Positions 1 through 64,000 of a stretch of 64,000 bases of DNA are shown here, in pieces. The translations under genes were made by a program, and so were the position numbers. The DNA comes from Promethearchaeota archaeon (GTDB taxonomy: Archaea > Asgardarchaeota > Hermodarchaeia > Hermodarchaeales > Hermodarchaeaceae): assembly GCA_048939625.1 (NCBI GenBank), contig JBHLPH010000003.1, positions 1 to 64,000 of the forward strand, read 5' to 3'. The notes beneath the pieces are model-generated. The model had not been told where the DNA came from. It ran no database searches and saw only the letters and a list, made by a program, of their open reading frames with translations. Each line of letters begins with the position of its first letter. Positions within the stretch are counted from its first letter, which is position 1.

Positions 1-254
1 TCGCATCAAATCGCTTGTTAATGAACCGACACCCACGATTATCCCCCGATTCCGTGACAAAACACCGCTTCAACGGAGCCTCCTTCGAAAACTTCAAACA
101 CCCCCAACACTGACTAAACAACCGCACCCCCTACTCTTATCCACCTCCCCTTGGAAAAGCGTACCGAACCCCGACCTCTTTCGCATCGCCTTTAGTTCTC
201 CACAACCCTCTCTCACCGCTAAAAACCCAGACTACCAAAGCAGTACTGGTTTCC

Positions 255-1865
255 ATGCCTTCGGATATCTCCACAACTACAGACCCAGCCCAGGCTCCAC
301 CTCGCGGGGGCCAAACCCACTCAACCGTTTACCTGTGGCACCCCACCATCCAGGCGACCCCAATTTCTAGCAAAGCCCAACTCCACCACCTGCTGACCAC
401 CGAATACTGTGCCCTCACCAACCACCCACACTACCCCAAGCTCCTTGCTGACGCTGAACGCCACATGGCCATCCTCAATCACCTCCAGGATAGAATCCAC
501 CTCCAACACGGCGATATTGCGAAGCTCGCACGCACACTCGGCGCCACCCGCACCATCATCTACCGCCATGTGCGTGAAGCCCTCAAACCCCGCCTCTACT
601 GGTACCTCGAAAATGCGATTTCCAAAACCCACGCCCACACTACCCTTGCCCAAATCCACGACACCAACACCGGCATCCACACCATGACGGACCTCCACGA
701 CCGACTCACCACCTACTATCCCGCACAATATCTACACCAAGCCCGAGGCCAACCAGACCGCCTCACCCAATGTAAGAAATACTTCCAAGTCTTAGCCCTC
801 CTCGCCGAAGGCGGCCACACCTACACCGACCTCGCCCACACCACAGGTAAAACCGTCACCAACATCAAAGAATGGTGTACCAACAAGGCCCGCCCTGGCC
901 TCCTCAACCTCGCCCGTCGCATCCCAGCAACACCACCTGCGCCAGGCAACCAATGGCTTCCCCTCACCATGAAAGGCCGCTTCCACCCCACCCACTTCAT
1001 CCAAATCCCCACCACCATCACAGACTGGAACCAAATACCCCCCGTCCTCCACCAACTGACTCCCCTCTCCAACTCACACATGACAACATGGCGCCACCAA
1101 TTCGGACCAACCCCCACCGATGAAGCCTTCGCCTACCTCCTCGGCAACCTCGTCAGCGACGCCGGCAAAATCACCCCCCACTACACCAGCACCCGCCTCG
1201 AACTCAACCTCTCCCTCAAATACGACTGGAGCCAACAACTCGGCGACGCTGTCTGCTACTACCTCGGACTTCTTGGAATCCGGGCTGATTATAAGACTTC
1301 TAAGAAATGTCATCGATGGCGATCTCAGAACAGCCCGCTCTTAACTTGGATTCAACATACTCTTCTTGGAATCGAACCAAAACTAACAAAAATACCCATC
1401 AAAGCATCATGGCTACTTAAGACACCCTACAGTATCCGTTTAAGATTTCTTCAAGGCATTGCAGATGGCGATGGATGGGCTATGACTAAATACCAAAAAG
1501 TTGGGATTGCTAGTACTACAAACTGTGAATTCATCAAAGATTTACTCAATACTTTCCTTATCAACTCAAGAATCAATGGACCTAATGTTGTAATAGTAAG
1601 AAGAGACAGCATTAATCTCTCATCAGAACTCCCGTTTTTCTTACATGCGAAAAGTCGTCAAGAAAATTTAGAAAAAATCGTACAAATGTTGATTGTAAGG
1701 TCACACAAAGTAGTTAGGACAGTTCCTCAAGAAATTAAAATTGAAATTATCAAGCTTTCAAAGCAAGGTAAATCTGTAGGAGAAATTGTAGAAACTATTT
1801 TCGATAAACATAATTTCTGTTTCTCGCCGAAGACTGTTAGAAAAATCATCAAAAATAATCAATGA
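255..1865 (+). CDS. Free-standing LAGLIDADG homing-endonuclease-like protein with tandem N-terminal HTH-like repeats and a C-terminal HTH
   Basis: Two LAGLIDADG-type motifs (FAYLLGNLVSDA, FLQGIADGDG). No intein N-terminal Cys or C-terminal HN motif. C-terminal helix-turn-helix-like segment (IIKLSKQGKSVGEIVETI). Confidence 0.75.
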   Translation: MPSDISTTTDPAQAPPRGGQTHSTVYLWHPTIQATPISSKAQLHHLLTTEYCALTNHPHYPKLLADAERHMAILNHLQDRIHLQHGDIAKLARTLGATRTIIYRHVREALKPRLYWYLENAISKTHAHTTLAQIHDTNTGIHTMTDLHDRLTTYYPAQYLHQARGQPDRLTQCKKYFQVLALLAEGGHTYTDLAHTTGKTVTNIKEWCTNKARPGLLNLARRIPATPPAPGNQWLPLTMKGRFHPTHFIQIPTTITDWNQIPPVLHQLTPLSNSHMTTWRHQFGPTPTDEAFAYLLGNLVSDAGKITPHYTSTRLELNLSLKYDWSQQLGDAVCYYLGLLGIRADYKTSKKCHRWRSQNSPLLTWIQHTLLGIEPKLTKIPIKASWLLKTPYSIRLRFLQGIADGDGWAMTKYQKVGIASTTNCEFIKDLLNTFLINSRINGPNVVIVRRDSINLSSELPFFLHAKSRQENLEKIVQMLIVRSHKVVRTVPQEIKIEIIKLSKQGKSVGEIVETIFDKHNFCFSPKTVRKIIKNNQ

Positions 1866-1870
1866 TACAA

Positions 1871-2791
1871 TTATGAGCCAATGTAGCGATCGACGGCGTC
1901 GAGCAGGATTTGCATCATTTCTTCCTTGCGACCCTGATCAATGGCGACCATGCCGAAGGCGGGGATGCCGAGGATGCGTTCGACGAGTTCGGGGGTGAGG
2001 GCGCCTTCGAGGTCTTGTTTGTTGGCGATGGCCCAGACGGGGACGCCGGGGGCGTCTTTGCGGATGACGTCGAGGATTTCTTTGGTGGCGATGACGTTGT
2101 TGAGGGTGGAGTCGGTGATGATGAAGACGATGTCGGATCCGCGGAAGTAGATGGTCCAGAGTCGGCGGAAGCGTTCTTGGCCGGCGAAGTCCCAGAGGAT
2201 GATGGAGTAGGTGCCGTAGCGGGTGGCTTCGATTTGTTCGATGCTGAGGGCGATGGTGGGGACGTATTCGGTGGGTGGGGCGCCGCCTTTGAGGAGTCGG
2301 AGGAGGGTGGTTTTGCCGACGCCGCCTTCGCCGACGAGGCTGACTTTGAGTTTGCTCATGATGTAGTTGTCGATGAGGTCTTCGAGGGGTTGGGGGTTGT
2401 CGCTGTTGCCGATTTCTTTGGTTTGGTCAGTGCCGAATTTGCCGACGATCATGCGGAGAGCGGTTTTGACTTTTTCGGAGACGCGGTTGTCTTCGTCTTG
2501 CATGTGGCTGATGAAGACAAGGAGGAGGTCGTCGATGTTGGTGAAGATATATTTGGCGCCTTGGATGTGGATGGGGAGGGCGGGGATGTCGCTGGATTGG
2601 ACGTGGCTCATGAATTCTTTGTAAGCGCGGAGGAATTCGCGGATTTGGTCGTCAGAGAGCTCCACGCGCCAGTATTGTTTGCGAAAAATGACGCTGGCTT
2701 GGAGACCGACTTCGTCTTTGCGGGGGCTTATGCTGAAAAGTATTGCATTGTGGATTATGGCCCGCACATCCCAGGTGGTTTGCTTCGTCAT
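1871..2791 (-). CDS. Small Ras/Arf-superfamily GTPase with N-terminal longin-like domain
   Basis: G1 GEGGVGKT, G2 YVPT, G3 WDFAGQ, G4 NKQD. The ~140-aa N-terminal alpha/beta domain is assigned as longin-like by inference. Confidence 0.85.
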   Translation of the reverse strand: MTKQTTWDVRAIIHNAILFSISPRKDEVGLQASVIFRKQYWRVELSDDQIREFLRAYKEFMSHVQSSDIPALPIHIQGAKYIFTNIDDLLLVFISHMQDEDNRVSEKVKTALRMIVGKFGTDQTKEIGNSDNPQPLEDLIDNYIMSKLKVSLVGEGGVGKTTLLRLLKGGAPPTEYVPTIALSIEQIEATRYGTYSIILWDFAGQERFRRLWTIYFRGSDIVFIITDSTLNNVIATKEILDVIRKDAPGVPVWAIANKQDLEGALTPELVERILGIPAFGMVAIDQGRKEEMMQILLDAVDRYIGS

Positions 2792-2893
2792 TCTTGTTTA
2801 TCGGAGTGGCGCTGATAAGCTTTTTGGCGAAGGGGCTTGGTGGGGGTTGGATTTTAGGTTCTGCTTGAGTTAATTTTTTAATACATAAAGCGT

Positions 2894-4168
2894 GTGATGG
2901 GAAGCGAGGATGACGGCGTGTCAACGATTGATGTCTATGAGTTGCCGGATTGGTTCGCGAAGCAGACAGAGGATTTGCTGTTTAACTATCGGACAGATAT
3001 TCAGAAGCAGATGGACCGGATAGAGGAAGCACTAGTTGATTCGACGGAGACTGCAGAGCAGTTATTGGCTGAGGTGGTAGTTGACGGGGAAATGACTGTG
3101 CCAGGAGCGGCAGCGAAGCTAGCGAATCGGCTCAAATCCTTGTTTGAATCCATCGAGTTTCCTGAAGAAATCACCTATGCGTCGATTGAGGAGCTTTTAC
3201 ACGATTTGGAAGGGTATATTCGGGAGGTGACGATGGCGGGTCAGCGGTATATTCGGCGGCTCCCGAAGGTGCATAAACGCGTCGTCAAAGAATTGGATTA
3301 TCAATTTCGGACAATAAATCAAGGATACCAGAAGATACGGAAGGTCTGGGAAAAGGACAAATTACCCAAGAAGTTGGATAAGATTCGAGAGGAAGTCGAA
3401 GAAATCGAAGATCGGTCTCGGCAACTGGTGAAGCTATCTGAAGATCTTGATGAGTTAAAGAAACAACGGGAGAAGGCAGAGGGACGAGTCGAAAAGCATC
3501 AGGACGGAATTGAACAGTTCCGTCAGGATTCTGGACTTGTGGAAATTGAAGAGATTCGTCGCGAGATTGACAGCATCCGGATGATTGTCACGAATCAGTT
3601 GAACTTTTTGAAGAAACCGTTTAAGAAACTTAGTCAGGCGGCTGGACAAAAAGTGATGATTTCATCAACTGCAGGCGAAGGCGCTGACGCTTATTCTGTT
3701 GATCCCTGGCAGGCGTTTCAGCAGGATACCGAAATGCTAACCCGCTTGAAAGCAGGGCTGAATGCGTTGGCAGATGCGATTGAAGGAAAGAAACTGACAT
3801 TTAAAGCGAGTCTAGATCGCAAGATAATTAATCGTCGGGCTGAGGTGATAGAGAAAGGTATCTTAGATGAATACCGCCAGCGGCTTTCTTCCCTTGAATC
3901 GCGGAAAACAGAGTTGAAATCCTCAGTTTCAATCGACGAACGGCGCGAATTAGAGAAATCCTTAGAACGGGCAAAGTGGGAGAAACGTGATGTAACCGCG
4001 GAAATCGCACATATTGAAGAACAAATGGACAAGGTATCTGAAAGATTGAAAACCCTTCAACAGCGACTTGAAAAATCATTATCAAGTATTTTACGTGGTG
4101 ATGTTGAAATCGAATTTCCCGAAGAGGTAAAAATCCTCCTTGGTCAGGATTTAACCGATGAATCTTAA
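2894..4168 (+). CDS. Long coiled-coil hypothetical protein
   Basis: 424-aa ORF, E/K/R-rich heptad pattern. Confidence 0.75.
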   Translation: MMGSEDDGVSTIDVYELPDWFAKQTEDLLFNYRTDIQKQMDRIEEALVDSTETAEQLLAEVVVDGEMTVPGAAAKLANRLKSLFESIEFPEEITYASIEELLHDLEGYIREVTMAGQRYIRRLPKVHKRVVKELDYQFRTINQGYQKIRKVWEKDKLPKKLDKIREEVEEIEDRSRQLVKLSEDLDELKKQREKAEGRVEKHQDGIEQFRQDSGLVEIEEIRREIDSIRMIVTNQLNFLKKPFKKLSQAAGQKVMISSTAGEGADAYSVDPWQAFQQDTEMLTRLKAGLNALADAIEGKKLTFKASLDRKIINRRAEVIEKGILDEYRQRLSSLESRKTELKSSVSIDERRELEKSLERAKWEKRDVTAEIAHIEEQMDKVSERLKTLQQRLEKSLSSILRGDVEIEFPEEVKILLGQDLTDES

Positions 4169-4232
4169 ACTAACCTGTCACAAAGCCTTTTTAGCCCATA
4201 TCTGTTGATACGATAAGTAGAGGCGATGAAGT

Positions 4233-4529
4233 ATGTCGCAAGAATATCAAGCTATTACACAGCGCTACATCCTCCCGATGACTTCATACCTCGTTGAGCT
4301 AGGACGCATGGGAGATCGATGGGCCGTAAAGGTGTTTCGAGGACCCACTGAAATTAGCACGACCCCCTTAACAACTGACCTGAACCACAATGAAATATTC
4401 AATGCGATCCAAAATAACGTATCAATGCCAATGTTCAGTCCAGAACGGATGTTTGGAACTATTGGTCGAATGGTTCAAGAGGCGCGTATAAACACATCGG
4501 GTGGACCTGAGGTTCAACCTAGTCAGTAG
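4233..4529 (+). CDS. Hypothetical protein
   Basis: 98-aa ORF filling the intergenic gap, with upstream TATA-like CTTTTTAG and GAGG. Confidence 0.65.
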   Translation: MSQEYQAITQRYILPMTSYLVELGRMGDRWAVKVFRGPTEISTTPLTTDLNHNEIFNAIQNNVSMPMFSPERMFGTIGRMVQEARINTSGGPEVQPSQ

Positions 4530-4567
4530 ACTACGGCTTGTTCACATATTTTGTTTCTTAGCATGGG

Positions 4568-5794
4568 CTAGGACCGCTTTTCCATGAACGTTTGGACAGA
4601 ATCCAAAGCAGCGTTGAGAATTGTGGTCGGGGCAAGGAAAACCAATCGGAAATGGTTCGCGCCATATACTGGATCAAATCCCGATCCATGGACGACAAGG
4701 ACTCCCGTCTGATGAAGTAGGTCCATGACAAACGCCTCATCTGTATGCCATCGCGGTTCAAGGTCGATTTTTGGAAAGATGTAGAACGCACCTTCAGGTT
4801 TTGATGTCGAAATGCCTTTGATTTCGTTCAACCGTTTAAATACTAGGTCACGACGTTGGCGGAGACGGGCGACGACATCATTGAGATAACCATCGCCTTC
4901 TCGGAGAGCAGAAGCGGCGGCATATTGAGCAGGAGCGTTTGTGCATATTCGAATACGTGCTTGCTTGAGGATATGTTCTTTCAAATCTTCGAGGTCGTGA
5001 TTGGGGTGATGGAAGTACATATACCCAATCCGCCAACCGGGAACAAGGTAGACTTTTGATAAGCCATTGAAGCCGATGACAGGAACATCCTTGGCTAAAG
5101 CAGCAGTACTTTTGGGTGCTTGATCATAAATGAGCCGATCATAGACTTCATCTGAAATTAAAGGTAAGCCATATTCTCCAGCTAGGTCAATAAATGATTT
5201 GACAGTCTTCTCGGAATATACGGACCCTGTGGGGTTGTTAGGATTGATGAGAACAATGGCTGCCGTCTTGTTTGTAATCTTGGCGCGAATATCATCGATA
5301 TCAGGTTGCCAGCCCTCTTCTTCGATACAGCGATACGTAAGAGCTGTTCCATCAAAGAATCGGACAAACGCCAGATAGGGAGGATACGTGGGTCCAGGTA
5401 CTAATACTTCAGATCCGGGGTGAACCAAAGCCGCCATTACCATTTGGATGCCCTCTGAAATTCCAGCTGTTGCTATCACGTCGGTTGCCGTGAGAGAGAC
5501 CTGGTTGATTCGTTGTTCTTTCTCAACGACAGCTTCACGAAAATCGGAGATTCCAGGTGATGGCGAATAGCCATTATGTCCTTCTTTGGCTGCTTTACAA
5601 AAGGCGTCTATTAGGAATGGAGGGGTTTCGAAATCATAGACAATCGGATCCCCGATATTGAGATAGGTGATTTGCTTTCCAGTAGCTTCCAGCTGTTTTG
5701 CAGTTACAACAACATCGCGGATTGCATATTGGATGGTTTTTGTTCGATTCGTGATAAGATTACGAGAAATCGGTTTCTTGGGCATGCACTTCAC
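4568..5794 (-). CDS. PLP-dependent aminotransferase class I/II (alanine aminotransferase-like)
   Basis: LNIGDP, INPNNPTG, SDEVY and GLSKVYLVPGWRIG (PLP lysine) motifs. Confidence 0.92.
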   Translation of the reverse strand: MKCMPKKPISRNLITNRTKTIQYAIRDVVVTAKQLEATGKQITYLNIGDPIVYDFETPPFLIDAFCKAAKEGHNGYSPSPGISDFREAVVEKEQRINQVSLTATDVIATAGISEGIQMVMAALVHPGSEVLVPGPTYPPYLAFVRFFDGTALTYRCIEEEGWQPDIDDIRAKITNKTAAIVLINPNNPTGSVYSEKTVKSFIDLAGEYGLPLISDEVYDRLIYDQAPKSTAALAKDVPVIGFNGLSKVYLVPGWRIGYMYFHHPNHDLEDLKEHILKQARIRICTNAPAQYAAASALREGDGYLNDVVARLRQRRDLVFKRLNEIKGISTSKPEGAFYIFPKIDLEPRWHTDEAFVMDLLHQTGVLVVHGSGFDPVYGANHFRLVFLAPTTILNAALDSVQTFMEKRS

Positions 5795-5874
5795 CTAGGA
5801 AACTGAGGGCATTGACTAGGACAGTGCATTGGACCCCATTTAAAGTCTTAAGATTGTTCGTTGTCAAAGAGGAT

Positions 5875-6129
5875 TTATCGCCTAGTCTTTTTCCATTGTT
5901 TATAGGCTAGCTTCACATCTTTCCGAGTGACGGTCTTTCGTCCTGCAAACTCGGAGAGTTCTTTGGCGATAGTGGCGACTTCAATCCCTAGTTCTTCAAG
6001 GACTTCTCCGAGTTCTGTTGCTGCGTGTTCACTGACACGTTCGGCTCCAGCCTTTCGGATTAACCGGTCAATAGGAGCCAAGGGGATGATTCGTGTGGTT
6101 TTTTCTCGAGGCATTTGTAACACCGGCAT
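5875..6129 (-). CDS. Archaeal histone (HMf-type fold)
   Basis: PLAPIDRLIRKAGAERVS...AGRKTVTRKDVKLA histone-fold signature. Confidence 0.95.
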   Translation of the reverse strand: MPVLQMPREKTTRIIPLAPIDRLIRKAGAERVSEHAATELGEVLEELGIEVATIAKELSEFAGRKTVTRKDVKLAYKQWKKTRR

Positions 6130-6270
6130 TTAGCTAAAATAACCGTTCTTGTTGCTCCTACTTAAGTTTTACACCGATAAAAAGCCTAATCCTTATAAAA
6201 GCTGTATTAAAGCCCTTATTTCCATTGAAAAAGCAGCCTAACAGGGAATAACCTACCAGATAACATGATT

Positions 6271-6645
6271 TTAGTTTGAAACAGGCGGTGAAGGTTGTTT
6301 CAAAAGCTGTTTAACAACATCTAGCCATTCGACACCGATTCGCCAAGATGATACTCCTTCATCCGCTTGCTGAATCATTTTTTCAAGAAAGTGTTCGCCC
6401 ATTTGTTGTTGCATGCGAGTCAGAATTGTACCTACAGTGACTAGACCCATCACGGGATTTGCCTTTTTGGCGAAGCGTGCAAGTTCGGAGGTGGTATGCC
6501 AAAGACCATCACTAAGGCAGCGTAAGATCTCGCGTTTTACAGCGTCTTTTTCTGTCATTTGCTGTAGGAGAGAGAGTTTCTGACTCTGGGCCGGTTGTGG
6601 GGAGTGTTCAGGTTCCATGGTGAACCCTCGAATGATTTCTATCAT
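6271..6645 (-). CDS. Winged-helix-like hypothetical protein
   Basis: ILRCLSDGLWHTTSELAR wHTH-like pattern. Confidence 0.55.
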   Translation of the reverse strand: MIEIIRGFTMEPEHSPQPAQSQKLSLLQQMTEKDAVKREILRCLSDGLWHTTSELARFAKKANPVMGLVTVGTILTRMQQQMGEHFLEKMIQQADEGVSSWRIGVEWLDVVKQLLKQPSPPVSN

Positions 6646-6789
6646 CGGTAGGTTTTAAGCAATTCCCCATCAAGAAAAAGCAGTAAGCAGGCATTTTCGT
6701 TTTTGTCAAATGAGTGCTAGGAATTTCTGATTGGCGCCATTTCAAATAAGTCTTAAAAGGAAAAGCTGATATGAACGAAACCATTCCGA

Positions 6790-7644
6790 GTGATTTCTAT
6801 CATGATTATTCCGCTTTTGATTTTAGCCTTAATGCAAGGATTGCTTGAGTATCTACCGGTGAGTAGTGAAGGGCAGATATTATTAGTTGGAGTGAATGTT
6901 TTCTATTTTGATTCCGCTTTTGTGTTATCCCTCGTATTTTGGTTGCATTTTGGTACAGCATTCACCGTTATTGCGTTCTATCATCGAGCAATCTTTGGTC
7001 CTCTATATCAGCGAATACACCCACCTAAGGATGAAGCATCAGAGACTAGTTCTGGGAAACTCTTGGGACCACTGTTTGTATTTGTGGTTGTGGGAACAGT
7101 GGGAACGGTCTGTGTAGCGTTGCCGCTCTATTTCTTTTTGAAAAGTTGGGTTACTTATCTGATGGGTAGTTTTGTAACTCTACTGATTGGAATTCTTCTC
7201 ATAGTGACCGGCGTTGTGTTGTATTTTCAACGAGGAGCAAAAGGTGACCGAACGTTATCAGATATTTCTCTCCGCGAGGCTTTTGTTATTGGATTGCTTC
7301 AGGGGATTGCAGTTCTTCCCGGGATCAGCCGGTCTGCCATGACATTGACTTGGCTTCTCATCCGTGGTATTGACAGAGAAGAAGCGCTTAAATTGAGTTT
7401 TATTCTGAGTGTACCAGCGACCTTTGGCGTGGTTGCGTTGGATTTTATCATTGAAGGTGCCCTGTTTATTGTGCCTCTTTCAATTCTGCTGGGCTTAATG
7501 GCGGTGGCTTTCCTTGTCGGTTTACTGACACTTGCTTTGTTACGTTATTATGCCATCCGAGTTCCGTGGTGGATCTTTACTCTTGGGTTAGGTGTGTTGA
7601 TCGTTATACTCACTATTCCGAGTCTTATCATTGGAATTCCCTGA
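6790..7644 (+). CDS. uppP: Undecaprenyl/polyprenyl-diphosphate phosphatase (BacA family)
   Basis: QGLLEYLPVSSEGQ and PGISRS motifs, multiple TM helices. Confidence 0.9.
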   Translation: MISIMIIPLLILALMQGLLEYLPVSSEGQILLVGVNVFYFDSAFVLSLVFWLHFGTAFTVIAFYHRAIFGPLYQRIHPPKDEASETSSGKLLGPLFVFVVVGTVGTVCVALPLYFFLKSWVTYLMGSFVTLLIGILLIVTGVVLYFQRGAKGDRTLSDISLREAFVIGLLQGIAVLPGISRSAMTLTWLLIRGIDREEALKLSFILSVPATFGVVALDFIIEGALFIVPLSILLGLMAVAFLVGLLTLALLRYYAIRVPWWIFTLGLGVLIVILTIPSLIIGIP

Positions 7645-7703
7645 AGTTGAGGCGATATGCTTTAATATGGGTGGCGCTGACCCTCGCTCAGAGGTCAGCT
7701 AAA

Positions 7704-8357
7704 TTGACATTAGAAACTTCAGGAAATCGCGCTGAATACAAAGCGATTGCTATTGCTCAAGACCATGCAGGAATTGTGCTGCAGGCTGCAAAAGCCCTTC
7801 GAGTAATGATTGAGGATTGGATGGACGGACGGACGAAGGTCCACCGAGAACACTTCAATAAGTTAGCTAAACTTGAAAGAAAAGCCGATACCGTCAAGCG
7901 AACACTACTCGACGAATTATCAATTTCTGAAACTATGCTTCGCCGAAGTGATTATTTCCGTCTTGTAATGCGGACCGATGATATTGCTGATCTTTGCGAA
8001 GCTTCTGCATGGGACCTGACAGGATTAGAAAAATTTCAACCAGATGAAAAAACACAGAAACATTTCAAAGCCATGCTTGATGCCCTCTCGGATGCCGTGT
8101 ACAAGATGCGTCAGGCGATTATGTTCTTAGAACAAAATTCTGACAAAGCCGTCGAATTTGCCATGCAGGTCGACTTAGCCGAACGAGAAGCGGATTCTGC
8201 TCACCGAAAATTCACTCAATTTCTATACAGTTCCAACATTGAAATTACGGTGTTACTCCGACTGAAGGATTTGGGCCAGCACCTTGAAGAAATCGCTGAT
8301 GCGGCAGAAGATGCAGCCGATGCAGTGCGAATTATTGCGATTGCCCGTGTGCCATAG
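7704..8357 (+). CDS. DUF47/PhoU-like phosphate transport regulator
   Basis: Repeated ERKAD/EREAD...DDIADxxE motifs. Start moved to the TTG at 7704 (GAGGT upstream) to avoid overlap with uppP. Confidence 0.8.
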   Translation: MTLETSGNRAEYKAIAIAQDHAGIVLQAAKALRVMIEDWMDGRTKVHREHFNKLAKLERKADTVKRTLLDELSISETMLRRSDYFRLVMRTDDIADLCEASAWDLTGLEKFQPDEKTQKHFKAMLDALSDAVYKMRQAIMFLEQNSDKAVEFAMQVDLAEREADSAHRKFTQFLYSSNIEITVLLRLKDLGQHLEEIADAAEDAADAVRIIAIARVP

Positions 8358-8415
8358 TACCTCTTTTAAACTGCGTCACCACTGAATACACACAGCTGTA
8401 TCCATGTGAGTTGAA

Positions 8416-8976
8416 ATGCCACCAGTTAAACGAATTTCCGCCCAAATTGTAGAGAACAAAGTCGTAATCTGGAATCCTGAAGAGGGATCCAAACTCTATG
8501 GCGACGGTTTTTATGGTAAACCACTGGGAATTCGAAAACCTAAAACCACCGAATTTGATCGCCCTTCTCAACTCTCATTCTTTGAAGCCCTACATTTACT
8601 TCGTAAAGGCAAAATTGAAGTTTATACCGAAGAGGAAGGCAGTCCACTTAAAGAAAAAGATCTCATTGAAATCGCGGAACAGCAACACAAGGACTTCAGT
8701 CGGAAATACCAGGTTTATGAAGATCTGCGGAAACGGGGGTTTGTTGTACGACCCGGGCTGAAATTTGGAGCTGACTTTGCAGTCTACCGTCATGGCCCAG
8801 GGATTGATCATTCCCTCTTCATCGTTGAAGTCATCGCGAAATCCGACGAAGTCTCGGCAATTGAAGTTGTACGTGCGGGACGTTTGGCAACTTCAGTACG
8901 CAAACGGTTTGTCTTAGCAACTTCAACTGAAACAGGAAAAGTACGGTATTTCGTCTTCTCATGGATTAAGCCCTAA
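8416..8976 (+). CDS. endA: tRNA-splicing endonuclease, catalytic subunit
   Basis: GLKFGADFAVY, GPGIDH and SVRK supply the Tyr/His/Lys triad. Confidence 0.95.
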   Translation: MPPVKRISAQIVENKVVIWNPEEGSKLYGDGFYGKPLGIRKPKTTEFDRPSQLSFFEALHLLRKGKIEVYTEEEGSPLKEKDLIEIAEQQHKDFSRKYQVYEDLRKRGFVVRPGLKFGADFAVYRHGPGIDHSLFIVEVIAKSDEVSAIEVVRAGRLATSVRKRFVLATSTETGKVRYFVFSWIKP

Positions 8977-9047
8977 GGTATGGTATGACCCTCCACATTT
9001 TTACCACTGGATTTTTATGAGGAATTATAGAGTTCACTAACACTGAA

Positions 9048-9368
9048 GTGATTCCAATGAGTAAAGAGGAGAATGCCACGAAAACCCTCGAATTGTTAGA
9101 AGAGGCATGGAAGGTTAATTCCGCGATTCTTATGACCGACGATTATGTGTATATGATGTATCAGATTGAAGAAGGGAAATGGAAGGAAGTCAGCTTCATA
9201 TTTGATGATGCTAGCTTAGAGGTCCGTGAGCTCGAATCCGAAAAGGCACTTATGCTCCTTATCGAGGAAATCCGAACGGGTTTGCCTGGTTATAAATCGT
9301 ATACGACCGTTCTTGATAACGACACACGGGAGACCGTGAAAGAGAAGGTTCAAGCTGCAGCTAAATAG
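9048..9368 (+). CDS. Hypothetical protein
   Basis: 106-aa acidic ORF filling the gap. Confidence 0.65.
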   Translation: MIPMSKEENATKTLELLEEAWKVNSAILMTDDYVYMMYQIEEGKWKEVSFIFDDASLEVRELESEKALMLLIEEIRTGLPGYKSYTTVLDNDTRETVKEKVQAAAK

Positions 9369-9462
9369 CTATGCAATTCAACGACTACGAATTAGCACAA
9401 GAGATAAGACAGACAACCGAAGAAACCCGCTTGCCTGGGGCTACTACCGTTGTATCCAAATC

Positions 9463-10353
9463 CTACTTGATGCCCTTCAAGAATTTCTGAATTGGGGTCA
9501 CTAACTGTGTGAATTCGATGGGAATCACATATTTTGTACTCGGACTTGACCCTAACTCTCGTATTGTCTCCAAGTACTGAATCACCATGGTCTTTTCATC
9601 AATCCCTTTCGCAACATCAAAGACCTTCTGAAGCGCCAAGGCCTCACCCTCAGCACGCAGAATCGCTGACTGCCGTTCACCTTCAGCTCGCAGAATCGCC
9701 GATTGTTTATCACCTTCTGCAATGGCAATCGTTGATTCCCGTTTCCCAGCAGCTTCCGTAACCATAGCTCGACGTCGCCTTTCAGCTTCCATCTGCATGA
9801 TCATCGCTTCATTCACCTTCGTAGGTGGAAGAATCTCACGAATCTCGACTTTTGTAACCTTCACACCCCAAGGCTCTGTGTTTTCATCCAGTTTCTCTCG
9901 CAGTACGCTGTTGATATATTCACGCTTTGCCAGTACATCGTCTAGTGTGATATCTCCGACAACGGCACGGAGGGTTGTTTGACTGATGCCTAATGCAGCT
10001 CCGCTGAAGTCGCGGATGCGGAGGACGCTGTCACGGGCGTTGACAACGCGGTGGTAGATGAGTAGATCGATGTCGACGGGAGCGTTGTCGCTGGTGATGC
10101 AGCGTTGGTGTTCGATTTCGAAGTATTGTTCTCGGAGGTCAACTTTGACCATCCTATCGAGAATGGGGAGGAGGAATATCACACCGGGACCTTTGACACC
10201 GGGAATGGCGCGTCCGAGTCGGAAGATGACAGCGCGTTCATATTCTTTGAGAACGCGGATGAAGGGAACGATGAGGAGTAGGATAATTACGAAGATGAGG
10301 ATGATGATGAGCCACCAATAGGCTTGGAGGAAATAGAATAAATCGAATTGCAT
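9463..10353 (-). CDS. SPFH/band-7 (stomatin-like) membrane protein
   Basis: N-terminal TM, EYERAVIFRLGR, PWGVKVTKVEI, AERRRRA coiled coil. Confidence 0.95.
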   Translation of the reverse strand: MQFDLFYFLQAYWWLIIILIFVIILLLIVPFIRVLKEYERAVIFRLGRAIPGVKGPGVIFLLPILDRMVKVDLREQYFEIEHQRCITSDNAPVDIDLLIYHRVVNARDSVLRIRDFSGAALGISQTTLRAVVGDITLDDVLAKREYINSVLREKLDENTEPWGVKVTKVEIREILPPTKVNEAMIMQMEAERRRRAMVTEAAGKRESTIAIAEGDKQSAILRAEGERQSAILRAEGEALALQKVFDVAKGIDEKTMVIQYLETIRELGSSPSTKYVIPIEFTQLVTPIQKFLKGIK

Positions 10354-10488
10354 GTTCCTATCCCTTCATGTAATGGTGCTTAGTTCAGAGGAAAATACTT
10401 TACGGACAGTGTGGGGTTAGAGAGATAAAAATGTCAGTTGGCGAAGGATTTTAGGCGTGAAATTACAAGAGATTCGGCAGGTGAGTGT

Positions 10489-11244
10489 ATGTCACGTATC
10501 TGTCCTAATTGCGGGCAATCAGTGAAGGATTCGGCCAAATTCTGTAAATATTGTGGGTCGAAGCTCGGGGCACCTGTTTCAACACCAGTGTCGCGACCGG
10601 TGACTTCTGGGCGTGCAGCTCCCGCCGCTATTTCAGATCGGGCCCCTGTAACAGAGGTGCCTGCTGAAGTGTTAGCTCAGCTAGAAATCCGATCACAGCT
10701 ATTAGAAATCGAAGAAGAAGATTCAGAACTGCTGGAAGAAGTCGAGAGGCTTGAGAAGGAATTGGAGCAGGGTGATCGGTCAATCGCGGAGTTAGAAAGT
10801 GAAATCAAACCTCTGCAAAAGCAGATAAAATCCTTGAAGAAAAACGAGAAGAAACTTAAGTCCAAAATCAAAGAATTTGATTTTGAGAAGGCAGGAAAGG
10901 AAAGGCTGCGTTTGAAGGAGCGAGCAGAGAAGCTAGAAGAGCTAAAAGAAAGCGGAAAGGTCCGGGAAAGCGTCTATCTACGGCTAAAGGATGAATATGA
11001 ACAGGGAATTACCGAAGCAGATACACAATACCAAGAAAAGGTCGTCTTGGCTCGCGAATGGCTTTCATTGCTGAAAGCCCAATACAAGGCTATTCGTGAT
11101 GAACTTTCATTATTAGATGCCCGATATTCCGTCGGTGAAGTGAAAGATGCTGATTACAAGTCGCGGAAAGAAACCCTCGAAAAGCGTTCGAAAATTCTTG
11201 GACACCAAGTTGAAATTTTTGAAACGGTACTCCGAGACTTCTAG
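10489..11244 (+). CDS. Zinc-ribbon plus CdvA-like coiled-coil protein
   Basis: CPNCG...FCKYCG ribbon and two LxxLxxxGxVxxxxY helical motifs. ATG at 10489 follows AGGTGA. Confidence 0.7.
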   Translation: MSRICPNCGQSVKDSAKFCKYCGSKLGAPVSTPVSRPVTSGRAAPAAISDRAPVTEVPAEVLAQLEIRSQLLEIEEEDSELLEEVERLEKELEQGDRSIAELESEIKPLQKQIKSLKKNEKKLKSKIKEFDFEKAGKERLRLKERAEKLEELKESGKVRESVYLRLKDEYEQGITEADTQYQEKVVLAREWLSLLKAQYKAIRDELSLLDARYSVGEVKDADYKSRKETLEKRSKILGHQVEIFETVLRDF

Positions 11245-11336
11245 TTATTACACTTTCTTGTAGTCAAATTCCACCTAAACACAAAACATTTTATACGCCA
11301 GTGTAATTCTGAACCTCTCACCGGAGGTCATTTCGG

Positions 11337-11486
11337 ATGAACCGACGAGTCATCGCCATTGCCATCTTATGCGTGGGACTAGCAGCGCTTGCCTTTGGAA
11401 TTGCACTAGGTCAACATGAGCTCGTCCGCTCATGGCTCCAAGTCTTTTCTGATGCCTATGCACCCTATTTCCCACGACCACCCTAA
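11337..11486 (+). CDS. 49-aa single-TM peptide (not in ORF track)
   Basis: MNRRVIAIAILCVGLAALAFGIALGQHELVRSWLQVFSDAYAPYFPRPP, with GGAGGT RBS upstream. Lies directly before the 4Fe-4S membrane protein. Confidence 0.65.
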   Translation: MNRRVIAIAILCVGLAALAFGIALGQHELVRSWLQVFSDAYAPYFPRPP

Positions 11487-11499
11487 GGGGATTACAACT

Positions 11500-12630
11500 G
11501 TGAGCGTACCAAAAACTGAATCCGAACCAGAAGAAGATTACGAACGAATCTGGGACAGGCTAGGTCGACCCCTATCACGCTGGAAAAAGACCCTTCTTGA
11601 AAAATCCCGTCCCCACAAAACTCTACACTACTGGGTGAAGAAAGCATTTGAAGAACTCCTTGCTATCCGCATCATCCGATTTATTGTTCAACTTTCTGCA
11701 TTCTTGGTGCTATTCTATGCAGGTATTGTCTTTGTATTAGGCTATGATCCACTTATTGGAACTATCTTTTCTGGTATTGCTTGGTTCATCCCAATCTTTG
11801 GATATATCCCATTACCATTTGATATGCCTCAGGGCATTGCCCAAGGAACAGGAACAAGCTTCTTCGACATGATACAATTTATCGGACAGCAAGGTATATT
11901 TCCCTACATCGCTGTCGGTGTCATCCTTATTGTTCCAATTCTTGTAGGTCGCAGTTTTTGCGGCTGGATTTGCCCCTTTGGCTTTGTACAAGATTTTTTT
12001 GCGTTCACACCAATTCGAAAACGATACCCTTCTAAGCAATGGGACGACCGCTTGAAGAGCATTAAGTACGTTATTCTCTTCGTCGCCCTCTTCTTTGTTG
12101 CTTGGCTTGGAATATCAACATTTCTTGGAATTGATGAACCCCTACGACAAGCATTATCACAATCATTATTCGGATCTGCATTTGCTACCGCATTTTGGAC
12201 AGCCATTAATCCCTCAGGTACATTCTTTGTCATCTTGCCATACCTATATCTCAATGGAGTAATATCTCCAATCCTCACTCAATGGAATCCCCCCTTCATC
12301 ACGTGGAGCTGGGCGATGTACATCCGACTGGGATTTCTTGCCATTGTTCTGATTTTGTCCCTATTCATTATGCGCCCATTCTGCCGTTATCTCTGCCCCA
12401 CCGGAGCCATGATGGGACTAGTCGGACAATTCAGCTTCCTCACAGTCAGCCGAAGCGCCACCGAATGTCTTGGCCCAACTTGCGACTCACCACGATGCAA
12501 GCAAGCCTGCCCTGTTGGAATTGATGTGATGACCAAACCATTTGGCCCCATCCATGACCCCGAATGCATACTATGTCTTGATTGTGTAGCCAAATGTAGT
12601 CATGATTCAGTAAAGGTAGAATATGGTTAA
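11500..12630 (+). CDS. Membrane 4Fe-4S binding protein (NapH/YccM-like)
   Basis: Two CxxxCP motifs (FCGWICPFG, FCRYLCPTG) and a C-terminal ferredoxin (CILCLDCVAKC). Likely GTG start at 11500. Confidence 0.88.
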   Translation: MSVPKTESEPEEDYERIWDRLGRPLSRWKKTLLEKSRPHKTLHYWVKKAFEELLAIRIIRFIVQLSAFLVLFYAGIVFVLGYDPLIGTIFSGIAWFIPIFGYIPLPFDMPQGIAQGTGTSFFDMIQFIGQQGIFPYIAVGVILIVPILVGRSFCGWICPFGFVQDFFAFTPIRKRYPSKQWDDRLKSIKYVILFVALFFVAWLGISTFLGIDEPLRQALSQSLFGSAFATAFWTAINPSGTFFVILPYLYLNGVISPILTQWNPPFITWSWAMYIRLGFLAIVLILSLFIMRPFCRYLCPTGAMMGLVGQFSFLTVSRSATECLGPTCDSPRCKQACPVGIDVMTKPFGPIHDPECILCLDCVAKCSHDSVKVEYG

Positions 12631-12636
12631 TGGAGT

Positions 12637-12870
12637 TTGAATAGCTTGGGAAAAGTGAAGCAGGGTACGGTTTGTAGTGTTAAAGGCTGTGATGAGAAGG
12701 CAACCCGTTCTCTTACCGCTGATAAGGCCCGTGAAGCACTACAAGCCGCCGGTGCAGCCTTTGATGATGATCAGGCACGTCGCTTTTACTTATGCCAGAA
12801 GCATTACAAAGTTTACAAGAAGCAGACGAAACAAGATAAGAAAGTAGACAAATGGCGTTATGGAGCTTAG
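12637..12870 (+). CDS. Small putative Zn-binding protein
   Basis: CSVKGC...LCQKH with a basic C-terminus. Confidence 0.7.
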   Translation: MNSLGKVKQGTVCSVKGCDEKATRSLTADKAREALQAAGAAFDDDQARRFYLCQKHYKVYKKQTKQDKKVDKWRYGA

Positions 12871-12882
12871 CAAGAACTCAAT

Positions 12883-13521
12883 TTAGCCTTCGTCGTTGGT
12901 TTCATTTGTTAATTGGTTGACGACTTTTTTGATTTCTTTTTTCCAACGGAGTAAACTCAGGGCGAGTTCTTCACGATTTTCTTCAGGGATTTGTCCTGTC
13001 TTCCCAGCAAGGGGTTCAAGGATAGCCCCCATTTCAAGGGTGGCAGGTTGAAAATCGCCACCAATACGAATTAAGCGTTCACGCGCATCTGCAACCTGGA
13101 CATAGACCTTTCGGTAATCTGGGTCTGTGAGAAGCTGATTAAGAGCTTCATCGATTTTGCGTTCGACAACCACAGCTTTTGAGGCATGGGAGAGTTTGAC
13201 ACCAGGTACATTGCTAAAACGCTTTAGGGTTTTTGTGATTCGATTGGCAATCTCGTTGAGATAATTAGGACGCTTTGCTTTGTCACCCCCTGTGATGTCC
13301 AGTTGGATTGTGGGCGTTTTTGAATCAACAAGCAGGGTTACTTCAAGGCGATCATCAGTACTAGGCATCCGGAAGGAAACCGTGGCAGTGCCAAAAAAGC
13401 CTTCTTCGGTATAGGTTTCAGCAATATTGATCAATCGAGTGCCGATTGATGAGATGCAGAAGTATGCAGCTCCAAAAGCTAGACTCGGTGATAGTTCTCC
13501 AACAGGAATCTCTGTTGACAC
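12883..13521 (-). CDS. Hypothetical protein
   Basis: 212-aa ORF. Confidence 0.7.
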   Translation of the reverse strand: MSTEIPVGELSPSLAFGAAYFCISSIGTRLINIAETYTEEGFFGTATVSFRMPSTDDRLEVTLLVDSKTPTIQLDITGGDKAKRPNYLNEIANRITKTLKRFSNVPGVKLSHASKAVVVERKIDEALNQLLTDPDYRKVYVQVADARERLIRIGGDFQPATLEMGAILEPLAGKTGQIPEENREELALSLLRWKKEIKKVVNQLTNETNDEG

Positions 13522-13735
13522 AGCAGGACCCTCTTACAGACTGTGGTGAAAGAGGAAAAAAGTGTTCTGTTGGCTCAGAAACCAAGCCGGAAATGGTTTT
13601 AGATGATTCGAGAAAACAACAAGTTAATGGAGCGTAAAAATACTAAGAGAAAATTGCTGCGAATTATTCGAATAGGAGAGACTCGCGAAGTCTATAAGGG
13701 TGTGCTTTCAAAGGCATAACACGCGCGAGGTATTG

Positions 13736-15262
13736 ATGATGTCATCAGAGCCACCTGAAAAAGAACCAGAAAGTGTTGATGGGGAAGAGGATCCAGAATC
13801 GGTTCAAATCGAGCCTGTTGCAGAAGTTGTGGGCAAAACTACAACTCATACACTAAGAATTCGGGTGTTGAAACAGGGCGAGGTTGGTCGAAATGACTTT
13901 CTATCAATTAATCATCGCGGAGAGGAGTATTTACTGCTCTGCAAGGAATTAACACGCGAGAAGAGGGCAACTTTAGGGCAATGTAGTGTTGTCGGGCCCA
14001 TGCCTCGAACCCCATTCAATCCTGAAATGATGATCTATAAGGCAACACCCCGTACGGTGAGTGAAGCATTGGGTATTGATATTCCACTCGAGGAGGGAAC
14101 CTACGTTGGGCAAATCTCTGGTAATACGATACCAGCCCAATTACCAGTAAAGCGGCTAGGACGCCTCTTTGTGGTGGGTAAGACTGGTAGTGGGAAAAGC
14201 TATACAACCGCCGTAATCATGGAAGAATTTCTCAAAAAAGGCATTCCGATTGTTGTATTGGACCGGCATGGAGAATATTCGAGTCTCAAAATCCCTGCTT
14301 CTGAAGGGAGTGAACGATTTGAAGTAGAACCACGCAGCTATGAGATGAGCGTCATCGAGTTTGCGGACTTACATGCCAATCCAGGAGCTGATTTACCCAT
14401 CGAAGCACTCCTGGGTACACACCCTAAGGATTTGGTTGTATCGGGACAAGGAACCATAATCAACTTTCGGGGCCTTGACTTGGGTGTACAGGAGGCATTA
14501 TCACAGGAAATTCTAAGTGACTTATATCATGCGGCTGTCAATCGGGAAATTCCACCCTTCTATTGTTTTGTTGATGAAGCTCACACACTCGCTCCAAATC
14601 GTGGGAAAGCAGCGACCACGGGGATGATGCGCCTATTTGCTCAAGAGGGACGTAAATTTGCAGCTAATTTGGTAGTGATTACTCAGAAACCCCAGCTCTT
14701 AGATACCACGGTCAGGAGCCAAGTCGGTACTTGGATAATTCACCAGCTCACTGATATTCGGGATGTTGATATCACGGTCTCGAGTACTGAAGGCCTTTCA
14801 AAAGAATGGGCAGAAGACATCCAACGTTTAGATACTGGCCAAGTTGTTGTAGCTGGTGATGCCGTTGAAGTGCCTGTTTTCATAGATGTGCGAACCCGAG
14901 AAACCACTCATGGAGCAACGGGTTTTAACCCTCTTGATTTTGCTGAAAAACAAACTCTTGAAGAACTAGAAAAACGACGAATCCGGCTACGAACAGATTT
15001 TGCTGGACGAATCAAAGCAGCGGTTGAGCGGTTCCAGCAATTAACAGAAGGGGCAAATGGTGGACAGATGCCCCAGCAGGTTAGCGCATTACGTTCGGAG
15101 TTACAAGCCACCGAACAAAAATTGCATGATCTTCGTGAGGATAATTCGAAACTTACAGCTCGTATTCGGAAACTTGAAGTTGATCTAAAGAAGGCTGAAA
15201 AGAAATATCAAAAGGCGATGAATATCGCAGAACGCGCATTAGCTGAATTAAAAGGCCGATAA
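13736..15262 (+). CDS. HerA/FtsK-family (DUF87) ATPase with C-terminal coiled coil
   Basis: N-terminal HAS-barrel-like region, Walker A GKTGSGKS, LDRHGEY, Walker B FVDEAH, EGRKF, TQKPQ. Confidence 0.88.
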   Translation: MMSSEPPEKEPESVDGEEDPESVQIEPVAEVVGKTTTHTLRIRVLKQGEVGRNDFLSINHRGEEYLLLCKELTREKRATLGQCSVVGPMPRTPFNPEMMIYKATPRTVSEALGIDIPLEEGTYVGQISGNTIPAQLPVKRLGRLFVVGKTGSGKSYTTAVIMEEFLKKGIPIVVLDRHGEYSSLKIPASEGSERFEVEPRSYEMSVIEFADLHANPGADLPIEALLGTHPKDLVVSGQGTIINFRGLDLGVQEALSQEILSDLYHAAVNREIPPFYCFVDEAHTLAPNRGKAATTGMMRLFAQEGRKFAANLVVITQKPQLLDTTVRSQVGTWIIHQLTDIRDVDITVSSTEGLSKEWAEDIQRLDTGQVVVAGDAVEVPVFIDVRTRETTHGATGFNPLDFAEKQTLEELEKRRIRLRTDFAGRIKAAVERFQQLTEGANGGQMPQQVSALRSELQATEQKLHDLREDNSKLTARIRKLEVDLKKAEKKYQKAMNIAERALAELKGR

Positions 15263-15285
15263 TTTCCAGTAGAGACCTGAATGCT

Positions 15286-15636
15286 CTATTTTGCTTGCCA
15301 AGCTTTTGTCGTGACTTTATCAACAAGACCCTTTGCACGCAGTTCATTTAACGAACGGATAATTTCATTTCGTGGAACATCCACTCCACCAGCTCCTCGA
15401 ATAATGGTTTGGATAGCACGTGGTCGTTGGGGGCGCTCGCGGATAGTTTCTAAGACGGCAGCTTGAAGAACCGATAACTTGGCACGCTTTTTAGCACCTC
15501 TTTTCTTAGACTTTTCTTCCTCGATGGGTTCTTGATCCTCCTCATCGAGAACTTCTTCCGCAGGGCCACTTGGTGCTGCTTCCTTTTCTGGTTCTTTCGC
15601 TTCGGGTGGTTCAGGCACTTCTTTTTTCTTTGACAT
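15286..15636 (-). CDS. Small winged-helix protein with acidic/basic disordered N-terminus
   Basis: IIRSLNELRAKGLVDKVTTKAW wHTH-like C-terminus. Confidence 0.6.
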   Translation of the reverse strand: MSKKKEVPEPPEAKEPEKEAAPSGPAEEVLDEEDQEPIEEEKSKKRGAKKRAKLSVLQAAVLETIRERPQRPRAIQTIIRGAGGVDVPRNEIIRSLNELRAKGLVDKVTTKAWQAK

Positions 15637-15815
15637 TTACATCGCCACGATTATCAACAAGAGATTGAGTGGATGGCTCGACCTCTGTTCACAGTGGGTC
15701 ATTTAAATTTTCTGTTAGCCCTGTAACAAGCCCCACACGATTTGTAGCCTAAGCCGTAAGGTTGAAATACGGGAAGTATAATCGACGGTCTCGCCTGAAA
15801 GGTTGGTTGTTCGCT

Positions 15816-17192
15816 GTGTCACGTCGACAACGGAAAGGAAAGAAACAACGGCAAAAGCGTCTTGAGAAAGTACCAGAAAAACTCCAGCGGAAACGAGACC
15901 GCCCAGAAAGGCAAAAACCTCGTCGGATGCCGGGCTGGGTCCGGATAGGTCTAGTTGTTATTTTAATTGCCGTTATAATTGGTGGCAGCACGTGGGCTTA
16001 TCTCAATCTGCTACCGGAACCTGAACCAACCCAACCGGTTCAAGGTGCTTTGTATATTCTTCAACAAGACACCTTTTTTGTATTCATCAATGAATCGGGG
16101 CACGTTGAAATTGATTTCATGATTAGCCGTTATGCCGGAGGCACATTCGGAGGCAACCAACCGCTTAACCTCACTTTTTCACGAACATTTGACGACGACG
16201 TGAATTTCACTCTAATTGATCCTCATGTATTCTATGACTATTATGGAAATGCATATTATATCCCCCCTGAAACTGATGCGAACAGTATCAGTTACGTAGT
16301 GGAAAATATACATCCAAACATGCAGTTTGAATATGAAAGACGTAACTTTCGCGGGCACAGTACAATGTCTGGATACTACAATCTCTTGTGGGATTACATG
16401 TTGAATAGTAGTGATAACGTTTGGCTGCAAACCGACACGATGGAGGATATGTATACGTTCACCTTAGATATCCGGCCAGAAAATGATACAATTCCCTACA
16501 ATACTCCCACGATTGTGCACTGCAATATAACCTTCAATACCTTACAAGTTGCAGATGCCAATACCTATAATTGGGGTGAATCGATGCTTATCTTTCCGAA
16601 AAACGTCTACAATGGCACAATGCTCTTGGCGAATATGACTGTACATGAAGTCCTTCGCATCGGAAGCCTCGTGAACCCCCCTCTAAATCCAACCATTGAT
16701 AATGAAACTCACATTGGGTTTGAAGCAAACCCGATTACAACCTCAATGTCACAAAATCAGTCCTGGGGCTACACTTTCGATTTGAACGTTACCTCATTTA
16801 CAAACTCGTCTTTTTGCCTCATAGATCTTACAACGCCCAAGAATGAATTCTTCATGCAATCCGGTTATACTGGAATTGTTGAAGAACAACCAATGCATTT
16901 CCCGAAAGCCGAGATTGAAATTCTCACTCCGTATCAAACTCAGCAGAAGAAAAACTATACGGATATCATATTTCGTTTTCCCGAAATATGTGTAGATAAT
17001 GGGACAATATTCTACAATTTGCCTCCAGATGCCTTTGGACCACGCACCTTATCTATAATCCAACCTGCAAGCCAAGAACCAACTTCGCAGTCTGTGCCCA
17101 GCCTTGTAAGAATTTTTGAGATTTCAAGTGATATGTGTATACAAGTAATATCATGGTTTACAGATTTGTGGCGCCAATTTGTTTTCGGATAG
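15816..17192 (+). CDS. Type II single-pass membrane protein with large N-glycosylation-rich extracellular domain
   Basis: Basic cytoplasmic N-terminus, TM (IGLVVILIAVIIGG), about 14 NxS/T sequons. Confidence 0.75.
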   Translation: MSRRQRKGKKQRQKRLEKVPEKLQRKRDRPERQKPRRMPGWVRIGLVVILIAVIIGGSTWAYLNLLPEPEPTQPVQGALYILQQDTFFVFINESGHVEIDFMISRYAGGTFGGNQPLNLTFSRTFDDDVNFTLIDPHVFYDYYGNAYYIPPETDANSISYVVENIHPNMQFEYERRNFRGHSTMSGYYNLLWDYMLNSSDNVWLQTDTMEDMYTFTLDIRPENDTIPYNTPTIVHCNITFNTLQVADANTYNWGESMLIFPKNVYNGTMLLANMTVHEVLRIGSLVNPPLNPTIDNETHIGFEANPITTSMSQNQSWGYTFDLNVTSFTNSSFCLIDLTTPKNEFFMQSGYTGIVEEQPMHFPKAEIEILTPYQTQQKKNYTDIIFRFPEICVDNGTIFYNLPPDAFGPRTLSIIQPASQEPTSQSVPSLVRIFEISSDMCIQVISWFTDLWRQFVFG

Positions 17193-17321
17193 GTTGTGAA
17201 TTCATTTTTGGGTAATCCTTAATCAATTGGGTTGTTTTCCTTAAGGACCTAGACCTGCTCCGAGATTTTAAAAGCCCGACATTTGTTAGGAATAATGAAC
17301 TAATATGTAGGAGATGCAGCA

Positions 17322-17972
17322 ATGCCTTCTGAAGAAAAAGACCTCGATGAAGCCTACTCCCGTTATGGTAAACGGTTGAAGGATAAAATGGCAGCCCAAG
17401 ACCCAATTAAGGATGAAGAACTCCGAGCGCGCCTTGAACAAGTTGATCGTCATAGCCCGGCAAAATCTAAGTTGTTCGCAGACTCTGAAGCTCGTCTTCA
17501 ACATCTCAAAGAAGAATTTTTTATTGAAGTTCAAGTTCCTCAAACGCTTCAGGAGCATATCGTGCATCTTCTAGCTCAAGGGCATGAAGGTGAACTATCA
17601 GGCACCACAGTTTCGGTGGCAGATTTGTATACCGAGATTCATGATGTGAATGAATATCGAAAAGTATCAAGAAAGAAATTCGAAAAGGCGCTTAAACAAT
17701 TGGAGAAGAACGAAACCGTTCAACTAAGTGAAGTTCAAGGCACTCGTGTAGTGAAATTACGCAGTCAATTTCTCAGCGAGGATGAAGCAGCCATTTTAGA
17801 TGTTGCAGCGCGAAAAGATGGAAAAGCCTCGATTGAGCAGATCATGGTTTCTACTGGTTGGACACAGGCACGAGTTCAAATCGCATTAGACGCTTTAATA
17901 AGTAAAAAAATGGTGGCTAAAAAGAAGAGCTTTACTCGCGGAACCCGTTACCAGTTATCAGAAGGCACCTAA
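17322..17972 (+). CDS. ESCRT-II Vps22/Vps36-like (EAP30) tandem winged-helix protein
   Basis: VSVADLY...KALKQL...LSEDEAAILDVA...TGWTQARVQIALDAL matches the EAP30 double-wHTH pattern. Confidence 0.7.
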   Translation: MPSEEKDLDEAYSRYGKRLKDKMAAQDPIKDEELRARLEQVDRHSPAKSKLFADSEARLQHLKEEFFIEVQVPQTLQEHIVHLLAQGHEGELSGTTVSVADLYTEIHDVNEYRKVSRKKFEKALKQLEKNETVQLSEVQGTRVVKLRSQFLSEDEAAILDVAARKDGKASIEQIMVSTGWTQARVQIALDALISKKMVAKKKSFTRGTRYQLSEGT

Positions 17973-18022
17973 ACATTTCATTTCACTTATACACAACCCT
18001 CTATTAGTTTAAATAGATATTT

Positions 18023-18265
18023 TTGGATAAAAGACATGGTGTACAAGTAGTGAGTACTGATTGTCTAGAGCCCCTTCGTGGCAATCAAAGACCATTTGAC
18101 GATAGCCCTCACCAAGATATTCGCCGTGAGAAACGCCTACTTCGTCAGGCTATTGCAAAAGCAAGTGGATCTCATCGAATTCGACTACAACGAGAATTAG
18201 CCGCGCTTGAGGAATATGAACGAGAAAAACGTCAACAAATTCTAGAACAGAACGTCCTCGCCTAG
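18023..18265 (+). CDS. Small helical hypothetical protein
   Basis: 80-aa ORF filling the gap. Confidence 0.5.
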   Translation: MDKRHGVQVVSTDCLEPLRGNQRPFDDSPHQDIRREKRLLRQAIAKASGSHRIRLQRELAALEEYEREKRQQILEQNVLA

Positions 18266-18375
18266 TTCGAATCCTGCCTATTTTCGGTTTCAGTCTAAAG
18301 GAGTAGTCTTATCAGTTATTCTGCTCAATGTCAACAAGACTCAGTTCATTCCCGAAAAAGAAGTGGTGATTAGCT

Positions 18376-18984
18376 GTGGGCTGTGTGATAGCGATCTCCG
18401 GCACACCGGGAACGGGCAAATCCGCAGTTGGTACTCTGTTATCTCAGCAACTAGACTTAGAACTCATTGAAATAGGCCAGATAATCAAGGATTTTGAATT
18501 ACATCAGGGTATGGACCCACAGCGTGAAACACTCATAGCAGACATCGATCGACTCCAAGAATACCTCAACCGATTGCTAGGATCTCAGCAGAAGGAGTTA
18601 ATTATTACTGGACACTTTTCTGACATCGTTCCTGATAAATTTCTGAAAGTACTAATTGTACTTCGGTGTCATCCACTCACCCTCTTAGAGAGATTACATA
18701 AGCGTGAATGGGCTTCGGAGAAAATCTTGGAAAATATCCAAGCAGAAATCCTTGGCGAATGTACTTCTCAAGCATTAGCAAACCATAGCTACCAGAAGAT
18801 CTTTGAAATCAATACAACGACGCTCTCAACTCAACAAGTTGCAAAGATCATAACAGATATTCTGAATGAGAAGGGAAAGCAGCATAATGTTGGTAAAATT
18901 TCTTGGTTAGCAATGCTGGATCCACAAATGCTTCATCAGATAATGGAGGAAAATCGACTTCCCCGCACATCACAAAAAGCATAA
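18376..18984 (+). CDS. Adenylate kinase AK6/Fap7 family
   Basis: SGTPGTGKS, TGH, LRCHP, ENIQAEI motifs. Confidence 0.92.
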   Translation: MGCVIAISGTPGTGKSAVGTLLSQQLDLELIEIGQIIKDFELHQGMDPQRETLIADIDRLQEYLNRLLGSQQKELIITGHFSDIVPDKFLKVLIVLRCHPLTLLERLHKREWASEKILENIQAEILGECTSQALANHSYQKIFEINTTTLSTQQVAKIITDILNEKGKQHNVGKISWLAMLDPQMLHQIMEENRLPRTSQKA

Positions 18985-19033
18985 GTGGTGTTCCTAGCTT
19001 TGAACACAGTAGAGAAAAGAAGGTTGGCAACTC

Positions 19034-20764
19034 GTGAAGGATGAACCACAATCGTCTACACAAGCATTAATTCGAAAATATACTCTAGCCAACGCCATCA
19101 AATTTGACGGAAAGGCCAATTCAAAAGCAGTTATTGGAAAACTGTTGGCTGAACAACCAGAATTGCGACCCAAGGCGCGAGATATTATTGCTCAAGTAAA
19201 TCAAATCGTAAATCAAGTCAACCAGATGTCTGTTACAGATCAAATCTCAGAGCTTGAAACACTTGCCCCAGAATTACTTGAGACTACCAAAGAACGTCGA
19301 GTTAAAGAGTTACCACCGTTACCGAAGGCAGAGCCAGGAAAGGTCGTTACACGGTTACCACCTGAACCAAGTGGATTTCCCCATATTGGGCACGCTTATG
19401 CAGGCTATATCAACTGGTATTATGCACGAAAGTACGACGGAAAAGTAATTCTTCGATTTGAAGATACCAATCCCCGGAATGTCCACCAAGAATTTTATGA
19501 TGCCTTCAAAGAGGGATACCAATGGATGGATATCGACTGGGATGAAGAACTCACGGTATCCGATGATATCCCCTATTTTTACAAACACGCAGAAGAACTG
19601 CTCAAACGTAATGAAGCCTATTTTTGTACTTGCCCTGCAGAAACGATTAGTGAGAACCGGCGAACAGGTACAGAATGCCCACACCGCGACTCGGAGAGCA
19701 ATGAAAACCAATCCATTTGGGATAAAATCCTCGAAGGTCAATACGCTGAAGGCGAGATTGTGTGTCGACTTCGAATCGATATGACTCATCCAAACGCTGT
19801 AATGCGGGATCCGAATATCTTCCGTATCATTGACTACCCCCATCCTATCCAAGGAGATCGCTACAGACTCTGGCCAACTTATGATTTTGCCAACGCCTTA
19901 GAGGATTACCAGAATGGCATTAGCCACGTTTTACGAAGCAACGAATTCTCCACAAGAGGAGAACTCCAGACCTACATCAGAGACCTGTTTAAATACCCCC
20001 AGCCGCTCATTCAGGAATGGTCGCGATTTGCCATTGAAGGAAGCCCCGTCAGTAAGCGAAAGATTCGACCACTCATCGAATCAAAGATGATCAGGGGCTG
20101 GGATGATATTCGTCTAACAACCTTACCAGCTCTTCGTCGTCGTGGTATTCTTCCTGAGGCTATTCGAGAAATGACACGAGAAGTCGGATTAAGCGTAGCG
20201 CAACCTATTCTTGATTGGTCCGTTCTATTGGGAATCAATCGAAAAATCGTTGACCCAATCGCTAATCGCTATTATTGTGTCACACAACCAAAAGAGGTCA
20301 AAATAACAGACGCCAAACCCTTCGTTGCAGAAATCCCGCTCCACCCCGATTTCAAGGACCGGGGAAGCCGTAAAATTCCAATCGAAGACTACGTCCTGAT
20401 TGATGGACAAGACGCGGATCAACTTAGCAAAGGCGACATTTTCCGACTAAAACATGTCTTCAATTTACAAGTTGAAAGAAAGACGACGAAAACCCTGGAG
20501 TGCTCATTTGCTGGCAATTCCTTAGAACAGGCATCACTTAAAATCCAATGGGTTACTACCGCTTCCGTTCCTGTTCAACTGTCAATTCCCGATGTGCTTC
20601 TTATCAATGGAAAATATAATCCCAAGAGTCTTCAAATCGTTAAGGGGCTTGGAGAACAGCACCTTAAGAAGTTAGAAACCGGCACTATCGTGCAATTAGA
20701 ACGTAAGGGTTTTGGTTTTGTTGAGCAAAATGGGGAGAAAGTCAACATAAACATGACTGAATGA
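19034..20764 (+). CDS. gltX: Glutamate--tRNA ligase
   Basis: PEPSGFPHIGH, RFEDTNP, LWPTYDF and VSKRK (KMSKS equivalent). Confidence 0.96.
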   Translation: MKDEPQSSTQALIRKYTLANAIKFDGKANSKAVIGKLLAEQPELRPKARDIIAQVNQIVNQVNQMSVTDQISELETLAPELLETTKERRVKELPPLPKAEPGKVVTRLPPEPSGFPHIGHAYAGYINWYYARKYDGKVILRFEDTNPRNVHQEFYDAFKEGYQWMDIDWDEELTVSDDIPYFYKHAEELLKRNEAYFCTCPAETISENRRTGTECPHRDSESNENQSIWDKILEGQYAEGEIVCRLRIDMTHPNAVMRDPNIFRIIDYPHPIQGDRYRLWPTYDFANALEDYQNGISHVLRSNEFSTRGELQTYIRDLFKYPQPLIQEWSRFAIEGSPVSKRKIRPLIESKMIRGWDDIRLTTLPALRRRGILPEAIREMTREVGLSVAQPILDWSVLLGINRKIVDPIANRYYCVTQPKEVKITDAKPFVAEIPLHPDFKDRGSRKIPIEDYVLIDGQDADQLSKGDIFRLKHVFNLQVERKTTKTLECSFAGNSLEQASLKIQWVTTASVPVQLSIPDVLLINGKYNPKSLQIVKGLGEQHLKKLETGTIVQLERKGFGFVEQNGEKVNINMTE

Positions 20765-20844
20765 AGTATGGCACAAAGATTTTAGAGCGCTAACTCTAAG
20801 TACCGTATATCTCAAATTGCGCAGTCGGGGGTACAGGCTTAGCA

Positions 20845-21744
20845 ATGGCCGAGGAAGTACAGCGTGCACTTGACAATCTTCGTTTCGACCGAATGGTCAA
20901 AGCATTCTGTATCATATCTCCTGAAAACGAAATCTATCAAAGCACACTTGATTCTGACACACAAGCGATGGTCAAACAAACAGTGAGCCTCTACAAGGGA
21001 CAAATCAGCCAACTTACAGTTAATACCGAAGCAGGACTTGTAGTAATCTCAAAAATTGCTGATAACTGGCTCCTAGCAGTCCTTTTTCCTCCCAACCTAT
21101 CACTAGGCATTGCAGTAGTAAAAACAAAAGCAACGCTCCTGGCATTAAGGGAGCTTGATTTAAACATCATTGAAACCATACCAGAAGCACCCGCAAAACC
21201 AGCCCCTGCCACTCAACCTAAACCAGCCACTCCACCCCCTGTTCCTCCCCCTAAACCAGAATCGATGCCCGTTGAAACTCCCACCCCTACACCTCAACCA
21301 AAAGTTGAGCCAAAACCTACCGAAACCACTACTCCTTCCCCCGCCCCTCCTGCACCTGAACCTATCCCTCCCCCTGCAACCGAACCCTCGATTTCAATAC
21401 CAGATTCAATGCCACCTCCAGTTGAACCCCCTCCACCAGAAGCAACAGAAGTAGCAACACCTCCACCACCCCCACCTCCTTCACCAGGTGATGACCAAAT
21501 CGATCTGGGATTTGTGCCCCAAGGTGGGGAAGATTTACTGGCAGCACTAGACACGGGTTCACCTGTAGGGAGTGCACTTTACGATAAGTTTGGTCCATAT
21601 GCGCGGGATGTTCTTTTTCTTGTCGATGGAAAACGTGATGTCAAGACCATCGCTTTCCTATTAGGACTCCCGGAATACGCCATCGTTGAAGTGCTTGAAT
21701 TTGCTATTACTAACCGAATTCTTGCTAGTCCAGTGAGTGCTTAA
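20845..21744 (+). CDS. Roadblock/profilin-like domain + proline-rich linker + winged helix
   Basis: N-terminal alpha/beta domain, ~100-aa Pro-rich tract, C-terminal LVDGKRDVKTIAFLLGL. Confidence 0.65.
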   Translation: MAEEVQRALDNLRFDRMVKAFCIISPENEIYQSTLDSDTQAMVKQTVSLYKGQISQLTVNTEAGLVVISKIADNWLLAVLFPPNLSLGIAVVKTKATLLALRELDLNIIETIPEAPAKPAPATQPKPATPPPVPPPKPESMPVETPTPTPQPKVEPKPTETTTPSPAPPAPEPIPPPATEPSISIPDSMPPPVEPPPPEATEVATPPPPPPPSPGDDQIDLGFVPQGGEDLLAALDTGSPVGSALYDKFGPYARDVLFLVDGKRDVKTIAFLLGLPEYAIVEVLEFAITNRILASPVSA

Positions 21745-21770
21745 CCTGAACAGAGTTCAATAAGCACCCA

Positions 21771-21789
21771 TTATTTTTTTTAAAAAAAA
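21771..21789. terminator. Bidirectional oligo-T terminator
   Basis: T8 immediately followed by A8, between convergent transcription units. Confidence 0.55.
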
Positions 21790-21927
21790 TAGAGCCGGAA
21801 GGGCAGTCGAGGGAGGAGGGATGTTTTGGAGGGCAAGGACGACTCGGACCTGAGACCTCTTTAGGAAAATTCTGCCTATGAGGATTCTTTTCTAGTTTTA
21901 AAATTGCTTCACTGCCACAACCGGCAC
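21790..21927 (-). ncRNA. Candidate standalone small RNA
   Basis: 5'/3' ends pair (GCCGG/CCGGC, GGCAGU/ACUGCC). TATA-like ATTAAATT lies ~27 nt upstream and a U-run downstream. No credible ORF. Confidence 0.55.
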
Positions 21928-22020
21928 ATGCATTATCCCGTACATGAATTTAATTGTTTCATTTTTTCTCAAACAATTATCGATTATTTTGCGATTATCA
22001 CAATTAAATTTGTGTTAAGC

Positions 22021-22629
22021 TTAAGAGTCATCCTGATATTTCTCGATAATCGTATTCTCTTCTCCACATTGGATGCAAATTAACGGTCGGGAGCGATATG
22101 TGGCACCACATTTAGAACAGGTGGATTCTATGTGCGCGGGCGCCTTTGTGGGAGCGGGTTGCTGACGGTGATGAATGGAGAATGGGAGCGTGATTAACGT
22201 CGCAAGACCCAACATGATACCCAGAGGGAACAGGGTTTGCCAGATTAGGAAATGCAGCAATAGCCCAATTGAGAAACCCGGTAGAAAGAGGTATTTGATA
22301 GTAAAGAGAAACCAGGTTCCGGCAGGGAGCAGAATAGCTACAGTAAGGGTTAAGAGAGTGATGTTTAATTTTCGGATGGTGAGGGCAATAATAATGGTGA
22401 TAAGTAGCCAAAGAATGAGTGAGAACTGGAAGAAGACATTTAGCAAGAGATCGATTGTCGCCATTACCCATGCTAGTTCGTACAGCAAAAGTGGGTCGAC
22501 GAGAGGAAGATAGGTAGTGTAGACAAGAGGTTGCAGTATGTGACCTTGGGTAAGGTAGATGATAATGGCGGCACCAATACTTATGAGAAGCCCTAGGGGG
22601 GCAATCCTTGAACTCCTAAGGCTAGGCAT
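22021..22629 (-). CDS. Multi-pass membrane protein with C-terminal zinc ribbon
   Basis: 4-5 TM segments, CSKCG...CIQCG. ATG at 22629 avoids overlap with the upstream gene. Confidence 0.75.
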   Translation of the reverse strand: MPSLRSSRIAPLGLLISIGAAIIIYLTQGHILQPLVYTTYLPLVDPLLLYELAWVMATIDLLLNVFFQFSLILWLLITIIIALTIRKLNITLLTLTVAILLPAGTWFLFTIKYLFLPGFSIGLLLHFLIWQTLFPLGIMLGLATLITLPFSIHHRQQPAPTKAPAHIESTCSKCGATYRSRPLICIQCGEENTIIEKYQDDS

Positions 22630-22666
22630 AGTAGGAGCCTTTGAGTTTTGGCTTATTAATGTGGTT

Positions 22667-23149
22667 CTAGTGCGCCTCAAATTGCGAAGTGAGGGTTCCG
22701 CCAATGACGCCTCCAACGGCGGCAATTAGTCCGGCGAGTAATCCATTGAGGACCCATGTGAGGAGGAGTGCACCATTTAGCCCACCTAAAAGGAAGTCTA
22801 GCCCATAACAAAGAAAGGGCGCAATCATTGCCATGATAAGGCCCGCAGCAGCACCTTTCATCATGTCTCGGGCAATTAATCCAGCAATCAGACCACCAAG
22901 GAGCCAGATGACGGGAGCTAAAATATAGACATTAAGGATATTGAGAAGCACATCATTGTAAATCATGAAAAGTTGATTTAATACAGGTTCAGTGAGAAAA
23001 ATCGTTGTAATTGCAGGAGGAATCAGACCAGCCCCGCTGAGCGGAAGAATTGCCAAGGCTGTTGCATAAATAAGTCCGTAGGTAATGCCTAATGTGGCCA
23101 AAAAGCCAATTACTATTCCGATGATTAAACTTGTGTTTGAGGATGCCAT
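22667..23149 (-). CDS. Gly/Ala-rich membrane protein
   Basis: Four hydrophobic helices with GxxxG motifs. Confidence 0.75.
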   Translation of the reverse strand: MASSNTSLIIGIVIGFLATLGITYGLIYATALAILPLSGAGLIPPAITTIFLTEPVLNQLFMIYNDVLLNILNVYILAPVIWLLGGLIAGLIARDMMKGAAAGLIMAMIAPFLCYGLDFLLGGLNGALLLTWVLNGLLAGLIAAVGGVIGGTLTSQFEAH

Positions 23150-23222
23150 ATAGCTTACCTCGATTCCTTGATTATGAGAGGAGAATGATGATTTAAAGTT
23201 GTTTACATCAAATGGTTATCGC

Positions 23223-24434
23223 TTAGACTATGCGAAGTTTCCGTAATTCCTGCATCAGAGTAATCAGTTTGCGGTCCTTGGTCGCCATAGCTTTCATGAA
23301 AATCTTGACCTTTTTCCCTGCGGTCATTCGCACGATTGATTCGCCGGTCACAATTTCCGCCAGCTTATCTAGAGTCGCATCTTCTGTTTCTAGGATGAGA
23401 TCTCGGAGTTTGAGAGATTGATCGAATTCGCCCCCATACAGTTTACGCCATTCTTTCTCATATTTGTGTAAGTGCTGAGCACTAATTGTCCCTTTTTGGA
23501 TGCATTCAGCGGCAACCCGACCAGCGATGCTTCCACAGACCATAGCATAACCCATACCTCCACCGGTGATTGGGTGAATTTGACCAGCTGCATCTCCAAC
23601 TAATAGCGCGCCATCAACTACGTTCGTTTTATTCGGTCCGCAAACGGGTAATGCCCCCACTCTGGTTTCGATGACCCGAGCCTTACTTAATTGCTGTTTT
23701 GCGACTTTATGGTGTTTTAAGAAATGATCCAGATACTCCTTGGCGGTTTTGGTTTCTACGCCTCCACCGATTCCGATTCCGACATTGGCGCGCCTTGCAC
23801 CTTTAGGAAAAATCCAGATATATCCTCGCGGAGACAGTTCACTTCCAAGGAGGAATTCCATTAAATCTGTGACTTCAAGGTCACAGTTAGCCATCTCATA
23901 ACCAAAACAGGAGTCGATATCATCCGGTTTGTAGGCTTTGCGAAGACCTGTTAACCGGGCGATTTGGCTGTTCACGCCATCAGCACCGATGACAACTTGC
24001 GCCTTGAGAGTTTTTCGTTTCCCATCATGTCGTACAACGACACCAGTTACAGTTCCGTTTGATCGGGTAATGTCTAATACTCGCGCACCTAGTAAGCTTT
24101 CAGCTCCGGCTTCTGTGGCTCGAGCAAAAAGCTCCTTGTCAAAGATACGTCTGTCAATCGTGAATCCACTGGCTTCCTCGGTAGCATAATCAACAGATAG
24201 TTGTCCAGGGCTGTAGAGACGAAAACCACGAAGTGGTGCCCGAATTGACTCCTCAGGGATATCAATTTCTGCAACACCTGGTCCTGTTTTCCCAATAGCC
24301 TCACCACATTGGACAGGAATACCGACGTTTGTTTTTCTATCTACGATGGTTACTTTTACTCCTGCACGGAGAGCACCGACAGCAGTGGATGAACCTGCAG
24401 GTCCAGCACCAACCACAATTATATGATCTGACAA
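23223..24434 (-). CDS. Geranylgeranyl reductase (digeranylgeranylglycerophospholipid reductase)
   Basis: GAGPAG, PVQCGEA, GYIWIFPKG, GDAAG..HPITGGG. Confidence 0.92.
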   Translation of the reverse strand: MSDHIIVVGAGPAGSSTAVGALRAGVKVTIVDRKTNVGIPVQCGEAIGKTGPGVAEIDIPEESIRAPLRGFRLYSPGQLSVDYATEEASGFTIDRRIFDKELFARATEAGAESLLGARVLDITRSNGTVTGVVVRHDGKRKTLKAQVVIGADGVNSQIARLTGLRKAYKPDDIDSCFGYEMANCDLEVTDLMEFLLGSELSPRGYIWIFPKGARRANVGIGIGGGVETKTAKEYLDHFLKHHKVAKQQLSKARVIETRVGALPVCGPNKTNVVDGALLVGDAAGQIHPITGGGMGYAMVCGSIAGRVAAECIQKGTISAQHLHKYEKEWRKLYGGEFDQSLKLRDLILETEDATLDKLAEIVTGESIVRMTAGKKVKIFMKAMATKDRKLITLMQELRKLRIV

Positions 24435-24465
24435 GTTTTCATTCTCCTTGGATTCGTAATTATTG

Positions 24466-24687
24466 TTAACGGTCTATGAGAGTGATAGCTCCTACAGGAC
24501 ATACTTTTACGCAAGTACCACATCCTGTGCAAGTCGCAGGTATAACTATAATATAGCTCTCTGTGACTTCAATGGCATTAACGGGGCACACTGTGGCACA
24601 GGCTTGGCATACCCCGCAGAGTTCACCATCAACGTCAGCGAGTTTTTTTGTAGTTTTTTTCCTAGATGCGGATGAGGTAGGAGACAT
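24466..24687 (-). CDS. 2[4Fe-4S] ferredoxin
   Basis: CGVCQACATVCP and CTGCGTCVKVCP, directly upstream of GGR. Confidence 0.9.
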   Translation of the reverse strand: MSPTSSASRKKTTKKLADVDGELCGVCQACATVCPVNAIEVTESYIIVIPATCTGCGTCVKVCPVGAITLIDR

Positions 24688-24747
24688 CTTATTAGCATCC
24701 TCAGAATTCTTAGGGAGAACACGGTAGGTCAAGCTTTTTGAGCCTTT

Positions 24748-25671
24748 CTACTGTTTGCCTTGTTTTGCACTCGTGAAAATGAGGTATGCCCCTTGTGGTG
24801 GGATAATACCGTGTTCTGTGATTAAGGCATCGATGTGTTCATGTCCAGTCACATCAAAAAGAGGATTGCGAATTTTAATTTTAGGATTAATTTCACTACT
24901 TGGAACGACTTGTTCTGGATTTCCCTCTTCTAACGTGATTAGTCTTCCTAAGAGCGTTTCGTGAGAGAACTTGTAGCTTCCCACAGCAATAAGTACACGA
25001 ACCCGTGCACCATGGCATAATTCAGCAAGTGTTGCAGTTCCCACCTTGGAGACAATGGCGCCATTAGCGGCGATTGCCTCACCTCCTGCTAAGAGAACAT
25101 CGATATCTGATAGGAAAATACGGGCCGCAAAATCGGTAACCAGAGTAACAGGAATCCCTAACTCGGCAACTTCAGTAGCAAGCAGACGACCCTCCAAATC
25201 AGGACGACTTTCAGCAACAAAGACCCCAATTTCTTTGCCCTGTTCAACGACTTTTTGTAAGATTGCCAGTACTGTTGTGCTTCGGCATAGCGTTAGGATG
25301 CGATCTCCAGACCGGATACGTTTCGAACCGATTTCACCGATTTGTTGTTTCGCTTGTGCAATTCGTGTAACGAACTCATCACAAGCATCCCTTATACTGT
25401 GTCGCATCTCTTTCAATGTCTTCTTTTCATAGAACGCATTCTGAGCCGCAGCTTCTATAAGATCAAGGCAATTATGAAGAGCCGCTGAGGTTTGACGGGC
25501 TTCGCGGAGATCGTAAGCAGCTGTTTTTATTTGATTTAGGAGGGCCTTTGTAGATTTGGTTTTAGTTTTCAGTGTTAAATCCTTTAGAGCTGAAGCAGCT
25601 GCGATAGCCGTTCCATCTGCACTGGCGATTTCATATGATTTGAGTTTCTTCACGAGCCAGTCAAGCTTCAA
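24748..25671 (-). CDS. eIF2B alpha/beta/delta-family paralogue (degenerate R15P isomerase-like)
   Basis: ESRPDLEG and RNPLFDVT are retained. The RGA motif is lost and GAD becomes GGE. Likely TTG start at 25671 after GGAGG. Confidence 0.85.
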   Translation of the reverse strand: MKLDWLVKKLKSYEIASADGTAIAAASALKDLTLKTKTKSTKALLNQIKTAAYDLREARQTSAALHNCLDLIEAAAQNAFYEKKTLKEMRHSIRDACDEFVTRIAQAKQQIGEIGSKRIRSGDRILTLCRSTTVLAILQKVVEQGKEIGVFVAESRPDLEGRLLATEVAELGIPVTLVTDFAARIFLSDIDVLLAGGEAIAANGAIVSKVGTATLAELCHGARVRVLIAVGSYKFSHETLLGRLITLEEGNPEQVVPSSEINPKIKIRNPLFDVTGHEHIDALITEHGIIPPQGAYLIFTSAKQGKQ

Positions 25672-25735
25672 ACTATAACGCCTCCATAACAGCATTAATA
25701 CCTTGATGGCGTATTAAATTGCTCGGCGAACGGAA

Positions 25736-26725
25736 ATGGCCCTTATTCCTCAACAAACACAAAAAATCGCGGAAGATATTCGGACGATGCGTACACGAGG
25801 TGCAGGTCGAATAGCCCGTGCTGCAGCAAAGGGCTTGGTAACCGCCACTCAAGAATCAAAAGCGAAACGAATTCCTGCGCTTCTTCGAGATGTAGCATTA
25901 GCCGCTCAATTATTATACGAGACACGACCCTCTGCCGTTTCCCTACCTAACGCCCTACGGTACTATTATACTCGATTACTCACTCAGTCAGAGAAGGTAA
26001 AGGGAATCATTGAACTTAAAGCGATAGGACAAAAAATTGGACATGCTTTCATTGAAATGTCTAATAATGCGGTCAAAACTATTGGTCAGATTGGTTCGCG
26101 GTTGATTCAAAATGGGGATATCATATTCACCTACTGTAATAGTGCCACGGCCTTTGGCGTTTTAGAAACCGCGTATAAAATGGGAAAGGAGTTCACAGTG
26201 TATGTCCCTGAAACTCGTCCGAGATATCAAGGACATATTACTGCAACATGGTTAGATAAGGCTGGTATTCCCTGTTCTCTAATTACTGATAATTCGATTC
26301 GATTTCTAATTGCACGATCGGATAAGGTGTTTGTGGGGGCAGATGCAATTACAGCTAATGGTGCAGTTGTAAATAAGATAGGCACTAGTTTGGTTGCCTT
26401 GGCGGCAGATGAAGCGCGACTTGACTTCTTTGTTGCCGCAGAAAGTTACAAATTCAGCCCAGCTACAATGGCAGGCGAATTGATTGAAATTGAGGAACGT
26501 GACATAACTGAAGTTGTTTCAAAAGAGAAACTTGCTAGCTGGAACCATGTAAGTGTACGAAACCCAGCATTTGATGTAACCCCACCAGAATATATCGATG
26601 CCATTATTACAGAACAGGGAGTCATCCCCCCGCAAGGCGCAATTGCGATTCTCTTTAGGGAATTTGGCTGGTATTCAATAGAACAGGCTTTACCTTGGGA
26701 GCTTTATCTGAAGAAAAGCAAATGA
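25736..26725 (+). CDS. Ribose-1,5-bisphosphate isomerase
   Basis: MRTRGAGRIA, TRPSAVSLPNA, TYCNS, GADAITANGAVVNKIGT, RNPAFDVTP. Confidence 0.92.
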   Translation: MALIPQQTQKIAEDIRTMRTRGAGRIARAAAKGLVTATQESKAKRIPALLRDVALAAQLLYETRPSAVSLPNALRYYYTRLLTQSEKVKGIIELKAIGQKIGHAFIEMSNNAVKTIGQIGSRLIQNGDIIFTYCNSATAFGVLETAYKMGKEFTVYVPETRPRYQGHITATWLDKAGIPCSLITDNSIRFLIARSDKVFVGADAITANGAVVNKIGTSLVALAADEARLDFFVAAESYKFSPATMAGELIEIEERDITEVVSKEKLASWNHVSVRNPAFDVTPPEYIDAIITEQGVIPPQGAIAILFREFGWYSIEQALPWELYLKKSK

Positions 26726-26748
26726 AGTTGATAGAAGCCTGCTTTTAA

Positions 26749-27447
26749 CTATTCTTTATCAAGGGTACGAATTATTTTGCGCCATTCTTTGATTCGTGAT
26801 TCAGGAATTCCAGTAAGCAAGGCGAGATCGCGTGGGTTTTCTGTTTTTAGATTTTCGAGCGATTCAACGCCTAATTCTTTGAATTGTTTGACATCTGTTC
26901 GAGTAATTTCTGGGAGATCCTTGAGGTCCTTGAGTGCGGGTTCCTTGGCTTTTTCTGCACGGGCGGCTTTTGCCTTCTCTCGTTCATAGCGTTTTGCTGT
27001 ATCAACTAACTTTTCAGCACGGTTTCGCTTAATATCAGTCAACCGAGAAATCCGGCGAGGAGAAGTTGTAGCCAATTCGTGAATGCTCCGAATACCACCT
27101 TCCAAAAGTGTCTCGGCAACCTTCTTAGTAATACCAGTTAAGTTTGTTAAATCAGTTTCAATGGGCTCGACCTTTGGTTTGGATTTCTTGGGTTTAGGCT
27201 TCTCGGTGGCAGGTTTACGCTTAGGGGCTTTTGCGGTTTTTTCAAGTTTCTTAATCCGTTTAATAAAATCTTGGAGGAGTTTCACGTTTTCTGGGTGATG
27301 CGTTTTTCGCCTACTATCAATTGGAATAGCCATCCAACGTGCATCAGCTAGCCCGATACCTGCCTCTTTGAGTTCTTGGAGACTAAATCCCCGACCCTGA
27401 CGGGGTGCACCAGTTTGGGGAGCATGGATTTCTGGTCGGAATGCCAA
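26749..27447 (-). CDS. rpl13e: Ribosomal protein L13e fused to two helix-hairpin-helix modules
   Basis: RQGRGFSLQELKEAGI...IDSRRKT..ENV N-terminus, followed by two HhH-like repeats. Confidence 0.85.
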   Translation of the reverse strand: MAFRPEIHAPQTGAPRQGRGFSLQELKEAGIGLADARWMAIPIDSRRKTHHPENVKLLQDFIKRIKKLEKTAKAPKRKPATEKPKPKKSKPKVEPIETDLTNLTGITKKVAETLLEGGIRSIHELATTSPRRISRLTDIKRNRAEKLVDTAKRYEREKAKAARAEKAKEPALKDLKDLPEITRTDVKQFKELGVESLENLKTENPRDLALLTGIPESRIKEWRKIIRTLDKE

Positions 27448-27629
27448 GATAGATTCACCTGAAAGCTGAGTGTTGGAGACGAGAGGAGTCTGAGCTAAAA
27501 ATGTTTTGACCCATCAGATGAAATTGTGAGAGATGGGGTGGATACTAGCAAAACCGAAAAGAGAAGAAAACTTAAATTTGTGGGCATATTCGTGGGCAAT
27601 TAACTACTGAGATTGAGGTAATACAAATT

Positions 27630-28253
27630 ATGATGGGACAAGATGATAATCACCGATTAATGTCTCACACAACCACCGTTGCTGTGAAAGTAAATGGTGG
27701 TGTGATTTTAGGTACAGAATCACAAGCTTCAATGGGGTACCTTGTAGCAAGTGATACTGCTCCAAAGATACTTCAAATTACAGAGCATACAGCAATGACG
27801 ATTTCAGGATCTGTTGCTGATGCTCAACAACTCACAAATAACATTCGGGCTATTGCCCAACTTGAAGCTTTAGAAAAGGGTCGTGAGTTGACAGTCAAAG
27901 CGATTTCACGGTTAACCTCTTCGATTCTGTTCCGTAACCGGATGTTTCCACTTATCACGATGCTTATTGTTGGTGGAGTCGATGAAGAAGGAGGACACAT
28001 CTACATGCTTGATCCCTTGGGGAGCATGTTGGAGGAGGAAGAGTTTACAGCCACCGGTAGTGGCTCTGTTGTTGCTTACGGTGTACTTGAAGATGAATAC
28101 CGGAAGAATATGACAATTGAGGAAGGCAAAAACCTTGTTACACGCGCCGTTAATGCCGCAAGAAAACGCGATATCGCTTCTGGCGGAGCTATCCAAATGG
28201 CGATCATCAACACTGAGGGTGTTGATATCTCTCGGGAACAGTTAAACGGATAA
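27630..28253 (+). CDS. psmB: Proteasome beta subunit
   Basis: Short propeptide then TTTV, SGSVADAQ, ATGSGS, RDIASGG. Confidence 0.95.
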   Translation: MMGQDDNHRLMSHTTTVAVKVNGGVILGTESQASMGYLVASDTAPKILQITEHTAMTISGSVADAQQLTNNIRAIAQLEALEKGRELTVKAISRLTSSILFRNRMFPLITMLIVGGVDEEGGHIYMLDPLGSMLEEEEFTATGSGSVVAYGVLEDEYRKNMTIEEGKNLVTRAVNAARKRDIASGGAIQMAIINTEGVDISREQLNG

Positions 28254-28260
28254 TTCGAAT

Positions 28261-29220
28261 CTATTTCACACAACAAGCGCTTTGCGTCTTTGTAGAATAG
28301 CCATGTTTCTGCAGATATTGAAGAGTTGCCTTTGTAGGTTGTACAAGACGAGTAACTCCAGCTCGGATTGCGAGTTGTTCTATTTTTCGTCGAATGGCAC
28401 CACGGGGTCGCATACAACCCAAGGCAATTTCTGTTGTCGGAAAAAGTAAGCGGGCAATGGCACAGATTCGTGCGATATCATATGGTGTTGCGGCTGGGCT
28501 AGTAGCCATGGGAGTTCCTTTTGTTGGCATTAAGGCAATAATCACAAGGAGGCGTGGTTGGATATTTGCCTTGATAAGGTGTAAGGCATTGAGCTCCCCG
28601 ACTAATACACCCTTATGGAGGCCTACACAAATATGAGGAGCAGTAGGAATTCGATGTTTTTTCAGCGCCTGCAAGGTCGATTCATAGTCCGATGTTGTTC
28701 GATTTGTCAATCCGTAAATGGTTTGAATAGTGTGATTGCTTCCAACTATATCGACGGAAGCGCAATCAATCCCAGTTTTCGATAATGCTTGAGCATGAGA
28801 GTCAATGAGAAAGCCAGTATGTACATTTAGGAAGAGATCAGTGGATTCTTTGATTTTTTTAATTGCAGGGAAATATGATGAGAGCGGAATGACACCTGTT
28901 TCATCACAACCACCACTGATAAGGCAGCCTTCTTTTTTCTGGTGTGCAAGTTCTTGACAGAATGTGATGAGTTCTTGAGGATTGCGTATAGGGCGCATCT
29001 GGTGAAGAAAGTGTCCTGCACAGTGTTGACATTGCAGTTGGCAGGAGGTTCCTGTTACTGAAATTGAGGGAAACGCCTTTCCCGGAGTATAGAGACCAAT
29101 GTGTCGATTGAAGGATTCTTCTGTTACTCTCTGAGCTTTGAAGAAGAGAGAATTGAGATCCTCAAGAGGAGCTGTGAACCAGTCATGCAAGGAAGCAGCT
29201 TCCTTGCCTGAAGAACTCAT
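28261..29220 (-). CDS. lipS1: Radical SAM lipoyl synthase component LipS1-type
   Basis: CQLQCQHC, GCMRP and terminal CC motifs; clustered with a lipoate ligase. Confidence 0.8.
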   Translation of the reverse strand: MSSSGKEAASLHDWFTAPLEDLNSLFFKAQRVTEESFNRHIGLYTPGKAFPSISVTGTSCQLQCQHCAGHFLHQMRPIRNPQELITFCQELAHQKKEGCLISGGCDETGVIPLSSYFPAIKKIKESTDLFLNVHTGFLIDSHAQALSKTGIDCASVDIVGSNHTIQTIYGLTNRTTSDYESTLQALKKHRIPTAPHICVGLHKGVLVGELNALHLIKANIQPRLLVIIALMPTKGTPMATSPAATPYDIARICAIARLLFPTTEIALGCMRPRGAIRRKIEQLAIRAGVTRLVQPTKATLQYLQKHGYSTKTQSACCVK

Positions 29221-30014
29221 TTTTTTAGCCCCCGTTGGTAGGTCCAGTCTTCATTGGCATACCAAGATTCGGCGATTTGACGAGCTGATTGAAGTTCAGC
29301 ATCGGTTAGGCCTTCTTCATAGAATCGGGCAGGTAATGTTCCAGAAAGCCCTTCAATAAGTGCTTCTTCAATTTGGCCAAAGGAAGGCGTTTTTCCAAGC
29401 TCGTGTTGGAGTGATGTTAATGACATTGCAGCTCTCTTGATTCCATCCACATCTGCTTTTCTTTTATTGATTTTAAGAAAAGTGAACATTTTGTGAAGGT
29501 CTAGCGATCGAAGAATAGTGCCATGCTGAAGAAGGGTGTTGCCCCGACGAGATTGGGCGTTTCCGGAAATTTTCCGCTTTTTCACAAAGAGATTGGGGCA
29601 GTAGTGTTCGGAACCCGAGGCAAATTTAGCGCTGACTCCAAGGCGGTTGAGCCCAACGAGGAGTCCGCTGCAAAGACGCTTATAGGTTTCAATAACATCT
29701 GAGGGGAGCTGGGCGTCATCTGTTCGGCAGATTATGCTATAGGTGAGTTCGCCTTCAAAATCATGATAAACTGCGCCTCCACTTGAAATTCGCCGGACAA
29801 CATCGATGTTGAGTTTTTGGCACGCGTCGACATTAACTTCATCATTAAGGTGTTGAAAGCGTCCGATTGATACTGCAGACGGGTTCCAACGGTAAAATCG
29901 AATCGTGTTAGCCGCAGTGTCTTTATGACAGCCATCTAACAAAACATGGTCAATTGCCATATTCTCAAAGGCGTTGAAAATGCCAGTCCGAATTAAACGC
30001 CATAATTTTGCCAT
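29217..30014 (-). CDS. Lipoate-protein ligase/octanoyltransferase catalytic domain
   Basis: NMAID, VVRRISSGGAVYHD, KISGNAQ, QHGT. Confidence 0.92.
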   Translation of the reverse strand: MAKLWRLIRTGIFNAFENMAIDHVLLDGCHKDTAANTIRFYRWNPSAVSIGRFQHLNDEVNVDACQKLNIDVVRRISSGGAVYHDFEGELTYSIICRTDDAQLPSDVIETYKRLCSGLLVGLNRLGVSAKFASGSEHYCPNLFVKKRKISGNAQSRRGNTLLQHGTILRSLDLHKMFTFLKINKRKADVDGIKRAAMSLTSLQHELGKTPSFGQIEEALIEGLSGTLPARFYEEGLTDAELQSARQIAESWYANEDWTYQRGLKK

Positions 30015-30017
30015 GTT

Positions 30018-31013
30018 TTAAAGAACTCCAGTTAATTGGGATTCGATTTCATTCAAAGCCCCAGTTGGAGGAGGAAAGGGGTAATTATAAAGTGGACCTC
30101 CTGGTTGTTCTGTGAAGAATGGACGATTACATGAAGGACATCCTGATGTTTGAAAAGCCTTCCCTCGTGCAATTACCTCGACCAATCGCTCCTTGGGTAA
30201 TCCGAAACTACTGATTTGATGTGATGTGTTGAAACTGATATTCGACGCTGTTATGATACGGTTCTGAAGGAGATGATGGGCCAGTTGTATGCGACGGTAA
30301 TGCTCTAGAGAGGGACGAGGATGGTTTTCTAGTGGAGTGCCAGTTACTGGTGTAAAAGGAAATAGACCGATTGTGATGTTTTTGCCAATGAGCTCTTGGA
30401 ATAGGTGGACCGTCTGTTGTTCGGTTTCTCCTAGTCCAATGATAAGGTGAGTTGTAATGCGATCTGAGCCTAATACCGATTGTGCAATTTCTAAGGTATC
30501 CATGTGTTGATTCCATGTGAATGGACCTTTATTCTTGCGTCCCTTGATATTTTCAAAGAGTTTTGGGTTGACAGCGTCTAGAGAGATTGCAACTCGGTTG
30601 ACTCCATGATTATCAAGAGTTTGCAGTTGATTCGCATTAAGGGGAGGAAGAGCAAGGGAAAGAGGAATATGTGGTATGATTTTTTTGAATCCATCAATGA
30701 GAGACAGCAGGTCAGTGAAGAGATTTGGGTAACATACCGTTTGGATGCAAAGGCGTTTAAACGTGGAATTAGTTCGATTTTCAGCTAGTGCCGCAAAAAC
30801 CTGATTTAGGGAATAGGAAGGCCATGTGACCCGAGAAAGTTTATCGGCTTTAGCTTTGCTTTCTCGTGCTTGAGCACAAAAAGCACAGTTTGCACTGCAA
30901 CGAGATTGTGTAGATGTCATGGTGTAAGCGGTGGTAGGAAATGCATCTAATTTGCAGTGAACCAGACCTAATAACGATGCTGTTCCAATTGAAAGCCGAA
31001 TCCTTTCAGTCAA
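30018..31013 (-). CDS. lipS2: Radical SAM lipoyl synthase component LipS2-type
   Basis: CSANCAFC, LSRVTWP, TSGCPSCNRP. Confidence 0.8.
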   Translation of the reverse strand: MTERIRLSIGTASLLGLVHCKLDAFPTTAYTMTSTQSRCSANCAFCAQARESKAKADKLSRVTWPSYSLNQVFAALAENRTNSTFKRLCIQTVCYPNLFTDLLSLIDGFKKIIPHIPLSLALPPLNANQLQTLDNHGVNRVAISLDAVNPKLFENIKGRKNKGPFTWNQHMDTLEIAQSVLGSDRITTHLIIGLGETEQQTVHLFQELIGKNITIGLFPFTPVTGTPLENHPRPSLEHYRRIQLAHHLLQNRIITASNISFNTSHQISSFGLPKERLVEVIARGKAFQTSGCPSCNRPFFTEQPGGPLYNYPFPPPTGALNEIESQLTGVL

Positions 31014-31123
31014 TTAGTTTTCCTCAGATTGTTGTATATATAATCAACGTGCTTTACGATAAACTGATTATACAGAAAAATTAGCTTTTCGGGTTTGTGA
31101 ATTCTTAGTCTTTGGTTCTAGAA

Positions 31124-32329
31124 TCAGGATCCTGTTGATTTTAGTCGTTGCCAAATGTAGTGAGGAAGTGCTCGTAGGATCGTGTTTCGATAAGGACGAA
31201 CGCCGACAATTAGATCAGCAACCAGTTGGAGAAATCGTGAATTGGAAGCAATACCTGAGCTAACGTTTTGTGATGCCATTCCGCGGTAGAACATATTTCG
31301 AAGACGTAATCCCCATTTGAGATCACTCCCGAAGGCATGAATCCATTGCTTTTCATATTTATGCAGATAGTGAGCACTTGTATCACCCTTATCCAATGCT
31401 TGTGCGCTGATTTCGCCAGCAATTTTTCCTGCTTTAAAGGCGTAATGAATACCTTCTCCGGTTATAGCACTGCAATGTCCTGCAGCATCGCCCACTAATA
31501 ATACACCGTCAGCAACAGACCGTTTCTCATAGGTTAAAGGAACCAAAGCTCTTTCCATTCGTTGAATCGTCCCACCAGCAAGTTGGCGTTTTCCAATTGG
31601 ATGATCGGTGATGAAATGCTGTAGGTAAGGTTCTAGTCTGTCATGAACCGCATTAAGAAAAGAGCCCACGCCTACATATACTGAATCTCTTTTAGGAAAA
31701 ATCCACAGATATCCATATGGACAGATTTCTCTCCCGTAATAAAGCTCCATGCGAGTGCCAAACCGTTTTGAGATTTTGTCTTCAGAAAGGGCGATGTGAG
31801 CTTGAACTGTGATACCAAGCTGATCCCTGTTAAATCTCTGCCTAAAGTTGGTTTCACGGGCAACCGTAGAATTAACTCCATCTGCCCCAATTAAAATTGA
31901 AGATTGTAGCTCCTTTGTCTTCCCTCTAAGAATTAATCGCCATCTTGAATCTTCACGCAAGCAGTTAATCATTTGATGTTGGAGGAAGATTTGAGCCCCT
32001 GAGTTTTGGGCACGTTCGCATAAAAAGCGCCCTAATGCGTCTCGAGTAATTTGAACTCCAACGGGCTGAGGGTAATCGATATGATGCATGGGTTGCCCAG
32101 GTATTGAAAGTGATATTCCAGTTGTAATCCTTTCTGCGAGTTCGACCGGGATTTTACCTTCAGTTACACCTTCAGCTGTGAGGAATCCTCCACACGGTTT
32201 CGTTTTTCCAGGAATCTGGTCTTTTTCAACTACCGCGACAGCATATCCCTGCTTTGCGATGATTTCCGATGCCAGTAGACCCGCGGGACCTGCGCCTACA
32301 ATAACTGCATCATATCTTGACTCAACCAT
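31124..32329 (-). CDS. GGR-family FAD oxidoreductase
   Basis: GAGPAG, KPCGG, GYLWIFPK, GDAAG...TGEGI. Confidence 0.88.
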   Translation of the reverse strand: MVESRYDAVIVGAGPAGLLASEIIAKQGYAVAVVEKDQIPGKTKPCGGFLTAEGVTEGKIPVELAERITTGISLSIPGQPMHHIDYPQPVGVQITRDALGRFLCERAQNSGAQIFLQHQMINCLREDSRWRLILRGKTKELQSSILIGADGVNSTVARETNFRQRFNRDQLGITVQAHIALSEDKISKRFGTRMELYYGREICPYGYLWIFPKRDSVYVGVGSFLNAVHDRLEPYLQHFITDHPIGKRQLAGGTIQRMERALVPLTYEKRSVADGVLLVGDAAGHCSAITGEGIHYAFKAGKIAGEISAQALDKGDTSAHYLHKYEKQWIHAFGSDLKWGLRLRNMFYRGMASQNVSSGIASNSRFLQLVADLIVGVRPYRNTILRALPHYIWQRLKSTGS

Positions 32330-32422
32330 TGTAGGAGATTGTTAGGTGGTTAGGAATATAATCTTAACAGTTGAAGGTAAAGCCTAAAATTACTAATTGT
32401 CCTCCAAGGAAGCGGTGTTTCT

Positions 32423-32971
32423 ATGCGAATTACCGGATTAGAAGAAGAAAGGAAAGCAGTGTTAGATGTTGCTCGATTAATGCTGCTTGCAGCTCGGACA
32501 GCACCAAAGGGTCGTGGTGACGATGATATCGAAACGATGATTTTGACAGGAAAAGAGAAGAATGCAGTTGCAAAAGAGATGTATAAGATATCTAAGGAGC
32601 CTAATGATCACTGGACTCGAGATGCCAAGAATGTTGAGCAATGCCAGGCCTTATTTTTGATCGGACTCAAAGGACCAAAAACCTTGGGTACACAGTGCGG
32701 AGCTTGTGGATATGAAAATTGTAGGCAAATGCTCAAAGTAGGAAGAAAAGAGGGGCAATTCTTTGCAGGACCCACATGTGTAATCAAGGCAATAGATTTA
32801 GGAATTGCATTAGGAAGCGCGGTGAAGACCGCTCAAATTCATAATGTCGATAATCGAATCTTCTTCCGGGCAGGGGTCGCTGCTTACCGCCTGAAGCTCA
32901 TACCTGAATCCACAATTATTATTGGCATTCCTTTAGCAGCTATGGGTAAGAGTCCATTTTTTGACAGGTGA
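32423..32971 (+). CDS. DUF2148 ferredoxin-like/nitroreductase-fold protein
   Basis: AARTAPKGRG, CGACGYENC, DLGIALGSA, DNRI, KSPFFDR. Confidence 0.85.
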   Translation: MRITGLEEERKAVLDVARLMLLAARTAPKGRGDDDIETMILTGKEKNAVAKEMYKISKEPNDHWTRDAKNVEQCQALFLIGLKGPKTLGTQCGACGYENCRQMLKVGRKEGQFFAGPTCVIKAIDLGIALGSAVKTAQIHNVDNRIFFRAGVAAYRLKLIPESTIIIGIPLAAMGKSPFFDR

Positions 32972-32985
32972 GATGAAAAAAGGAA

Positions 32986-33111
32986 TGGTAGCCCGTCGCG
33001 GATTCGAACCGCGGTCCCAAGGTTTCTCTCTCATTATAATTAATGGGTCCAGAGCCTCGGATGATTGACCAATGTGCATACTCACTTTGAAGTAATCTAC
33101 ACTAACGGGCT
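32986..33111 (-). tRNA. tRNA-Gln(CUG) with two 25-nt introns (positions 15/16 and 37/38), encoded CCA
   Basis: Acceptor AGCCCGT/ACGGGCT, T-arm CGCGG-TTCGAAT-CCGCG. Removing 33072-33096 and 33024-33048 yields a 76-nt tRNA with anticodon CTG. Confidence 0.92.
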
Positions 33112-33135
33112 TCAGCGCAAAAAAGCGAGTTTGCC

Positions 33136-33405
33136 TTATTTAGTCTTTTTGCTTTTGGTTTTCGTTTCTTTCCTTGTGGATGGTTGTGGAACTTCTTTGG
33201 GTTCCTCTATTCGACTGATAAGTAATCCTGAATCGAGAAAAATTTTGAATTTGTGATCCTCATGTATGACCTCGAATGGAACAGGATACTGAGTTGCATC
33301 TTTTACTGCATCCGTTGTAACATAGAAGACCGCACGCTCACCACAAATTGGGCATTTGAGGGCTTTCCAGAATTTTCGAACAGATTCAGACATGGAATAT
33401 ATCAC
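33136..33405 (-). CDS. Small Zn-finger protein (CxxC...HxxH)
   Basis: CPICG...VIHEDH. Confidence 0.7.
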   Translation of the reverse strand: MIYSMSESVRKFWKALKCPICGERAVFYVTTDAVKDATQYPVPFEVIHEDHKFKIFLDSGLLISRIEEPKEVPQPSTRKETKTKSKKTK

Positions 33406-33408
33406 CAG

Positions 33409-34299
33409 TTATTTCAGATTCTCTATAGCGTTGGCAATTACAGGAGCAACTGATACATGACTTATTGCAGAGGGAACAGTATCTGTACCAACAACGTCTA
33501 GGGCCCCAGCTTCATAAATACGGACAAGCGCATTGAGGACCAGAAGAGGATGCGTACATGCAACGTAGATATTATTAGCGCCATTATCCTTCAGAACCCC
33601 GATTGCTTTGATGATAGTGTTTCCTGTACTGATAATATCGTCTACAATTAACACATCTCTCCCCTTGAGATCTAATCTACGGGGCTTAATTTCGACGGTT
33701 TCGGCATCGTGGCGTTTCTTCTCGAGAGCATCATAATCTACTGATAGTGCATCGGCTGCTGTTTTTGCCCATGCACCCGCTTCAGCGTCAGGTCCAATGA
33801 CTGCCGGATTTTGGAGGGTATGCTTCTTATTCATATAATTAGCAAGCTCAGCCATAGCCGTCAAATCATGCAAAGGAACAGTTGTAAGATTATCTTGATC
33901 AACAACTCGATGACGATGTGAATCGATCGTGAAAATGGAATCAGAGCCTGCAGCTTCAACGAGTCGACTGATGGTTTTTAGACTGATTGCTTCACCTGGC
34001 TTAAATCGTTCATCTTGTCTAGCATAGGCGAAATAGGGTAGAACCGTTATGACGCGTTTTGCTTTTAGGTCTTTAAGGGCATCAAGCATGAGAAAGAGTT
34101 CAATAAGGTGATCGTTTGGCTTCAGGGCAAGGGATTGAACCACAATAACCTCTTCTTTTGCGACTTCACTGAGAAATCTTACGTAGGTTTCACCATCAGG
34201 GAAATGCTTTATTTCGGTATTCAGGTATTTCGCTTTGAGTGCTTGAGCAACTTTCCAGGCAAGGAATTTTGAGGGGCTTCCGCTTGTAACTAAGACCAT
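33409..34299 (-). CDS. prs: Ribose-phosphate pyrophosphokinase
   Basis: FPDGETYVR, PYFAYARQD, VDDIISTGNT. Confidence 0.95.
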   Translation of the reverse strand: MVLVTSGSPSKFLAWKVAQALKAKYLNTEIKHFPDGETYVRFLSEVAKEEVIVVQSLALKPNDHLIELFLMLDALKDLKAKRVITVLPYFAYARQDERFKPGEAISLKTISRLVEAAGSDSIFTIDSHRHRVVDQDNLTTVPLHDLTAMAELANYMNKKHTLQNPAVIGPDAEAGAWAKTAADALSVDYDALEKKRHDAETVEIKPRRLDLKGRDVLIVDDIISTGNTIIKAIGVLKDNGANNIYVACTHPLLVLNALVRIYEAGALDVVGTDTVPSAISHVSVAPVIANAIENLK

Positions 34300-34390
34300 G
34301 GACGGTGTCCTCACGTGGCAATGCTTCTTAACTTTGACTAACTGCACATAAGCTTAGTGGAAGCCAGTTAGCATGCGGATAGACTATAGA

Positions 34391-35218
34391 TTACTTCGCA
34401 AGCATGGTTTCAAACCAGAGAACAAGAGCACGGAGTGCATCGTTAGAGAGTCGTTGTGAATATACTAGCACACTTCCAGCCTGATCGATTCGACAGGAAA
34501 GGGGGCGCCCGATTTGGTCGATTATTGGTGATATGAAACTGATGGCATGCAATGAAGCAGCGTTTTTCTGGATATCCTTGTATAAGCTTAATTTGTGTAA
34601 ATCACGGGCCCGAAGATTAACCTCGTCTAGCTCAGTTCCATTGATTTCGATGTTTCGAAATACTGCACGGACTAATTCACCTGGACCACCATTCGAATAA
34701 CTTGTAAGAGATCTAATGATTTTTTGCATTTTCCTGGAATCGATTTCAAAGGTGGATAATCGACCCGGATAACCAAGGACCGCAGAGGATAGAATCCAAG
34801 TAGCGGCATCAATTGCCCGACTGGGAATATCCATTATGAAACAAAATCCGGTTTCAGGACGCCATAGAATTGGTGCTGTGACCGTATAGGGAACAATGCG
34901 ATAACGCCTTTCGCGTCTCCCAAATTCAGGGATTTTTACCATCCGATCATAAGTGAGAGTTAGTTCGATAAAGGATGATGAAGCTTTTTGACATTGTAGG
35001 ACTGCATTAGGAAGAAGTTGTCCAACCCGACGGGTACTCATCCGACCACGTTTGAGTCCTGAAGAATCGGTATCTTCATCTGATCCTGCAGGTCCAACAA
35101 GATCTTCTAAACTAAATCGGATTTGAGTTAATTTTCGAGTAACTGGGACTATAGCTCGGGTTTCTGTAATATGGATAGCCTGCACGAAATACCTCCAACC
35201 ATTCAATATAATGTTCAA
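34391..35218 (-). CDS. Hypothetical protein
   Basis: 275-aa ORF, alpha/beta composition. Confidence 0.7.
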   Translation of the reverse strand: MNIILNGWRYFVQAIHITETRAIVPVTRKLTQIRFSLEDLVGPAGSDEDTDSSGLKRGRMSTRRVGQLLPNAVLQCQKASSSFIELTLTYDRMVKIPEFGRRERRYRIVPYTVTAPILWRPETGFCFIMDIPSRAIDAATWILSSAVLGYPGRLSTFEIDSRKMQKIIRSLTSYSNGGPGELVRAVFRNIEINGTELDEVNLRARDLHKLSLYKDIQKNAASLHAISFISPIIDQIGRPLSCRIDQAGSVLVYSQRLSNDALRALVLWFETMLAK

Positions 35219-35334
35219 CTTCTATATATGTAAAAAAGCTGAGATTTTTGTCGCTTTTTATTTCTTGATTGGGAGGAAGGAATGATTCAAAAAGTACTGA
35301 TGAAGGATAAATCCACGTATCCGGAGGTTTACAA

Positions 35335-36093
35335 ATGGGACCAAAAGATGAAGAGCGAAAACGAGCTGTCATCACTCCTGATGAAGGTGAGCACCATCAT
35401 GGTCACTCCCATGGTCATAGTCATGGACATTCTCATCAGCCAAAGCCCGAAACAATCGATATTTCAGTAGAAGAAAATTTCATGGACCGGAATAAATCGC
35501 TAGCTCAGAAAAATCTTGAATATTTCAACAAACGGGGCATTCGTACCATTAACATACTGGGGAGTGTGGGGTCGGGAAAAACCTCACTGGTTGAAGCAAT
35601 TTCGCAGAAACTAGATCAACGTCGAGAGGAAATTCTTGTTATCGCAGGTGATGTCACAACTACTATCGATGCGGACCGAATCGCCAAACATGGAGTAAGG
35701 ACAATTCAAGTCAATACGGGTGTTGAGTGCCATCTCGATGCAAAATTAATTAAAAAGGCACTCGATTCAGCGAATTTAAGCAAAACAAAAATCATCATAA
35801 TAGAAAATGTTGGTAACCTTATCTGTCCTGCTGATTTCCCCTTGGGAAGCCACCTACGACTGGTAGTTGTCAGCGTAACAGAAGGCCCTTGGATGATTCA
35901 AAAGCACCCGGTCATGTTTCATGAAGCCGATATTCTGGTCATAAATAAAATCGATTTAGCCGATGTGATGGAAGTGGATGTTGATCAACTAGAACGCGAT
36001 GCTAAGCAAATTAACCCGAAACTTAAGGTCTTCCGAACAAGTGTTCGCAATGACATCGGCGTTGATGAGGTAATCAAGAATCTTGGCTTCTGA
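35335..36093 (+). CDS. hypB: Hydrogenase nickel-incorporation GTPase
   Basis: His-rich N-terminus, GSVGSGKT, CHLDA, ENVGNLICPA, NKID. Confidence 0.95.
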   Translation: MGPKDEERKRAVITPDEGEHHHGHSHGHSHGHSHQPKPETIDISVEENFMDRNKSLAQKNLEYFNKRGIRTINILGSVGSGKTSLVEAISQKLDQRREEILVIAGDVTTTIDADRIAKHGVRTIQVNTGVECHLDAKLIKKALDSANLSKTKIIIIENVGNLICPADFPLGSHLRLVVVSVTEGPWMIQKHPVMFHEADILVINKIDLADVMEVDVDQLERDAKQINPKLKVFRTSVRNDIGVDEVIKNLGF

Positions 36094-36106
36094 AGGCTAC
36101 TTGTTT

Positions 36107-36511
36107 TTAGCCAAAACCAAGCATTTTTTCTAGCCTGGCAGCTGTTCGTTTAAGCTCAAGCAGTAGTGGTCCTAAACGCGCGTTTTTTTCAGTAATGAAC
36201 AGAACAACGGCTAACGGTCCACTATATCGGAGAAGAATGTAGCCCTGGTCACATTTAACATAGATGTTGTCCAATTCGCCTTTGTTGAGATTATCCATGG
36301 TTGTAGATCCAATTGAGAGCATTGACGAGGCTAAGGCAGCTAGTTCAGCTTCCTCAATTTTCGCATCAACTGCACTTGCCATGGGGAGGCCGTCAGTTGA
36401 GACAACAGCCACGCCTTGAATGCCATCGACACTTTGCTCCGCCTCCCGGAGTATCTGCATAATCGCTTCCATTGGATCCTCGATATCGGGTGGCTCAGTC
36501 ATAGACAACAC
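36107..36511 (-). CDS. Roadblock/LC7 protein
   Basis: GVAVVSTDGLPMASA...LAALASSMLSIG...ARLGPLLLEL. Confidence 0.92.
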   Translation of the reverse strand: MLSMTEPPDIEDPMEAIMQILREAEQSVDGIQGVAVVSTDGLPMASAVDAKIEEAELAALASSMLSIGSTTMDNLNKGELDNIYVKCDQGYILLRYSGPLAVVLFITEKNARLGPLLLELKRTAARLEKMLGFG

Positions 36512-36572
36512 GGAAACGGGCTGATATTAGCATTAACACTTGATTCGACTCCCTAAAAACCTGCGCTAGACT

Positions 36573-37337
36573 TTAGGATTGCTGTATCCATCCTAAATTC
36601 TTCACAGTCAGTAATAATCGCTGCGTAATTGGGAGCGCCACAAGAATTCCGACCATGACTTGCATGAAATTGAATGGTAATTCTACGATAGCAGCATATT
36701 GGAAGATGAAGAATTCATAGAGGAAGTAGCCTGTCATCATGAAAAGACCACCGAGAAGCATAGCCGTTACATTCCAGGCGGCTTTGGCATCGTATTTAAG
36801 CGTTAGAAAAATGGTCATGGATCCAAGAAAGATTGCTAAGATAAACCAAACCCAAGAGGGGAGGAAAAAGGGGATTTCCCACCAAGGGCTTCCCCATAGA
36901 GCAAGTTCTCCGCTAAAACGGAGAACCCCAATTATCACCATACAAAGTGCTAATCCCAAACCTAAGCCAATTCCAAGGTACCGTAATTGCTTGGGTTCAA
37001 TGCGATCTCTTAAAGCCCAACTTAAGTAACCGACAATAAATCCTTCAAGACCTTTGATAATTAGAGTCCCGGGAGCATAGTGGGCATATCCAGTGGCTAA
37101 ATCTGCAATCATTGATCCAACGCCTCCTGCGAAGCTTCCGATAATTGGACCAAAAAGTATCGCAGTGATATAGACTCCGACTTCACCCAAATTGAAGTAC
37201 CCTTGGGTTGCAGGGACTGCGATCTGAAACGACACAGTTAGTACAGCTATTAAAGCCGTCATCAAAGCGGTAAGAGAAAGTAGAAGTGTGTTGGGCATTT
37301 GAGGAAGTAAAGATGAAATCCGTTTCATCATTCTCAC
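36573..37337 (-). CDS. ECF transporter S component
   Basis: PATQGYFNLGE, GGVGSMIADL, TLIIKGLEG, PFNFMQ. Confidence 0.88.
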   Translation of the reverse strand: MRMMKRISSLLPQMPNTLLLSLTALMTALIAVLTVSFQIAVPATQGYFNLGEVGVYITAILFGPIIGSFAGGVGSMIADLATGYAHYAPGTLIIKGLEGFIVGYLSWALRDRIEPKQLRYLGIGLGLGLALCMVIIGVLRFSGELALWGSPWWEIPFFLPSWVWFILAIFLGSMTIFLTLKYDAKAAWNVTAMLLGGLFMMTGYFLYEFFIFQYAAIVELPFNFMQVMVGILVALPITQRLLLTVKNLGWIQQS

Positions 37338-37364
37338 TTCTGTGTGCTACAAGACAACCCTCAC

Positions 37365-38291
37365 TTATGTATATCTTGGTCCAACCGGAAATACCCTTGA
37401 AACAAGAATTGAATTTGGAGGAACTAGGTGTTCCAATGACTCGGTTACAGAATCAACTGAATCCACGTGCACTAATGCGTGAAACGCTTCACCAATCATA
37501 TTCTGTGTAGCCCCAACAGCTCCGGCTTCTTGGACTCTTTCTAACACATTAGCCACACGAGGAGTTAGGAAGCCAACTTTCCTTGCGAATCCAAGACAGC
37601 GACGCATAAAATGAGCTGGGCTTGGATTTTCTTGAACCTGGTTTAACACCCTTTGACCTTCACGATTAACAACTTGTAATGCTTTCTTTGAAAAGATAAT
37701 ATTGGCCTTTGATATTGGAGCAAAGCTAGCTGTCACAATTCGATACGTAGGATCGAGGGGAATCCAATCCACTCTGTCATAACCTGGTGCTCCTGGTTCA
37801 AGGATTAGAATCATCCCCCCGCGAATGACTCCACTAACACTTCCAAGCCCAGTTGCACATCGAATTTCAGCAAAATGTGCAAACTCTCCGATTCTGTTTA
37901 AGGTGAGATTTAGTTCTAGTGCTCTATTTAGGGCCATGGCTGTACTGACTGCACCCGCAGCACTTGCACCATAACCCGCACCAATTGGAACTTCCACTTT
38001 ATGATGAACCTGGAGCCTGTATGGTGTCCCAAGGGTGCAAAGGAGCAACTGACAAACGTCTTGAGTTACTTTTGCCTCCGGGGCTATTTGCCCATTAATG
38101 GTAACCTCAACCTGGTTTGTGCTTGCTGGCGTAACAGTGATTTGAGTGTAGACCCCCTTTTCCAGAATGAATCCACCACCTCGAGCTCCTATTCTACAAG
38201 CGCCTTCCATTGTAGTAGGAGGTGACTCTGTGGCTACGGCTTGAAAGAAGCTCGATATTCCTGCAGGACAAAAAGCTGATGCACTGGTCAT
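37365..38291 (-). CDS. Pantoate kinase-family GHMP kinase (paralogue 2)
   Basis: AFCPAGISSFF, GARGGG, PIGAGYGASAA, AHFAEI..ATGLG, QNMIGE. Confidence 0.85.
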   Translation of the reverse strand: MTSASAFCPAGISSFFQAVATESPPTTMEGACRIGARGGGFILEKGVYTQITVTPASTNQVEVTINGQIAPEAKVTQDVCQLLLCTLGTPYRLQVHHKVEVPIGAGYGASAAGAVSTAMALNRALELNLTLNRIGEFAHFAEIRCATGLGSVSGVIRGGMILILEPGAPGYDRVDWIPLDPTYRIVTASFAPISKANIIFSKKALQVVNREGQRVLNQVQENPSPAHFMRRCLGFARKVGFLTPRVANVLERVQEAGAVGATQNMIGEAFHALVHVDSVDSVTESLEHLVPPNSILVSRVFPVGPRYT

Positions 38292-38472
38292 ACAATGTAA
38301 GCATTCAGTGACATTGCTTCTTTAAGCTAATGGCGCCAAAAGGATTTATTTCATGTAAAAATGAGTATAGAATTTAAATTCTTTAAATATGGGTTGCAGA
38401 ATATTTATTTTCTCAAGTAACGTCACGCGACCTACAAAGTTACTCTAATATCCACGGCAGTAGGATCCAACA

Positions 38473-39390
38473 ATGAAAATAGCGCGCGCCTTTTCCCCTG
38501 GTCATATCACAGGTTTCTTCCAGATTTGTGACGAATCAGAGAACCTTCTAGAAAAGGGATCGCGAGGTGCTGGTGTGTCTTTATGCAGAGGCGTCATAAC
38601 CACAGTTGAAGCCAAACCAACAAAGGCTACAAAAATCAGGATAGAAATTAATGGCGACGCTTCCTCTCCTGCACCTGTATCTGAAACCGTCGCAACTCGT
38701 TTTCTTGAATGTGCGCCTAGTCCCCAGTATGATATCCGTATTAGTCATCAGGTTGATTTACCCATTGGTTCAGGGTTTGGTACTAGTGGAGCAGGAGCCC
38801 TCAGTTTAGCTTTAGCGTTAAATCAGGCAATTGGAACTGGGTTGTCTAAACTTGAAGTAGCCAAAATTGCACACATCGCAGAAGTCCAACATCGCACAGG
38901 GCTAGGAACTGTAATTTCTGAACTTGTTGGAGGAATAGAAATACGGACTGCGGCAGGTGCCCCTGGGATAGGTCAGGTGGAAACTTTACCCGTTAATGAA
39001 CAGTATAGGGTGATGTGTCTACATTTTGGACCAATCCCTACCTCCATACACCTAAACAATCTAAATTCTCGCAAGCTCATTAATGAAAGAGGCGGGTTAC
39101 TCACTGATGCCCTACGAGCGAGTCCGACAGTATCTAACTTCATGGAGTATGCACGTAATTTTGCCAAGCATATCGGTATAATCACCAAACGTGTTGAAAC
39201 AGTGCTTCATGAGGCAGACCAAGTTGGGATTGTTTGTAGCTCAGCGATATTTGGTGAAACCGCCTTCACGATATTACCAATAGATCAGATTCAGGACCTA
39301 ACAAGGATATTTGAGCGTCACCAAGTTTCTGGAGAAGCGCTAATGGTTATGGAAATTGACTCTGAAGGAGCAAGAGTATTAGATGCATGA
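38473..39390 (+). CDS. Pantoate kinase
   Basis: AFSPGHITGFF, GSRGAG, PIGSGFGTSGA, AHIAEV..RTGLG. Confidence 0.92.
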   Translation: MKIARAFSPGHITGFFQICDESENLLEKGSRGAGVSLCRGVITTVEAKPTKATKIRIEINGDASSPAPVSETVATRFLECAPSPQYDIRISHQVDLPIGSGFGTSGAGALSLALALNQAIGTGLSKLEVAKIAHIAEVQHRTGLGTVISELVGGIEIRTAAGAPGIGQVETLPVNEQYRVMCLHFGPIPTSIHLNNLNSRKLINERGGLLTDALRASPTVSNFMEYARNFAKHIGIITKRVETVLHEADQVGIVCSSAIFGETAFTILPIDQIQDLTRIFERHQVSGEALMVMEIDSEGARVLDA

Positions 39391-40183
39391 ATATAAAGTG
39401 TCCCCCCGGCACCCAAGAGCCGTATCCCTACGGACTAGGGCAAAACTCGTCCAGGGTTTTGAAATCGGAGTAACATCGACTTTTGGTCTCTTTGCCCATG
39501 GCAGAGGAGAAGCCTTCGATTATCTCGTAGGGGAAATAACCACAGAAAATGCAAAACACGCCATTAAGGCTGCAGCAGCTAGGCTTTTGTTGGGCCACAA
39601 TTCTGTGTTATCAATAAACGGGAATGTGGCAGCACTCGTTCCAGACGAATTAATAAAACTCGAAAAGGTATCAGGCGCGAAATTAGAAATTAATTTGTAC
39701 CACCGATCAGAGGAGCGGGAAGCGGCGATTGAGCAGGTTCTCAAAAACGCTGGTGCTAAGGAAATCTATGGTATCGATCCTTTATATCACGAAACAATTC
39801 CTGAAATCCATAGCGAACGGCGCGTCGTTGATCATCGAGGCCTATTCATTGCAGATGTGGCTTTTGTTCCTCTGGAGGATGGTGATCGGACCGAGGGCCT
39901 GGTCCGACTAGGCAAACAGGTTATTACAGTAGACTTGAATCCACTTTCACGAACGGCGCAGATGGCAAACATCACGATAGTCGATAATATTGTTCGAGCT
40001 ATGCCCTTATTGATAAAAGCTGTGAAAAAACTTCGGAAAGAATCCGAAAAAGCTCTTCAGAGTATTCTAAGTGATTTCAATAATCAACAAAACTTGGCAG
40101 AAGCGATTCTACAAATTAACGACCGATTATCAAAACTAGCAGAAAAACAAAATCACGATAAACAGGGGGGAATACCAACATGA
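39383..40183 (+). CDS. Phosphopantothenate synthetase (archaeal)
   Basis: HPRAVSL, AHGRGEAFDY, VPLEDGDR, DLNPLSRT. Confidence 0.95.
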   Translation: MHEYKVSPRHPRAVSLRTRAKLVQGFEIGVTSTFGLFAHGRGEAFDYLVGEITTENAKHAIKAAAARLLLGHNSVLSINGNVAALVPDELIKLEKVSGAKLEINLYHRSEEREAAIEQVLKNAGAKEIYGIDPLYHETIPEIHSERRVVDHRGLFIADVAFVPLEDGDRTEGLVRLGKQVITVDLNPLSRTAQMANITIVDNIVRAMPLLIKAVKKLRKESEKALQSILSDFNNQQNLAEAILQINDRLSKLAEKQNHDKQGGIPT

Positions 40184-41070
40184 TATTTGAACAAGTGATT
40201 GTTCTAGGAGCAGGGTCCATCGGTTCCGTTTATGGCGCACTGCTATCTCAGAATAACACAGTTACATTAGTCGGCAGACCTGCACACATGAACGCGATTC
40301 AGGACCACGGTTTGCATATCGAGGGCGATAAATCGGGTACTTACCAAATGGGAACAGCAACGAAGATTTCCAGCATCCCTCCAAAAACGCTTCTTCTAGT
40401 CACTGTGAAAGCCCATCAATTATATGATGCCCTTTCTCCCATTCGGTCCCTGATTCAAAAGGACACGGTCATATTACTTTTACAAAATGGATTGGGAATT
40501 GAGGCAGCTGTTCACAAAATTTTGGCATCTAGGGGCCTTTTAACTCGGGGAATCGTGGCTTTTGGAGCTGAGCTTCTTGAACCTGGACGAATCCATGTAC
40601 GATTGGGCTTTACCATCATGAATTCTGATGAACTTTCTAAGCAAACCTTACAGTTTCTTAATGATTCAGGAGTTCAAGGTATAAATTCGGAGAATTTTCA
40701 AACTGATATTTGGAGAAAAGCAACAATCAATTGCGTCGCGAATCCATTAAGCGCTATTCTTCGAACAGAAACAAAGGAGCTCGTATCACCCAAACTTACT
40801 CTAATTCGCCAGAAAATCGTTGAGGAATGCATTGAGGTTGGAAAAGCAGAAGGCATTGAAATCGATTTGAGTTTGCTCCAGATAATGGAAACGCAATTCC
40901 CAAGTTTTGAAAATCGAACCTCAATGCTTCAAGATATTCTGCATGGACGACAAACCGAAATTGACTTTCTAAATGGAAAAATCGTGGAGTTGGGTAAGCA
41001 CCACAAAATTGCAACACCGGTCAACGAAACAATCACACAATTGATTCGATTCTTGGAGAGACAAACATGA
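40180..41070 (+). CDS. panE: Ketopantoate reductase
   Basis: GAGSIG, LQNG, WRKATIN, SMLQD...TEIDFLNG. Confidence 0.93.
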   Translation: MIFEQVIVLGAGSIGSVYGALLSQNNTVTLVGRPAHMNAIQDHGLHIEGDKSGTYQMGTATKISSIPPKTLLLVTVKAHQLYDALSPIRSLIQKDTVILLLQNGLGIEAAVHKILASRGLLTRGIVAFGAELLEPGRIHVRLGFTIMNSDELSKQTLQFLNDSGVQGINSENFQTDIWRKATINCVANPLSAILRTETKELVSPKLTLIRQKIVEECIEVGKAEGIEIDLSLLQIMETQFPSFENRTSMLQDILHGRQTEIDFLNGKIVELGKHHKIATPVNETITQLIRFLERQT

Positions 41071-41840
41071 TGACGATTGATGAAATTCGTGCAATGAAAG
41101 GAAAAACCAAGGTCACTATGCTCACTGCCTATGATTACCAAATAGCAAGAATCCTTGATGCGGCAAATGTTGACCTAATCCTCGTGGGCGATAGCCTTGG
41201 AATGGTCTTCCAAGGAAACCCGGATACTAAACAGGTTTCCATGGAAGCTATGATTTATCACACACGGGCTGTTGCTAAAGGCGCGAAAAATACCTTCATC
41301 ATTGCAGATATGCCGATTCATAGTTACGACACTCCCAAACAAGCATTAACAAACGCCAAAGAACTATGCAAGGTTGGAGCGCAAGCAGTAAAAATCGAAG
41401 GAAACCAAACTGAAGTGATTGAAATGCTTGTTGCCAATAACATCCCAGTTATGGGCCATGTTGGACTTTTACCACAATCTGCGGAGAAATTCCGAGTTCA
41501 AGGAAAAACACCTGAACAGGCTGATCGCATTTGGCGTGATGCGTTGGAACTTGATAAACTGGGAGTCTTTGCAATTGTTGTGGAATGCGTACCTGAGTGG
41601 TTAGCAAAAAAGGTCACACACGATGTGAAGGTGCCAACAATTGGGATTGGCGCAGGAAAATACTGCGATGGACAGGTTCTGGTTATTACTGAACTTCTTG
41701 GAATGGCTAGTAACGATCATCTTCCCAAATTCGTAAAGCAATATGCAAGTCTAGACAACATCATTAAGCAGGCTGTGAAAGAATTCATGAACGAGATTCA
41801 AACAGGTAAATATCCAGATAAGCAACATACCTATCATTAA
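41067..41840 (+). CDS. panB: Ketopantoate hydroxymethyltransferase
   Basis: LTAYD, LVGDSLG, GHVGLLPQ, IGIGAG..CDGQVLV. Confidence 0.96.
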   Translation: MMTIDEIRAMKGKTKVTMLTAYDYQIARILDAANVDLILVGDSLGMVFQGNPDTKQVSMEAMIYHTRAVAKGAKNTFIIADMPIHSYDTPKQALTNAKELCKVGAQAVKIEGNQTEVIEMLVANNIPVMGHVGLLPQSAEKFRVQGKTPEQADRIWRDALELDKLGVFAIVVECVPEWLAKKVTHDVKVPTIGIGAGKYCDGQVLVITELLGMASNDHLPKFVKQYASLDNIIKQAVKEFMNEIQTGKYPDKQHTYH

Positions 41841-41865
41841 GATTGCCATGAAATGAAACACGAGT

Positions 41866-43137
41866 GTGATATTGATGCCAATGAATTCTCATCCTTCAAA
41901 AGATATCGTCGAAACCCTTAGTACACAACTACGTGGTAAGTTTATTATTCTCTGCGTTACTGGAAGTGTTGCTGCTGTCCAGAGTTCTGAGATTGCACGT
42001 TTACTAATGCGACATGGTGCAGAAGTAATAGCGGTTTTTTCCGATGCGGCTCAGGAAATTATTCATCCTTATTTAATGGAGTGGGCGACAGGCAATCCTG
42101 TTGTAACGAAATTAACTGGGAGGATTGAGCATATTGCCCTAGCTGGAGAACACGCCGGAAAGGCCGATTTGGTTTTAATAGCTCCAGCTACTGCAAACAC
42201 CATATCCAAAATTGCCATGGGTATTGATGATACTCCAGTCACATCAACTGTAACAACAGCATTTGGATCAGGTATACCGATTATCATTATTCCGGCGATG
42301 CATGTTTCAATGTACAAGCACCCCATCGTTCGTGACAATATTAAGAAGCTTGAAGGACTGGCTGTAGAGGTTATTGGACCGCGAATAGAAGAAGGAAAAG
42401 CAAAGATTGCTACACCACAAGAAGTAGTAGAACATATTCTTGATCGCTTTGGGAACAAAGAGGACCTAGAAGGGTTGGAGTTCCTGATTACAGCAGGTCC
42501 AACTCTTGAGTATATTGATCCTGTTAGGATTATTACGAGTAAAAGTTCTGGGAGAATGGGCATAGAAATTGCTAAAGCAGCATATAGTCGAGGGGCAAAG
42601 GTTACACTTGTGTATGGCCATGGGAGTGAACCTGCACCGGAGAAGATGAAGGTTATTGACGTAGAAACCACTCAGGAGATGTATGATGCAGTAATGACCG
42701 AATTATCTTCGAAGAAATTCGATGTGGTTATTGCGGCAGCAGCTGTGGCAGATTGGACTCCTAAAACACCACAAAAGGAAAAAATCCCCACCGCGAAGAC
42801 GCAAACTCTCTCAGTAGACTTTAAACCAACACCCAAAATTGTAGATGGGATTAAAAGTAAACAAGAATCTGTGTTCCTTATTCTTTTCAAAGCAGAACAT
42901 AATGTCTCTGATGAGGAGCTTATTAAAAGAGCTCATACGCGTCTGACAAAAGCCAACGCTGATTTAATTGTAGCCAATGATGTTGGCCGAGAAGGTGTCG
43001 GGTTTGACACAATAACCAATGAATTATTCGTCATTAACAGAAAGAAAAAGACAATTCACATTCCGAAGTCGTCAAAAACACAAGTCGCCCACAAGCTCTT
43101 GGACATAGTTAAACCGATGATTAGCAAGAAGAAATGA
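41866..43137 (+). CDS. coaBC: Bifunctional phosphopantothenoylcysteine decarboxylase/ligase
   Basis: APATANTISK, PAMH, TAGPTLEYIDPVR..SSGRMG, AAAVAD, FKAE. Confidence 0.96.
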   Translation: MILMPMNSHPSKDIVETLSTQLRGKFIILCVTGSVAAVQSSEIARLLMRHGAEVIAVFSDAAQEIIHPYLMEWATGNPVVTKLTGRIEHIALAGEHAGKADLVLIAPATANTISKIAMGIDDTPVTSTVTTAFGSGIPIIIIPAMHVSMYKHPIVRDNIKKLEGLAVEVIGPRIEEGKAKIATPQEVVEHILDRFGNKEDLEGLEFLITAGPTLEYIDPVRIITSKSSGRMGIEIAKAAYSRGAKVTLVYGHGSEPAPEKMKVIDVETTQEMYDAVMTELSSKKFDVVIAAAAVADWTPKTPQKEKIPTAKTQTLSVDFKPTPKIVDGIKSKQESVFLILFKAEHNVSDEELIKRAHTRLTKANADLIVANDVGREGVGFDTITNELFVINRKKKTIHIPKSSKTQVAHKLLDIVKPMISKKK

Positions 43138-43145
43138 AAAATTCC

Positions 43146-44162
43146 CTATATTGATTTGGAAAGTGCCTCCCAGAGAGCATCTGTTTCCGGTTGAAGCAGT
43201 GGTGTTACTGTTCCATCATTTTCGATTATTGTTCGCTGGTTTACATCTTCAACTAGGCGTCCAATAATAGAGGCAGAAATGCCCTCATCTTCTAAGGCTT
43301 TTATTACTGTTGAAGCATGTTCCGATTCAACCGCCATCAACATAGCACCACTTGAAATTAGGTTGAGGGGATCGATTTTGAGCAATTGACAGATTTGATT
43401 TGTTTCTTTGTGAATGACTAGCTTGCTCCGATCGACAATGAATCCAAGTTCTGAAGCATCGGCAAGTTCATGCAGCCCATTTGCTATCCCTCCCTCTGTA
43501 GGATCATGCATAGCTGTAACTACACCAGTTTCCATTGCTTTGAGTGCTTCTGGAACCACGTTGATACGCTGAATAAATTGCTGTGCACAATCAATCACTG
43601 AATCGGATAGTTCACTCCGGAGTAGTTTTTCTCGTTCTGTAGCTAAAATCGCCGTTCCTTCAATGGCTACTCCTTTAGTTAATATTATGGAATTATCTGG
43701 CTGTGCTTGAGTAGAGGTCACATACTTATTCTCTTCTGCTATCCCCATCATGAAACCAATGATAATCGGTCGATGTAAGTCAGCGGTTACCTCGGTGTGG
43801 CCACCAATAATACTAACCCCCAACTCCTGGGCTGCAGAATGCATTGAACCCATTATTTGTTTCAGCATTTGAGATTTGGCCTTTTCTGGAAGCAGGATTG
43901 TTGCTAAGAACCATCGAGGACGTATTCCAAAGGTGGCGACGTCATTAGCACAAATGTGGACAACATAGGCCCCTATATTGCGCACCACCCCAGTAATGGG
44001 ATCGGTAGTAGCAACTACAACTTCTCGCCCAACACGCACTAAAGCTGCGTCTCGACCGATTCCAGGACCATGGAGGACGTCGGAGTCATCAGCACCGAGA
44101 AAGGGGAAGACGGTTTTTTCTAAAAGTTTTGAAGAAACCTTTCCTAAGGGCAGTTCATGCAT
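43146..44162 (-). CDS. AIR synthase/HypE-like family protein
   Basis: GPGIGRDAA, DPIT, IGGHTE, MHDPTEGG. Confidence 0.9.
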   Translation of the reverse strand: MHELPLGKVSSKLLEKTVFPFLGADDSDVLHGPGIGRDAALVRVGREVVVATTDPITGVVRNIGAYVVHICANDVATFGIRPRWFLATILLPEKAKSQMLKQIMGSMHSAAQELGVSIIGGHTEVTADLHRPIIIGFMMGIAEENKYVTSTQAQPDNSIILTKGVAIEGTAILATEREKLLRSELSDSVIDCAQQFIQRINVVPEALKAMETGVVTAMHDPTEGGIANGLHELADASELGFIVDRSKLVIHKETNQICQLLKIDPLNLISSGAMLMAVESEHASTVIKALEDEGISASIIGRLVEDVNQRTIIENDGTVTPLLQPETDALWEALSKSI

Positions 44163-44339
44163 TTGGTAGACACCACTTAGGCATTCTGCAGGAAAAATGG
44201 CTTAAATGTGTGTTTATCACTACCAAAATTTGATACATTCTGCTCGACGCGCATTTTTTAAAGCGCCAACCAGGAGAGCAATAGTTGGACACGGTTTGAT
44301 GATGGAAACGTGCATTAAGAATATGTTTTTGGTTGGCTG

Positions 44340-45014
44340 GTGATGAGTCGTACACGCGAAAAATGGGTGTATTATTGTCTTTGCATTGTAGTTGTTAGTG
44401 GCGTCGTTTTCTGGTTTGTAAATCCCATCATCGCCATACTAGCTGTAATTATTGACCTCCTTTCGGTGGCCATCATCTATGTTTATCGAACACCCGAAAA
44501 TGAAGCAGCGCCAGGTCCTCCCATTCAAGACGCCATTTCAACTGAAGAAGAAACTCAGGTGCAGGCTGCTCAGATTTCTGAAAAAAAAGAATCTGTGTTA
44601 GAACCAATATTAAATAAAGAACAATCATCTTCAGAAATAGACCTAATACCATCAAATCTTGAATCCTCAATTTTACAAGAAACTGATGATGCAACATCTG
44701 AGTTGCAACTACAAATTGCAGAATTAGAACAACGAGTTAAGTTATTAAATGAGCAGTTGGCACGGGATCCACGTTCTAGTGATGAAGACGAGATTGCAGG
44801 AACCAAGGAAGAGAAAGGTGAGATGGAAGATAGTGATGAAGAGCTATCGGAAAAAGCTATTCAACATCTTTTAGAATCTCTTGATGAGAAGCTTGCGAAA
44901 CGCGCAATTTCTAAGCAATTACACACCAGGTTACGCGACAAGTATATAGCAAGGATAGAGAAATCAAAGAGGAGACACGGCTCTGCAAAGCGGGGAACAA
45001 AGACTCAAGCATAG
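44340..45014 (+). CDS. Two-TM protein with acidic linker, coiled coil and C-terminal SHOCT-like motif
   Basis: N-terminal TM pair; LESLDEKLAKRAISKQLHTRLRDKY. Confidence 0.7.
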   Translation: MMSRTREKWVYYCLCIVVVSGVVFWFVNPIIAILAVIIDLLSVAIIYVYRTPENEAAPGPPIQDAISTEEETQVQAAQISEKKESVLEPILNKEQSSSEIDLIPSNLESSILQETDDATSELQLQIAELEQRVKLLNEQLARDPRSSDEDEIAGTKEEKGEMEDSDEELSEKAIQHLLESLDEKLAKRAISKQLHTRLRDKYIARIEKSKRRHGSAKRGTKTQA

Positions 45015-45028
45015 GTGACAAATAAGGC

Positions 45029-45820
45029 ATGGTTAGCAAAAGAACGAGCGCCATCGTGGGCCTTTGGGTGATCGTGGCAGTCGTTTTAATCGTTGATTCC
45101 TTTCTCTTTTCTGCACTTTTACTTGACAGTCTTTTCCCCGGGTTAAGTGGGATCGTAAATGTCCTAATCTTTGCATTAATTCCCTTCATTTTTGCTAGTC
45201 TGCTACTTGACCGCCGTTCAACTCCTTCATCAACACCCAGTCCCTCTCGCCAGCCACCACGCGGAGCTCGATCTGCTTCTGGAGAACCTATTAGCAGGAC
45301 AAGACCAAAACCCCGGATAAAACGCGATAAGCGTGCCGAACAACTCGAAACCATTGTTGTTGAACCTGGAGCAATTGGAAATAGCAGTGGTCAATCCAAT
45401 TTATCAGCTACATCAACATCTAACTCTCAACAGCCAACGCCGTCAAGTTCAAGATTCCTTCGTTCTCGTCGAACGCAGTCAGAAGAAAACCATGAGATGG
45501 ACCAACAAGTCAAGGATCAACTTGATGCCATTGAGCTTGAAATGGCAAAGCTTGAGGAGCAACTTGAACAAAATGGCGTCTCGTCTACGCAAACGAACTC
45601 GAATTCTGTTTCTCCTCCAGAACCCATATCGAATAGTTCACCAGCACCAGCAATCCTGAGTGCTAATACACTTTCAAGTGAAGAAGCTACTTCGGAATTA
45701 CAAGCAATCGATGAACTACTCGCTCGGTTAGAACAACGGAAGCGCGCCGGAGGCGTTGATGAAGATACGTACGAGCGGCTGCGTGAAAAATACCTTAAAC
45801 GGCGTTCTGAACTAGCTTAG
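45029..45820 (+). CDS. Two-TM protein with Ser/Pro linker, coiled coil and C-terminal SHOCT-like motif
   Basis: N-terminal TM pair; LARLEQRKRAGGVDEDTYERLREKY. Confidence 0.7.
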   Translation: MVSKRTSAIVGLWVIVAVVLIVDSFLFSALLLDSLFPGLSGIVNVLIFALIPFIFASLLLDRRSTPSSTPSPSRQPPRGARSASGEPISRTRPKPRIKRDKRAEQLETIVVEPGAIGNSSGQSNLSATSTSNSQQPTPSSSRFLRSRRTQSEENHEMDQQVKDQLDAIELEMAKLEEQLEQNGVSSTQTNSNSVSPPEPISNSSPAPAILSANTLSSEEATSELQAIDELLARLEQRKRAGGVDEDTYERLREKYLKRRSELA

Positions 45821-45878
45821 ACGATCAACCCTGTTCTACTACTCAAAAAGGACAAGTTTCTGGTAAGAGCAAGCAGGT

Positions 45879-46700
45879 TCAGTATTTTTTATGACGAAGT
45901 TTCATTACAGGTAAACTTCTTCGAACTGCTATAACATCGTCAAGGTCAATCATTGCATCAATTAGCTGGGGACCATTGTTTGCCTGAGCTAATGTTTGAC
46001 CATCTGGATGTATAATGGCGCTTCTACCACCAAATAGATTTGTTCCATCACTACCTACACGATTACATCCAATTACAAAGATTTGGTTCTCAATTGCTCG
46101 AGCCCGAAGTAGAGTAGCCCATATGGCAATTCGTTCAGCAGGAAATTGGGCAGGACAGAATATTACTTGGGCTCCATTTTGAGTTAGTTTTCCAGCAAGT
46201 TCTGGAAACCGAATATCAAAGCAAATCATGACACCAAAAAGCCCGAGTTCAGTTTTTATTATTGGAATATCAGTTCCTGCAGAAAGATATTGATCTTCTT
46301 GAAATGGAGGGAATAAGTGGACTTTGTCATAATTTCCAAGCAGTTTTCCGTCCTTTCCAATCAAATGACAAGTATTGAAAATCTGGGAATCACGCCTTTC
46401 GAGGATACTTCCTGCAACGATGAAAATTCTGAACCGACCTGCTAAATCCCGTAATAATTCGATTGTGTGACCCTTAGCCGATTCGGCGAGTTCTTCTGCT
46501 TTATCTAAACAATAGCCAGTAGTGAAAAGTTCAGGTAACACAATAAGGTCGACTTCTCGTGTTGCCGCTTCTTTCACCATCTGAACAGCAGTTTCAAGAT
46601 TGGTCTTCTTATCTCCTAATGCCACGTTCATTTGTGCACAAGCTACGCGAAACGCCATAACAACATAGCCCTTAACATGCTCACTCAAAAATGCTATCAA
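45879..46700 (-). CDS. Carbon-nitrogen hydrolase (nitrilase/omega-amidase family)
   Basis: LPELFTTGY, YDKVHLF and ICFDIRFPE give the Glu-Lys-Cys triad; RARAIEN. Confidence 0.93.
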   Translation of the reverse strand: MIAFLSEHVKGYVVMAFRVACAQMNVALGDKKTNLETAVQMVKEAATREVDLIVLPELFTTGYCLDKAEELAESAKGHTIELLRDLAGRFRIFIVAGSILERRDSQIFNTCHLIGKDGKLLGNYDKVHLFPPFQEDQYLSAGTDIPIIKTELGLFGVMICFDIRFPELAGKLTQNGAQVIFCPAQFPAERIAIWATLLRARAIENQIFVIGCNRVGSDGTNLFGGRSAIIHPDGQTLAQANNGPQLIDAMIDLDDVIAVRRSLPVMKLRHKKY

Positions 46701-46752
46701 TCCATTTCAAGCAAGCAAAGCCTTTATGTTCCAAAGCCGTTATTGAGGCAGG

Positions 46753-47118
46753 TTGATTACCTTGACGGATACTAAGTTAAAACCTTCTACTCTGATGAAA
46801 CTCAAAGACCTGGATAATCTTGTGCGATTAGTCCATTGGTGGGCAGCGCGCGAGCGCACTGCAACGATTCTCTATTTCAAGAAAGGAGAGAAATACATCA
46901 TGGGTACAATGACGTCAATTCCAGGTTGGTATGATCTCCAAGGTATGCCACTTTTTCTTTACGTGGAAACTAGCAAGGCACCTAAAGGCGTGTTCATCAA
47001 ATACAAAGCCGATCCGGAAGAGCAATGGGACTATGCAAAGGGAACCTTTGATCGAACATGGATGTACATTCCACTAATCGAACTTTCCGCTATTCCGGAG
47101 TTCCTTAAGAACATCTAA
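46753..47118 (+). CDS. Hypothetical protein
   Basis: 121-aa ORF. Confidence 0.7.
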   Translation: MITLTDTKLKPSTLMKLKDLDNLVRLVHWWAARERTATILYFKKGEKYIMGTMTSIPGWYDLQGMPLFLYVETSKAPKGVFIKYKADPEEQWDYAKGTFDRTWMYIPLIELSAIPEFLKNI

Positions 47119-48314
47119 TCGATGGTGTCTTCACCCGCATCTTCGCTAATTATTTCAGCGTCTTCGAGAACTTGTTTTTCTAGGGAATCTGTTTCTTCTT
47201 CGAATAGCTCAGCGGATTCCATTAGTTCATCTGGTGCAGCAAAGAAGCTGAGTGCAAAAGCTAAGATAAAGATTAGACTTGACCCGACCATTAGTGTAGG
47301 TCGAAGGAAGTTGGCTGATACACTAAAGAAGCCATTAAGCACTTCTACGATGAGGAAAGCAGCTGCAAAGAGTATGCCGAAGATGGATAATTTCAGGTCT
47401 CCTCCAATGCCCACTGCGAATTTGACCAGATAGACGATTGCAATGATGCCGAGACAGAGGTAGTTAACGTAACTAACATTTCCTAGAGTTCCAGCAAACC
47501 CAATTGGGTCAGGAAAAGCGAGATTAAATGTCATCCCTGACGTGATTGACAAAGAGAAGAAGGGAATAAAGGGATTCAATACCACCCAAAAAATGGCGAA
47601 CAATGCTAGTTCTGCAAAGCGAATTAACCAGAGTTTTTGGCTATCCTTATGCTGTAGTATTCCACTTTCATCTAAGGTTCCATACGAAAGATGAAGAAGT
47701 GATCCAATTGCTAAGGCATTTACAATACAAAGTGACGTGAAGTACATTGGATCGAATAGAATCCACCAAGAAGTGAAGATTATCCCAGTAATAGCGATGA
47801 AGTATTGAAACCATATAATGGTGAAGTAGACCGGCATTATCGCCAATAGGATGAAGAGAATAAGTGTATAGCTACACCTTGCGCCTTGACTTTTTTGCCA
47901 GATATTTTCTGATCGGTGTACGATTCGATATGCAAGTACCAGAGCGGCAAAAATCGCCAATGGGGGTGAGAGGAAAGGAAAAATGAAGAATGCTAGGATG
48001 ATGAGAGTGTTAAAGCTGTAGAGCATTCGCCAACGAAGGGGAATGAGGTTTCCCTTTTTGTTCATTATCTCTGAGGCATTGATTGTGCGTTCCCGAAAGA
48101 TGTATACAAAAAGAATCCATGGAAATGAGAAGATTACGGGTATTATGAAGTAGCGAAAGATACTAGAAAGTGGTAGTTCAATTAGCCCGGGAATTAATGG
48201 GGCGAAAAAAGTGAGTATGTAAATTAGGCCGATAAAATAAGCAATCATCCCTATTGCGACTATAATAGGAAGAAGAAGGCTTGAGCGTTTGGCGTAAGGA
48301 TAGAGAAATGACAT
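47115..48314 (-). CDS. Polytopic membrane protein (~10 TM) with acidic tail
   Basis: Hydrophobic segments throughout. Confidence 0.75.
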   Translation of the reverse strand: MSFLYPYAKRSSLLLPIIVAIGMIAYFIGLIYILTFFAPLIPGLIELPLSSIFRYFIIPVIFSFPWILFVYIFRERTINASEIMNKKGNLIPLRWRMLYSFNTLIILAFFIFPFLSPPLAIFAALVLAYRIVHRSENIWQKSQGARCSYTLILFILLAIMPVYFTIIWFQYFIAITGIIFTSWWILFDPMYFTSLCIVNALAIGSLLHLSYGTLDESGILQHKDSQKLWLIRFAELALFAIFWVVLNPFIPFFSLSITSGMTFNLAFPDPIGFAGTLGNVSYVNYLCLGIIAIVYLVKFAVGIGGDLKLSIFGILFAAAFLIVEVLNGFFSVSANFLRPTLMVGSSLIFILAFALSFFAAPDELMESAELFEEETDSLEKQVLEDAEIISEDAGEDTID

Positions 48315-48463
48315 GGCTGCTCGCTAGCGTCTAAGAGAATTCACCGTTTTTAATTTGCTGGCTTGGGACTGGTTTTCTGTGAAAAGAGGAGAAATGCTTA
48401 AATGGTGTTCACAGCTTAAACGCCTATATACTTTACAGCCATTAAGTATTTCAGGTGTAAACA

Positions 48464-49546
48464 ATGGGTCCGATTAGAGTTGCTATTGCCGGGCTAGGAA
48501 ATTGCGCATCCGCCCTCGTTCAAGGCGTGCACTATTATAAGGACGTCTCGGGAGACGAGGATCGCGTCACCGGCCTCATGCATCCATCTTTCGGAGGTTA
48601 TTTACCCCGCGACATCGAATTTGTGTCCGCCTTTGAAGTTAATGCGGGAAAAATCGGGAAGGATATTAGCGAGGCGATTTTTGTTCATCCCAATTGTGTA
48701 ATCAAATTTGCAGAAACACCCAAACTAGGAGTCAAGGTGCTTCCCGCCCCAATAATGGATGGAGTAGCCGAACACATGTTTGGTGCTTTTGATGTATATG
48801 ATCCCAAGGAAATTAAAGCCGTCGATGTAGCCGAAGAACTCCGTAATTCAAAAGCAGAGATTCTTGTCAACTTTCTTCCCGTCGGGAGTGCAGAAGCGTC
48901 TCGTTATTATGCTCAAGCAGCGTTAGATGCGGGATGCGGTTTCATTAATTGTATTCCTGAATTCATTGTCTCGGATAGCGGATGGCAAGATAAATTCCGT
49001 AAAGCCGGTCTCCCATTGGCGGGTGATGATATCAAAAGCCAAGTAGGGGCCACAATTCTTCACCGAGTTATCGCTCAATTGTTATCAGATCGCGGAATTG
49101 AAATTGATGAGACCTACCAGTTGAACATTGGTGGAAACACAGATTTTGAAAACATGCTTGCTGAACACCGTCTAAAAAGCAAACGAATTAGCAAAACTGA
49201 GGCTGTGACCAGCATTCTTGATTACCCGGTTCCAACACGGATTGGACCAAGCGACTACGTTCCGTTTCTCGATGACACCAAGGTATGCTATATCCATGCT
49301 CAAGGCAAGAAATGGGGCGGAATGCCCATCCAGATTGCTCTAAAACTTTCTGTTGAAGATTCCCCAAATAGCGCAGGAGTCGTTGCAGATGTCATCCGAG
49401 CCACAAAAATCGCCTTAGACCGCAGAACAAGTGGTCCATTATTGAGTATTTCGAGCTATTGCTTTAAGCACCCACCAGAGCAGATTGAGGATAGTATTGC
49501 TAAATTGCGGGTTGAAGAGTACATCCAAGGACAACGTGAACGCTAA
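48464..49546 (+). CDS. myo-Inositol-1(3)-phosphate synthase
   Basis: GLGNCASALVQG, GDDIKSQVGAT, GGNTDF, SKTEAV, DSPNSAG. Confidence 0.96.
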   Translation: MGPIRVAIAGLGNCASALVQGVHYYKDVSGDEDRVTGLMHPSFGGYLPRDIEFVSAFEVNAGKIGKDISEAIFVHPNCVIKFAETPKLGVKVLPAPIMDGVAEHMFGAFDVYDPKEIKAVDVAEELRNSKAEILVNFLPVGSAEASRYYAQAALDAGCGFINCIPEFIVSDSGWQDKFRKAGLPLAGDDIKSQVGATILHRVIAQLLSDRGIEIDETYQLNIGGNTDFENMLAEHRLKSKRISKTEAVTSILDYPVPTRIGPSDYVPFLDDTKVCYIHAQGKKWGGMPIQIALKLSVEDSPNSAGVVADVIRATKIALDRRTSGPLLSISSYCFKHPPEQIEDSIAKLRVEEYIQGQRER

Positions 49547-49562
49547 CTGGCATCTCTTTTTT

Positions 49563-49760
49563 TCAATCATCAGATGATTGGGGCATGGTTAGTGGTGATC
49601 CTGAGATCCAGAGTTCACGTTTGAGAAGATCACGGATTGCCACACGAATCGCTTCACTTCTAGTCGGATAAGTCCCTCTGTCAACAAGAGTATCCAATCC
49701 TCGCACATAGGCTTTGGGAAGTTTGACTGAGACCAAATGCAAGCGTATTACCCTGGACAT
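49563..49760 (-). CDS. Ribbon-helix-helix (CopG/Arc/MetJ) regulator
   Basis: VSVKLP...LDTLVDRGTYPTRSEAIRVAIRDLL. Confidence 0.9.
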   Translation of the reverse strand: MSRVIRLHLVSVKLPKAYVRGLDTLVDRGTYPTRSEAIRVAIRDLLKRELWISGSPLTMPQSSDD

Positions 49761-49891
49761 ACCCTGACCTATACCAGTGTATTATAAAAACACTTTCGCC
49801 TAACTCAAATCTAGCTTATTCCGAGTATGATTTTTCGGAAAAGCCTTTTAAGAAACTCCCGTTCGAAACAGTACAAACTCACCACTCTTGA

Positions 49892-51439
49892 GTGGTAACC
49901 ACAAAGGAGCGATTATTAATAATGGAAAAAATGCCACCTAAAGAACTTCCCTACACAACCCGATCGGTGTGTCCTGAATGTCTTTGCGTTGTTGATGCCA
50001 CCGTGTACGATGAAGACGGACAAGTCAAGATTAAGAAAGAATGTAAAGAACACGGTATTTACGAGGATACCTATTGGTCTAGTGTTGAGCAGTTCAACCG
50101 AGCATTTCAATTCGGCTACAAAGGTATTGGTCTTGATAATCCTAGGACCGAAACGGTTCATGGATGCCCTAATGATTGTGGTCTCTGTCCAAATCATAAA
50201 ACACACACTAATCTCGCCCTCATTGATGTCACAAACCGATGCAACCTAGAGTGCCCCATTTGTTTTGCACATGCAGGAAAAGCCGGATACGTCTATGAAC
50301 CTACTCTTGAAGAAATCCGAGGAATGCTTGAGAATCTTCGAGCTAATGAGCCGGTTCCTGCCCCAGCTGTCCAATTCGCTGGCGGCGAACCCACAATGCG
50401 AGCAGAGCTGCCTGAGATTATTCGAATGGCCAAAGAGGTCGGATTTCCCCACGTTGAGATTGCCACAAACGGATTATTACTTGGACAAAAAGGCTACCCT
50501 AAGAAACTCGCTGATGCGGGACTAAGTACAGTTTATATGCAATTTGACGGCATCACAAAAGAGCCGTATATTGCTGCTCGTGGTGTGAACTTACTTCCCC
50601 AGAAACTGAAAGCTCTTGAACGCTGCCGTGAGGAGGGTCTTCATAGTATTGTCCTTGTTCCAACACTTGTACGGGGAGTGAACGATCACCAGATTGGTGA
50701 CATCATCAGATTTGCTGTTAAAAATAGCGACATTGTGCGATGTGTCAATTTTCAACCCGTAGCAATCACTGGACGTATTGATGCTGACAAACGAAAAGAG
50801 ATGCGAATCACAATCCCAGATCTAAACTGCCTCGCTGAAGAACAAACCGAGGGCAAGTTAAAAACCACCGACTGGTATCCTGTTCCATTTGTTATGCCAT
50901 TTGCACGAGCTCTTGGCGCGTTATCAGGAAGCCCGATGGTCGAATTTTCCGAACATCCTGCCTGTGGCATGGCCACCTTTATCGTCATTGAAGATGACGG
51001 AAGCTGGGAACCTATTACAAAATATGTTGAAGTGGAAAAATTCCTCGGCACGCTTGAAAAGATGGCCAAGGACTTTGAAAAAGGTAGGCAGTGGCGTGGG
51101 AAAATGCGTGGTGTCATGGGAGCCATGCGTTTCTTCAAGAAACGAGGAATGCTCATGAACCTAGCGAACAACCTTCTAATCAAGAAGGATTATGACTCAC
51201 TTGCGGAATTCATGAAACGCATTATTATGATAGGTTCAATGCACTTCATGGACCCCTACAATTTCGATCTCGAACGCGTTGAACGCTGTGGAATTCACTA
51301 CGCTATTCCAGACGGTCGAATCGTACCATTCTGTTCGATGAACTCATTCCATCGATCTAAAATCGAACAGAAATTTGCGATGTCTGTTGAAGAATGGCAA
51401 AAAGCACATCCAGGGAAGAAGTTGAACGCACCAGCATAA
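49892..51439 (+). CDS. tes: Tetraether lipid synthase (radical SAM, Tes/MJ0619 family)
   Basis: CPEC...CKEHG, CPNDCGLCPNH, CNLECPICFA, HPACG, MHFMDPYNFD..RCGIHY..PFC. Confidence 0.9.
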   Translation: MVTTKERLLIMEKMPPKELPYTTRSVCPECLCVVDATVYDEDGQVKIKKECKEHGIYEDTYWSSVEQFNRAFQFGYKGIGLDNPRTETVHGCPNDCGLCPNHKTHTNLALIDVTNRCNLECPICFAHAGKAGYVYEPTLEEIRGMLENLRANEPVPAPAVQFAGGEPTMRAELPEIIRMAKEVGFPHVEIATNGLLLGQKGYPKKLADAGLSTVYMQFDGITKEPYIAARGVNLLPQKLKALERCREEGLHSIVLVPTLVRGVNDHQIGDIIRFAVKNSDIVRCVNFQPVAITGRIDADKRKEMRITIPDLNCLAEEQTEGKLKTTDWYPVPFVMPFARALGALSGSPMVEFSEHPACGMATFIVIEDDGSWEPITKYVEVEKFLGTLEKMAKDFEKGRQWRGKMRGVMGAMRFFKKRGMLMNLANNLLIKKDYDSLAEFMKRIIMIGSMHFMDPYNFDLERVERCGIHYAIPDGRIVPFCSMNSFHRSKIEQKFAMSVEEWQKAHPGKKLNAPA

Positions 51440-51502
51440 GCGTTCGCTTCAAACCCTTCCCTTTATTTTTCAGTTCGTTCCCAATACAATGGGCGTTTTA
51501 TT

Positions 51503-52087
51503 TTGACAATAGATAAGTTACCTTTGAAAGTTGGGACAAGGCTATTAGGAATCGCCGAAAGTGGGGTAACTGGTGCTAGTAGTTCTATTCTATGTGGTGT
51601 TGTAATAAGAAGCGATTTAGTTATTGATGGAGTAATCTGGGACCATGTCACGATTCGTGGCATGGATGCAACCCAAACAATTCTTCGGATGCTTGAAAGG
51701 CTGAATCGCTTAGATATTCGTGGCATTATGCTTCATGGTACCGTTATTGCAGGTTACAATATTGTTGATATGACGCTATTATTCGAAGAATTGTCACTTC
51801 CTATAATCAGCGTTACGAAACAACCTCAAGAGAATTTAAAACAGCATCTCCTATCGACATTTCCAGAAGATTGGAGCAATCGATGGGTTGTGGCACAAAG
51901 AAACGGAGACATTTACCCAGTAGTCATCACTGATACCACAAAGATGTTTGTGCAATGCAAAGGATGCGAGTTGGAAGACGCAAAGAACATAATTAAGCAA
52001 TTTTCTCGATCAACTGGATTACCAGAACCGATTCGGGTAGCGCGTCTACTCGCTCGTGCTTTTGTTGAACAGACCAGTCAGCCTTAG
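51503..52087 (+). CDS. DUF99 (UPF0215, endonuclease V-like fold) protein
   Basis: LGIAES, GMDAT, AGYNIVD, PEPIRVARLLA. Confidence 0.88.
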   Translation: MTIDKLPLKVGTRLLGIAESGVTGASSSILCGVVIRSDLVIDGVIWDHVTIRGMDATQTILRMLERLNRLDIRGIMLHGTVIAGYNIVDMTLLFEELSLPIISVTKQPQENLKQHLLSTFPEDWSNRWVVAQRNGDIYPVVITDTTKMFVQCKGCELEDAKNIIKQFSRSTGLPEPIRVARLLARAFVEQTSQP

Positions 52088-52108
52088 ATTGAAAATATTT
52101 TGAACCAT

Positions 52109-53206
52109 TCAGGTATCTGGCTGATATTCACCGAGGAGCAGTTCAACGATTTCAAGATACCCTTCTGCTGGAAGAAGTGTGAAATAACTATGGGCATTAT
52201 ACCGTGATTGGAGCAGAAGATCTTGAAAGAGTAACAGATTGAGAGAACGGGAGAACTGGTTAACTGAAGAGTGAAAATTAATTTCTTCTGCGACTTGCAC
52301 AAATTGCCTGAAAAGGTTAGTTTTCGTTACATAGATGTGTCCAGGATTTGTGACAAAGTAATGTCCAATCGCTTGTAGAAGAAGAACAACTGTGGCATCT
52401 AATTCTGTAAGACTTGAAAGATGTCCGCTCCAAAAATCATAGTGAAGTGTTCGGGAATTGAGACAAGATTTTCGAATTAAATCAGCAGAAATATCGGAAG
52501 GTGAATTCACAAGGGGATGGAGATTTTGGAGCAACTCAACAACCGTAGCGGGTCTTTGGAAGTCTAGAATGCAAATGATGTCGGCTATGAATTCGCTAAT
52601 GTGCGATGGGAGTTGAGTGAGAAAAACCTCGGCGACTCGTTGTTCTACAATGTCTAATAATTCATGGTCGCTAAATGGTTCAAGTTCTATTGCGATATCG
52701 AGATCTTGTGATGTGCGTTGATCTATTTGTCGAGGAAAATAACGTGGTGCTGTTGCCATTGATGAAACTCCGTTTTCTTTGCACAGTGCTAAAAATTTCT
52801 TATATACGTCACTAGTCAGGGAGTCGACATCATCGAAGATGAAAACAAGAGGTACCTCAGATTTCCGAACGAGTCGCTTAATAAGCGTCCATTGCTCAGG
52901 AAGCAAATCCGGATAATTTGAACTCGGAGCCAAGGCATGAAGTGTATCTGCGATAAGCTCTGTGGAATGTTTGCCATTAAATTGTATTAACGGTCGCCGA
53001 TACATGAAGAGCTCTTGTTTGCCAAAGAACCTTAGAAGAGTTGTTCGACCGACCCCAAAGCTACCGTGGATTAAGATGTTTATTGAACTGTTTGAAGCCT
53101 CATTTGGATCGATTAGATTTGATAATGTCGCCAGTTCTTGCTCTCGGTGTAGAAGCTTTGATGGTAAGTAGTTTGCATTGAATAACGCATCAACTGACGC
53201 TGTCAT
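52109..53206 (-). CDS. Degenerate Cdc6/Orc1-like AAA+ protein
   Basis: NYLPSKLLHREQEL, Walker A GSFGVGRT, Walker B IFDDVD, C-terminal wHTH-like region. Confidence 0.7.
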   Translation of the reverse strand: MTASVDALFNANYLPSKLLHREQELATLSNLIDPNEASNSSINILIHGSFGVGRTTLLRFFGKQELFMYRRPLIQFNGKHSTELIADTLHALAPSSNYPDLLPEQWTLIKRLVRKSEVPLVFIFDDVDSLTSDVYKKFLALCKENGVSSMATAPRYFPRQIDQRTSQDLDIAIELEPFSDHELLDIVEQRVAEVFLTQLPSHISEFIADIICILDFQRPATVVELLQNLHPLVNSPSDISADLIRKSCLNSRTLHYDFWSGHLSSLTELDATVVLLLQAIGHYFVTNPGHIYVTKTNLFRQFVQVAEEINFHSSVNQFSRSLNLLLFQDLLLQSRYNAHSYFTLLPAEGYLEIVELLLGEYQPDT

Positions 53207-53373
53207 ACTAACCTAACCGTTTTGCGTTTTCCACAGAACCTATTTAAACTACAATACGGTCAAGCAAACTATGAACATGTGGGGGAGACTGAAAGTAATA
53301 TTCTTGTGACTGAGAGTTTCGGTGCTCGCAACCATGTTGAAATGGCTTTGATGACTAGAGCAACCTTATAATA

Positions 53374-54117
53374 GTGAAACCACGAAGAAAAGAAAGTAGT
53401 CAGAATTTGAGGATGTCATGGACGATGGCTGAGACTCCGTTTAAAGACCTTCAAGACCTTATGAGACGAATTGAACAATCTACAGGTCTTGAAGCACTTG
53501 CGGTTGTGACCCGTGAAGGTATTCGACTTGCCTGTGCAGTCAGTGGTGATGTTGACTCTGACATTTTTTCGGCAGCAACTGCTACGCTTGTTAACGTGGG
53601 TGAAGAAACGCTCCGACAACTTAGTCAAGGCAGTCTTTCTGAGGTCATTCTAAGAGGTAACAAAGGTTTTACCATCATCATGCGCGGAACACCGGAAACG
53701 CTCCTTGTTGGTGCAAGCCGAGATCAGATTCGCCTCGGATATTACATTGGTCTAATGAAAATCTATGCCACTAAAGTTACTAAAATCATGGAATCACATC
53801 CCCTCGAACCTGACCAACTTCTTGGATTCAGAAAAATGCCTGCCCCAGCTAAACCATCCACAGCTGAAGCAACTACTTTCACTGAACCAACACCTGAACC
53901 CGCCTCCTCAGAACCAACAACAGCCCCAGAAGCAATTATGCCGATGATGGAAGAAGAACCGCAGCCAACTGAGCCCACAATTGCTCCTGTTGAAGAGGAA
54001 GGTCTTGAAACAGTAAGTGTTTCAGAGGCGAGTAGCGAATTAAACGATGTTTCTGTAGACGATAAGGAAGCGATTCTTGCTGCACTTAAGGCATTAGGCT
54101 TCGATGAACCAGAATAG
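53374..54117 (+). CDS. Roadblock/LC7 protein with Pro/Glu-rich C-terminal extension
   Basis: ALAVVTREGIRLACA...IRLGYYIGLM, then a disordered tail. Confidence 0.85.
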   Translation: MKPRRKESSQNLRMSWTMAETPFKDLQDLMRRIEQSTGLEALAVVTREGIRLACAVSGDVDSDIFSAATATLVNVGEETLRQLSQGSLSEVILRGNKGFTIIMRGTPETLLVGASRDQIRLGYYIGLMKIYATKVTKIMESHPLEPDQLLGFRKMPAPAKPSTAEATTFTEPTPEPASSEPTTAPEAIMPMMEEEPQPTEPTIAPVEEEGLETVSVSEASSELNDVSVDDKEAILAALKALGFDEPE

Positions 54118-54197
54118 CGCTATTACTCCCATTCTTTCATGTAATTAAATCCAATGCGTTCATTTTCTTTAAGTAGATTCGGTTATTTCTGTTGCAA

Positions 54198-54890
54198 TTA
54201 TACAAACAAACCGAGAACTGCAATTGCAACAAAGATGAGGAGAAGTATTACTGCCCCAAAAGCTACAAGGGCTTCCAAAAAAATGCTCATGCCCCATGTA
54301 AATTCAGGTGTCGTGATTCGTTCCCCAAGAACATCACGGAGCATTTTTTCAAACCAAGTGTCCTCATAGACTACATGAGAGGTTTCTTCGAGTGTAAGCA
54401 TAATTCCGAAGAGGTCGGGAATGATTTTGCTTGGATCATGGGCATATTCGTAATCAAGTTCGTATTCTTTTCTTCCATCCACTCGGAAAATGTGAAGATC
54501 GAGATCTTCCATATTAAGGGTTTCAGAGAATTTGATGGGATCCATTACGAGGGCAATTGCTTCTGGGAAAAATGCTTGATATCGCAGCTGGGTCGAGACA
54601 TCGGTTCCGGACATGAACACACCAAGTCCAGGGTGTGTATGATGCCAGCCGATGATTACCTCACCTGTTCCTCTTTCAGCTAGTTCCTCAGCAAGGATGG
54701 CCATGTCTGCATCATTAATGTATACATGGGTTCTTGACCCTCTCTGGCGGGGGAAGGTGGCTCGTGTGACAATGATTTTATCTCTTGTAATCTTGCCAAT
54801 GAGAAAGCCGCCAATTTCAGTACGATCAGCACGGGCGGCTTTGCTCAACATTAGTGAGAGGATTCCAGGGTAAATCTCGATTTTACGCAC
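54198..54890 (-). CDS. MPN/JAMM metalloprotease with C-terminal TM anchor
   Basis: EIGGFLIG and HTHPGLGVFMSGTD (H-x-H-x7-S-x2-D); hydrophobic terminal helix. Confidence 0.9.
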   Translation of the reverse strand: MRKIEIYPGILSLMLSKAARADRTEIGGFLIGKITRDKIIVTRATFPRQRGSRTHVYINDADMAILAEELAERGTGEVIIGWHHTHPGLGVFMSGTDVSTQLRYQAFFPEAIALVMDPIKFSETLNMEDLDLHIFRVDGRKEYELDYEYAHDPSKIIPDLFGIMLTLEETSHVVYEDTWFEKMLRDVLGERITTPEFTWGMSIFLEALVAFGAVILLLIFVAIAVLGLFV

Positions 54891-54970
54891 TCTCTGAACC
54901 CCTACTACCTAAGAGTAAGACAAGACTAAAAAGCCTTACTTGTAGTTCTCAGCTAAAGTTATATTGAATC

Positions 54971-57556
54971 GTGTTGTCCATGCGGCCTTTGAAACCTCCT
55001 TTTAATCTTGCTTTATTTCCAGAGAAAAAAAGAGAGTTGGCAGCATTTATTGTAGTTTTTCGTCCTAAACGGCCGCACATACCAATATTACGAGCACGAG
55101 TTCAATTTCAAATGAGGGAGGGTCGACTTCGCCCAGAAAAACTTTGGCTAATTCAAAAGGGCGGGATTAGACCGATTGACCCACGAACCTTTGTCAATTG
55201 GGTACGAAATGCCGAGTATATTGCGATTCCACGACAACCACGGTTTCCTTTCCTTCCAGAACTTAAAGCGATGCTCCGCGATTTCAGCGTAAAAGACCCA
55301 GTAATTGTTCGAGCATGCAACTCTTGCATTGCGGACGGTCGATTGACGATGTTACGCAAACAGCAAGTCTACCAGCTTGAAGGACAACCAGTATGTTACA
55401 AGTGTGCGTCACGAGAATTAACTAACCGTCTCCAAGCCATGGATGTGGAAGTGTCGAAAAGAGCATACAGCAGCCTTGAAACTATGTTACAACAATTGCG
55501 GTCGGTAGAAAAGGTTGCGTCTTTTCTTTCATCACAATTTCGACCAAGTAAAAATCCTGCAATGACCCTTTATGATCAGGTTCAAGCTGTCAAAGAACCT
55601 GAGGAAAAGGTTCCTCTAGCATCTCTTTCCATTCCCAAAAAGCTGATTGATGTATTTGAACAATCAGGAGTGGAGTTTCTTCTTCCAATTCAAGTAAAAG
55701 CACTTGATTCAGGATTATTAGAAGGTCAGTCAATACTAGCTGTTTCTGATACTACAAGTGGAAAATCCTTGGTTGGTGAACTTGCAGGGCTCAAAGCTGC
55801 GATGCAGGGAAAAGTCTACATTTATCTTTCTCCTTTGGTTGCCTTAGCAAACCAAAAATATCATGAGTATAGGGATAAATTCGAACAACTTGGATTACGT
55901 GTGGCAATTCGTGTAGGTATGAGTGGAATCGAGGTAGGAGAGGAAGCTCTTGTTATCGTCGATGACGATGTTTCAGATGCAGATATCATAGTTGCAAGTT
56001 ATGAAGGATTTGACTATTTGCTAAGGTCAGGTAAAGCTGACGCATTTGGGGATGTAGGTGTCGTCGTTATTGATGAAATCCAAATGGTGGCTGATGAGGA
56101 TCGAGGTCCAGAATTAGATGGCTTGATAACTCGTCTACGTACTTTGTTTCCTAAAGCCCAAGTGGTTGCCCTATCAGCAACTGTGGGTAATCCAACAGAG
56201 CTAGCTCATGATTTAGATTTGGTTCCTGTCATTCTTCGTGGACGCCCGGTACCTTTACAACGACATCTGATAATGGTGCTCACTGAGTCTGATAAACTCA
56301 GAATAATTGCTGATCTAGCTAAAGCAGATTTTAGGCAAAAAAGTTCATACGGGTTTCATGGGCAAACAATCGTCTTCACAAATTCGCGACGAAGTACTCA
56401 TTCGATTGCGTCTGAGTTGAAAAAACAGCGGATTCCCTCTCGCGCCTATCACGCAGGGATGACTTATCCGCAACGTCATCAAGTAGAAACAGCATTTGCT
56501 TCAGGGAAAATTGCAGTCGTAGTAACAACAGCAGCTTTAGCTGCTGGAGTAGATTTTCCCGCAAGTACAGTGATTTTTCAAAGTTTAATGATGGGAACTA
56601 AGACCTTGAGTGTTGGTGAATTCACGCAAATGCTTGGTCGCGCCGGACGATTGGGAAAACATGATGTTGGAAAAGCTGTTTTATTGGCTGAGATTGGTCG
56701 ACGATACTTCGGAGATGAACCGAAAACCGAAGAGGAAGTTGCTTTAGATTTATTAAATAATCCCATTGAGGATGTCCACCCTGAAGCAACATTTGAACAA
56801 TCCGTCGATCAATTACTAGCAACTTTATCATGTTATGACTTAATTTCGCGTACTCAACTTGAGGATGCATATCAAAGGCTTCTCTCACGAACCATTACAT
56901 TCCAAGAGGGGCTTAGATTTTTACGGCGTCATAATCTAGCTACTCAACAAGGGCAGGATATCACGCCCACAGAATTGGGTCGCGCCACAGCTATTTCGTA
57001 TTTCTCCGCCTCCAATGTAGCGGCAATCCAAGAATATCGAAAGGACACAGCAGACGATTTATCAGTAAAAATAGAGCCCCTGAGGAACGTCTATTTGTCA
57101 CCGAGACTGCAGAGTGAGATTGAGCGTTCATTGCGTACTCGTTTCGCCACTCGTTTATTTGCTGGTGCTGTATTAGATTTAATGAGCACAAAACGAGGCA
57201 GTCGGTTAAAGCGGTTGCCACGATGGGCATTGCGAATGTTTAGTAAATGGACAGTTGATTTCTTCAATTGCCGCTGTAATGAGAATCCCTTCTGTGATTG
57301 TGGCCAGTGGAATGTATCGAAGGCTGTTTTAGATTTACGTTATCGCGGGCTAACACCATCACAAATCAATTCTAGGTTTCTTGAAGAGTATGAGCTTTTC
57401 ATCTATCCTGGTGATATCTTTGGATTCCTTGACAACCAAGTCCATATCCTTCAGGGTATTAACCGCGTGGCAGAGGTCATCGGTCGTTATGAGCTAGCGG
57501 AAAAAGCAAAGAAGGCTATTGAAGCGATTGAAAATCCATTCACGAGCGAAGGCTAG
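54971..57556 (+). CDS. Archaeal Ski2-like DEAD/DEAH-box helicase with Zn-binding domains
   Basis: TTSGKS, DEIQ, SAT, QMLGRAGR, C-terminal CRC...CDC. Confidence 0.92.
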   Translation: MLSMRPLKPPFNLALFPEKKRELAAFIVVFRPKRPHIPILRARVQFQMREGRLRPEKLWLIQKGGIRPIDPRTFVNWVRNAEYIAIPRQPRFPFLPELKAMLRDFSVKDPVIVRACNSCIADGRLTMLRKQQVYQLEGQPVCYKCASRELTNRLQAMDVEVSKRAYSSLETMLQQLRSVEKVASFLSSQFRPSKNPAMTLYDQVQAVKEPEEKVPLASLSIPKKLIDVFEQSGVEFLLPIQVKALDSGLLEGQSILAVSDTTSGKSLVGELAGLKAAMQGKVYIYLSPLVALANQKYHEYRDKFEQLGLRVAIRVGMSGIEVGEEALVIVDDDVSDADIIVASYEGFDYLLRSGKADAFGDVGVVVIDEIQMVADEDRGPELDGLITRLRTLFPKAQVVALSATVGNPTELAHDLDLVPVILRGRPVPLQRHLIMVLTESDKLRIIADLAKADFRQKSSYGFHGQTIVFTNSRRSTHSIASELKKQRIPSRAYHAGMTYPQRHQVETAFASGKIAVVVTTAALAAGVDFPASTVIFQSLMMGTKTLSVGEFTQMLGRAGRLGKHDVGKAVLLAEIGRRYFGDEPKTEEEVALDLLNNPIEDVHPEATFEQSVDQLLATLSCYDLISRTQLEDAYQRLLSRTITFQEGLRFLRRHNLATQQGQDITPTELGRATAISYFSASNVAAIQEYRKDTADDLSVKIEPLRNVYLSPRLQSEIERSLRTRFATRLFAGAVLDLMSTKRGSRLKRLPRWALRMFSKWTVDFFNCRCNENPFCDCGQWNVSKAVLDLRYRGLTPSQINSRFLEEYELFIYPGDIFGFLDNQVHILQGINRVAEVIGRYELAEKAKKAIEAIENPFTSEG

Positions 57557-58329
57557 TCATCATAAACGAAGTACTTGCGGTTGCCAAGTAAATACGTGAG
57601 AATGGAATTAAACTCTGTTTCAACAACTTGGCTTGAATTTGAAGCGGCAACAGGATCAGTTTGCATTTCAATAATAATCCATTCATCAAACTGGATAGGT
57701 TTGAACGCTTCGAACATCCGTTGTTCAATACGGAACGTCCATATTCGATTAGGATCACTAAAGCGATTTCGCTCCAATGCCTCTTTAAAGGGTGTATACA
57801 ACCGATTCTTTTGCCCACCAAGTAAGAATCGTGCTTTCTTTAGTCCCGATACAAGCATGATATTCTTAGGAACAATATGTTGTTCTGCAATTAGGGTCCG
57901 AGGAATTCCGCCTTCTGTGGTTATCGTGAGGATTTGACCCGAATCTTCAACAGACCCCTTTTTGATGGCGAGTGTACGAATTATCTCCTGAACTTGTTCA
58001 ACCGATGCCTGCTCAAGGGGATCGAGGATTTCAGGGTTGAGAATGTCCAGAACGGGAATCGGTTCACGTGGTCGCATTTTCGTGGGATCGAAGATAACAG
58101 CCCCAACCAGATATTCTACGTCAACTGGTTCTCCTTTAATCAGAACCTGGCCTTTGACGACGCCGGGACCAATGAAGGCAGATCGTACAATTTCTCCTTG
58201 GAGGAAACTGAATAATTGTCTTGAGGCGATAAGCAGTTCTCCACGAAGCGTTTTTTTCTCACCAAAAATAGTAAAATCAGGAATGACAAAATCAAGGACC
58301 CAGAGAAGGGGCGGATTCTGTTCAGTCAT
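57553..58329 (-). CDS. Hypothetical protein
   Basis: 258-aa ORF. Confidence 0.7.
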   Translation of the reverse strand: MTEQNPPLLWVLDFVIPDFTIFGEKKTLRGELLIASRQLFSFLQGEIVRSAFIGPGVVKGQVLIKGEPVDVEYLVGAVIFDPTKMRPREPIPVLDILNPEILDPLEQASVEQVQEIIRTLAIKKGSVEDSGQILTITTEGGIPRTLIAEQHIVPKNIMLVSGLKKARFLLGGQKNRLYTPFKEALERNRFSDPNRIWTFRIEQRMFEAFKPIQFDEWIIIEMQTDPVAASNSSQVVETEFNSILTYLLGNRKYFVYDD

Positions 58330-58349
58330 TATATTTCAACTCAATTGAT

Positions 58350-59567
58350 TTAGGTTTCACTGCGGTTTTGTTTCGATCGGAGTTGAGGAATTTTAGCTAA
58401 AAGGTTTTCAAGAACATAATTCTCAATCTGAGCCCGATAGTCCTCACCAGCTAAGTCTTGGATTTCACGAAGTTCCTTTTTAACAACTGATTTCTTTGAT
58501 CGGGTCCAAGAAAACCGACTATCCAAGTCAAAGATAATGGTTGAACCGATTTTATCGAGGGGAGTCCCTTGTTCGATTAGATTATCTGTTACGGTAGTTA
58601 TTTTTTCGCGGAGAAATGGAGCGCGTTCATCAGGAGGTTTCATGGATGCAAGCCATACATCACGCTCTAGGTAATCCAAGGGAGTCTGTAAGGGTGGCCC
58701 CATTACGGGCCGGGCTGGAAAAGGAGCAGATACGAAGCCAAACTTTGGTTTTTCGTCAATAGATTCAGGCGGTGGCGGTGACACCTCTATGAGAATTTCA
58801 CCAGCTGTATTTGGAGACACAGTTTCCAGTGGACCTTGAACCTCTTTTGTTAACTTCTGAATCTCTCCAAGGATTTTTACCATCAATCGTGAAGCATCTT
58901 CTTCATCATCTTCTTGACTAAGAAATTGCTCATATCGTCGTAATTTAATGAGTAAGGAGGCTCTCGCTCCGTTAATTGCATCATCAATATCAGAATCCGT
59001 AGACCCGATGAGGCCCCCAGCAACCGCACGAACTGCAAGGGCGATGTTTGCCCCTTCATGCTCATTTAACCATCGTTCAATAAGTGGTTGAAAATAGCAC
59101 TCGTTGATTTTTCTTCGCTGTGCTAAAACGGCGATTACTTGTTCGTTGGCAGGCTCAATTTCATCAGCAATTGTACGGTCAAGATTCACTAGGTTTCTAA
59201 GATCTGCTAACAATACTTTGCCAAGTTGACCATATAGATATTCTATCCACTTTCCTTCGGTTAGAGCCACTTCTCTTTGATAAGTATCAATCTCAGGGAC
59301 CGGACTACCCTGTTTTGCTCGTCGATCAAACTCTTGCATTAGAATGTCACAGGAGGGCTTAGGATCAGTTATTGCGCCATCTAGCATAACTCGATAAGCC
59401 ACTCGGGCTACCTCTAGGTGAACATTGCATTCATCAGCTATGGCAATTGCTGCATCATCCGGGACACGAGACACCTTCTCATCAAGCGTTCCGTAGGTTG
59501 ATTCAAATTCTTCTGCTATCCGTCGACTTAAACGCCGTATTTCATCTTCATCAACAAAGTGACTCAT
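58350..59567 (-). CDS. Hypothetical alpha-helical protein
   Basis: 405-aa ORF with GAAGG upstream. Confidence 0.75.
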   Translation of the reverse strand: MSHFVDEDEIRRLSRRIAEEFESTYGTLDEKVSRVPDDAAIAIADECNVHLEVARVAYRVMLDGAITDPKPSCDILMQEFDRRAKQGSPVPEIDTYQREVALTEGKWIEYLYGQLGKVLLADLRNLVNLDRTIADEIEPANEQVIAVLAQRRKINECYFQPLIERWLNEHEGANIALAVRAVAGGLIGSTDSDIDDAINGARASLLIKLRRYEQFLSQEDDEEDASRLMVKILGEIQKLTKEVQGPLETVSPNTAGEILIEVSPPPPESIDEKPKFGFVSAPFPARPVMGPPLQTPLDYLERDVWLASMKPPDERAPFLREKITTVTDNLIEQGTPLDKIGSTIIFDLDSRFSWTRSKKSVVKKELREIQDLAGEDYRAQIENYVLENLLAKIPQLRSKQNRSET

Positions 59568-59766
59568 GCCTTCTCACTCCTCGGTATCACTAAGGCAGTT
59601 TTTCCGCTCGGTAGCCACGAGGATATAACAAAGTAGTTTTAGAATGGCTTAAGTGTTATGGCAAAGGTTGAGAAGACGATTATTCGCCTGACGAATATTT
59701 GATAGTGTAAATAGGAAATTCTTAAAGCAGGAATTTATCCAAGCCGGCGATGCTAAGGTGTAGTTA

Positions 59767-60984
59767 ATGTCGCGAAATATCGCTGTGACAAAAGCATTTA
59801 CGCTTCCTATAGAGCAACAATCACTAGAAATTGTTGAAAGAAAAGGAAAAGGTCACCCTGACACGATTCTCGATGCAGTTGTTGAGAATGTTGGAGTGAA
59901 ACTCTGTAATTATTATATTGATAATTTTGGTGGAATTCTCCATCATAACGTTGACAAAGGTTCGATAGCAGGCGGACGCGCCCATGTAGAATTTGGTGGA
60001 GGAGAACTCCTTGAACCAATTTACATTTGTGTTGTTGGTCGAGCTACCACCGAGATATTCAAAGACCAAAAATTAGCACGAATTCCTCTTGGTACCCTTA
60101 CTCTTGAATCGATGAAAAAAACATTGGAAAGCACTCTACGATTCCTAGATCCAACACAACAGGTTTTAATGGATTATAAGATTAAACCAGGTTCAGTTGA
60201 TCTTACACATGTCTTTGACCACACCGTCGACGATATTCCTCGTGCTAATGATACTAGCTTTGGTGTGGCTTTTGCCCCCTTTTCAGAAACAGAGAAAATT
60301 GTCTATCAGACGGAACAACTTCTCAACTCAGAAAAATTCAAGAAAAAACATCCTGAAGTAGGCGAAGATATCAAAGTCATGGGACTACGCACGGATAATG
60401 ACATCAAACTAACAGTTGCTGCAGCTATGATTGCACAACTAGTTCCTGATGCCGACCATTATAATGGTGTACTTGATGACGTCAGAGATGCGGTGCTTGA
60501 TCAGGCAAAGAAAATTACTGATCGAGACGTGAGTATTACCATTAACTCAGCGGATGACCCGAAACGGGGTGTCTATTACCTCACATTAACGGGAACATCT
60601 GCGGAAATGGGAGATGATGCCGGTGTTGGTCGAGGAAATCGGGCTAACGGATTGATTACTCCTTGCCGACCAATGAGCCTTGAGGCTACAGCAGGAAAGA
60701 ACCCAAAGAACCATGTCGGCAAAATCTATAATGTGTTGGCTCAACGCATTGCTGATCATGTAATCGCTGAGGAACCGAAAGTCTTGGAAATTGCTGTGAA
60801 AATCTTGACTCGAATCGGATATCCAATCGATCAACCATTAATTGCTTATACAGAAATCATTCCTGACAGAAATGCTTCATGGAGCGCCGTGGAAAAGAGC
60901 GTTGCTTCCATTGTTGATGCAGAGCTTGAAGATGTGTGTTCCGTTCAACAGCTTATCCTTGATGGTAAAGCACAGCTATTCTAG
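59767..60984 (+). CDS. mat: S-adenosylmethionine synthetase (archaeal type)
   Basis: [41 protein letters not shown]. Confidence 0.96.
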
Positions 60985-61012
60985 CAAAAATACCAATATT
61001 CTGTAAAAGTTC

Positions 61013-61228
61013 TTACAGTGCAAGGCTAATCAAAATTAGTTGTATTCCGAATCCTACAGATAAGGCAATTATGAGAATAGCAACAATCATTTTTGCCCAT
61101 GGAGGCTGGCGAGCTTTTTCAACGATGTATATTAGCCACACGGCAAGAAGAATACCAAAAGTAATGAGAAGACCGCCATACACAGGATACCAAGGAAGGA
61201 ATAACGACCATTGCATGGTGAATAACAC
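61013..61228 (-). CDS. Small two-TM membrane protein
   Basis: Two hydrophobic helices. Confidence 0.6.
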   Translation of the reverse strand: MLFTMQWSLFLPWYPVYGGLLITFGILLAVWLIYIVEKARQPPWAKMIVAILIIALSVGFGIQLILISLAL

Positions 61229-61311
61229 CTGTAAATTTCAGGGGAGAGTGAACTGCTTCACCTTTTTAATTATCTTTTGGTCTAGGGGATTTCGCTTATT
61301 GAAGCAAGGGC

Positions 61312-62064
61312 TTATACACTCATTGGATGCTTCTTATTGAATTCCTTCCCATCAACTAGAAGTGTACGATGGAGAATACCACTCCGTTTCGTTTTCAACC
61401 TCACATCTTTCGAACTGATTCGTTTCATATCAGGAGGGAATATGAGGTTTTGTATATCGTATGAGTTTGCGATTTGAAGTGTAGAGAAACCCGAAGGAAG
61501 TTCATCAAGGAAATCAGGAACAAGTTGATTAAGGACTTCGTTTAGAAACTCATTTCCATCGGGGACAGTGGTTGTGCAAAACTTCAATCTTTCTTTTAGC
61601 GGTGGCTCCTTCTGAGCCGAAGGGATTTTTGTTTTAGGTTTGTGGGTCCAACCAATCGTTGTGTTCAGTGTACAGAAAACATATGCTAGTTCTGGAATAT
61701 CGCCGTAGAGGGGTGCTACTTGTTTTGGTGAATATTTACCTGTCAATTTCGATTGAAACAATAGTGTTCGAGGTTTCTTCTTAGAGGGATCGGCTTTGAA
61801 CCCCAGCTCAGCTAAGATTTCATCGAGCGGTTCATACCCGAGAATTAATCCTGCCAGGGTGACTGTTTCTACCGGTGCTATTGAGACCATGACTGAGGCA
61901 GGCAAATCCTGATACATGTGGGTTGAACGCATTTTGACCTTGCCTGCTTTTGTGACTGTAATTTCAGCAGCAGGTCCTGGGTATACACCTCGTCCATATC
62001 GCAAAAAGTTCCTGTGCACGATATCGTCAATGGTACCGTTCAAGATTTTTGTAATGAAATGCAT
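61312..62064 (-). CDS. Hypothetical protein
   Basis: 250-aa ORF with ATG and upstream GGTGTGAG. Confidence 0.75.
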   Translation of the reverse strand: MHFITKILNGTIDDIVHRNFLRYGRGVYPGPAAEITVTKAGKVKMRSTHMYQDLPASVMVSIAPVETVTLAGLILGYEPLDEILAELGFKADPSKKKPRTLLFQSKLTGKYSPKQVAPLYGDIPELAYVFCTLNTTIGWTHKPKTKIPSAQKEPPLKERLKFCTTTVPDGNEFLNEVLNQLVPDFLDELPSGFSTLQIANSYDIQNLIFPPDMKRISSKDVRLKTKRSGILHRTLLVDGKEFNKKHPMSV

Positions 62065-62194
62065 CTACTCACACCAACGAAAATTATCTGAATCTTTTGC
62101 AAAATAAGTATTAGGTAGATTGCTATCTTACATGCATACCTTTTTACTTTGATGTATACTTCAAATCATCAATGAGTTCTGTGAGGTACTTGGG

Positions 62195-62767
62195 TTGACG
62201 AGAGACAAGAGTTGGAAACGGGAAATTATTGAAGATGCCCTTGTGATCGGTCTTGTACTCGTTATTGTTTGGGGAACCGGTGTAGGACTCCAGTTGTATC
62301 TCCAAACGCCTTCACCACTACTTGCTGTTGAGTCTGAGTCTATGGAGCCTACCTTATATCGAGGAGATCTAGTAATCGTTCGAGCTGTCGATCCAGTCAC
62401 CCTGCAAGTTGGAGATATTGTTATTTATGATGGATCATCGCTTCCCGGTTATACTCGGAATGTTCCTATCGTCCATCGTATCATTGCGATTGATAACAGC
62501 ACGGGTGTCTTGTTCTTTTTTACACGAGGAGATAACAATCCGGCACCCGACGGTGGAAACAGGACAGCCGACGACATTATTGCAAAAGTCATTGGGAGTA
62601 TTCGTTATCTGGGTTTTGTAACTTTACTACTAATCTCACCCTACGGAATTACTTCTATCATTGTTTTAGTAGTGGTTTTCTTCTTAACGTCTTTACTATG
62701 TGAAAACTTGGCGCCACAAAAGAGGGATGAAGAACTCGAAACAGGCAAGGCGATAGAGCACGAATAG
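62195..62767 (+). CDS. sec11: Signal peptidase I (archaeal/Sec11 type)
   Basis: SESMEPTLYRGD, PIVHRI, TRGDNN..PD. Confidence 0.93.
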   Translation: MTRDKSWKREIIEDALVIGLVLVIVWGTGVGLQLYLQTPSPLLAVESESMEPTLYRGDLVIVRAVDPVTLQVGDIVIYDGSSLPGYTRNVPIVHRIIAIDNSTGVLFFFTRGDNNPAPDGGNRTADDIIAKVIGSIRYLGFVTLLLISPYGITSIIVLVVVFFLTSLLCENLAPQKRDEELETGKAIEHE

Positions 62768-62877
62768 GCAGATACTTTTTAACCAGCATTTGGGAAGTTT
62801 ATGGTGTTCACATAATTGCTTCCATGGCGGTCCCTGGGAGAAGTGACACAGAACGAGAAATTTAGTAGGTGCTTTAA

Positions 62878-64000
62878 ATGACTACTGCAGTGACTTTTGA
62901 ATCAATATCGCCAGCCGATTTCTTCTATCGAAACCGATCGATTGCTGGTTTTGATAATAGTATGCGGGCACTATATACAGCAGTTCGTGAACTGGTAGAA
63001 AATTCCCTTGACGCATGTGAAGATGGAGGATTCCTTCCAACCATCGATGTGAAGCTCAAAGAGGCATCACACAATTGGTTTAAACTCCGGGTTCAGGACA
63101 ACGGAATTGGAGTTCCTCGAGATCATATCCTTCCAGCGTTTGGTCAAATTCTCTACGGTTCGAAGTATGAGCATAAACAGGCCCGAGGTCGGTTCGGCCT
63201 TGGAGGCAAAATGGCATTTCTTTTTGGGCAGATTACTACGAGTGAACCGTTGCAGGTAATTTCAGCTCCACTTGATGGTGAACATGTTTTCGATGTGATG
63301 TTACGGCAAGATATTGAAGAAAATAAACCAGAACTAATGAAGTGGGAACGCCGTAAAAATCGGGATAACGATCATGGTTGTATACTTGAATTCACTCTTG
63401 AAGGTAATTGGCGGAGTGCTAAACGTTATATTATTGATTATATTCAGCAAACTGCCCTCATTACACCATACGCTAGTTTAACATTTACGGAACCAGATGG
63501 AACCGTTCACAAGTATAAGCGATCAGTGAAGACCTTACCTCCACCTCCTCAACCAGTGAATCCGCATCCGAAAGGAATGGATATTGAACAGCTTTCTCGT
63601 GTGATTGAAGATACGAAGACCACAGATATGGTGACCTTCCTTCGGACTCACTTTCATCGTGTTGGACCAAAGACTGCGAAAGCATTCCTTAAAACAATCA
63701 ATATGCCCTATTCACAAGATCCCCGGGGACTGAAGCCAAATGACTTGGTAAAAATTGCTCGTGGTTTTGAAGAATATGATAAATGGTTGCCCCCAGATGC
63801 CCGGGTGTTATCACCGCTAGGTGTAAAACTGCTAGAGGCGGGTATCCATTCCACTCTCAATCCGGAGTTTGTCCAAGTAACCCAACGACCACCGAATAGT
63901 TATGGAGGCCACCCATTCATTGTTGAATGTGGACTCGCTTATGGTGGCGATGTCCCCATGAAAGAATCAATAATCATCTACCGGTTCGCTAATCGAATTC
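62878..64000 (+). CDS. top6B: DNA topoisomerase VI subunit B (truncated by window end; not in ORF track)
   Basis: MTTAVTFESISPADFFYRNR..AGF, RELVENSLDACE, QDNGIG, YGSKY...RGRFGLG, and RFANRI at the window end. Confidence 0.95.
   Translation, partial: MTTAVTFESISPADFFYRNRSIAGFDNSMRALYTAVRELVENSLDACEDGGFLPTIDVKLKEASHNWFKLRVQDNGIGVPRDHILPAFGQILYGSKYEHKQARGRFGLGGKMAFLFGQITTSEPLQVISAPLDGEHVFDVMLRQDIEENKPELMKWERRKNRDNDHGCILEFTLEGNWRSAKRYIIDYIQQTALITPYASLTFTEPDGTVHKYKRSVKTLPPPPQPVNPHPKGMDIEQLSRVIEDTKTTDMVTFLRTHFHRVGPKTAKAFLKTINMPYSQDPRGLKPNDLVKIARGFEEYDKWLPPDARVLSPLGVKLLEAGIHSTLNPEFVQVTQRPPNSYGGHPFIVECGLAYGGDVPMKESIIIYRFANRI

What the first reader, a model, noticed from the sequence alone, without database searches (positions are those of the whole stretch)
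21780..21960. Candidate novel archaeal small RNA with closing stem and exposed anti-Shine-Dalgarno tract
Seen on the minus strand: BRE/TATA-like GAAACA-ATTAAATT (TATA at 21954-21947), then ~27 nt later GUGCCGG-UUGU-GGCAGU ... ACUGCC-CUU-CCGGC-UC, then a U8 run. The 5' and 3' ends (21925-21911 and 21807-21794) form two helices around a pyrimidine-rich internal loop. The enclosed ~100 nt end in CCCUCC-AAAACAU-CCCUCCUCCCUC, i.e. repeated CCUCC complementary to GGAGG ribosome-binding sites. It has its own promoter and terminator, no ORF, and does not look like tRNA, 5S, SRP, RNase P or a C/D guide. Inference: an independently transcribed RNA that may block RBSs in trans, mimic the 16S 3' end, or bind a protein through its closing stem.
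Basis: partly seen in the sequence, partly recalled or inferred. Interest (0 to 1): 0.75.

Follow-up and report, generated by a model that had tools for sequence, protein, structure and literature searches.

The report
Conserved pyrimidine-box small RNA of Asgard archaea
This is a real, previously undescribed ~140-nt non-coding RNA gene of Hermodarchaeia-like Asgard archaea, the local version of a small-RNA family found at the same genomic spot in at least seven other Asgard families, and it displays exposed CCUCC-type tracts that could mask ribosome-binding sites.

Summary
On the minus strand, about 21926 to 21782, lies a stand-alone RNA gene with a TATA box 28 nt upstream, a two-part closing stem, an unpaired CU-rich 3' half and a U8 terminator.

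- **Not a known RNA.** It matches no Rfam family and is not a tRNA, 5S, SRP RNA, RNase P RNA, C/D, H/ACA or Y RNA.
- **Conservation.** It is single-copy and syntenic in all 19 genomes of its class and in 7 metagenome contigs. It was not detected in 132 other Asgard genomes.
- **Structure.** Pairing holds in 93% of cells against 34-51% in slid controls, and five pairs show double changes.
- **New here.** It shares the core CGCCCUCC(UCCC) and its position, just downstream of a membrane zinc-ribbon gene beside GluRS, with a kink-turn-closed small-RNA family. That family occurs in Atabeyarchaeia, Freyarchaeia/Jordarchaeia and five more families. The Hermod version has lost the kink-turn.
- **A second RNA.** Another CU-rich small RNA with the same core lies on another contig.
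- **Function is inferred only.** The genome uses GGAGGUGA Shine-Dalgarno sites, so RBS masking is plausible. No conserved target and no long complementary partner were found, and no RNA-seq run holds the locus.

First readers of this scan noted the same RNA in other genomes.

The parts
21782..21926 (-). The small RNA gene (RNA-1), about 135-145 nt. The predicted 5' end is at 21926 +/- 2. The 3' end lies within the U-run 21789-21782.
   Evidence: Covariance-model match at 21783-21926. It is conserved in 19/19 genomes of the class. There is no Rfam match.
21947..21960 (-). BRE/TATA promoter (GAAACA + ATTAAATT). The first T/A of the TATA box lies 28 nt before the RNA 5' end.
   Evidence: It aligns with AAAGACTTATAAT in genus 1 and AAAGATTTATATC in genus 2 at the same distance.
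21964..21972 (-). Conserved upstream box TTGAGAAAA (TTGCGAAAA in genus 2), about 45-52 nt before the start. It is a candidate regulator site.
   Evidence: Conserved in both genera although the surrounding spacer varies. Its function was not tested.
21932..21937 (-). A/T-rich proximal promoter element (GATAAT; ATTATT in relatives), about 6-12 nt before the start.
   Evidence: Conserved position in the alignment of upstream regions.
21921..21925 (-). Helix 1, 5' strand GCCGG. It pairs with 21798-21794.
   Evidence: 97% of cells are paired and the helix is nearly invariant.
21794..21798 (-). Helix 1, 3' strand CCGGC.
21911..21918 (-). Helix 2, 5' strand G(U)GGCAGU. It pairs with 21807-21801. A U-rich internal loop (UU / UU) separates it from helix 1.
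   Evidence: 92% of cells are paired. There are G-C to A-U and C-G to U-A double changes.
21801..21807 (-). Helix 2, 3' strand ACUGCCC.
21896..21905 (-). Invariant U4 tract in an A/U-rich context (AAUUUUAAAA), inside an otherwise variable 5' segment.
   Evidence: The UUUU and A columns are invariant. U-runs also precede the CU boxes in the kink-turn relatives. Sm-like protein binding is only an inference.
21869..21883 (-). Class-specific conserved block CCUCAUAGGCAGAAU. AUAGGCAGAAUCC is identical in both genera; this genome reads ..GAAUUUUCC.
21856..21865 (-). Internal hairpin. It is CCUCC-CAA-GGAGG in most relatives and UCCC/GGGA in genus 2, and is weakened to CCU-AAAG-AGG in this genome.
   Evidence: Three pairs show changes on both sides. 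The hairpin is lost in one species.
21828..21847 (-). Conserved block CCGAGUCGUCCUUGCCCUCC, which contains CU box 1. The consensus is (U)CCUCGCCCUCC. This is the core shared with RNA-2 and with the kink-turn family.
21809..21820 (-). CU box 2, CCCUCCUCCCUC. It contains CCUCCU and CCUCCUCCC, and its unpaired probability is above 0.9.
   Evidence: The motif identity with the bacterial cuckoo/CcsR loop motif is from PMC4615179.
21782..21789 (-). U8 terminator. It is part of the palindromic T8A8 shared with the convergent gene.
   Evidence: A T6-T9 run follows the 3' stem in all homologues.
22021..22632 (-). Upstream neighbour on the same strand: a membrane protein with a C-terminal zinc ribbon (the 'orf234' family). 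It is the conserved positional partner of the RNA gene.
   Evidence: Its homologues directly precede the RNA in families f1, f7, f8, f12, f14 and f20. It has no Pfam match. The Atlas gives hypothetical zinc-ribbon proteins of Asgard.

Best explanation
**Shown.**
- Window 21926-21782 (minus strand) is a stand-alone gene for a non-coding RNA of about 140 nt in a Hermodarchaeia-like Asgard archaeon.
- Transcription starts about 28 nt after a conserved TATA box and ends in an oligo-U run.
- The 5' and 3' ends form a two-part closing stem. The 3' half is an unpaired C/U-rich tract with two boxes, CCU(C/U)GCCCUCC and CCCUCCUCCCUC.

**Shown by comparison.**
- It occupies the same place as a kink-turn-closed CU-box small RNA of Atabeyarchaeia, Freyarchaeia/Jordarchaeia and five other Asgard families. 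That place is directly downstream of a membrane zinc-ribbon gene, in the neighbourhood GGR > orf160 > orf234 > RNA | < GluRS.
- It shares the core CGCCCUCC(UCCC) with that family.
- I therefore read it as that family's Hermodarchaeial orthologue, in which the kink-turn was replaced by a U/U internal loop and a 45-nt class-specific module was added.

**Inferred mechanism.** It is a trans-acting riboregulator. Its exposed CCUCC-type boxes pair through short seeds with purine-rich GGAGG ribosome-binding sites and occlude them. This is the way bacterial CCUCCUCCC ('cuckoo'/CcsR) sRNAs and Methanosarcina sRNA41/sRNA154 are thought to act. The invariant U4 tract and the 3' U-tail are possible Sm-like protein sites.
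For: **Gene status.**
- Promoter, body and terminator are conserved while the flanks diverge.
- It is present in 19/19 class genomes and 7 metagenome contigs.
- Structure counts are 93% paired against 34-51% in controls, with 5 pairs changed on both sides.
- Blocks of 13 and 14 nt are identical between two genera whose neighbouring orf234 proteins are only about 34% identical.
- It is non-coding, because spacer indels are not multiples of three.

**Family link.**
- The 12-mer TCCTCGCCCTCC lies inside promoter-bearing, stem-closed sRNAs of other families.
- Model R3 finds these in f12 3/3, f14 3/4, f20 2/3, f7 5/5 (four convincing on inspection), f8 1/1 and f18 4/6.
- Their helices covary strongly: 94% paired, 8 of 9 pairs with double changes.
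- BLASTP shows the same orf160/orf234/GGR/GluRS neighbours.
- f12 and f18 are named.

**Mechanism.**
- The CU tract is unpaired with p > 0.9.
- GGAGG and GGTGA peak at -15..-9 before start codons in this genome.
- A second sRNA with the same core is conserved in 17/19 genomes.
- Literature analogies are PMC4615179 and PMC5867862.
Against: **No evidence of expression.** No RNA run holds the locus.

**No conserved target.**
- The exact complement of the core occurs nowhere else near a start codon.
- In complete Atabey and Frey genomes the 12-nt complement, wobble allowed, occurs only antisense to the sRNA genes themselves.
- A scan of translation-initiation regions gave no outlier. The real seed hardly beat its reversed control, -12.1 against -11.7 kcal/mol.
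- The best 12-nt match, at a Kelch gene, is not kept in the one relative that has the gene.

**The conservation pattern fits SD pairing poorly.** An 11-16-nt core that is invariant across classes is more than short SD pairing needs, and it would fit a protein-binding site as well.

**The orthology has gaps.** Models R2 and R3 do not cross-detect, and the kink-turn is absent here.
Confidence: 0.45

Rival explanations
1. The RNA is a protein-binding RNA: a sponge, scaffold or decoy. The invariant CU boxes and the class-specific blocks are binding sites for a conserved protein. Candidates are a KH-type or other C-rich-RNA binder, a factor that recognises the CCUCCU 3' tail of 16S rRNA, or the cytoplasmic zinc ribbon of the neighbouring membrane protein. 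In the relatives, L7Ae would bind the kink-turn as well.
For: - The core CGCCCUCCUCCC is invariant across at least 8 families although no fully complementary RNA exists in complete genomes.
- The relatives carry a canonical kink-turn, that is a protein site.
- The RNA is strictly linked to the orf234 zinc-ribbon gene.
- The blocks AUAGGCAGAAUCC and CCCGAGUCGUCCUC are invariant without supporting pairing.
Against: - No candidate protein was identified or tested.
- orf234 homologues also occur in families f6 and f9, where no such RNA follows them.
- The Hermod RNA lacks the kink-turn.
Confidence: 0.25
2. The RNA is a cis-linked element of the upstream orf234 gene. It would be a 3'-UTR-derived or co-transcribed RNA that controls or marks that membrane-protein mRNA, rather than a free trans-acting RNA.
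For: - It always lies 95-230 nt downstream of the orf234-family gene on the same strand.
- No strong T-run separates the orf234 stop from the RNA in this window.
Against: - A TATA box sits at canonical distance from the first base of the closing stem in every lineage.
- The spacer between stop codon and promoter is not conserved.
- Paralogous copies (RNA-2, and second R3 hits in G053, G073 and G069) lie elsewhere, without orf234.
Confidence: 0.1
3. The RNA acts in ribosome biogenesis or function. It would pair with, or mimic, part of the rRNA (for example the 16S 3' tail CCUCCU) during maturation or initiation.
For: - The boxes contain CCUCCU, the usual 16S 3' terminus (established knowledge; sequence).
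- The kink-turn relatives would bind L7Ae, a ribosomal and snoRNP protein.
Against: - No 11-12-nt complement exists anywhere in two complete genomes, rRNA included.
- The 16S gene is not assembled in this MAG, so the tail could not be read.
- There are no C/D or H/ACA boxes.
Confidence: 0.08
4. The RNA is a Y-RNA-like or vault-like RNP RNA. The resemblance is a terminal stem with an internal loop, a pyrimidine-rich loop and an oligo-U tail.
For: Overall architecture only.
Against: - No TROVE/Ro60 gene was found in any of the 19 class genomes.
- The conserved Ro-binding bulged helix motif is absent.
- Rfam gives no match.
Confidence: 0.02

Closest known systems
Kink-turn-closed CU-box small RNAs of other Asgard families (Atabeyarchaeia, Freyarchaeia/Jordarchaeia and GTDB families f7, f8, f14, f20). 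They are unnamed and absent from Rfam.
   Same: - Same genomic slot, after the orf234-family zinc-ribbon membrane gene and next to orf160, GGR and GluRS.
- A TATA box 24-30 nt upstream.
- A two-part closing stem.
- An A/U-rich 5' part with a U-run.
- A CU-rich 3' part with the core CGCCCUCCUCCC.
- A T-rich end.
   Different: - The relatives have tandem G-A/A-G pairs with a 3-nt bulge between the two helices (..GA-GCCAG / CUGGC-GAU-GA..). RNA-1 has UU/UU there, or a 3-nt bulge without GA in genus 2.
- RNA-1 carries an extra conserved module (AUAGGCAGAAUCC, a hairpin, CCCGAGUCGU).
- In genus 1 the core is split by AAAACAU.
- The covariance models do not cross-detect.
Bacterial 'cuckoo' / CcsR (RSs0680, alpha-r14) sRNAs with the CCUCCUCCC anti-SD loop motif (PMC4615179)
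   Same: - The same nonamer CCUCCUCCC is present and exposed.
- There are several CU motifs per RNA and more than one copy per genome.
- The proposed action is on ribosome-binding sites.
   Different: - The cuckoo RNAs are alphaproteobacterial. Their motif sits in the loops of 2-4 adjacent hairpins, and they depend on Hfq.
- Here one long single-stranded tract is enclosed by a terminal stem, in archaea.
- There is no Rfam match, so this is an analogy, not homology.
Methanosarcina mazei sRNA41 and sRNA154, archaeal intergenic sRNAs that mask ribosome-binding sites (PMC5867862)
   Same: Both are archaeal, intergenic and have their own promoter. Anti-RBS sequences are proposed to block translation initiation.
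   Different: - There is no sequence or structural similarity.
- The Methanosarcina targets are experimentally supported, and here none is known.
- The Asgard RNAs keep a fixed genomic neighbourhood across classes.
Box C/D sRNAs, the classic L7Ae kink-turn RNAs
   Same: In the kink-turn relatives the 3' strand reads (G/A)AUGA and the 5' strand NNGA. These form a C/D-like kink-turn.
   Different: - RNA-1 has no kink-turn.
- None of these RNAs has the C-D'-C'-D box layout or guide spacing.
- The box order is reversed, with the D-like box 5' and the C-like box 3'.

Membership tests
tRNA / 5S rRNA / SRP RNA / RNase P RNA (Rfam, ARAGORN) | A match to the family covariance model, or a cloverleaf | tested here: not met
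   - No Rfam match was found at gathering score or at E <= 10 in the region.
- ARAGORN found nothing.
- RNase P RNA and 5S rRNA lie elsewhere in this genome.
- SRP RNA lies elsewhere in 12 of 14 genus genomes.
Box C/D sRNA | A C box (RUGAUGA) and a D box (CUGA) at the termini, forming a kink-turn | tested here: not met
   There is no UGAUGA or CUGA box and no tandem G-A pairs in RNA-1.
H/ACA sRNA | A conserved ACA 3' of a pocket-bearing hairpin with a K-turn or K-loop | tested here: not met
   The only ACA (in AAAACAU) is replaced by AUA, AAU or UCU in relatives.
Y RNA | A Ro60 (TROVE) partner encoded in the genome | tested here: not met
   PF05731 was found in 0 of 19 class genomes, while the controls were detected.
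Cuckoo / CcsR sRNAs | The CCUCCUCCC motif | tested here: met
   CCCUCCUCCCUC lies at 21820-21809. The motif definition is from PMC4615179.
Cuckoo / CcsR sRNAs | The motif is displayed in the loops of 2-4 adjacent hairpins, with homology to the alphaproteobacterial family | tested here: not met
   The tract is a long unpaired stretch inside one terminal stem. There is no Rfam match.
Archaeal anti-RBS sRNAs (sRNA41 / sRNA154 type; a functional class) | An intergenic gene with its own promoter and an exposed anti-SD sequence | tested here: met
   SD use in this genome is shown.
Archaeal anti-RBS sRNAs (sRNA41 / sRNA154 type; a functional class) | Pairing with the ribosome-binding sites of defined mRNAs | tested here: inconclusive
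   No outlier or conserved target was found.
Asgard CU-box sRNA family (defined here, model R3) | Position directly downstream of the orf234-family zinc-ribbon membrane gene, with orf160, GGR and GluRS nearby | tested here: met
   BLASTP of the neighbours and synteny within the class.
Asgard CU-box sRNA family (defined here, model R3) | The CU-box core CGCCCUCCUCCC in an unpaired 3' half, a TATA box at -24..-30, and a bipartite closing stem | tested here: met
   The core is intact in genus 2. In genus 1 it is split as CGCCCUCC..CCCUCCUCCC.
Asgard CU-box sRNA family (defined here, model R3) | A kink-turn (3-nt bulge plus tandem G-A/A-G) between the two closing helices, and detection by model R3 | tested here: not met
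   The loop is UU/UU and contains no GA. R3 found 0 of 18 Hermod genomes. I therefore file RNA-1 as a divergent orthologue, not as a canonical member.

The most novel reading that the evidence does not exclude
An ancient small-RNA system may be conserved across a large part of the Asgard archaea. It would consist of an sRNA, bound by L7Ae through a kink-turn in most lineages, that displays copies of the 16S rRNA 3'-tail sequence (CCUCCU boxes). It would be genetically tied to a membrane-anchored zinc-ribbon protein. The system could act as a global regulator of Shine-Dalgarno-dependent initiation, or as a decoy for a factor that reads the 16S tail, possibly at the membrane. In this reading Hermodarchaeia rebuilt the RNA without the kink-turn and duplicated it (RNA-2).
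Probability: 0.2. Interest if true: 0.85.

Novelty: new variant of a known kind. Interest (0 to 1): 0.7.

Why it matters
**A gap in what is known.** In the full-text searches I ran, nothing on regulatory RNAs of Asgard archaea turned up.

**What this adds.** This is a well-supported, unannotated RNA gene family with clear anatomy.
- It has a defined promoter and terminator.
- It covaries strongly in its kink-turn members.
- Its sequence core is invariant across classes.
- It keeps a fixed genomic neighbour.

**Uses.**
- It gives annotators a new model to add.
- It gives experimenters a concrete RNA and RNP to look for in the Atabeyarchaeia and Freyarchaeia complete genomes and in their environmental transcriptomes.
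- It makes testable how translation initiation is regulated in the archaeal lineage closest to eukaryotes.
- The loss of the kink-turn in one class, with the functional core kept, is a natural experiment on which parts of the RNA matter.

Tried and rejected
- **Known RNA families.** Rfam at gathering score and at E <= 10 gave nothing relevant, on the window and on the relatives. ARAGORN found no tRNA.
- **Missing SRP RNA.** I considered this because RF01857 is not found in this MAG. I rejected it because relatives carry SRP RNA elsewhere, on other contigs or far away on the same contig.
- **Y RNA.** No TROVE gene was found in any of 19 genomes.
- **Small ORF on either strand.** The plus-strand ATG after GGAGGAGGG is lost in relatives. 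The minus-strand frames are broken by spacer indels that are not multiples of three.
- **Expression.** No RNA holder was listed among public runs.
- **Exact-complement targets.**
  - GGRGGGCGRGG and 1-mismatch variants gave only sites inside coding sequence or antisense.
  - The C1:14580 match lies antisense inside a NuoL-like ORF.
  - In other genomes the hits were mostly the sRNA genes' own antisense, and exclusively so in G045, G039 and G053.
- **Whole-genome duplex scan.** Its main yield was RNA-2.
- **Scan of translation-initiation regions.** It gave no outlier. The Kelch-gene candidate is not conserved.
- **Marginal R2 hits in family f13.** These are unrelated sequence.
- **15-mer scan of all prokaryote genomes.** It returned only chance hits in high-GC bacteria.
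- **Whole-genome GGAGGTGA counts across Asgard.** They are no higher than the reversed control and so say nothing about SD use.
Full report
**What is in the window**

Read on the minus strand, the region holds these elements in order:
- a BRE/TATA-like GAAACA-ATTAAATT at 21960-21947;
- 20 nt later, GUGCCGG-UUGU-GGCAGU at 21927-21911;
- about 100 nt of interior sequence;
- ACUGCC-CUU-CCGGC at 21807-21794;
- UCUA and a U8 run at 21789-21782.

The interior ends in CCUUGCCCUCC-AAAACAU-CCCUCCUCCCUC (21838-21809).

The flanking genes are convergent. A 299-aa ORF ends at 21744 on the plus strand. A 234-aa ORF ends at 22021 on the minus strand, upstream of the RNA. No gene follows the element on its own strand.

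The single-sequence fold contains the closing stem but is not exceptional, with z = -1.38. The case therefore rests on comparison.

**Organism**

GluRS next door is 72-77% identical to proteins of MAGs labelled Hermodarchaeota or Promethearchaeota. The MAG has 2.31 Mb in 83 contigs and is 88% complete.

**It is a conserved gene**

- BLASTN finds one copy in each of the 14 other genomes of the genus, at 74-89% identity.
- In the alignment, conservation starts at an upstream box, runs through TATA box, RNA body and T-run, and stops there.
- A covariance model (R1) finds full-length matches in the four genomes of the sister genus.
- The rebuilt model R2 finds it in 19 of 19 genomes of the class (one copy is cut by a contig end) and in none of 132 other Asgard genomes sampled.
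- A pattern scan of metagenome contigs added seven more copies.
- Gene order GluRS > orf299 > | < RNA < orf234 < orf160 < GGR is kept in both genera.
- Between the genera the neighbouring orf234 protein is only about 34% identical, yet the RNA keeps AUAGGCAGAAUCC and CCCGAGUCGUCCUC without a change.

**Promoter and terminator**

- The TATA box (TTATAAT or TTTATAT) begins 28-29 nt before the first base of the closing stem in every species.
- It is preceded by AAAGA(C/T).
- Further upstream, at about -50, lies a conserved TTG(A/C)GAAAA box.
- An A/T-rich element sits at about -10.
- A run of T6-T9 follows the 3' stem everywhere.

This is the layout of an independent archaeal transcription unit. 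That reading rests on established knowledge of archaeal promoters. The transcript itself was not observed, because no RNA run holds the locus.

**Structure**

- All 14 genus homologues put helix 1 (GCCGG/CCGGC) and helix 2 (GGGCAG(Y)/(R)CUGCCC) in their MFE fold, and all leave the 3' CU tract open.
- On the model-based alignment of 25 sequences (22 distinct), 93.2% of cells are paired against 34-51% when partners are slid.
- Five pairs change on both sides. In helix 2 these are G-C to A-U and C-G to U-A. Three more lie in the internal hairpin CCUCC-CAA-GGAGG.
- The diversity is shallow, so helix 1 is simply invariant.
- The hairpin CGAG-UCGUC-CUCG that the fold suggests is not supported. Its 5' strand varies without compensation.
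- The CU tract has an unpaired probability above 0.9.

**It is non-coding**

There is no start codon after the internal GGAGG. The CCAA...AUC spacer differs among species by +1, +2, +3 and -2 nt. A short plus-strand ORF after GGAGGAGGG loses its ATG in relatives.

**Not a known RNA**

- Rfam gives nothing at gathering score, and only noise at E <= 10.
- ARAGORN finds nothing.
- RNase P RNA and 5S rRNA are elsewhere in this genome.
- SRP RNA is missing from this MAG but is found elsewhere in 12 of 14 relatives.
- C/D and H/ACA boxes are absent or not conserved.
- I considered a Y-RNA-like reading because of the architecture. It fails because no TROVE gene exists in any of the 19 genomes.

**A second CU-rich RNA**

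A genome-wide duplex scan with the CU tract found one outlier, on contig C40.
- It proved to be the antisense of another small-RNA gene, RNA-2.
- RNA-2 has a TTTAAATA box 30 nt before a 14-bp closing stem (GAAGGAAGCGAAGG/CCUUCGCUUCCUUC).
- Its interior reads ..AUCGUUCCUCGCCCUCCCCUCGCUCCCCCUCCC.., and it has a T-rich end.
- It is conserved in 17 of 19 class genomes.
- It shares UCGU(U)CCUCGCCCUCC with RNA-1.

**The wider family**

I searched the 12-mer TCCTCGCCCTCC over 400 Asgard genomes.
- It gave two hits per Hermod genome.
- It gave a background-like rate elsewhere.
- In several other families, however, the hit lay inside a promoter-bearing, stem-closed, CU-rich RNA.

The closing stem of these RNAs reads 5' [helix]-GA-GCCAG ... 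CUGGC-(G/A)AU-GA-[helix] 3'. That is a 3-nt bulge followed by tandem G-A/A-G pairs, the textbook kink-turn. A model built from six of them (R3) gave these results:

| Family | Genomes with a match | Comment |
|---|---|---|
| f12 | 3/3 | |
| f14 | 3/4 | |
| f20 | 2/3 | |
| f7 | 5/5 | four convincing on inspection |
| f8 | 1/1 | |
| f18 | 4/6 | |
| f5 | 1/1 | |
| Hermodarchaeia (f1) | 0/18 | |
| f6 | 0/26 | |
| f9 | 0/25 | |

The hits in f4 and f13 look like coding sequence. The two helices of the family covary strongly: 94% paired, 8 of 9 pairs with double changes, and no shuffle reaches the observed values. Family f12 contains the Atabeyarchaeia-1 chromosome CP147779.1, and f18 contains the Freyarchaeia-1 chromosome CP147778.1. 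Rfam does not know these RNAs.

**Orthology by position**

BLASTP of the neighbours shows a shared slot.
- In f7, f8, f12, f14 and f20 the kink-turn RNA lies directly downstream of, and on the same strand as, a homologue of orf234. This is a membrane protein ending in the zinc ribbon CPxCGxxYxSxPxxCxxCG.
- An orf160 homologue and/or GGR lies upstream.
- In f12 and f14, GluRS is convergent on the other side.

This is the slot of RNA-1. The cores also agree. They read (U/A)CGCCCUCCUCCC(C) in all kink-turn lineages, UCGCCCUCCUCCCUCC in Hermod genus 2, and UCGCCCUCC-AAAACAU-CCCUCCUCCCUC in genus 1.

I therefore read RNA-1 as the Hermodarchaeial orthologue. It has lost the kink-turn: UU/UU in genus 1, and a 3-nt bulge without GA in genus 2. 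It has gained a class-specific module.

orf234 homologues occur in 96 of 151 Asgard genomes. Downstream of them I saw no such RNA in the families sampled (f6, f9, f26 and f2 among them).

**Function**

The genome uses Shine-Dalgarno sites. GGAGG peaks at -15..-12 and GGTG(A) at -12..-9 before the first ATG of long ORFs. Exposed CCUCC boxes therefore have potential partners. The motif CCUCCUCCC is the one that defines the bacterial cuckoo/CcsR anti-SD sRNAs (PMC4615179). RBS masking by intergenic sRNAs is documented in Methanosarcina (PMC5867862).

The tests I could run do not single out a target.
- No full complement of the core occurs near any start codon.
- In two complete genomes the 12-nt complement, wobble allowed, exists only antisense to the sRNA genes.
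- The initiation-region scan has no outlier, and the real seed barely beats its reversed control.
- The best 12-nt match, the leader of a Kelch-repeat gene, is not kept in the only relative with that gene.

A core that is invariant over 12-16 nt across classes, without a long complementary partner, fits a protein-binding site at least as well as short-seed pairing. I put RBS masking at about 0.45 and a protein-binding role at about 0.25. The rest goes to cis-linkage with orf234 or a ribosome-related role.

**Novelty**

I found no description in Rfam or in the papers searched. First readers of this scan flagged the same RNA in other Hermod genomes and one kink-turn relative. Those notes were unchecked, and they agree with what I found.

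Noticed in passing
G000 contig C40, about 4645-4774, minus strand (L140:1446-1575); outside the window: A second CU-rich small-RNA gene (RNA-2). It has TTTAAATA at -30, a 14-bp closing stem and the interior ..UCGUUCCUCGCCCUCCCCUCGCUCCCCCUCCC... It is conserved in 17 of 19 class genomes. It lies about 85 nt upstream of a small Rab-like GTPase gene on the same strand. The contig ends inside its promoter region.
   Followed up: partly
G000 C9:125349-125378 (-) and C58:61989-62020 (-); outside the window: Two further CU-rich stretches are enclosed by terminal stems. They share the ends GAUAGGAUG...CAUCC(C). Neither has a recognisable TATA box. The C58 copy is followed by a hairpin and T7 runs. They may form another RNA family.
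   Followed up: no
window 22021-22632 (-): The orf234 family consists of about four transmembrane helices plus a C-terminal zinc ribbon, CPxCGxxYxSxPxxCxxCG. It has no Pfam match. Homologues occur in 96 of 151 Asgard genomes sampled. It is the constant upstream neighbour of the sRNA.
   Followed up: partly
window 20845-21744 (+): The 299-aa protein has a very conserved 112-aa N-terminal domain (85-96% identity in the genus) and an 85-aa C-terminal domain. These are joined by a proline-rich, low-complexity linker of about 100 aa. It has no Pfam match.
   Followed up: no
window 21989-22000 and 21964-21972 (-): Conserved boxes lie upstream of the sRNA promoter: TGATAATCGCAA and TTGAGAAAA. In genus 2 they form a direct repeat, TTAAGAAAAACCCAA / TTGCGAAAACCAAAG, spaced by about 32 nt. 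They are possible regulator binding sites.
   Followed up: no
whole genome G000: No archaeal SRP RNA (RF01857) and no 16S 3' end were found in this MAG. Relatives do have SRP RNA, so these are probably assembly gaps.
   Followed up: partly
window 1-64000: ARAGORN reports no tRNA in the whole 64-kb window. If that note is right, standard tRNA scans miss multi-intron tRNAs here.
   Followed up: no
G053 C1:3246283-3246399, G073 C3:62357-62457, G069 C49:4882-4981: Model R3 gives second, weaker hits in genomes that already have the syntenic kink-turn sRNA. The kink-turn family may therefore also have paralogues, as Hermodarchaeia have RNA-2.
   Followed up: no
G024 (family f7), whole genome: GGGRGGRGGGYG-type purine motifs occur 20 times against 8 for the reversed control. 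This is many more than in the other four genomes tested.
   Followed up: no

Follow-up and report, generated by a model that had tools for sequence, protein, structure and literature searches.

The window analysed here, a stretch of 64,000 nucleotides at the start of a Hermodarchaeal contig (JBHLPH010000003.1), contains two full-length genes of the IF-2B family (PF01008) arranged head to head, referred to below as copies A and B, with a perfect inverted repeat between their two starts:

24748-25695, minus strand: copy B, IF-2B family (PF01008) open reading frame, 315 aa as the longest ORF
25695-25717, no strand assigned: perfect inverted repeat TTAATAC-N9-GTATTAA between the two starts
25736-26725, plus strand: copy A, IF-2B family (PF01008) open reading frame, 329 aa

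Both copies matched PF01008 far above its gathering cut-off of 22.4 bits (B, E = 2e-72, 244 bits; A, E = 5e-82, 275.8 bits), and they are 38% identical to each other. The gap between them is 40 bp when the longest ORFs are used and 64 bp if B begins at the TTG at 25671, in agreement with the initial annotation, which had described two eIF2B-alpha/beta/delta-family genes diverging across 40-65 bp. Translation from this TTG yields a protein of 307 aa; many orthologues are also 307 aa long and apparently start there, and the TTG at 25671 is the probable true start of B. A third IF-2B-family paralogue, which is MtnA-like, was found on another contig of the same genome. An Rfam search of the window returned no matches.

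The inverted repeat occurs once in the window against an expectation of 0.01, and its left arm overlaps the first ATG of B. It was exactly conserved between the two genes at 21 Hermodarchaeal loci from other genomes, some of which are duplicate fetches of one genome. From its sequence and position, the repeat likely represents back-to-back TATA-like promoter elements and/or an operator, which would give co-regulated divergent transcripts. Downstream of B lie ferredoxin and geranylgeranyl-reductase genes; because this synteny is limited to the genus, it is uninformative on the function of B.

Active-site and AMP-site residues of the two copies

Residue roles were taken from the ribose-1,5-bisphosphate isomerase (R15Pi) structures of Pyrococcus horikoshii (PhR15Pi; PMC5789824) and mapped with HMMER alignments and a family alignment; P. 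horikoshii numbering is used unless stated otherwise. Copy A carries the motifs RGAG, TYCNS and GADAI. It retains all 1-phosphate ligands (Arg22, Arg65, Gln166 and Lys215), the 5-phosphate ligands Ser137 and Lys240, the sugar ligands Asp204, Asn214 and Lys215, the Gly23-Gly25 segment and the catalytic pair Cys135/Asp204, so that the residue map bears out the initial reading of an intact RGA motif, catalytic Cys and catalytic Asp in this copy. Its AMP-activator site is altered: Arg124 is replaced by Leu, and position 231 is Asp. Against TIGR00511, the equivalog model of ribose-1,5-bisphosphate isomerase, A scored 369.4 bits and passed the cut-off of 314.1, while it stayed under the cut-off of the MtnA model TIGR00512 (198.5 bits; cut-off, 279). 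Its top PDB matches were PhR15Pi (5yfj, 318 bits) and TkR15Pi (3a11).

On these sequence features, copy A is a canonical R15Pi. It shares fold and family with the enzymes TK0185 (PDB 3A11, 3VM6) and PH0208 (PDB 5YFJ), and as in those, all substrate-binding and catalytic residues are kept and the pathway partners are present. The contig also carries a gene for AMP phosphorylase, roughly 43 kb away from the pair and just outside the window, and the genome contains two RuBisCO large-subunit genes, which places A in a complete AMP/pentose-bisphosphate route.

Copy B is rebuilt in a specific part of the pocket. The corresponding motifs read ASAD, TLCRS and GGEAIAANGAIVSKVGT, and five functional positions are substituted (Arg22 to Ala, Gly25 to Asp, Gln166 to Glu, Asp204 to Glu and Asn214 to Ser). 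Only two of the four 1-phosphate ligands are kept, Arg65 and Lys215, Arg22 and Gln166 being the two replaced, whereas both 5-phosphate ligands, Ser137 and Lys240, remain. In the catalytic pair, Cys135 is kept and Asp204 has become Glu. The initial annotation had treated B as degenerate; the loss of the RGA motif (ASAD, with Arg22 and Gly25 gone) was correctly seen, but the loss of the Cys that it implied did not hold, since TLCRS is present. The AMP-activator site of B is complete (Arg124, Arg229, Asp290, Asn209 and Arg190). In the crystal structure, this site is assembled from three chains, with Arg124, Arg229 and Asp290 contributed by one, Asn209 by a second and Arg190 by a third (PMC5789824).

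Copy B stayed under the cut-offs of three narrower family models: it scored 270.8 bits against TIGR00511 (cut-off, 314.1), 131.9 bits against the MtnA model TIGR00512 (cut-off, 279) and 122.9 bits against the aIF2B model NF006210 (cut-off, 339), on which a true Thermococcus aIF2B reaches 516.8 bits. Among PDB entries, it was closest to the solved R15P isomerases of P. horikoshii and Thermococcus kodakarensis (210 bits). Its database relatives comprise about 50 proteins with 68-97% identity and a second tier at 45-50%, while canonical enzymes are at most 42% identical. Some B-like proteins pass the curated R15Pi cut-off and are annotated as the enzyme.

The substituted positions are themselves conserved. 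In a set of 15 B-like proteins drawn from Asgard and TACK archaea, Glu168, Glu206, Ser139, Lys242, Arg192, Arg231 and Asp289 were invariant, and Arg126 and Arg67 were nearly so (P0001 numbering). The B-like clade is thus marked by loss of Arg22 and by Glu at positions 166 and 204, with the 5-phosphate, sugar and AMP-site residues kept, and the invariance of the substituted residues indicates a conserved new state rather than decay. Within the genus, identity to the window's copy ranges over 74-88% for B orthologues and 76-94% for A orthologues, and the two sets diverge at similar rates. Where synonymous sites were unsaturated, dN/dS was 0.04-0.075 for B and 0.025-0.05 for A.

Spread of B-like genes and complementary loss of the AMP site

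Among 150 sampled Asgard genomes, the head-to-head pair was found in 13 of the 14 other genomes of the genus, in all three Atabeyarchaeia, of which two are closed chromosomes, and in one Sifarchaeum, and a B-like gene was also present in a Baldrarchaeon. The recurrence of the same pair in the genus, Atabeyarchaeia and Sifarchaeum means that the arrangement is not due to chance. In the remaining Asgard families sampled, the same query returned canonical or MtnA-like copies and no B-like gene.

A scan of species representatives extended the distribution beyond Asgard archaea. In Bathyarchaeia and Thermoprotei MAGs, the B-like gene and a canonical copy are co-oriented neighbours with the B-like gene immediately upstream, and the two genes often overlap (tandem loci L045, L049, L065, L075, L082, L083, L085, L103 and L107); overlapping tandems also occur in one Thermofilaceae genome, where the overlap is 17 nt, and in one further MAG, where it is 10 nt. 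The pair thus cannot be regarded as an innovation of Asgard archaea, and the earlier proposal that it represents an intermediate of an Asgard lineage is not supported. The fetched loci include 49 B-like genes, of which 40 have a canonical copy no more than 1.5 kb away. Five of the other nine are explained by a mis-classed A (two genes), an A cut at the contig end (two) or a locus that ends right after B (L073). A short contig of 2.4 kb accounts for another two, which leaves L047 and L062 as possible genuine exceptions. Three genomes of Thermococcales, the order from which the characterised homohexameric enzyme comes, were also searched; all have R15Pi and MtnA and two have aIF2B, and since no fourth family copy was detected in them, they hold no B-like candidate.

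To place these genes, we constructed a tree of 90 archaeal sequences rooted on MtnA. The B-like proteins formed a single clade (SH-aLRT 91-93) nested inside the R15Pi radiation, within which the copies from Hermodarchaeia, Atabeyarchaeia, Sifarchaeum and some Bathyarchaeia made up a subclade with 99% support. The canonical copies paired with them grouped in a Bathyarchaeia/Asgard canonical clade (95). This combination of a nested B-like clade with grouped canonical partners points to an old duplication, and the A and B genes appear to have travelled together.

Pairing coincides with a change in the canonical partner. Arg124 and/or Arg229 of the AMP site were missing from paired canonical copies at 37 of 40 loci (11 of 14 non-redundant representatives), with replacements that vary by lineage, whereas none of the 37 unpaired canonical copies with adequate flanks (0/18 representatives) lacked either residue. 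The B-like proteins almost always keep both. Three paired canonical copies (L058, L082 and L093) have an intact AMP site. An independent-contrast test of pairing against AMP-site loss offered only 3-5 contrasts (sign test, p about 0.5), too few to give the link statistical proof. The pattern of loss nevertheless fits a split of labour in which one subunit would be catalytic and the other activator-binding.

Relationship to eIF2B and aIF2B

The initial annotation had also linked the pair to the eukaryotic eIF2B regulatory subunits. eIF2B-alpha records were gathered with a 78-residue human eIF2B-alpha bait (99% identical to hamster alpha), all sequences used later being database records; sampling covered vertebrate alpha and then 150 diverse alpha representatives, and aIF2B sequences came from Thermococcus genomes. 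A search among long proteins with copy A, intended to recover eIF2B-delta, returned only RuBisCO-isomerase and MtnA-kinase fusions, and its sole fungal match was an MtnA. In the trees, the eukaryotic subunits are represented by alpha alone.

In a quick tree of 88 rows, alpha and aIF2B fell among the B-like proteins, but a constrained tree was better by 28 lnL units, and the quick tree was not relied on. A more careful tree was built from 59 rows under LG+C20+F+G4 after 11 active-site columns had been removed. In this tree, the B-like clade (96/70) was sister to a group of an odd Asgard clade, aIF2B and eIF2B-alpha (95/93), and the joint clade of B-like proteins, aIF2B and eIF2B-alpha (95/95) lay inside the R15Pi radiation. 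In an AU test, however, a tree that holds the canonical and B-like proteins together was 1.6 lnL units better (p 0.53).

Profile comparisons were similarly divided. On PDB chains, a B-like profile outscored a matched canonical one by 10-19 bits for 9 of 11 eukaryotic eIF2B chains (alpha, beta and delta), and scored about 170 bits lower for R15Pi and about 70 bits lower for MtnA. An eIF2B-alpha HMM instead favoured the canonical enzymes, with median scores of 194 bits for canonical, 179 for B-like, 151 for aIF2B and 109 for MtnA proteins, and profile-profile alignment with hhalign gave equal scores (368.7 versus 368.5). Kinship with the eukaryotic subunits is thus suggested, for alpha, by the sister grouping at 95/95, but neither the AU test nor the hhalign scores show a preference for it, and the alpha HMM scores canonical enzymes slightly higher.

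Some residue states are shared as well. Like the B-like proteins, eIF2B-alpha has Glu at 204, and alpha has Ala or Gly at 135 (PMC5789824). aIF2B (PH0440, PDB 1VB5; NF006210) is catalytically degenerate, with Ser at 135 and Glu at 166 as in many B-like proteins; it came near the B-like proteins in one tree, yet it forms a separate clade of shorter proteins and is not beside the R15Pi gene in the Thermococcus genomes searched. Such shared states could reflect common descent or parallel loss. Descent of eIF2B from a B-like protein is possible but unproven on these sequence comparisons. The specific proposal of a sister-group relation between the B-like proteins, which occur in Asgard and Thermoproteota lineages, and aIF2B plus the eIF2B regulatory subunits, the eIF2B core then having come from the regulatory subunit of a heteromeric metabolic enzyme and not straight from a homohexameric one, is a tentative one that we regard as doubtful; if true, it would have direct implications for how eIF2B arose.

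A candidate two-subunit R15P isomerase

We consider it fairly probable that the pair constitutes a two-subunit R15P isomerase, in which A would be catalytic and B a non-catalytic subunit with a ligand-sensing or structural role. The initial annotation had proposed co-expressed subunits of a heteromer, and the circumstantial evidence agrees with it: adjacency across phyla, overlapping tandems, purifying selection on B, complementary site loss and a confident heterodimer model. Physical assembly, stoichiometry, the loss of catalysis in B and the nature of its ligand are what we infer from these observations.

Hetero-oligomer modelling had been put forward as a check on the heteromer, and we carried it out for A and B with a 15-row alignment per chain, in three runs and with three controls. 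The best control had a score of 0.00, and each of the three runs gave the A+B heterodimer 0.83, a mark attained by 58 of the 80 solved complexes and 2 of the 110 mismatched pairs used for comparison, although the score may reflect memory because homodimers of the R15Pi family have already been solved. The runs agreed in at least 97% of their contacts, and the pLDDT of the partner was at least 87. The contacts on A (156-191, 215-226 and 252-280) correspond to the C-terminal-domain dimer interface of PhR15Pi (PMC5789824). The model supports, but falls short of demonstrating, binding of A and B to each other. Paralogues derived from a homo-oligomer are expected to pass heterodimer scoring.

Under the two-subunit reading, both genes would be transcribed from one shared, symmetric divergent promoter region. 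A would act as a working isomerase in the route from AMP phosphorylase through R15Pi to RuBisCO. B is an old, selectively kept paralogue that would have given up enzyme-like binding of the 1-phosphate, through loss of Arg22 and the change of Gln166 and Asp204 to Glu; it retains the ligands of the 5-phosphate and the sugar as well as the residues of the inter-subunit AMP-activator site. The two proteins would contact each other at the usual dimer interface of the C-terminal domains and build up a hetero-oligomer, probably an alternating A/B hexamer, to which A would contribute catalysis and B structure and the sensing of a ligand (AMP/NMP or a sugar phosphate).

One rival, that B is a functionless duplicate in decay, draws on its score under the TIGR00511 cut-off and its lost canonical motifs. 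The conservation data refute it for practical purposes: the reading frame is intact in all orthologues, dN/dS of B is 0.04-0.075, the replaced residues are invariant across phyla, and the B-like clade is old and widespread. The same purifying selection suits the main rival, in which B is an independent active isomerase that acts on a ribose or ribulose derivative with a 5-phosphate and without a 1-phosphate, and is tied to A by pathway only. Hermodarchaeial and Atabeyarchaeial B proteins keep Cys135, Lys215, Ser137 and Lys240, and Asp204 to Glu is a conservative change, so that B could in principle have residual or altered catalysis, with Glu serving as acid/base in place of Asp. In sister lineages of the same clade, however, Gly or Ser takes the place of Cys135, with Glu166 and Glu204 still fixed, so that the Cys is dispensable for the role shared by the B-like family. 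The PhR15Pi mutants C135S and D204N are inactive (PMC5789824), all known chemistry of the family (MtnA and R15Pi) uses a 1-phosphate bound by Arg22 and Gln166, both of which B lacks, and the overlapping B-like/canonical tandems fit coupled subunits better than two separate enzymes. On balance, we regard an independent isomerase as unlikely.

A third account makes B a translation-linked regulator of a proto-eIF2B or aIF2B-like kind, which would be a binding partner of aIF2-alpha and would make initiation responsive to sugar-phosphate levels. B-like proteins share Glu204 with eIF2B-alpha, and outside the present lineage, where it is kept, Cys135 is replaced too; the careful tree unites B-like proteins with aIF2B and eIF2B-alpha, the B-like profile scores higher than the canonical one on most eIF2B chains, and aIF2B of Thermococcales is described as binding aIF2-alpha in work by Dev et al. 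(2009) as cited in PMC4787765. Against this, the constant neighbour of B is a metabolic enzyme and not a translation gene, the AU test shows no preference for the grouping in the 59-row set, the alternative topology was 28 lnL units better in the larger one, hhalign does not distinguish the two families, the alpha HMM ranks canonical proteins above B-like ones, and B reaches only 123 of the 339 bits required by NF006210. A role of this kind therefore seems highly improbable to us.

The two-subunit form would depart from what has been described for this enzyme. To our knowledge, R15P isomerase has been described only as an AMP-activated homohexamer encoded by one gene. The characterised enzymes of T. 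kodakarensis and P. horikoshii are of this kind, whereas here there are two genes, with the pocket of B rebuilt and A without AMP-site residues. We found no account of a two-gene or heteromeric R15P isomerase in the searchable literature. For three other family members of Haloferax, no heteromeric complex was seen (PMC8576121); none of them is a B-like/canonical pair. The present analysis adds to the picture a named taxonomic spread, tests against eIF2B-alpha and aIF2B, a tally of site loss, dN/dS estimates and a model of the complex. If a two-gene R15Pi is indeed widespread, with catalysis held by one paralogue and the activator site by the other, both the annotation and the view of regulation of the archaeal AMP/pentose-bisphosphate pathway would change.

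Two other systems invite comparison. In plants, the inactive paralogue PDX1.2 co-assembles with the active PDX1 and modulates it; the likeness is one of principle only, as fold and pathway are unrelated and the A/B pair is known from genes and a model. Closer in fold are eIF2B alpha, beta and delta (PDB 6CAJ, 6I3M and 5B04), which, like the role suggested for B, are non-catalytic paralogues in a heterohexamer. In the pocket of eIF2B-alpha, which binds sugar phosphates, the ligands of the 5-phosphate and the sugar are retained and those of the 1-phosphate are absent (PMC5789824; PMC8187479). Unlike the A/B pair, the eIF2B complex includes no catalytic paralogue; moreover, eIF2B binds eIF2 and the gamma and epsilon subunits, which archaea lack (PMC6412873). 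By analogy, the pair parallels the origin of eIF2B, its status as an ancestor not being established, and it would offer a living, testable analogue of the step proposed for eIF2B, from a homo-oligomeric sugar-phosphate enzyme to a hetero-oligomer of ligand-sensing paralogues (PMC4787765; PMC8187479).

Asgard relatives and scores against the isomerase model

Two Asgard genomes encode IF-2B-family proteins that form a clade distinct from copy B, the altered paralogue of the head-to-head pair.

L032:1516-2436 (+), IF-2B-family gene of Asgard genome G014
L033:1483-2412 (+), IF-2B-family gene of Asgard genome G020

These proteins retain Cys135, Gln166 and Asp204 and carry Gln at the Arg22 position and Glu at the Asn209 position (P. 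horikoshii R15Pi numbering). They scored 302-308 bits with TIGR00511, the curated R15Pi model, slightly below its cut-off. In the tree inferred under LG+C20+F+G4 with the active-site columns removed, the clade joins aIF2B and eIF2B-alpha (support 95/93), and among Asgard proteins it may be more closely related to the eIF2B lineage than copy B.

Some B-like proteins exceeded the TIGR00511 cut-off, with 320-326 bits against 314, despite lacking the catalytic Cys and Asp.

L045:3983-4915, B-like protein above the cut-off
L093:3923-4870, B-like protein above the cut-off

Annotation pipelines will therefore label such proteins as active R15P isomerase.

Genes flanking the pair

23223-24732 (-), small 2x[4Fe-4S] ferredoxin and geranylgeranyl-reductase-family flavoprotein
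26749-27447 (-), ribosomal protein L13e core fused to helix-hairpin-helix domains (PF01294 + PF14520)

Downstream of copy B come the ferredoxin and flavoprotein genes, separated by gaps of 15 and 31 bp. This order was kept in all Hermodarchaeal loci, and among the loci compared it was not kept in other pair-bearing lineages. On the other side, the L13e fusion gene is convergent with copy A, the canonical isomerase gene.

AMP pathway genes

Contig C38 of the source genome, 69126-70613, just past the window end, AMP phosphorylase (TIGR03327, 676 bits)

The AMP phosphorylase gene and the isomerase pair share this contig and are approximately 43 kb apart. Two database proteins of 734-757 aa (P0121 and P0122), one of them from a Gottesmanbacteria (CPR) genome, combine RuBisCO large-subunit domains with an IF-2B/R15Pi domain in one polypeptide, and represent two steps of the AMP pathway in fused form.
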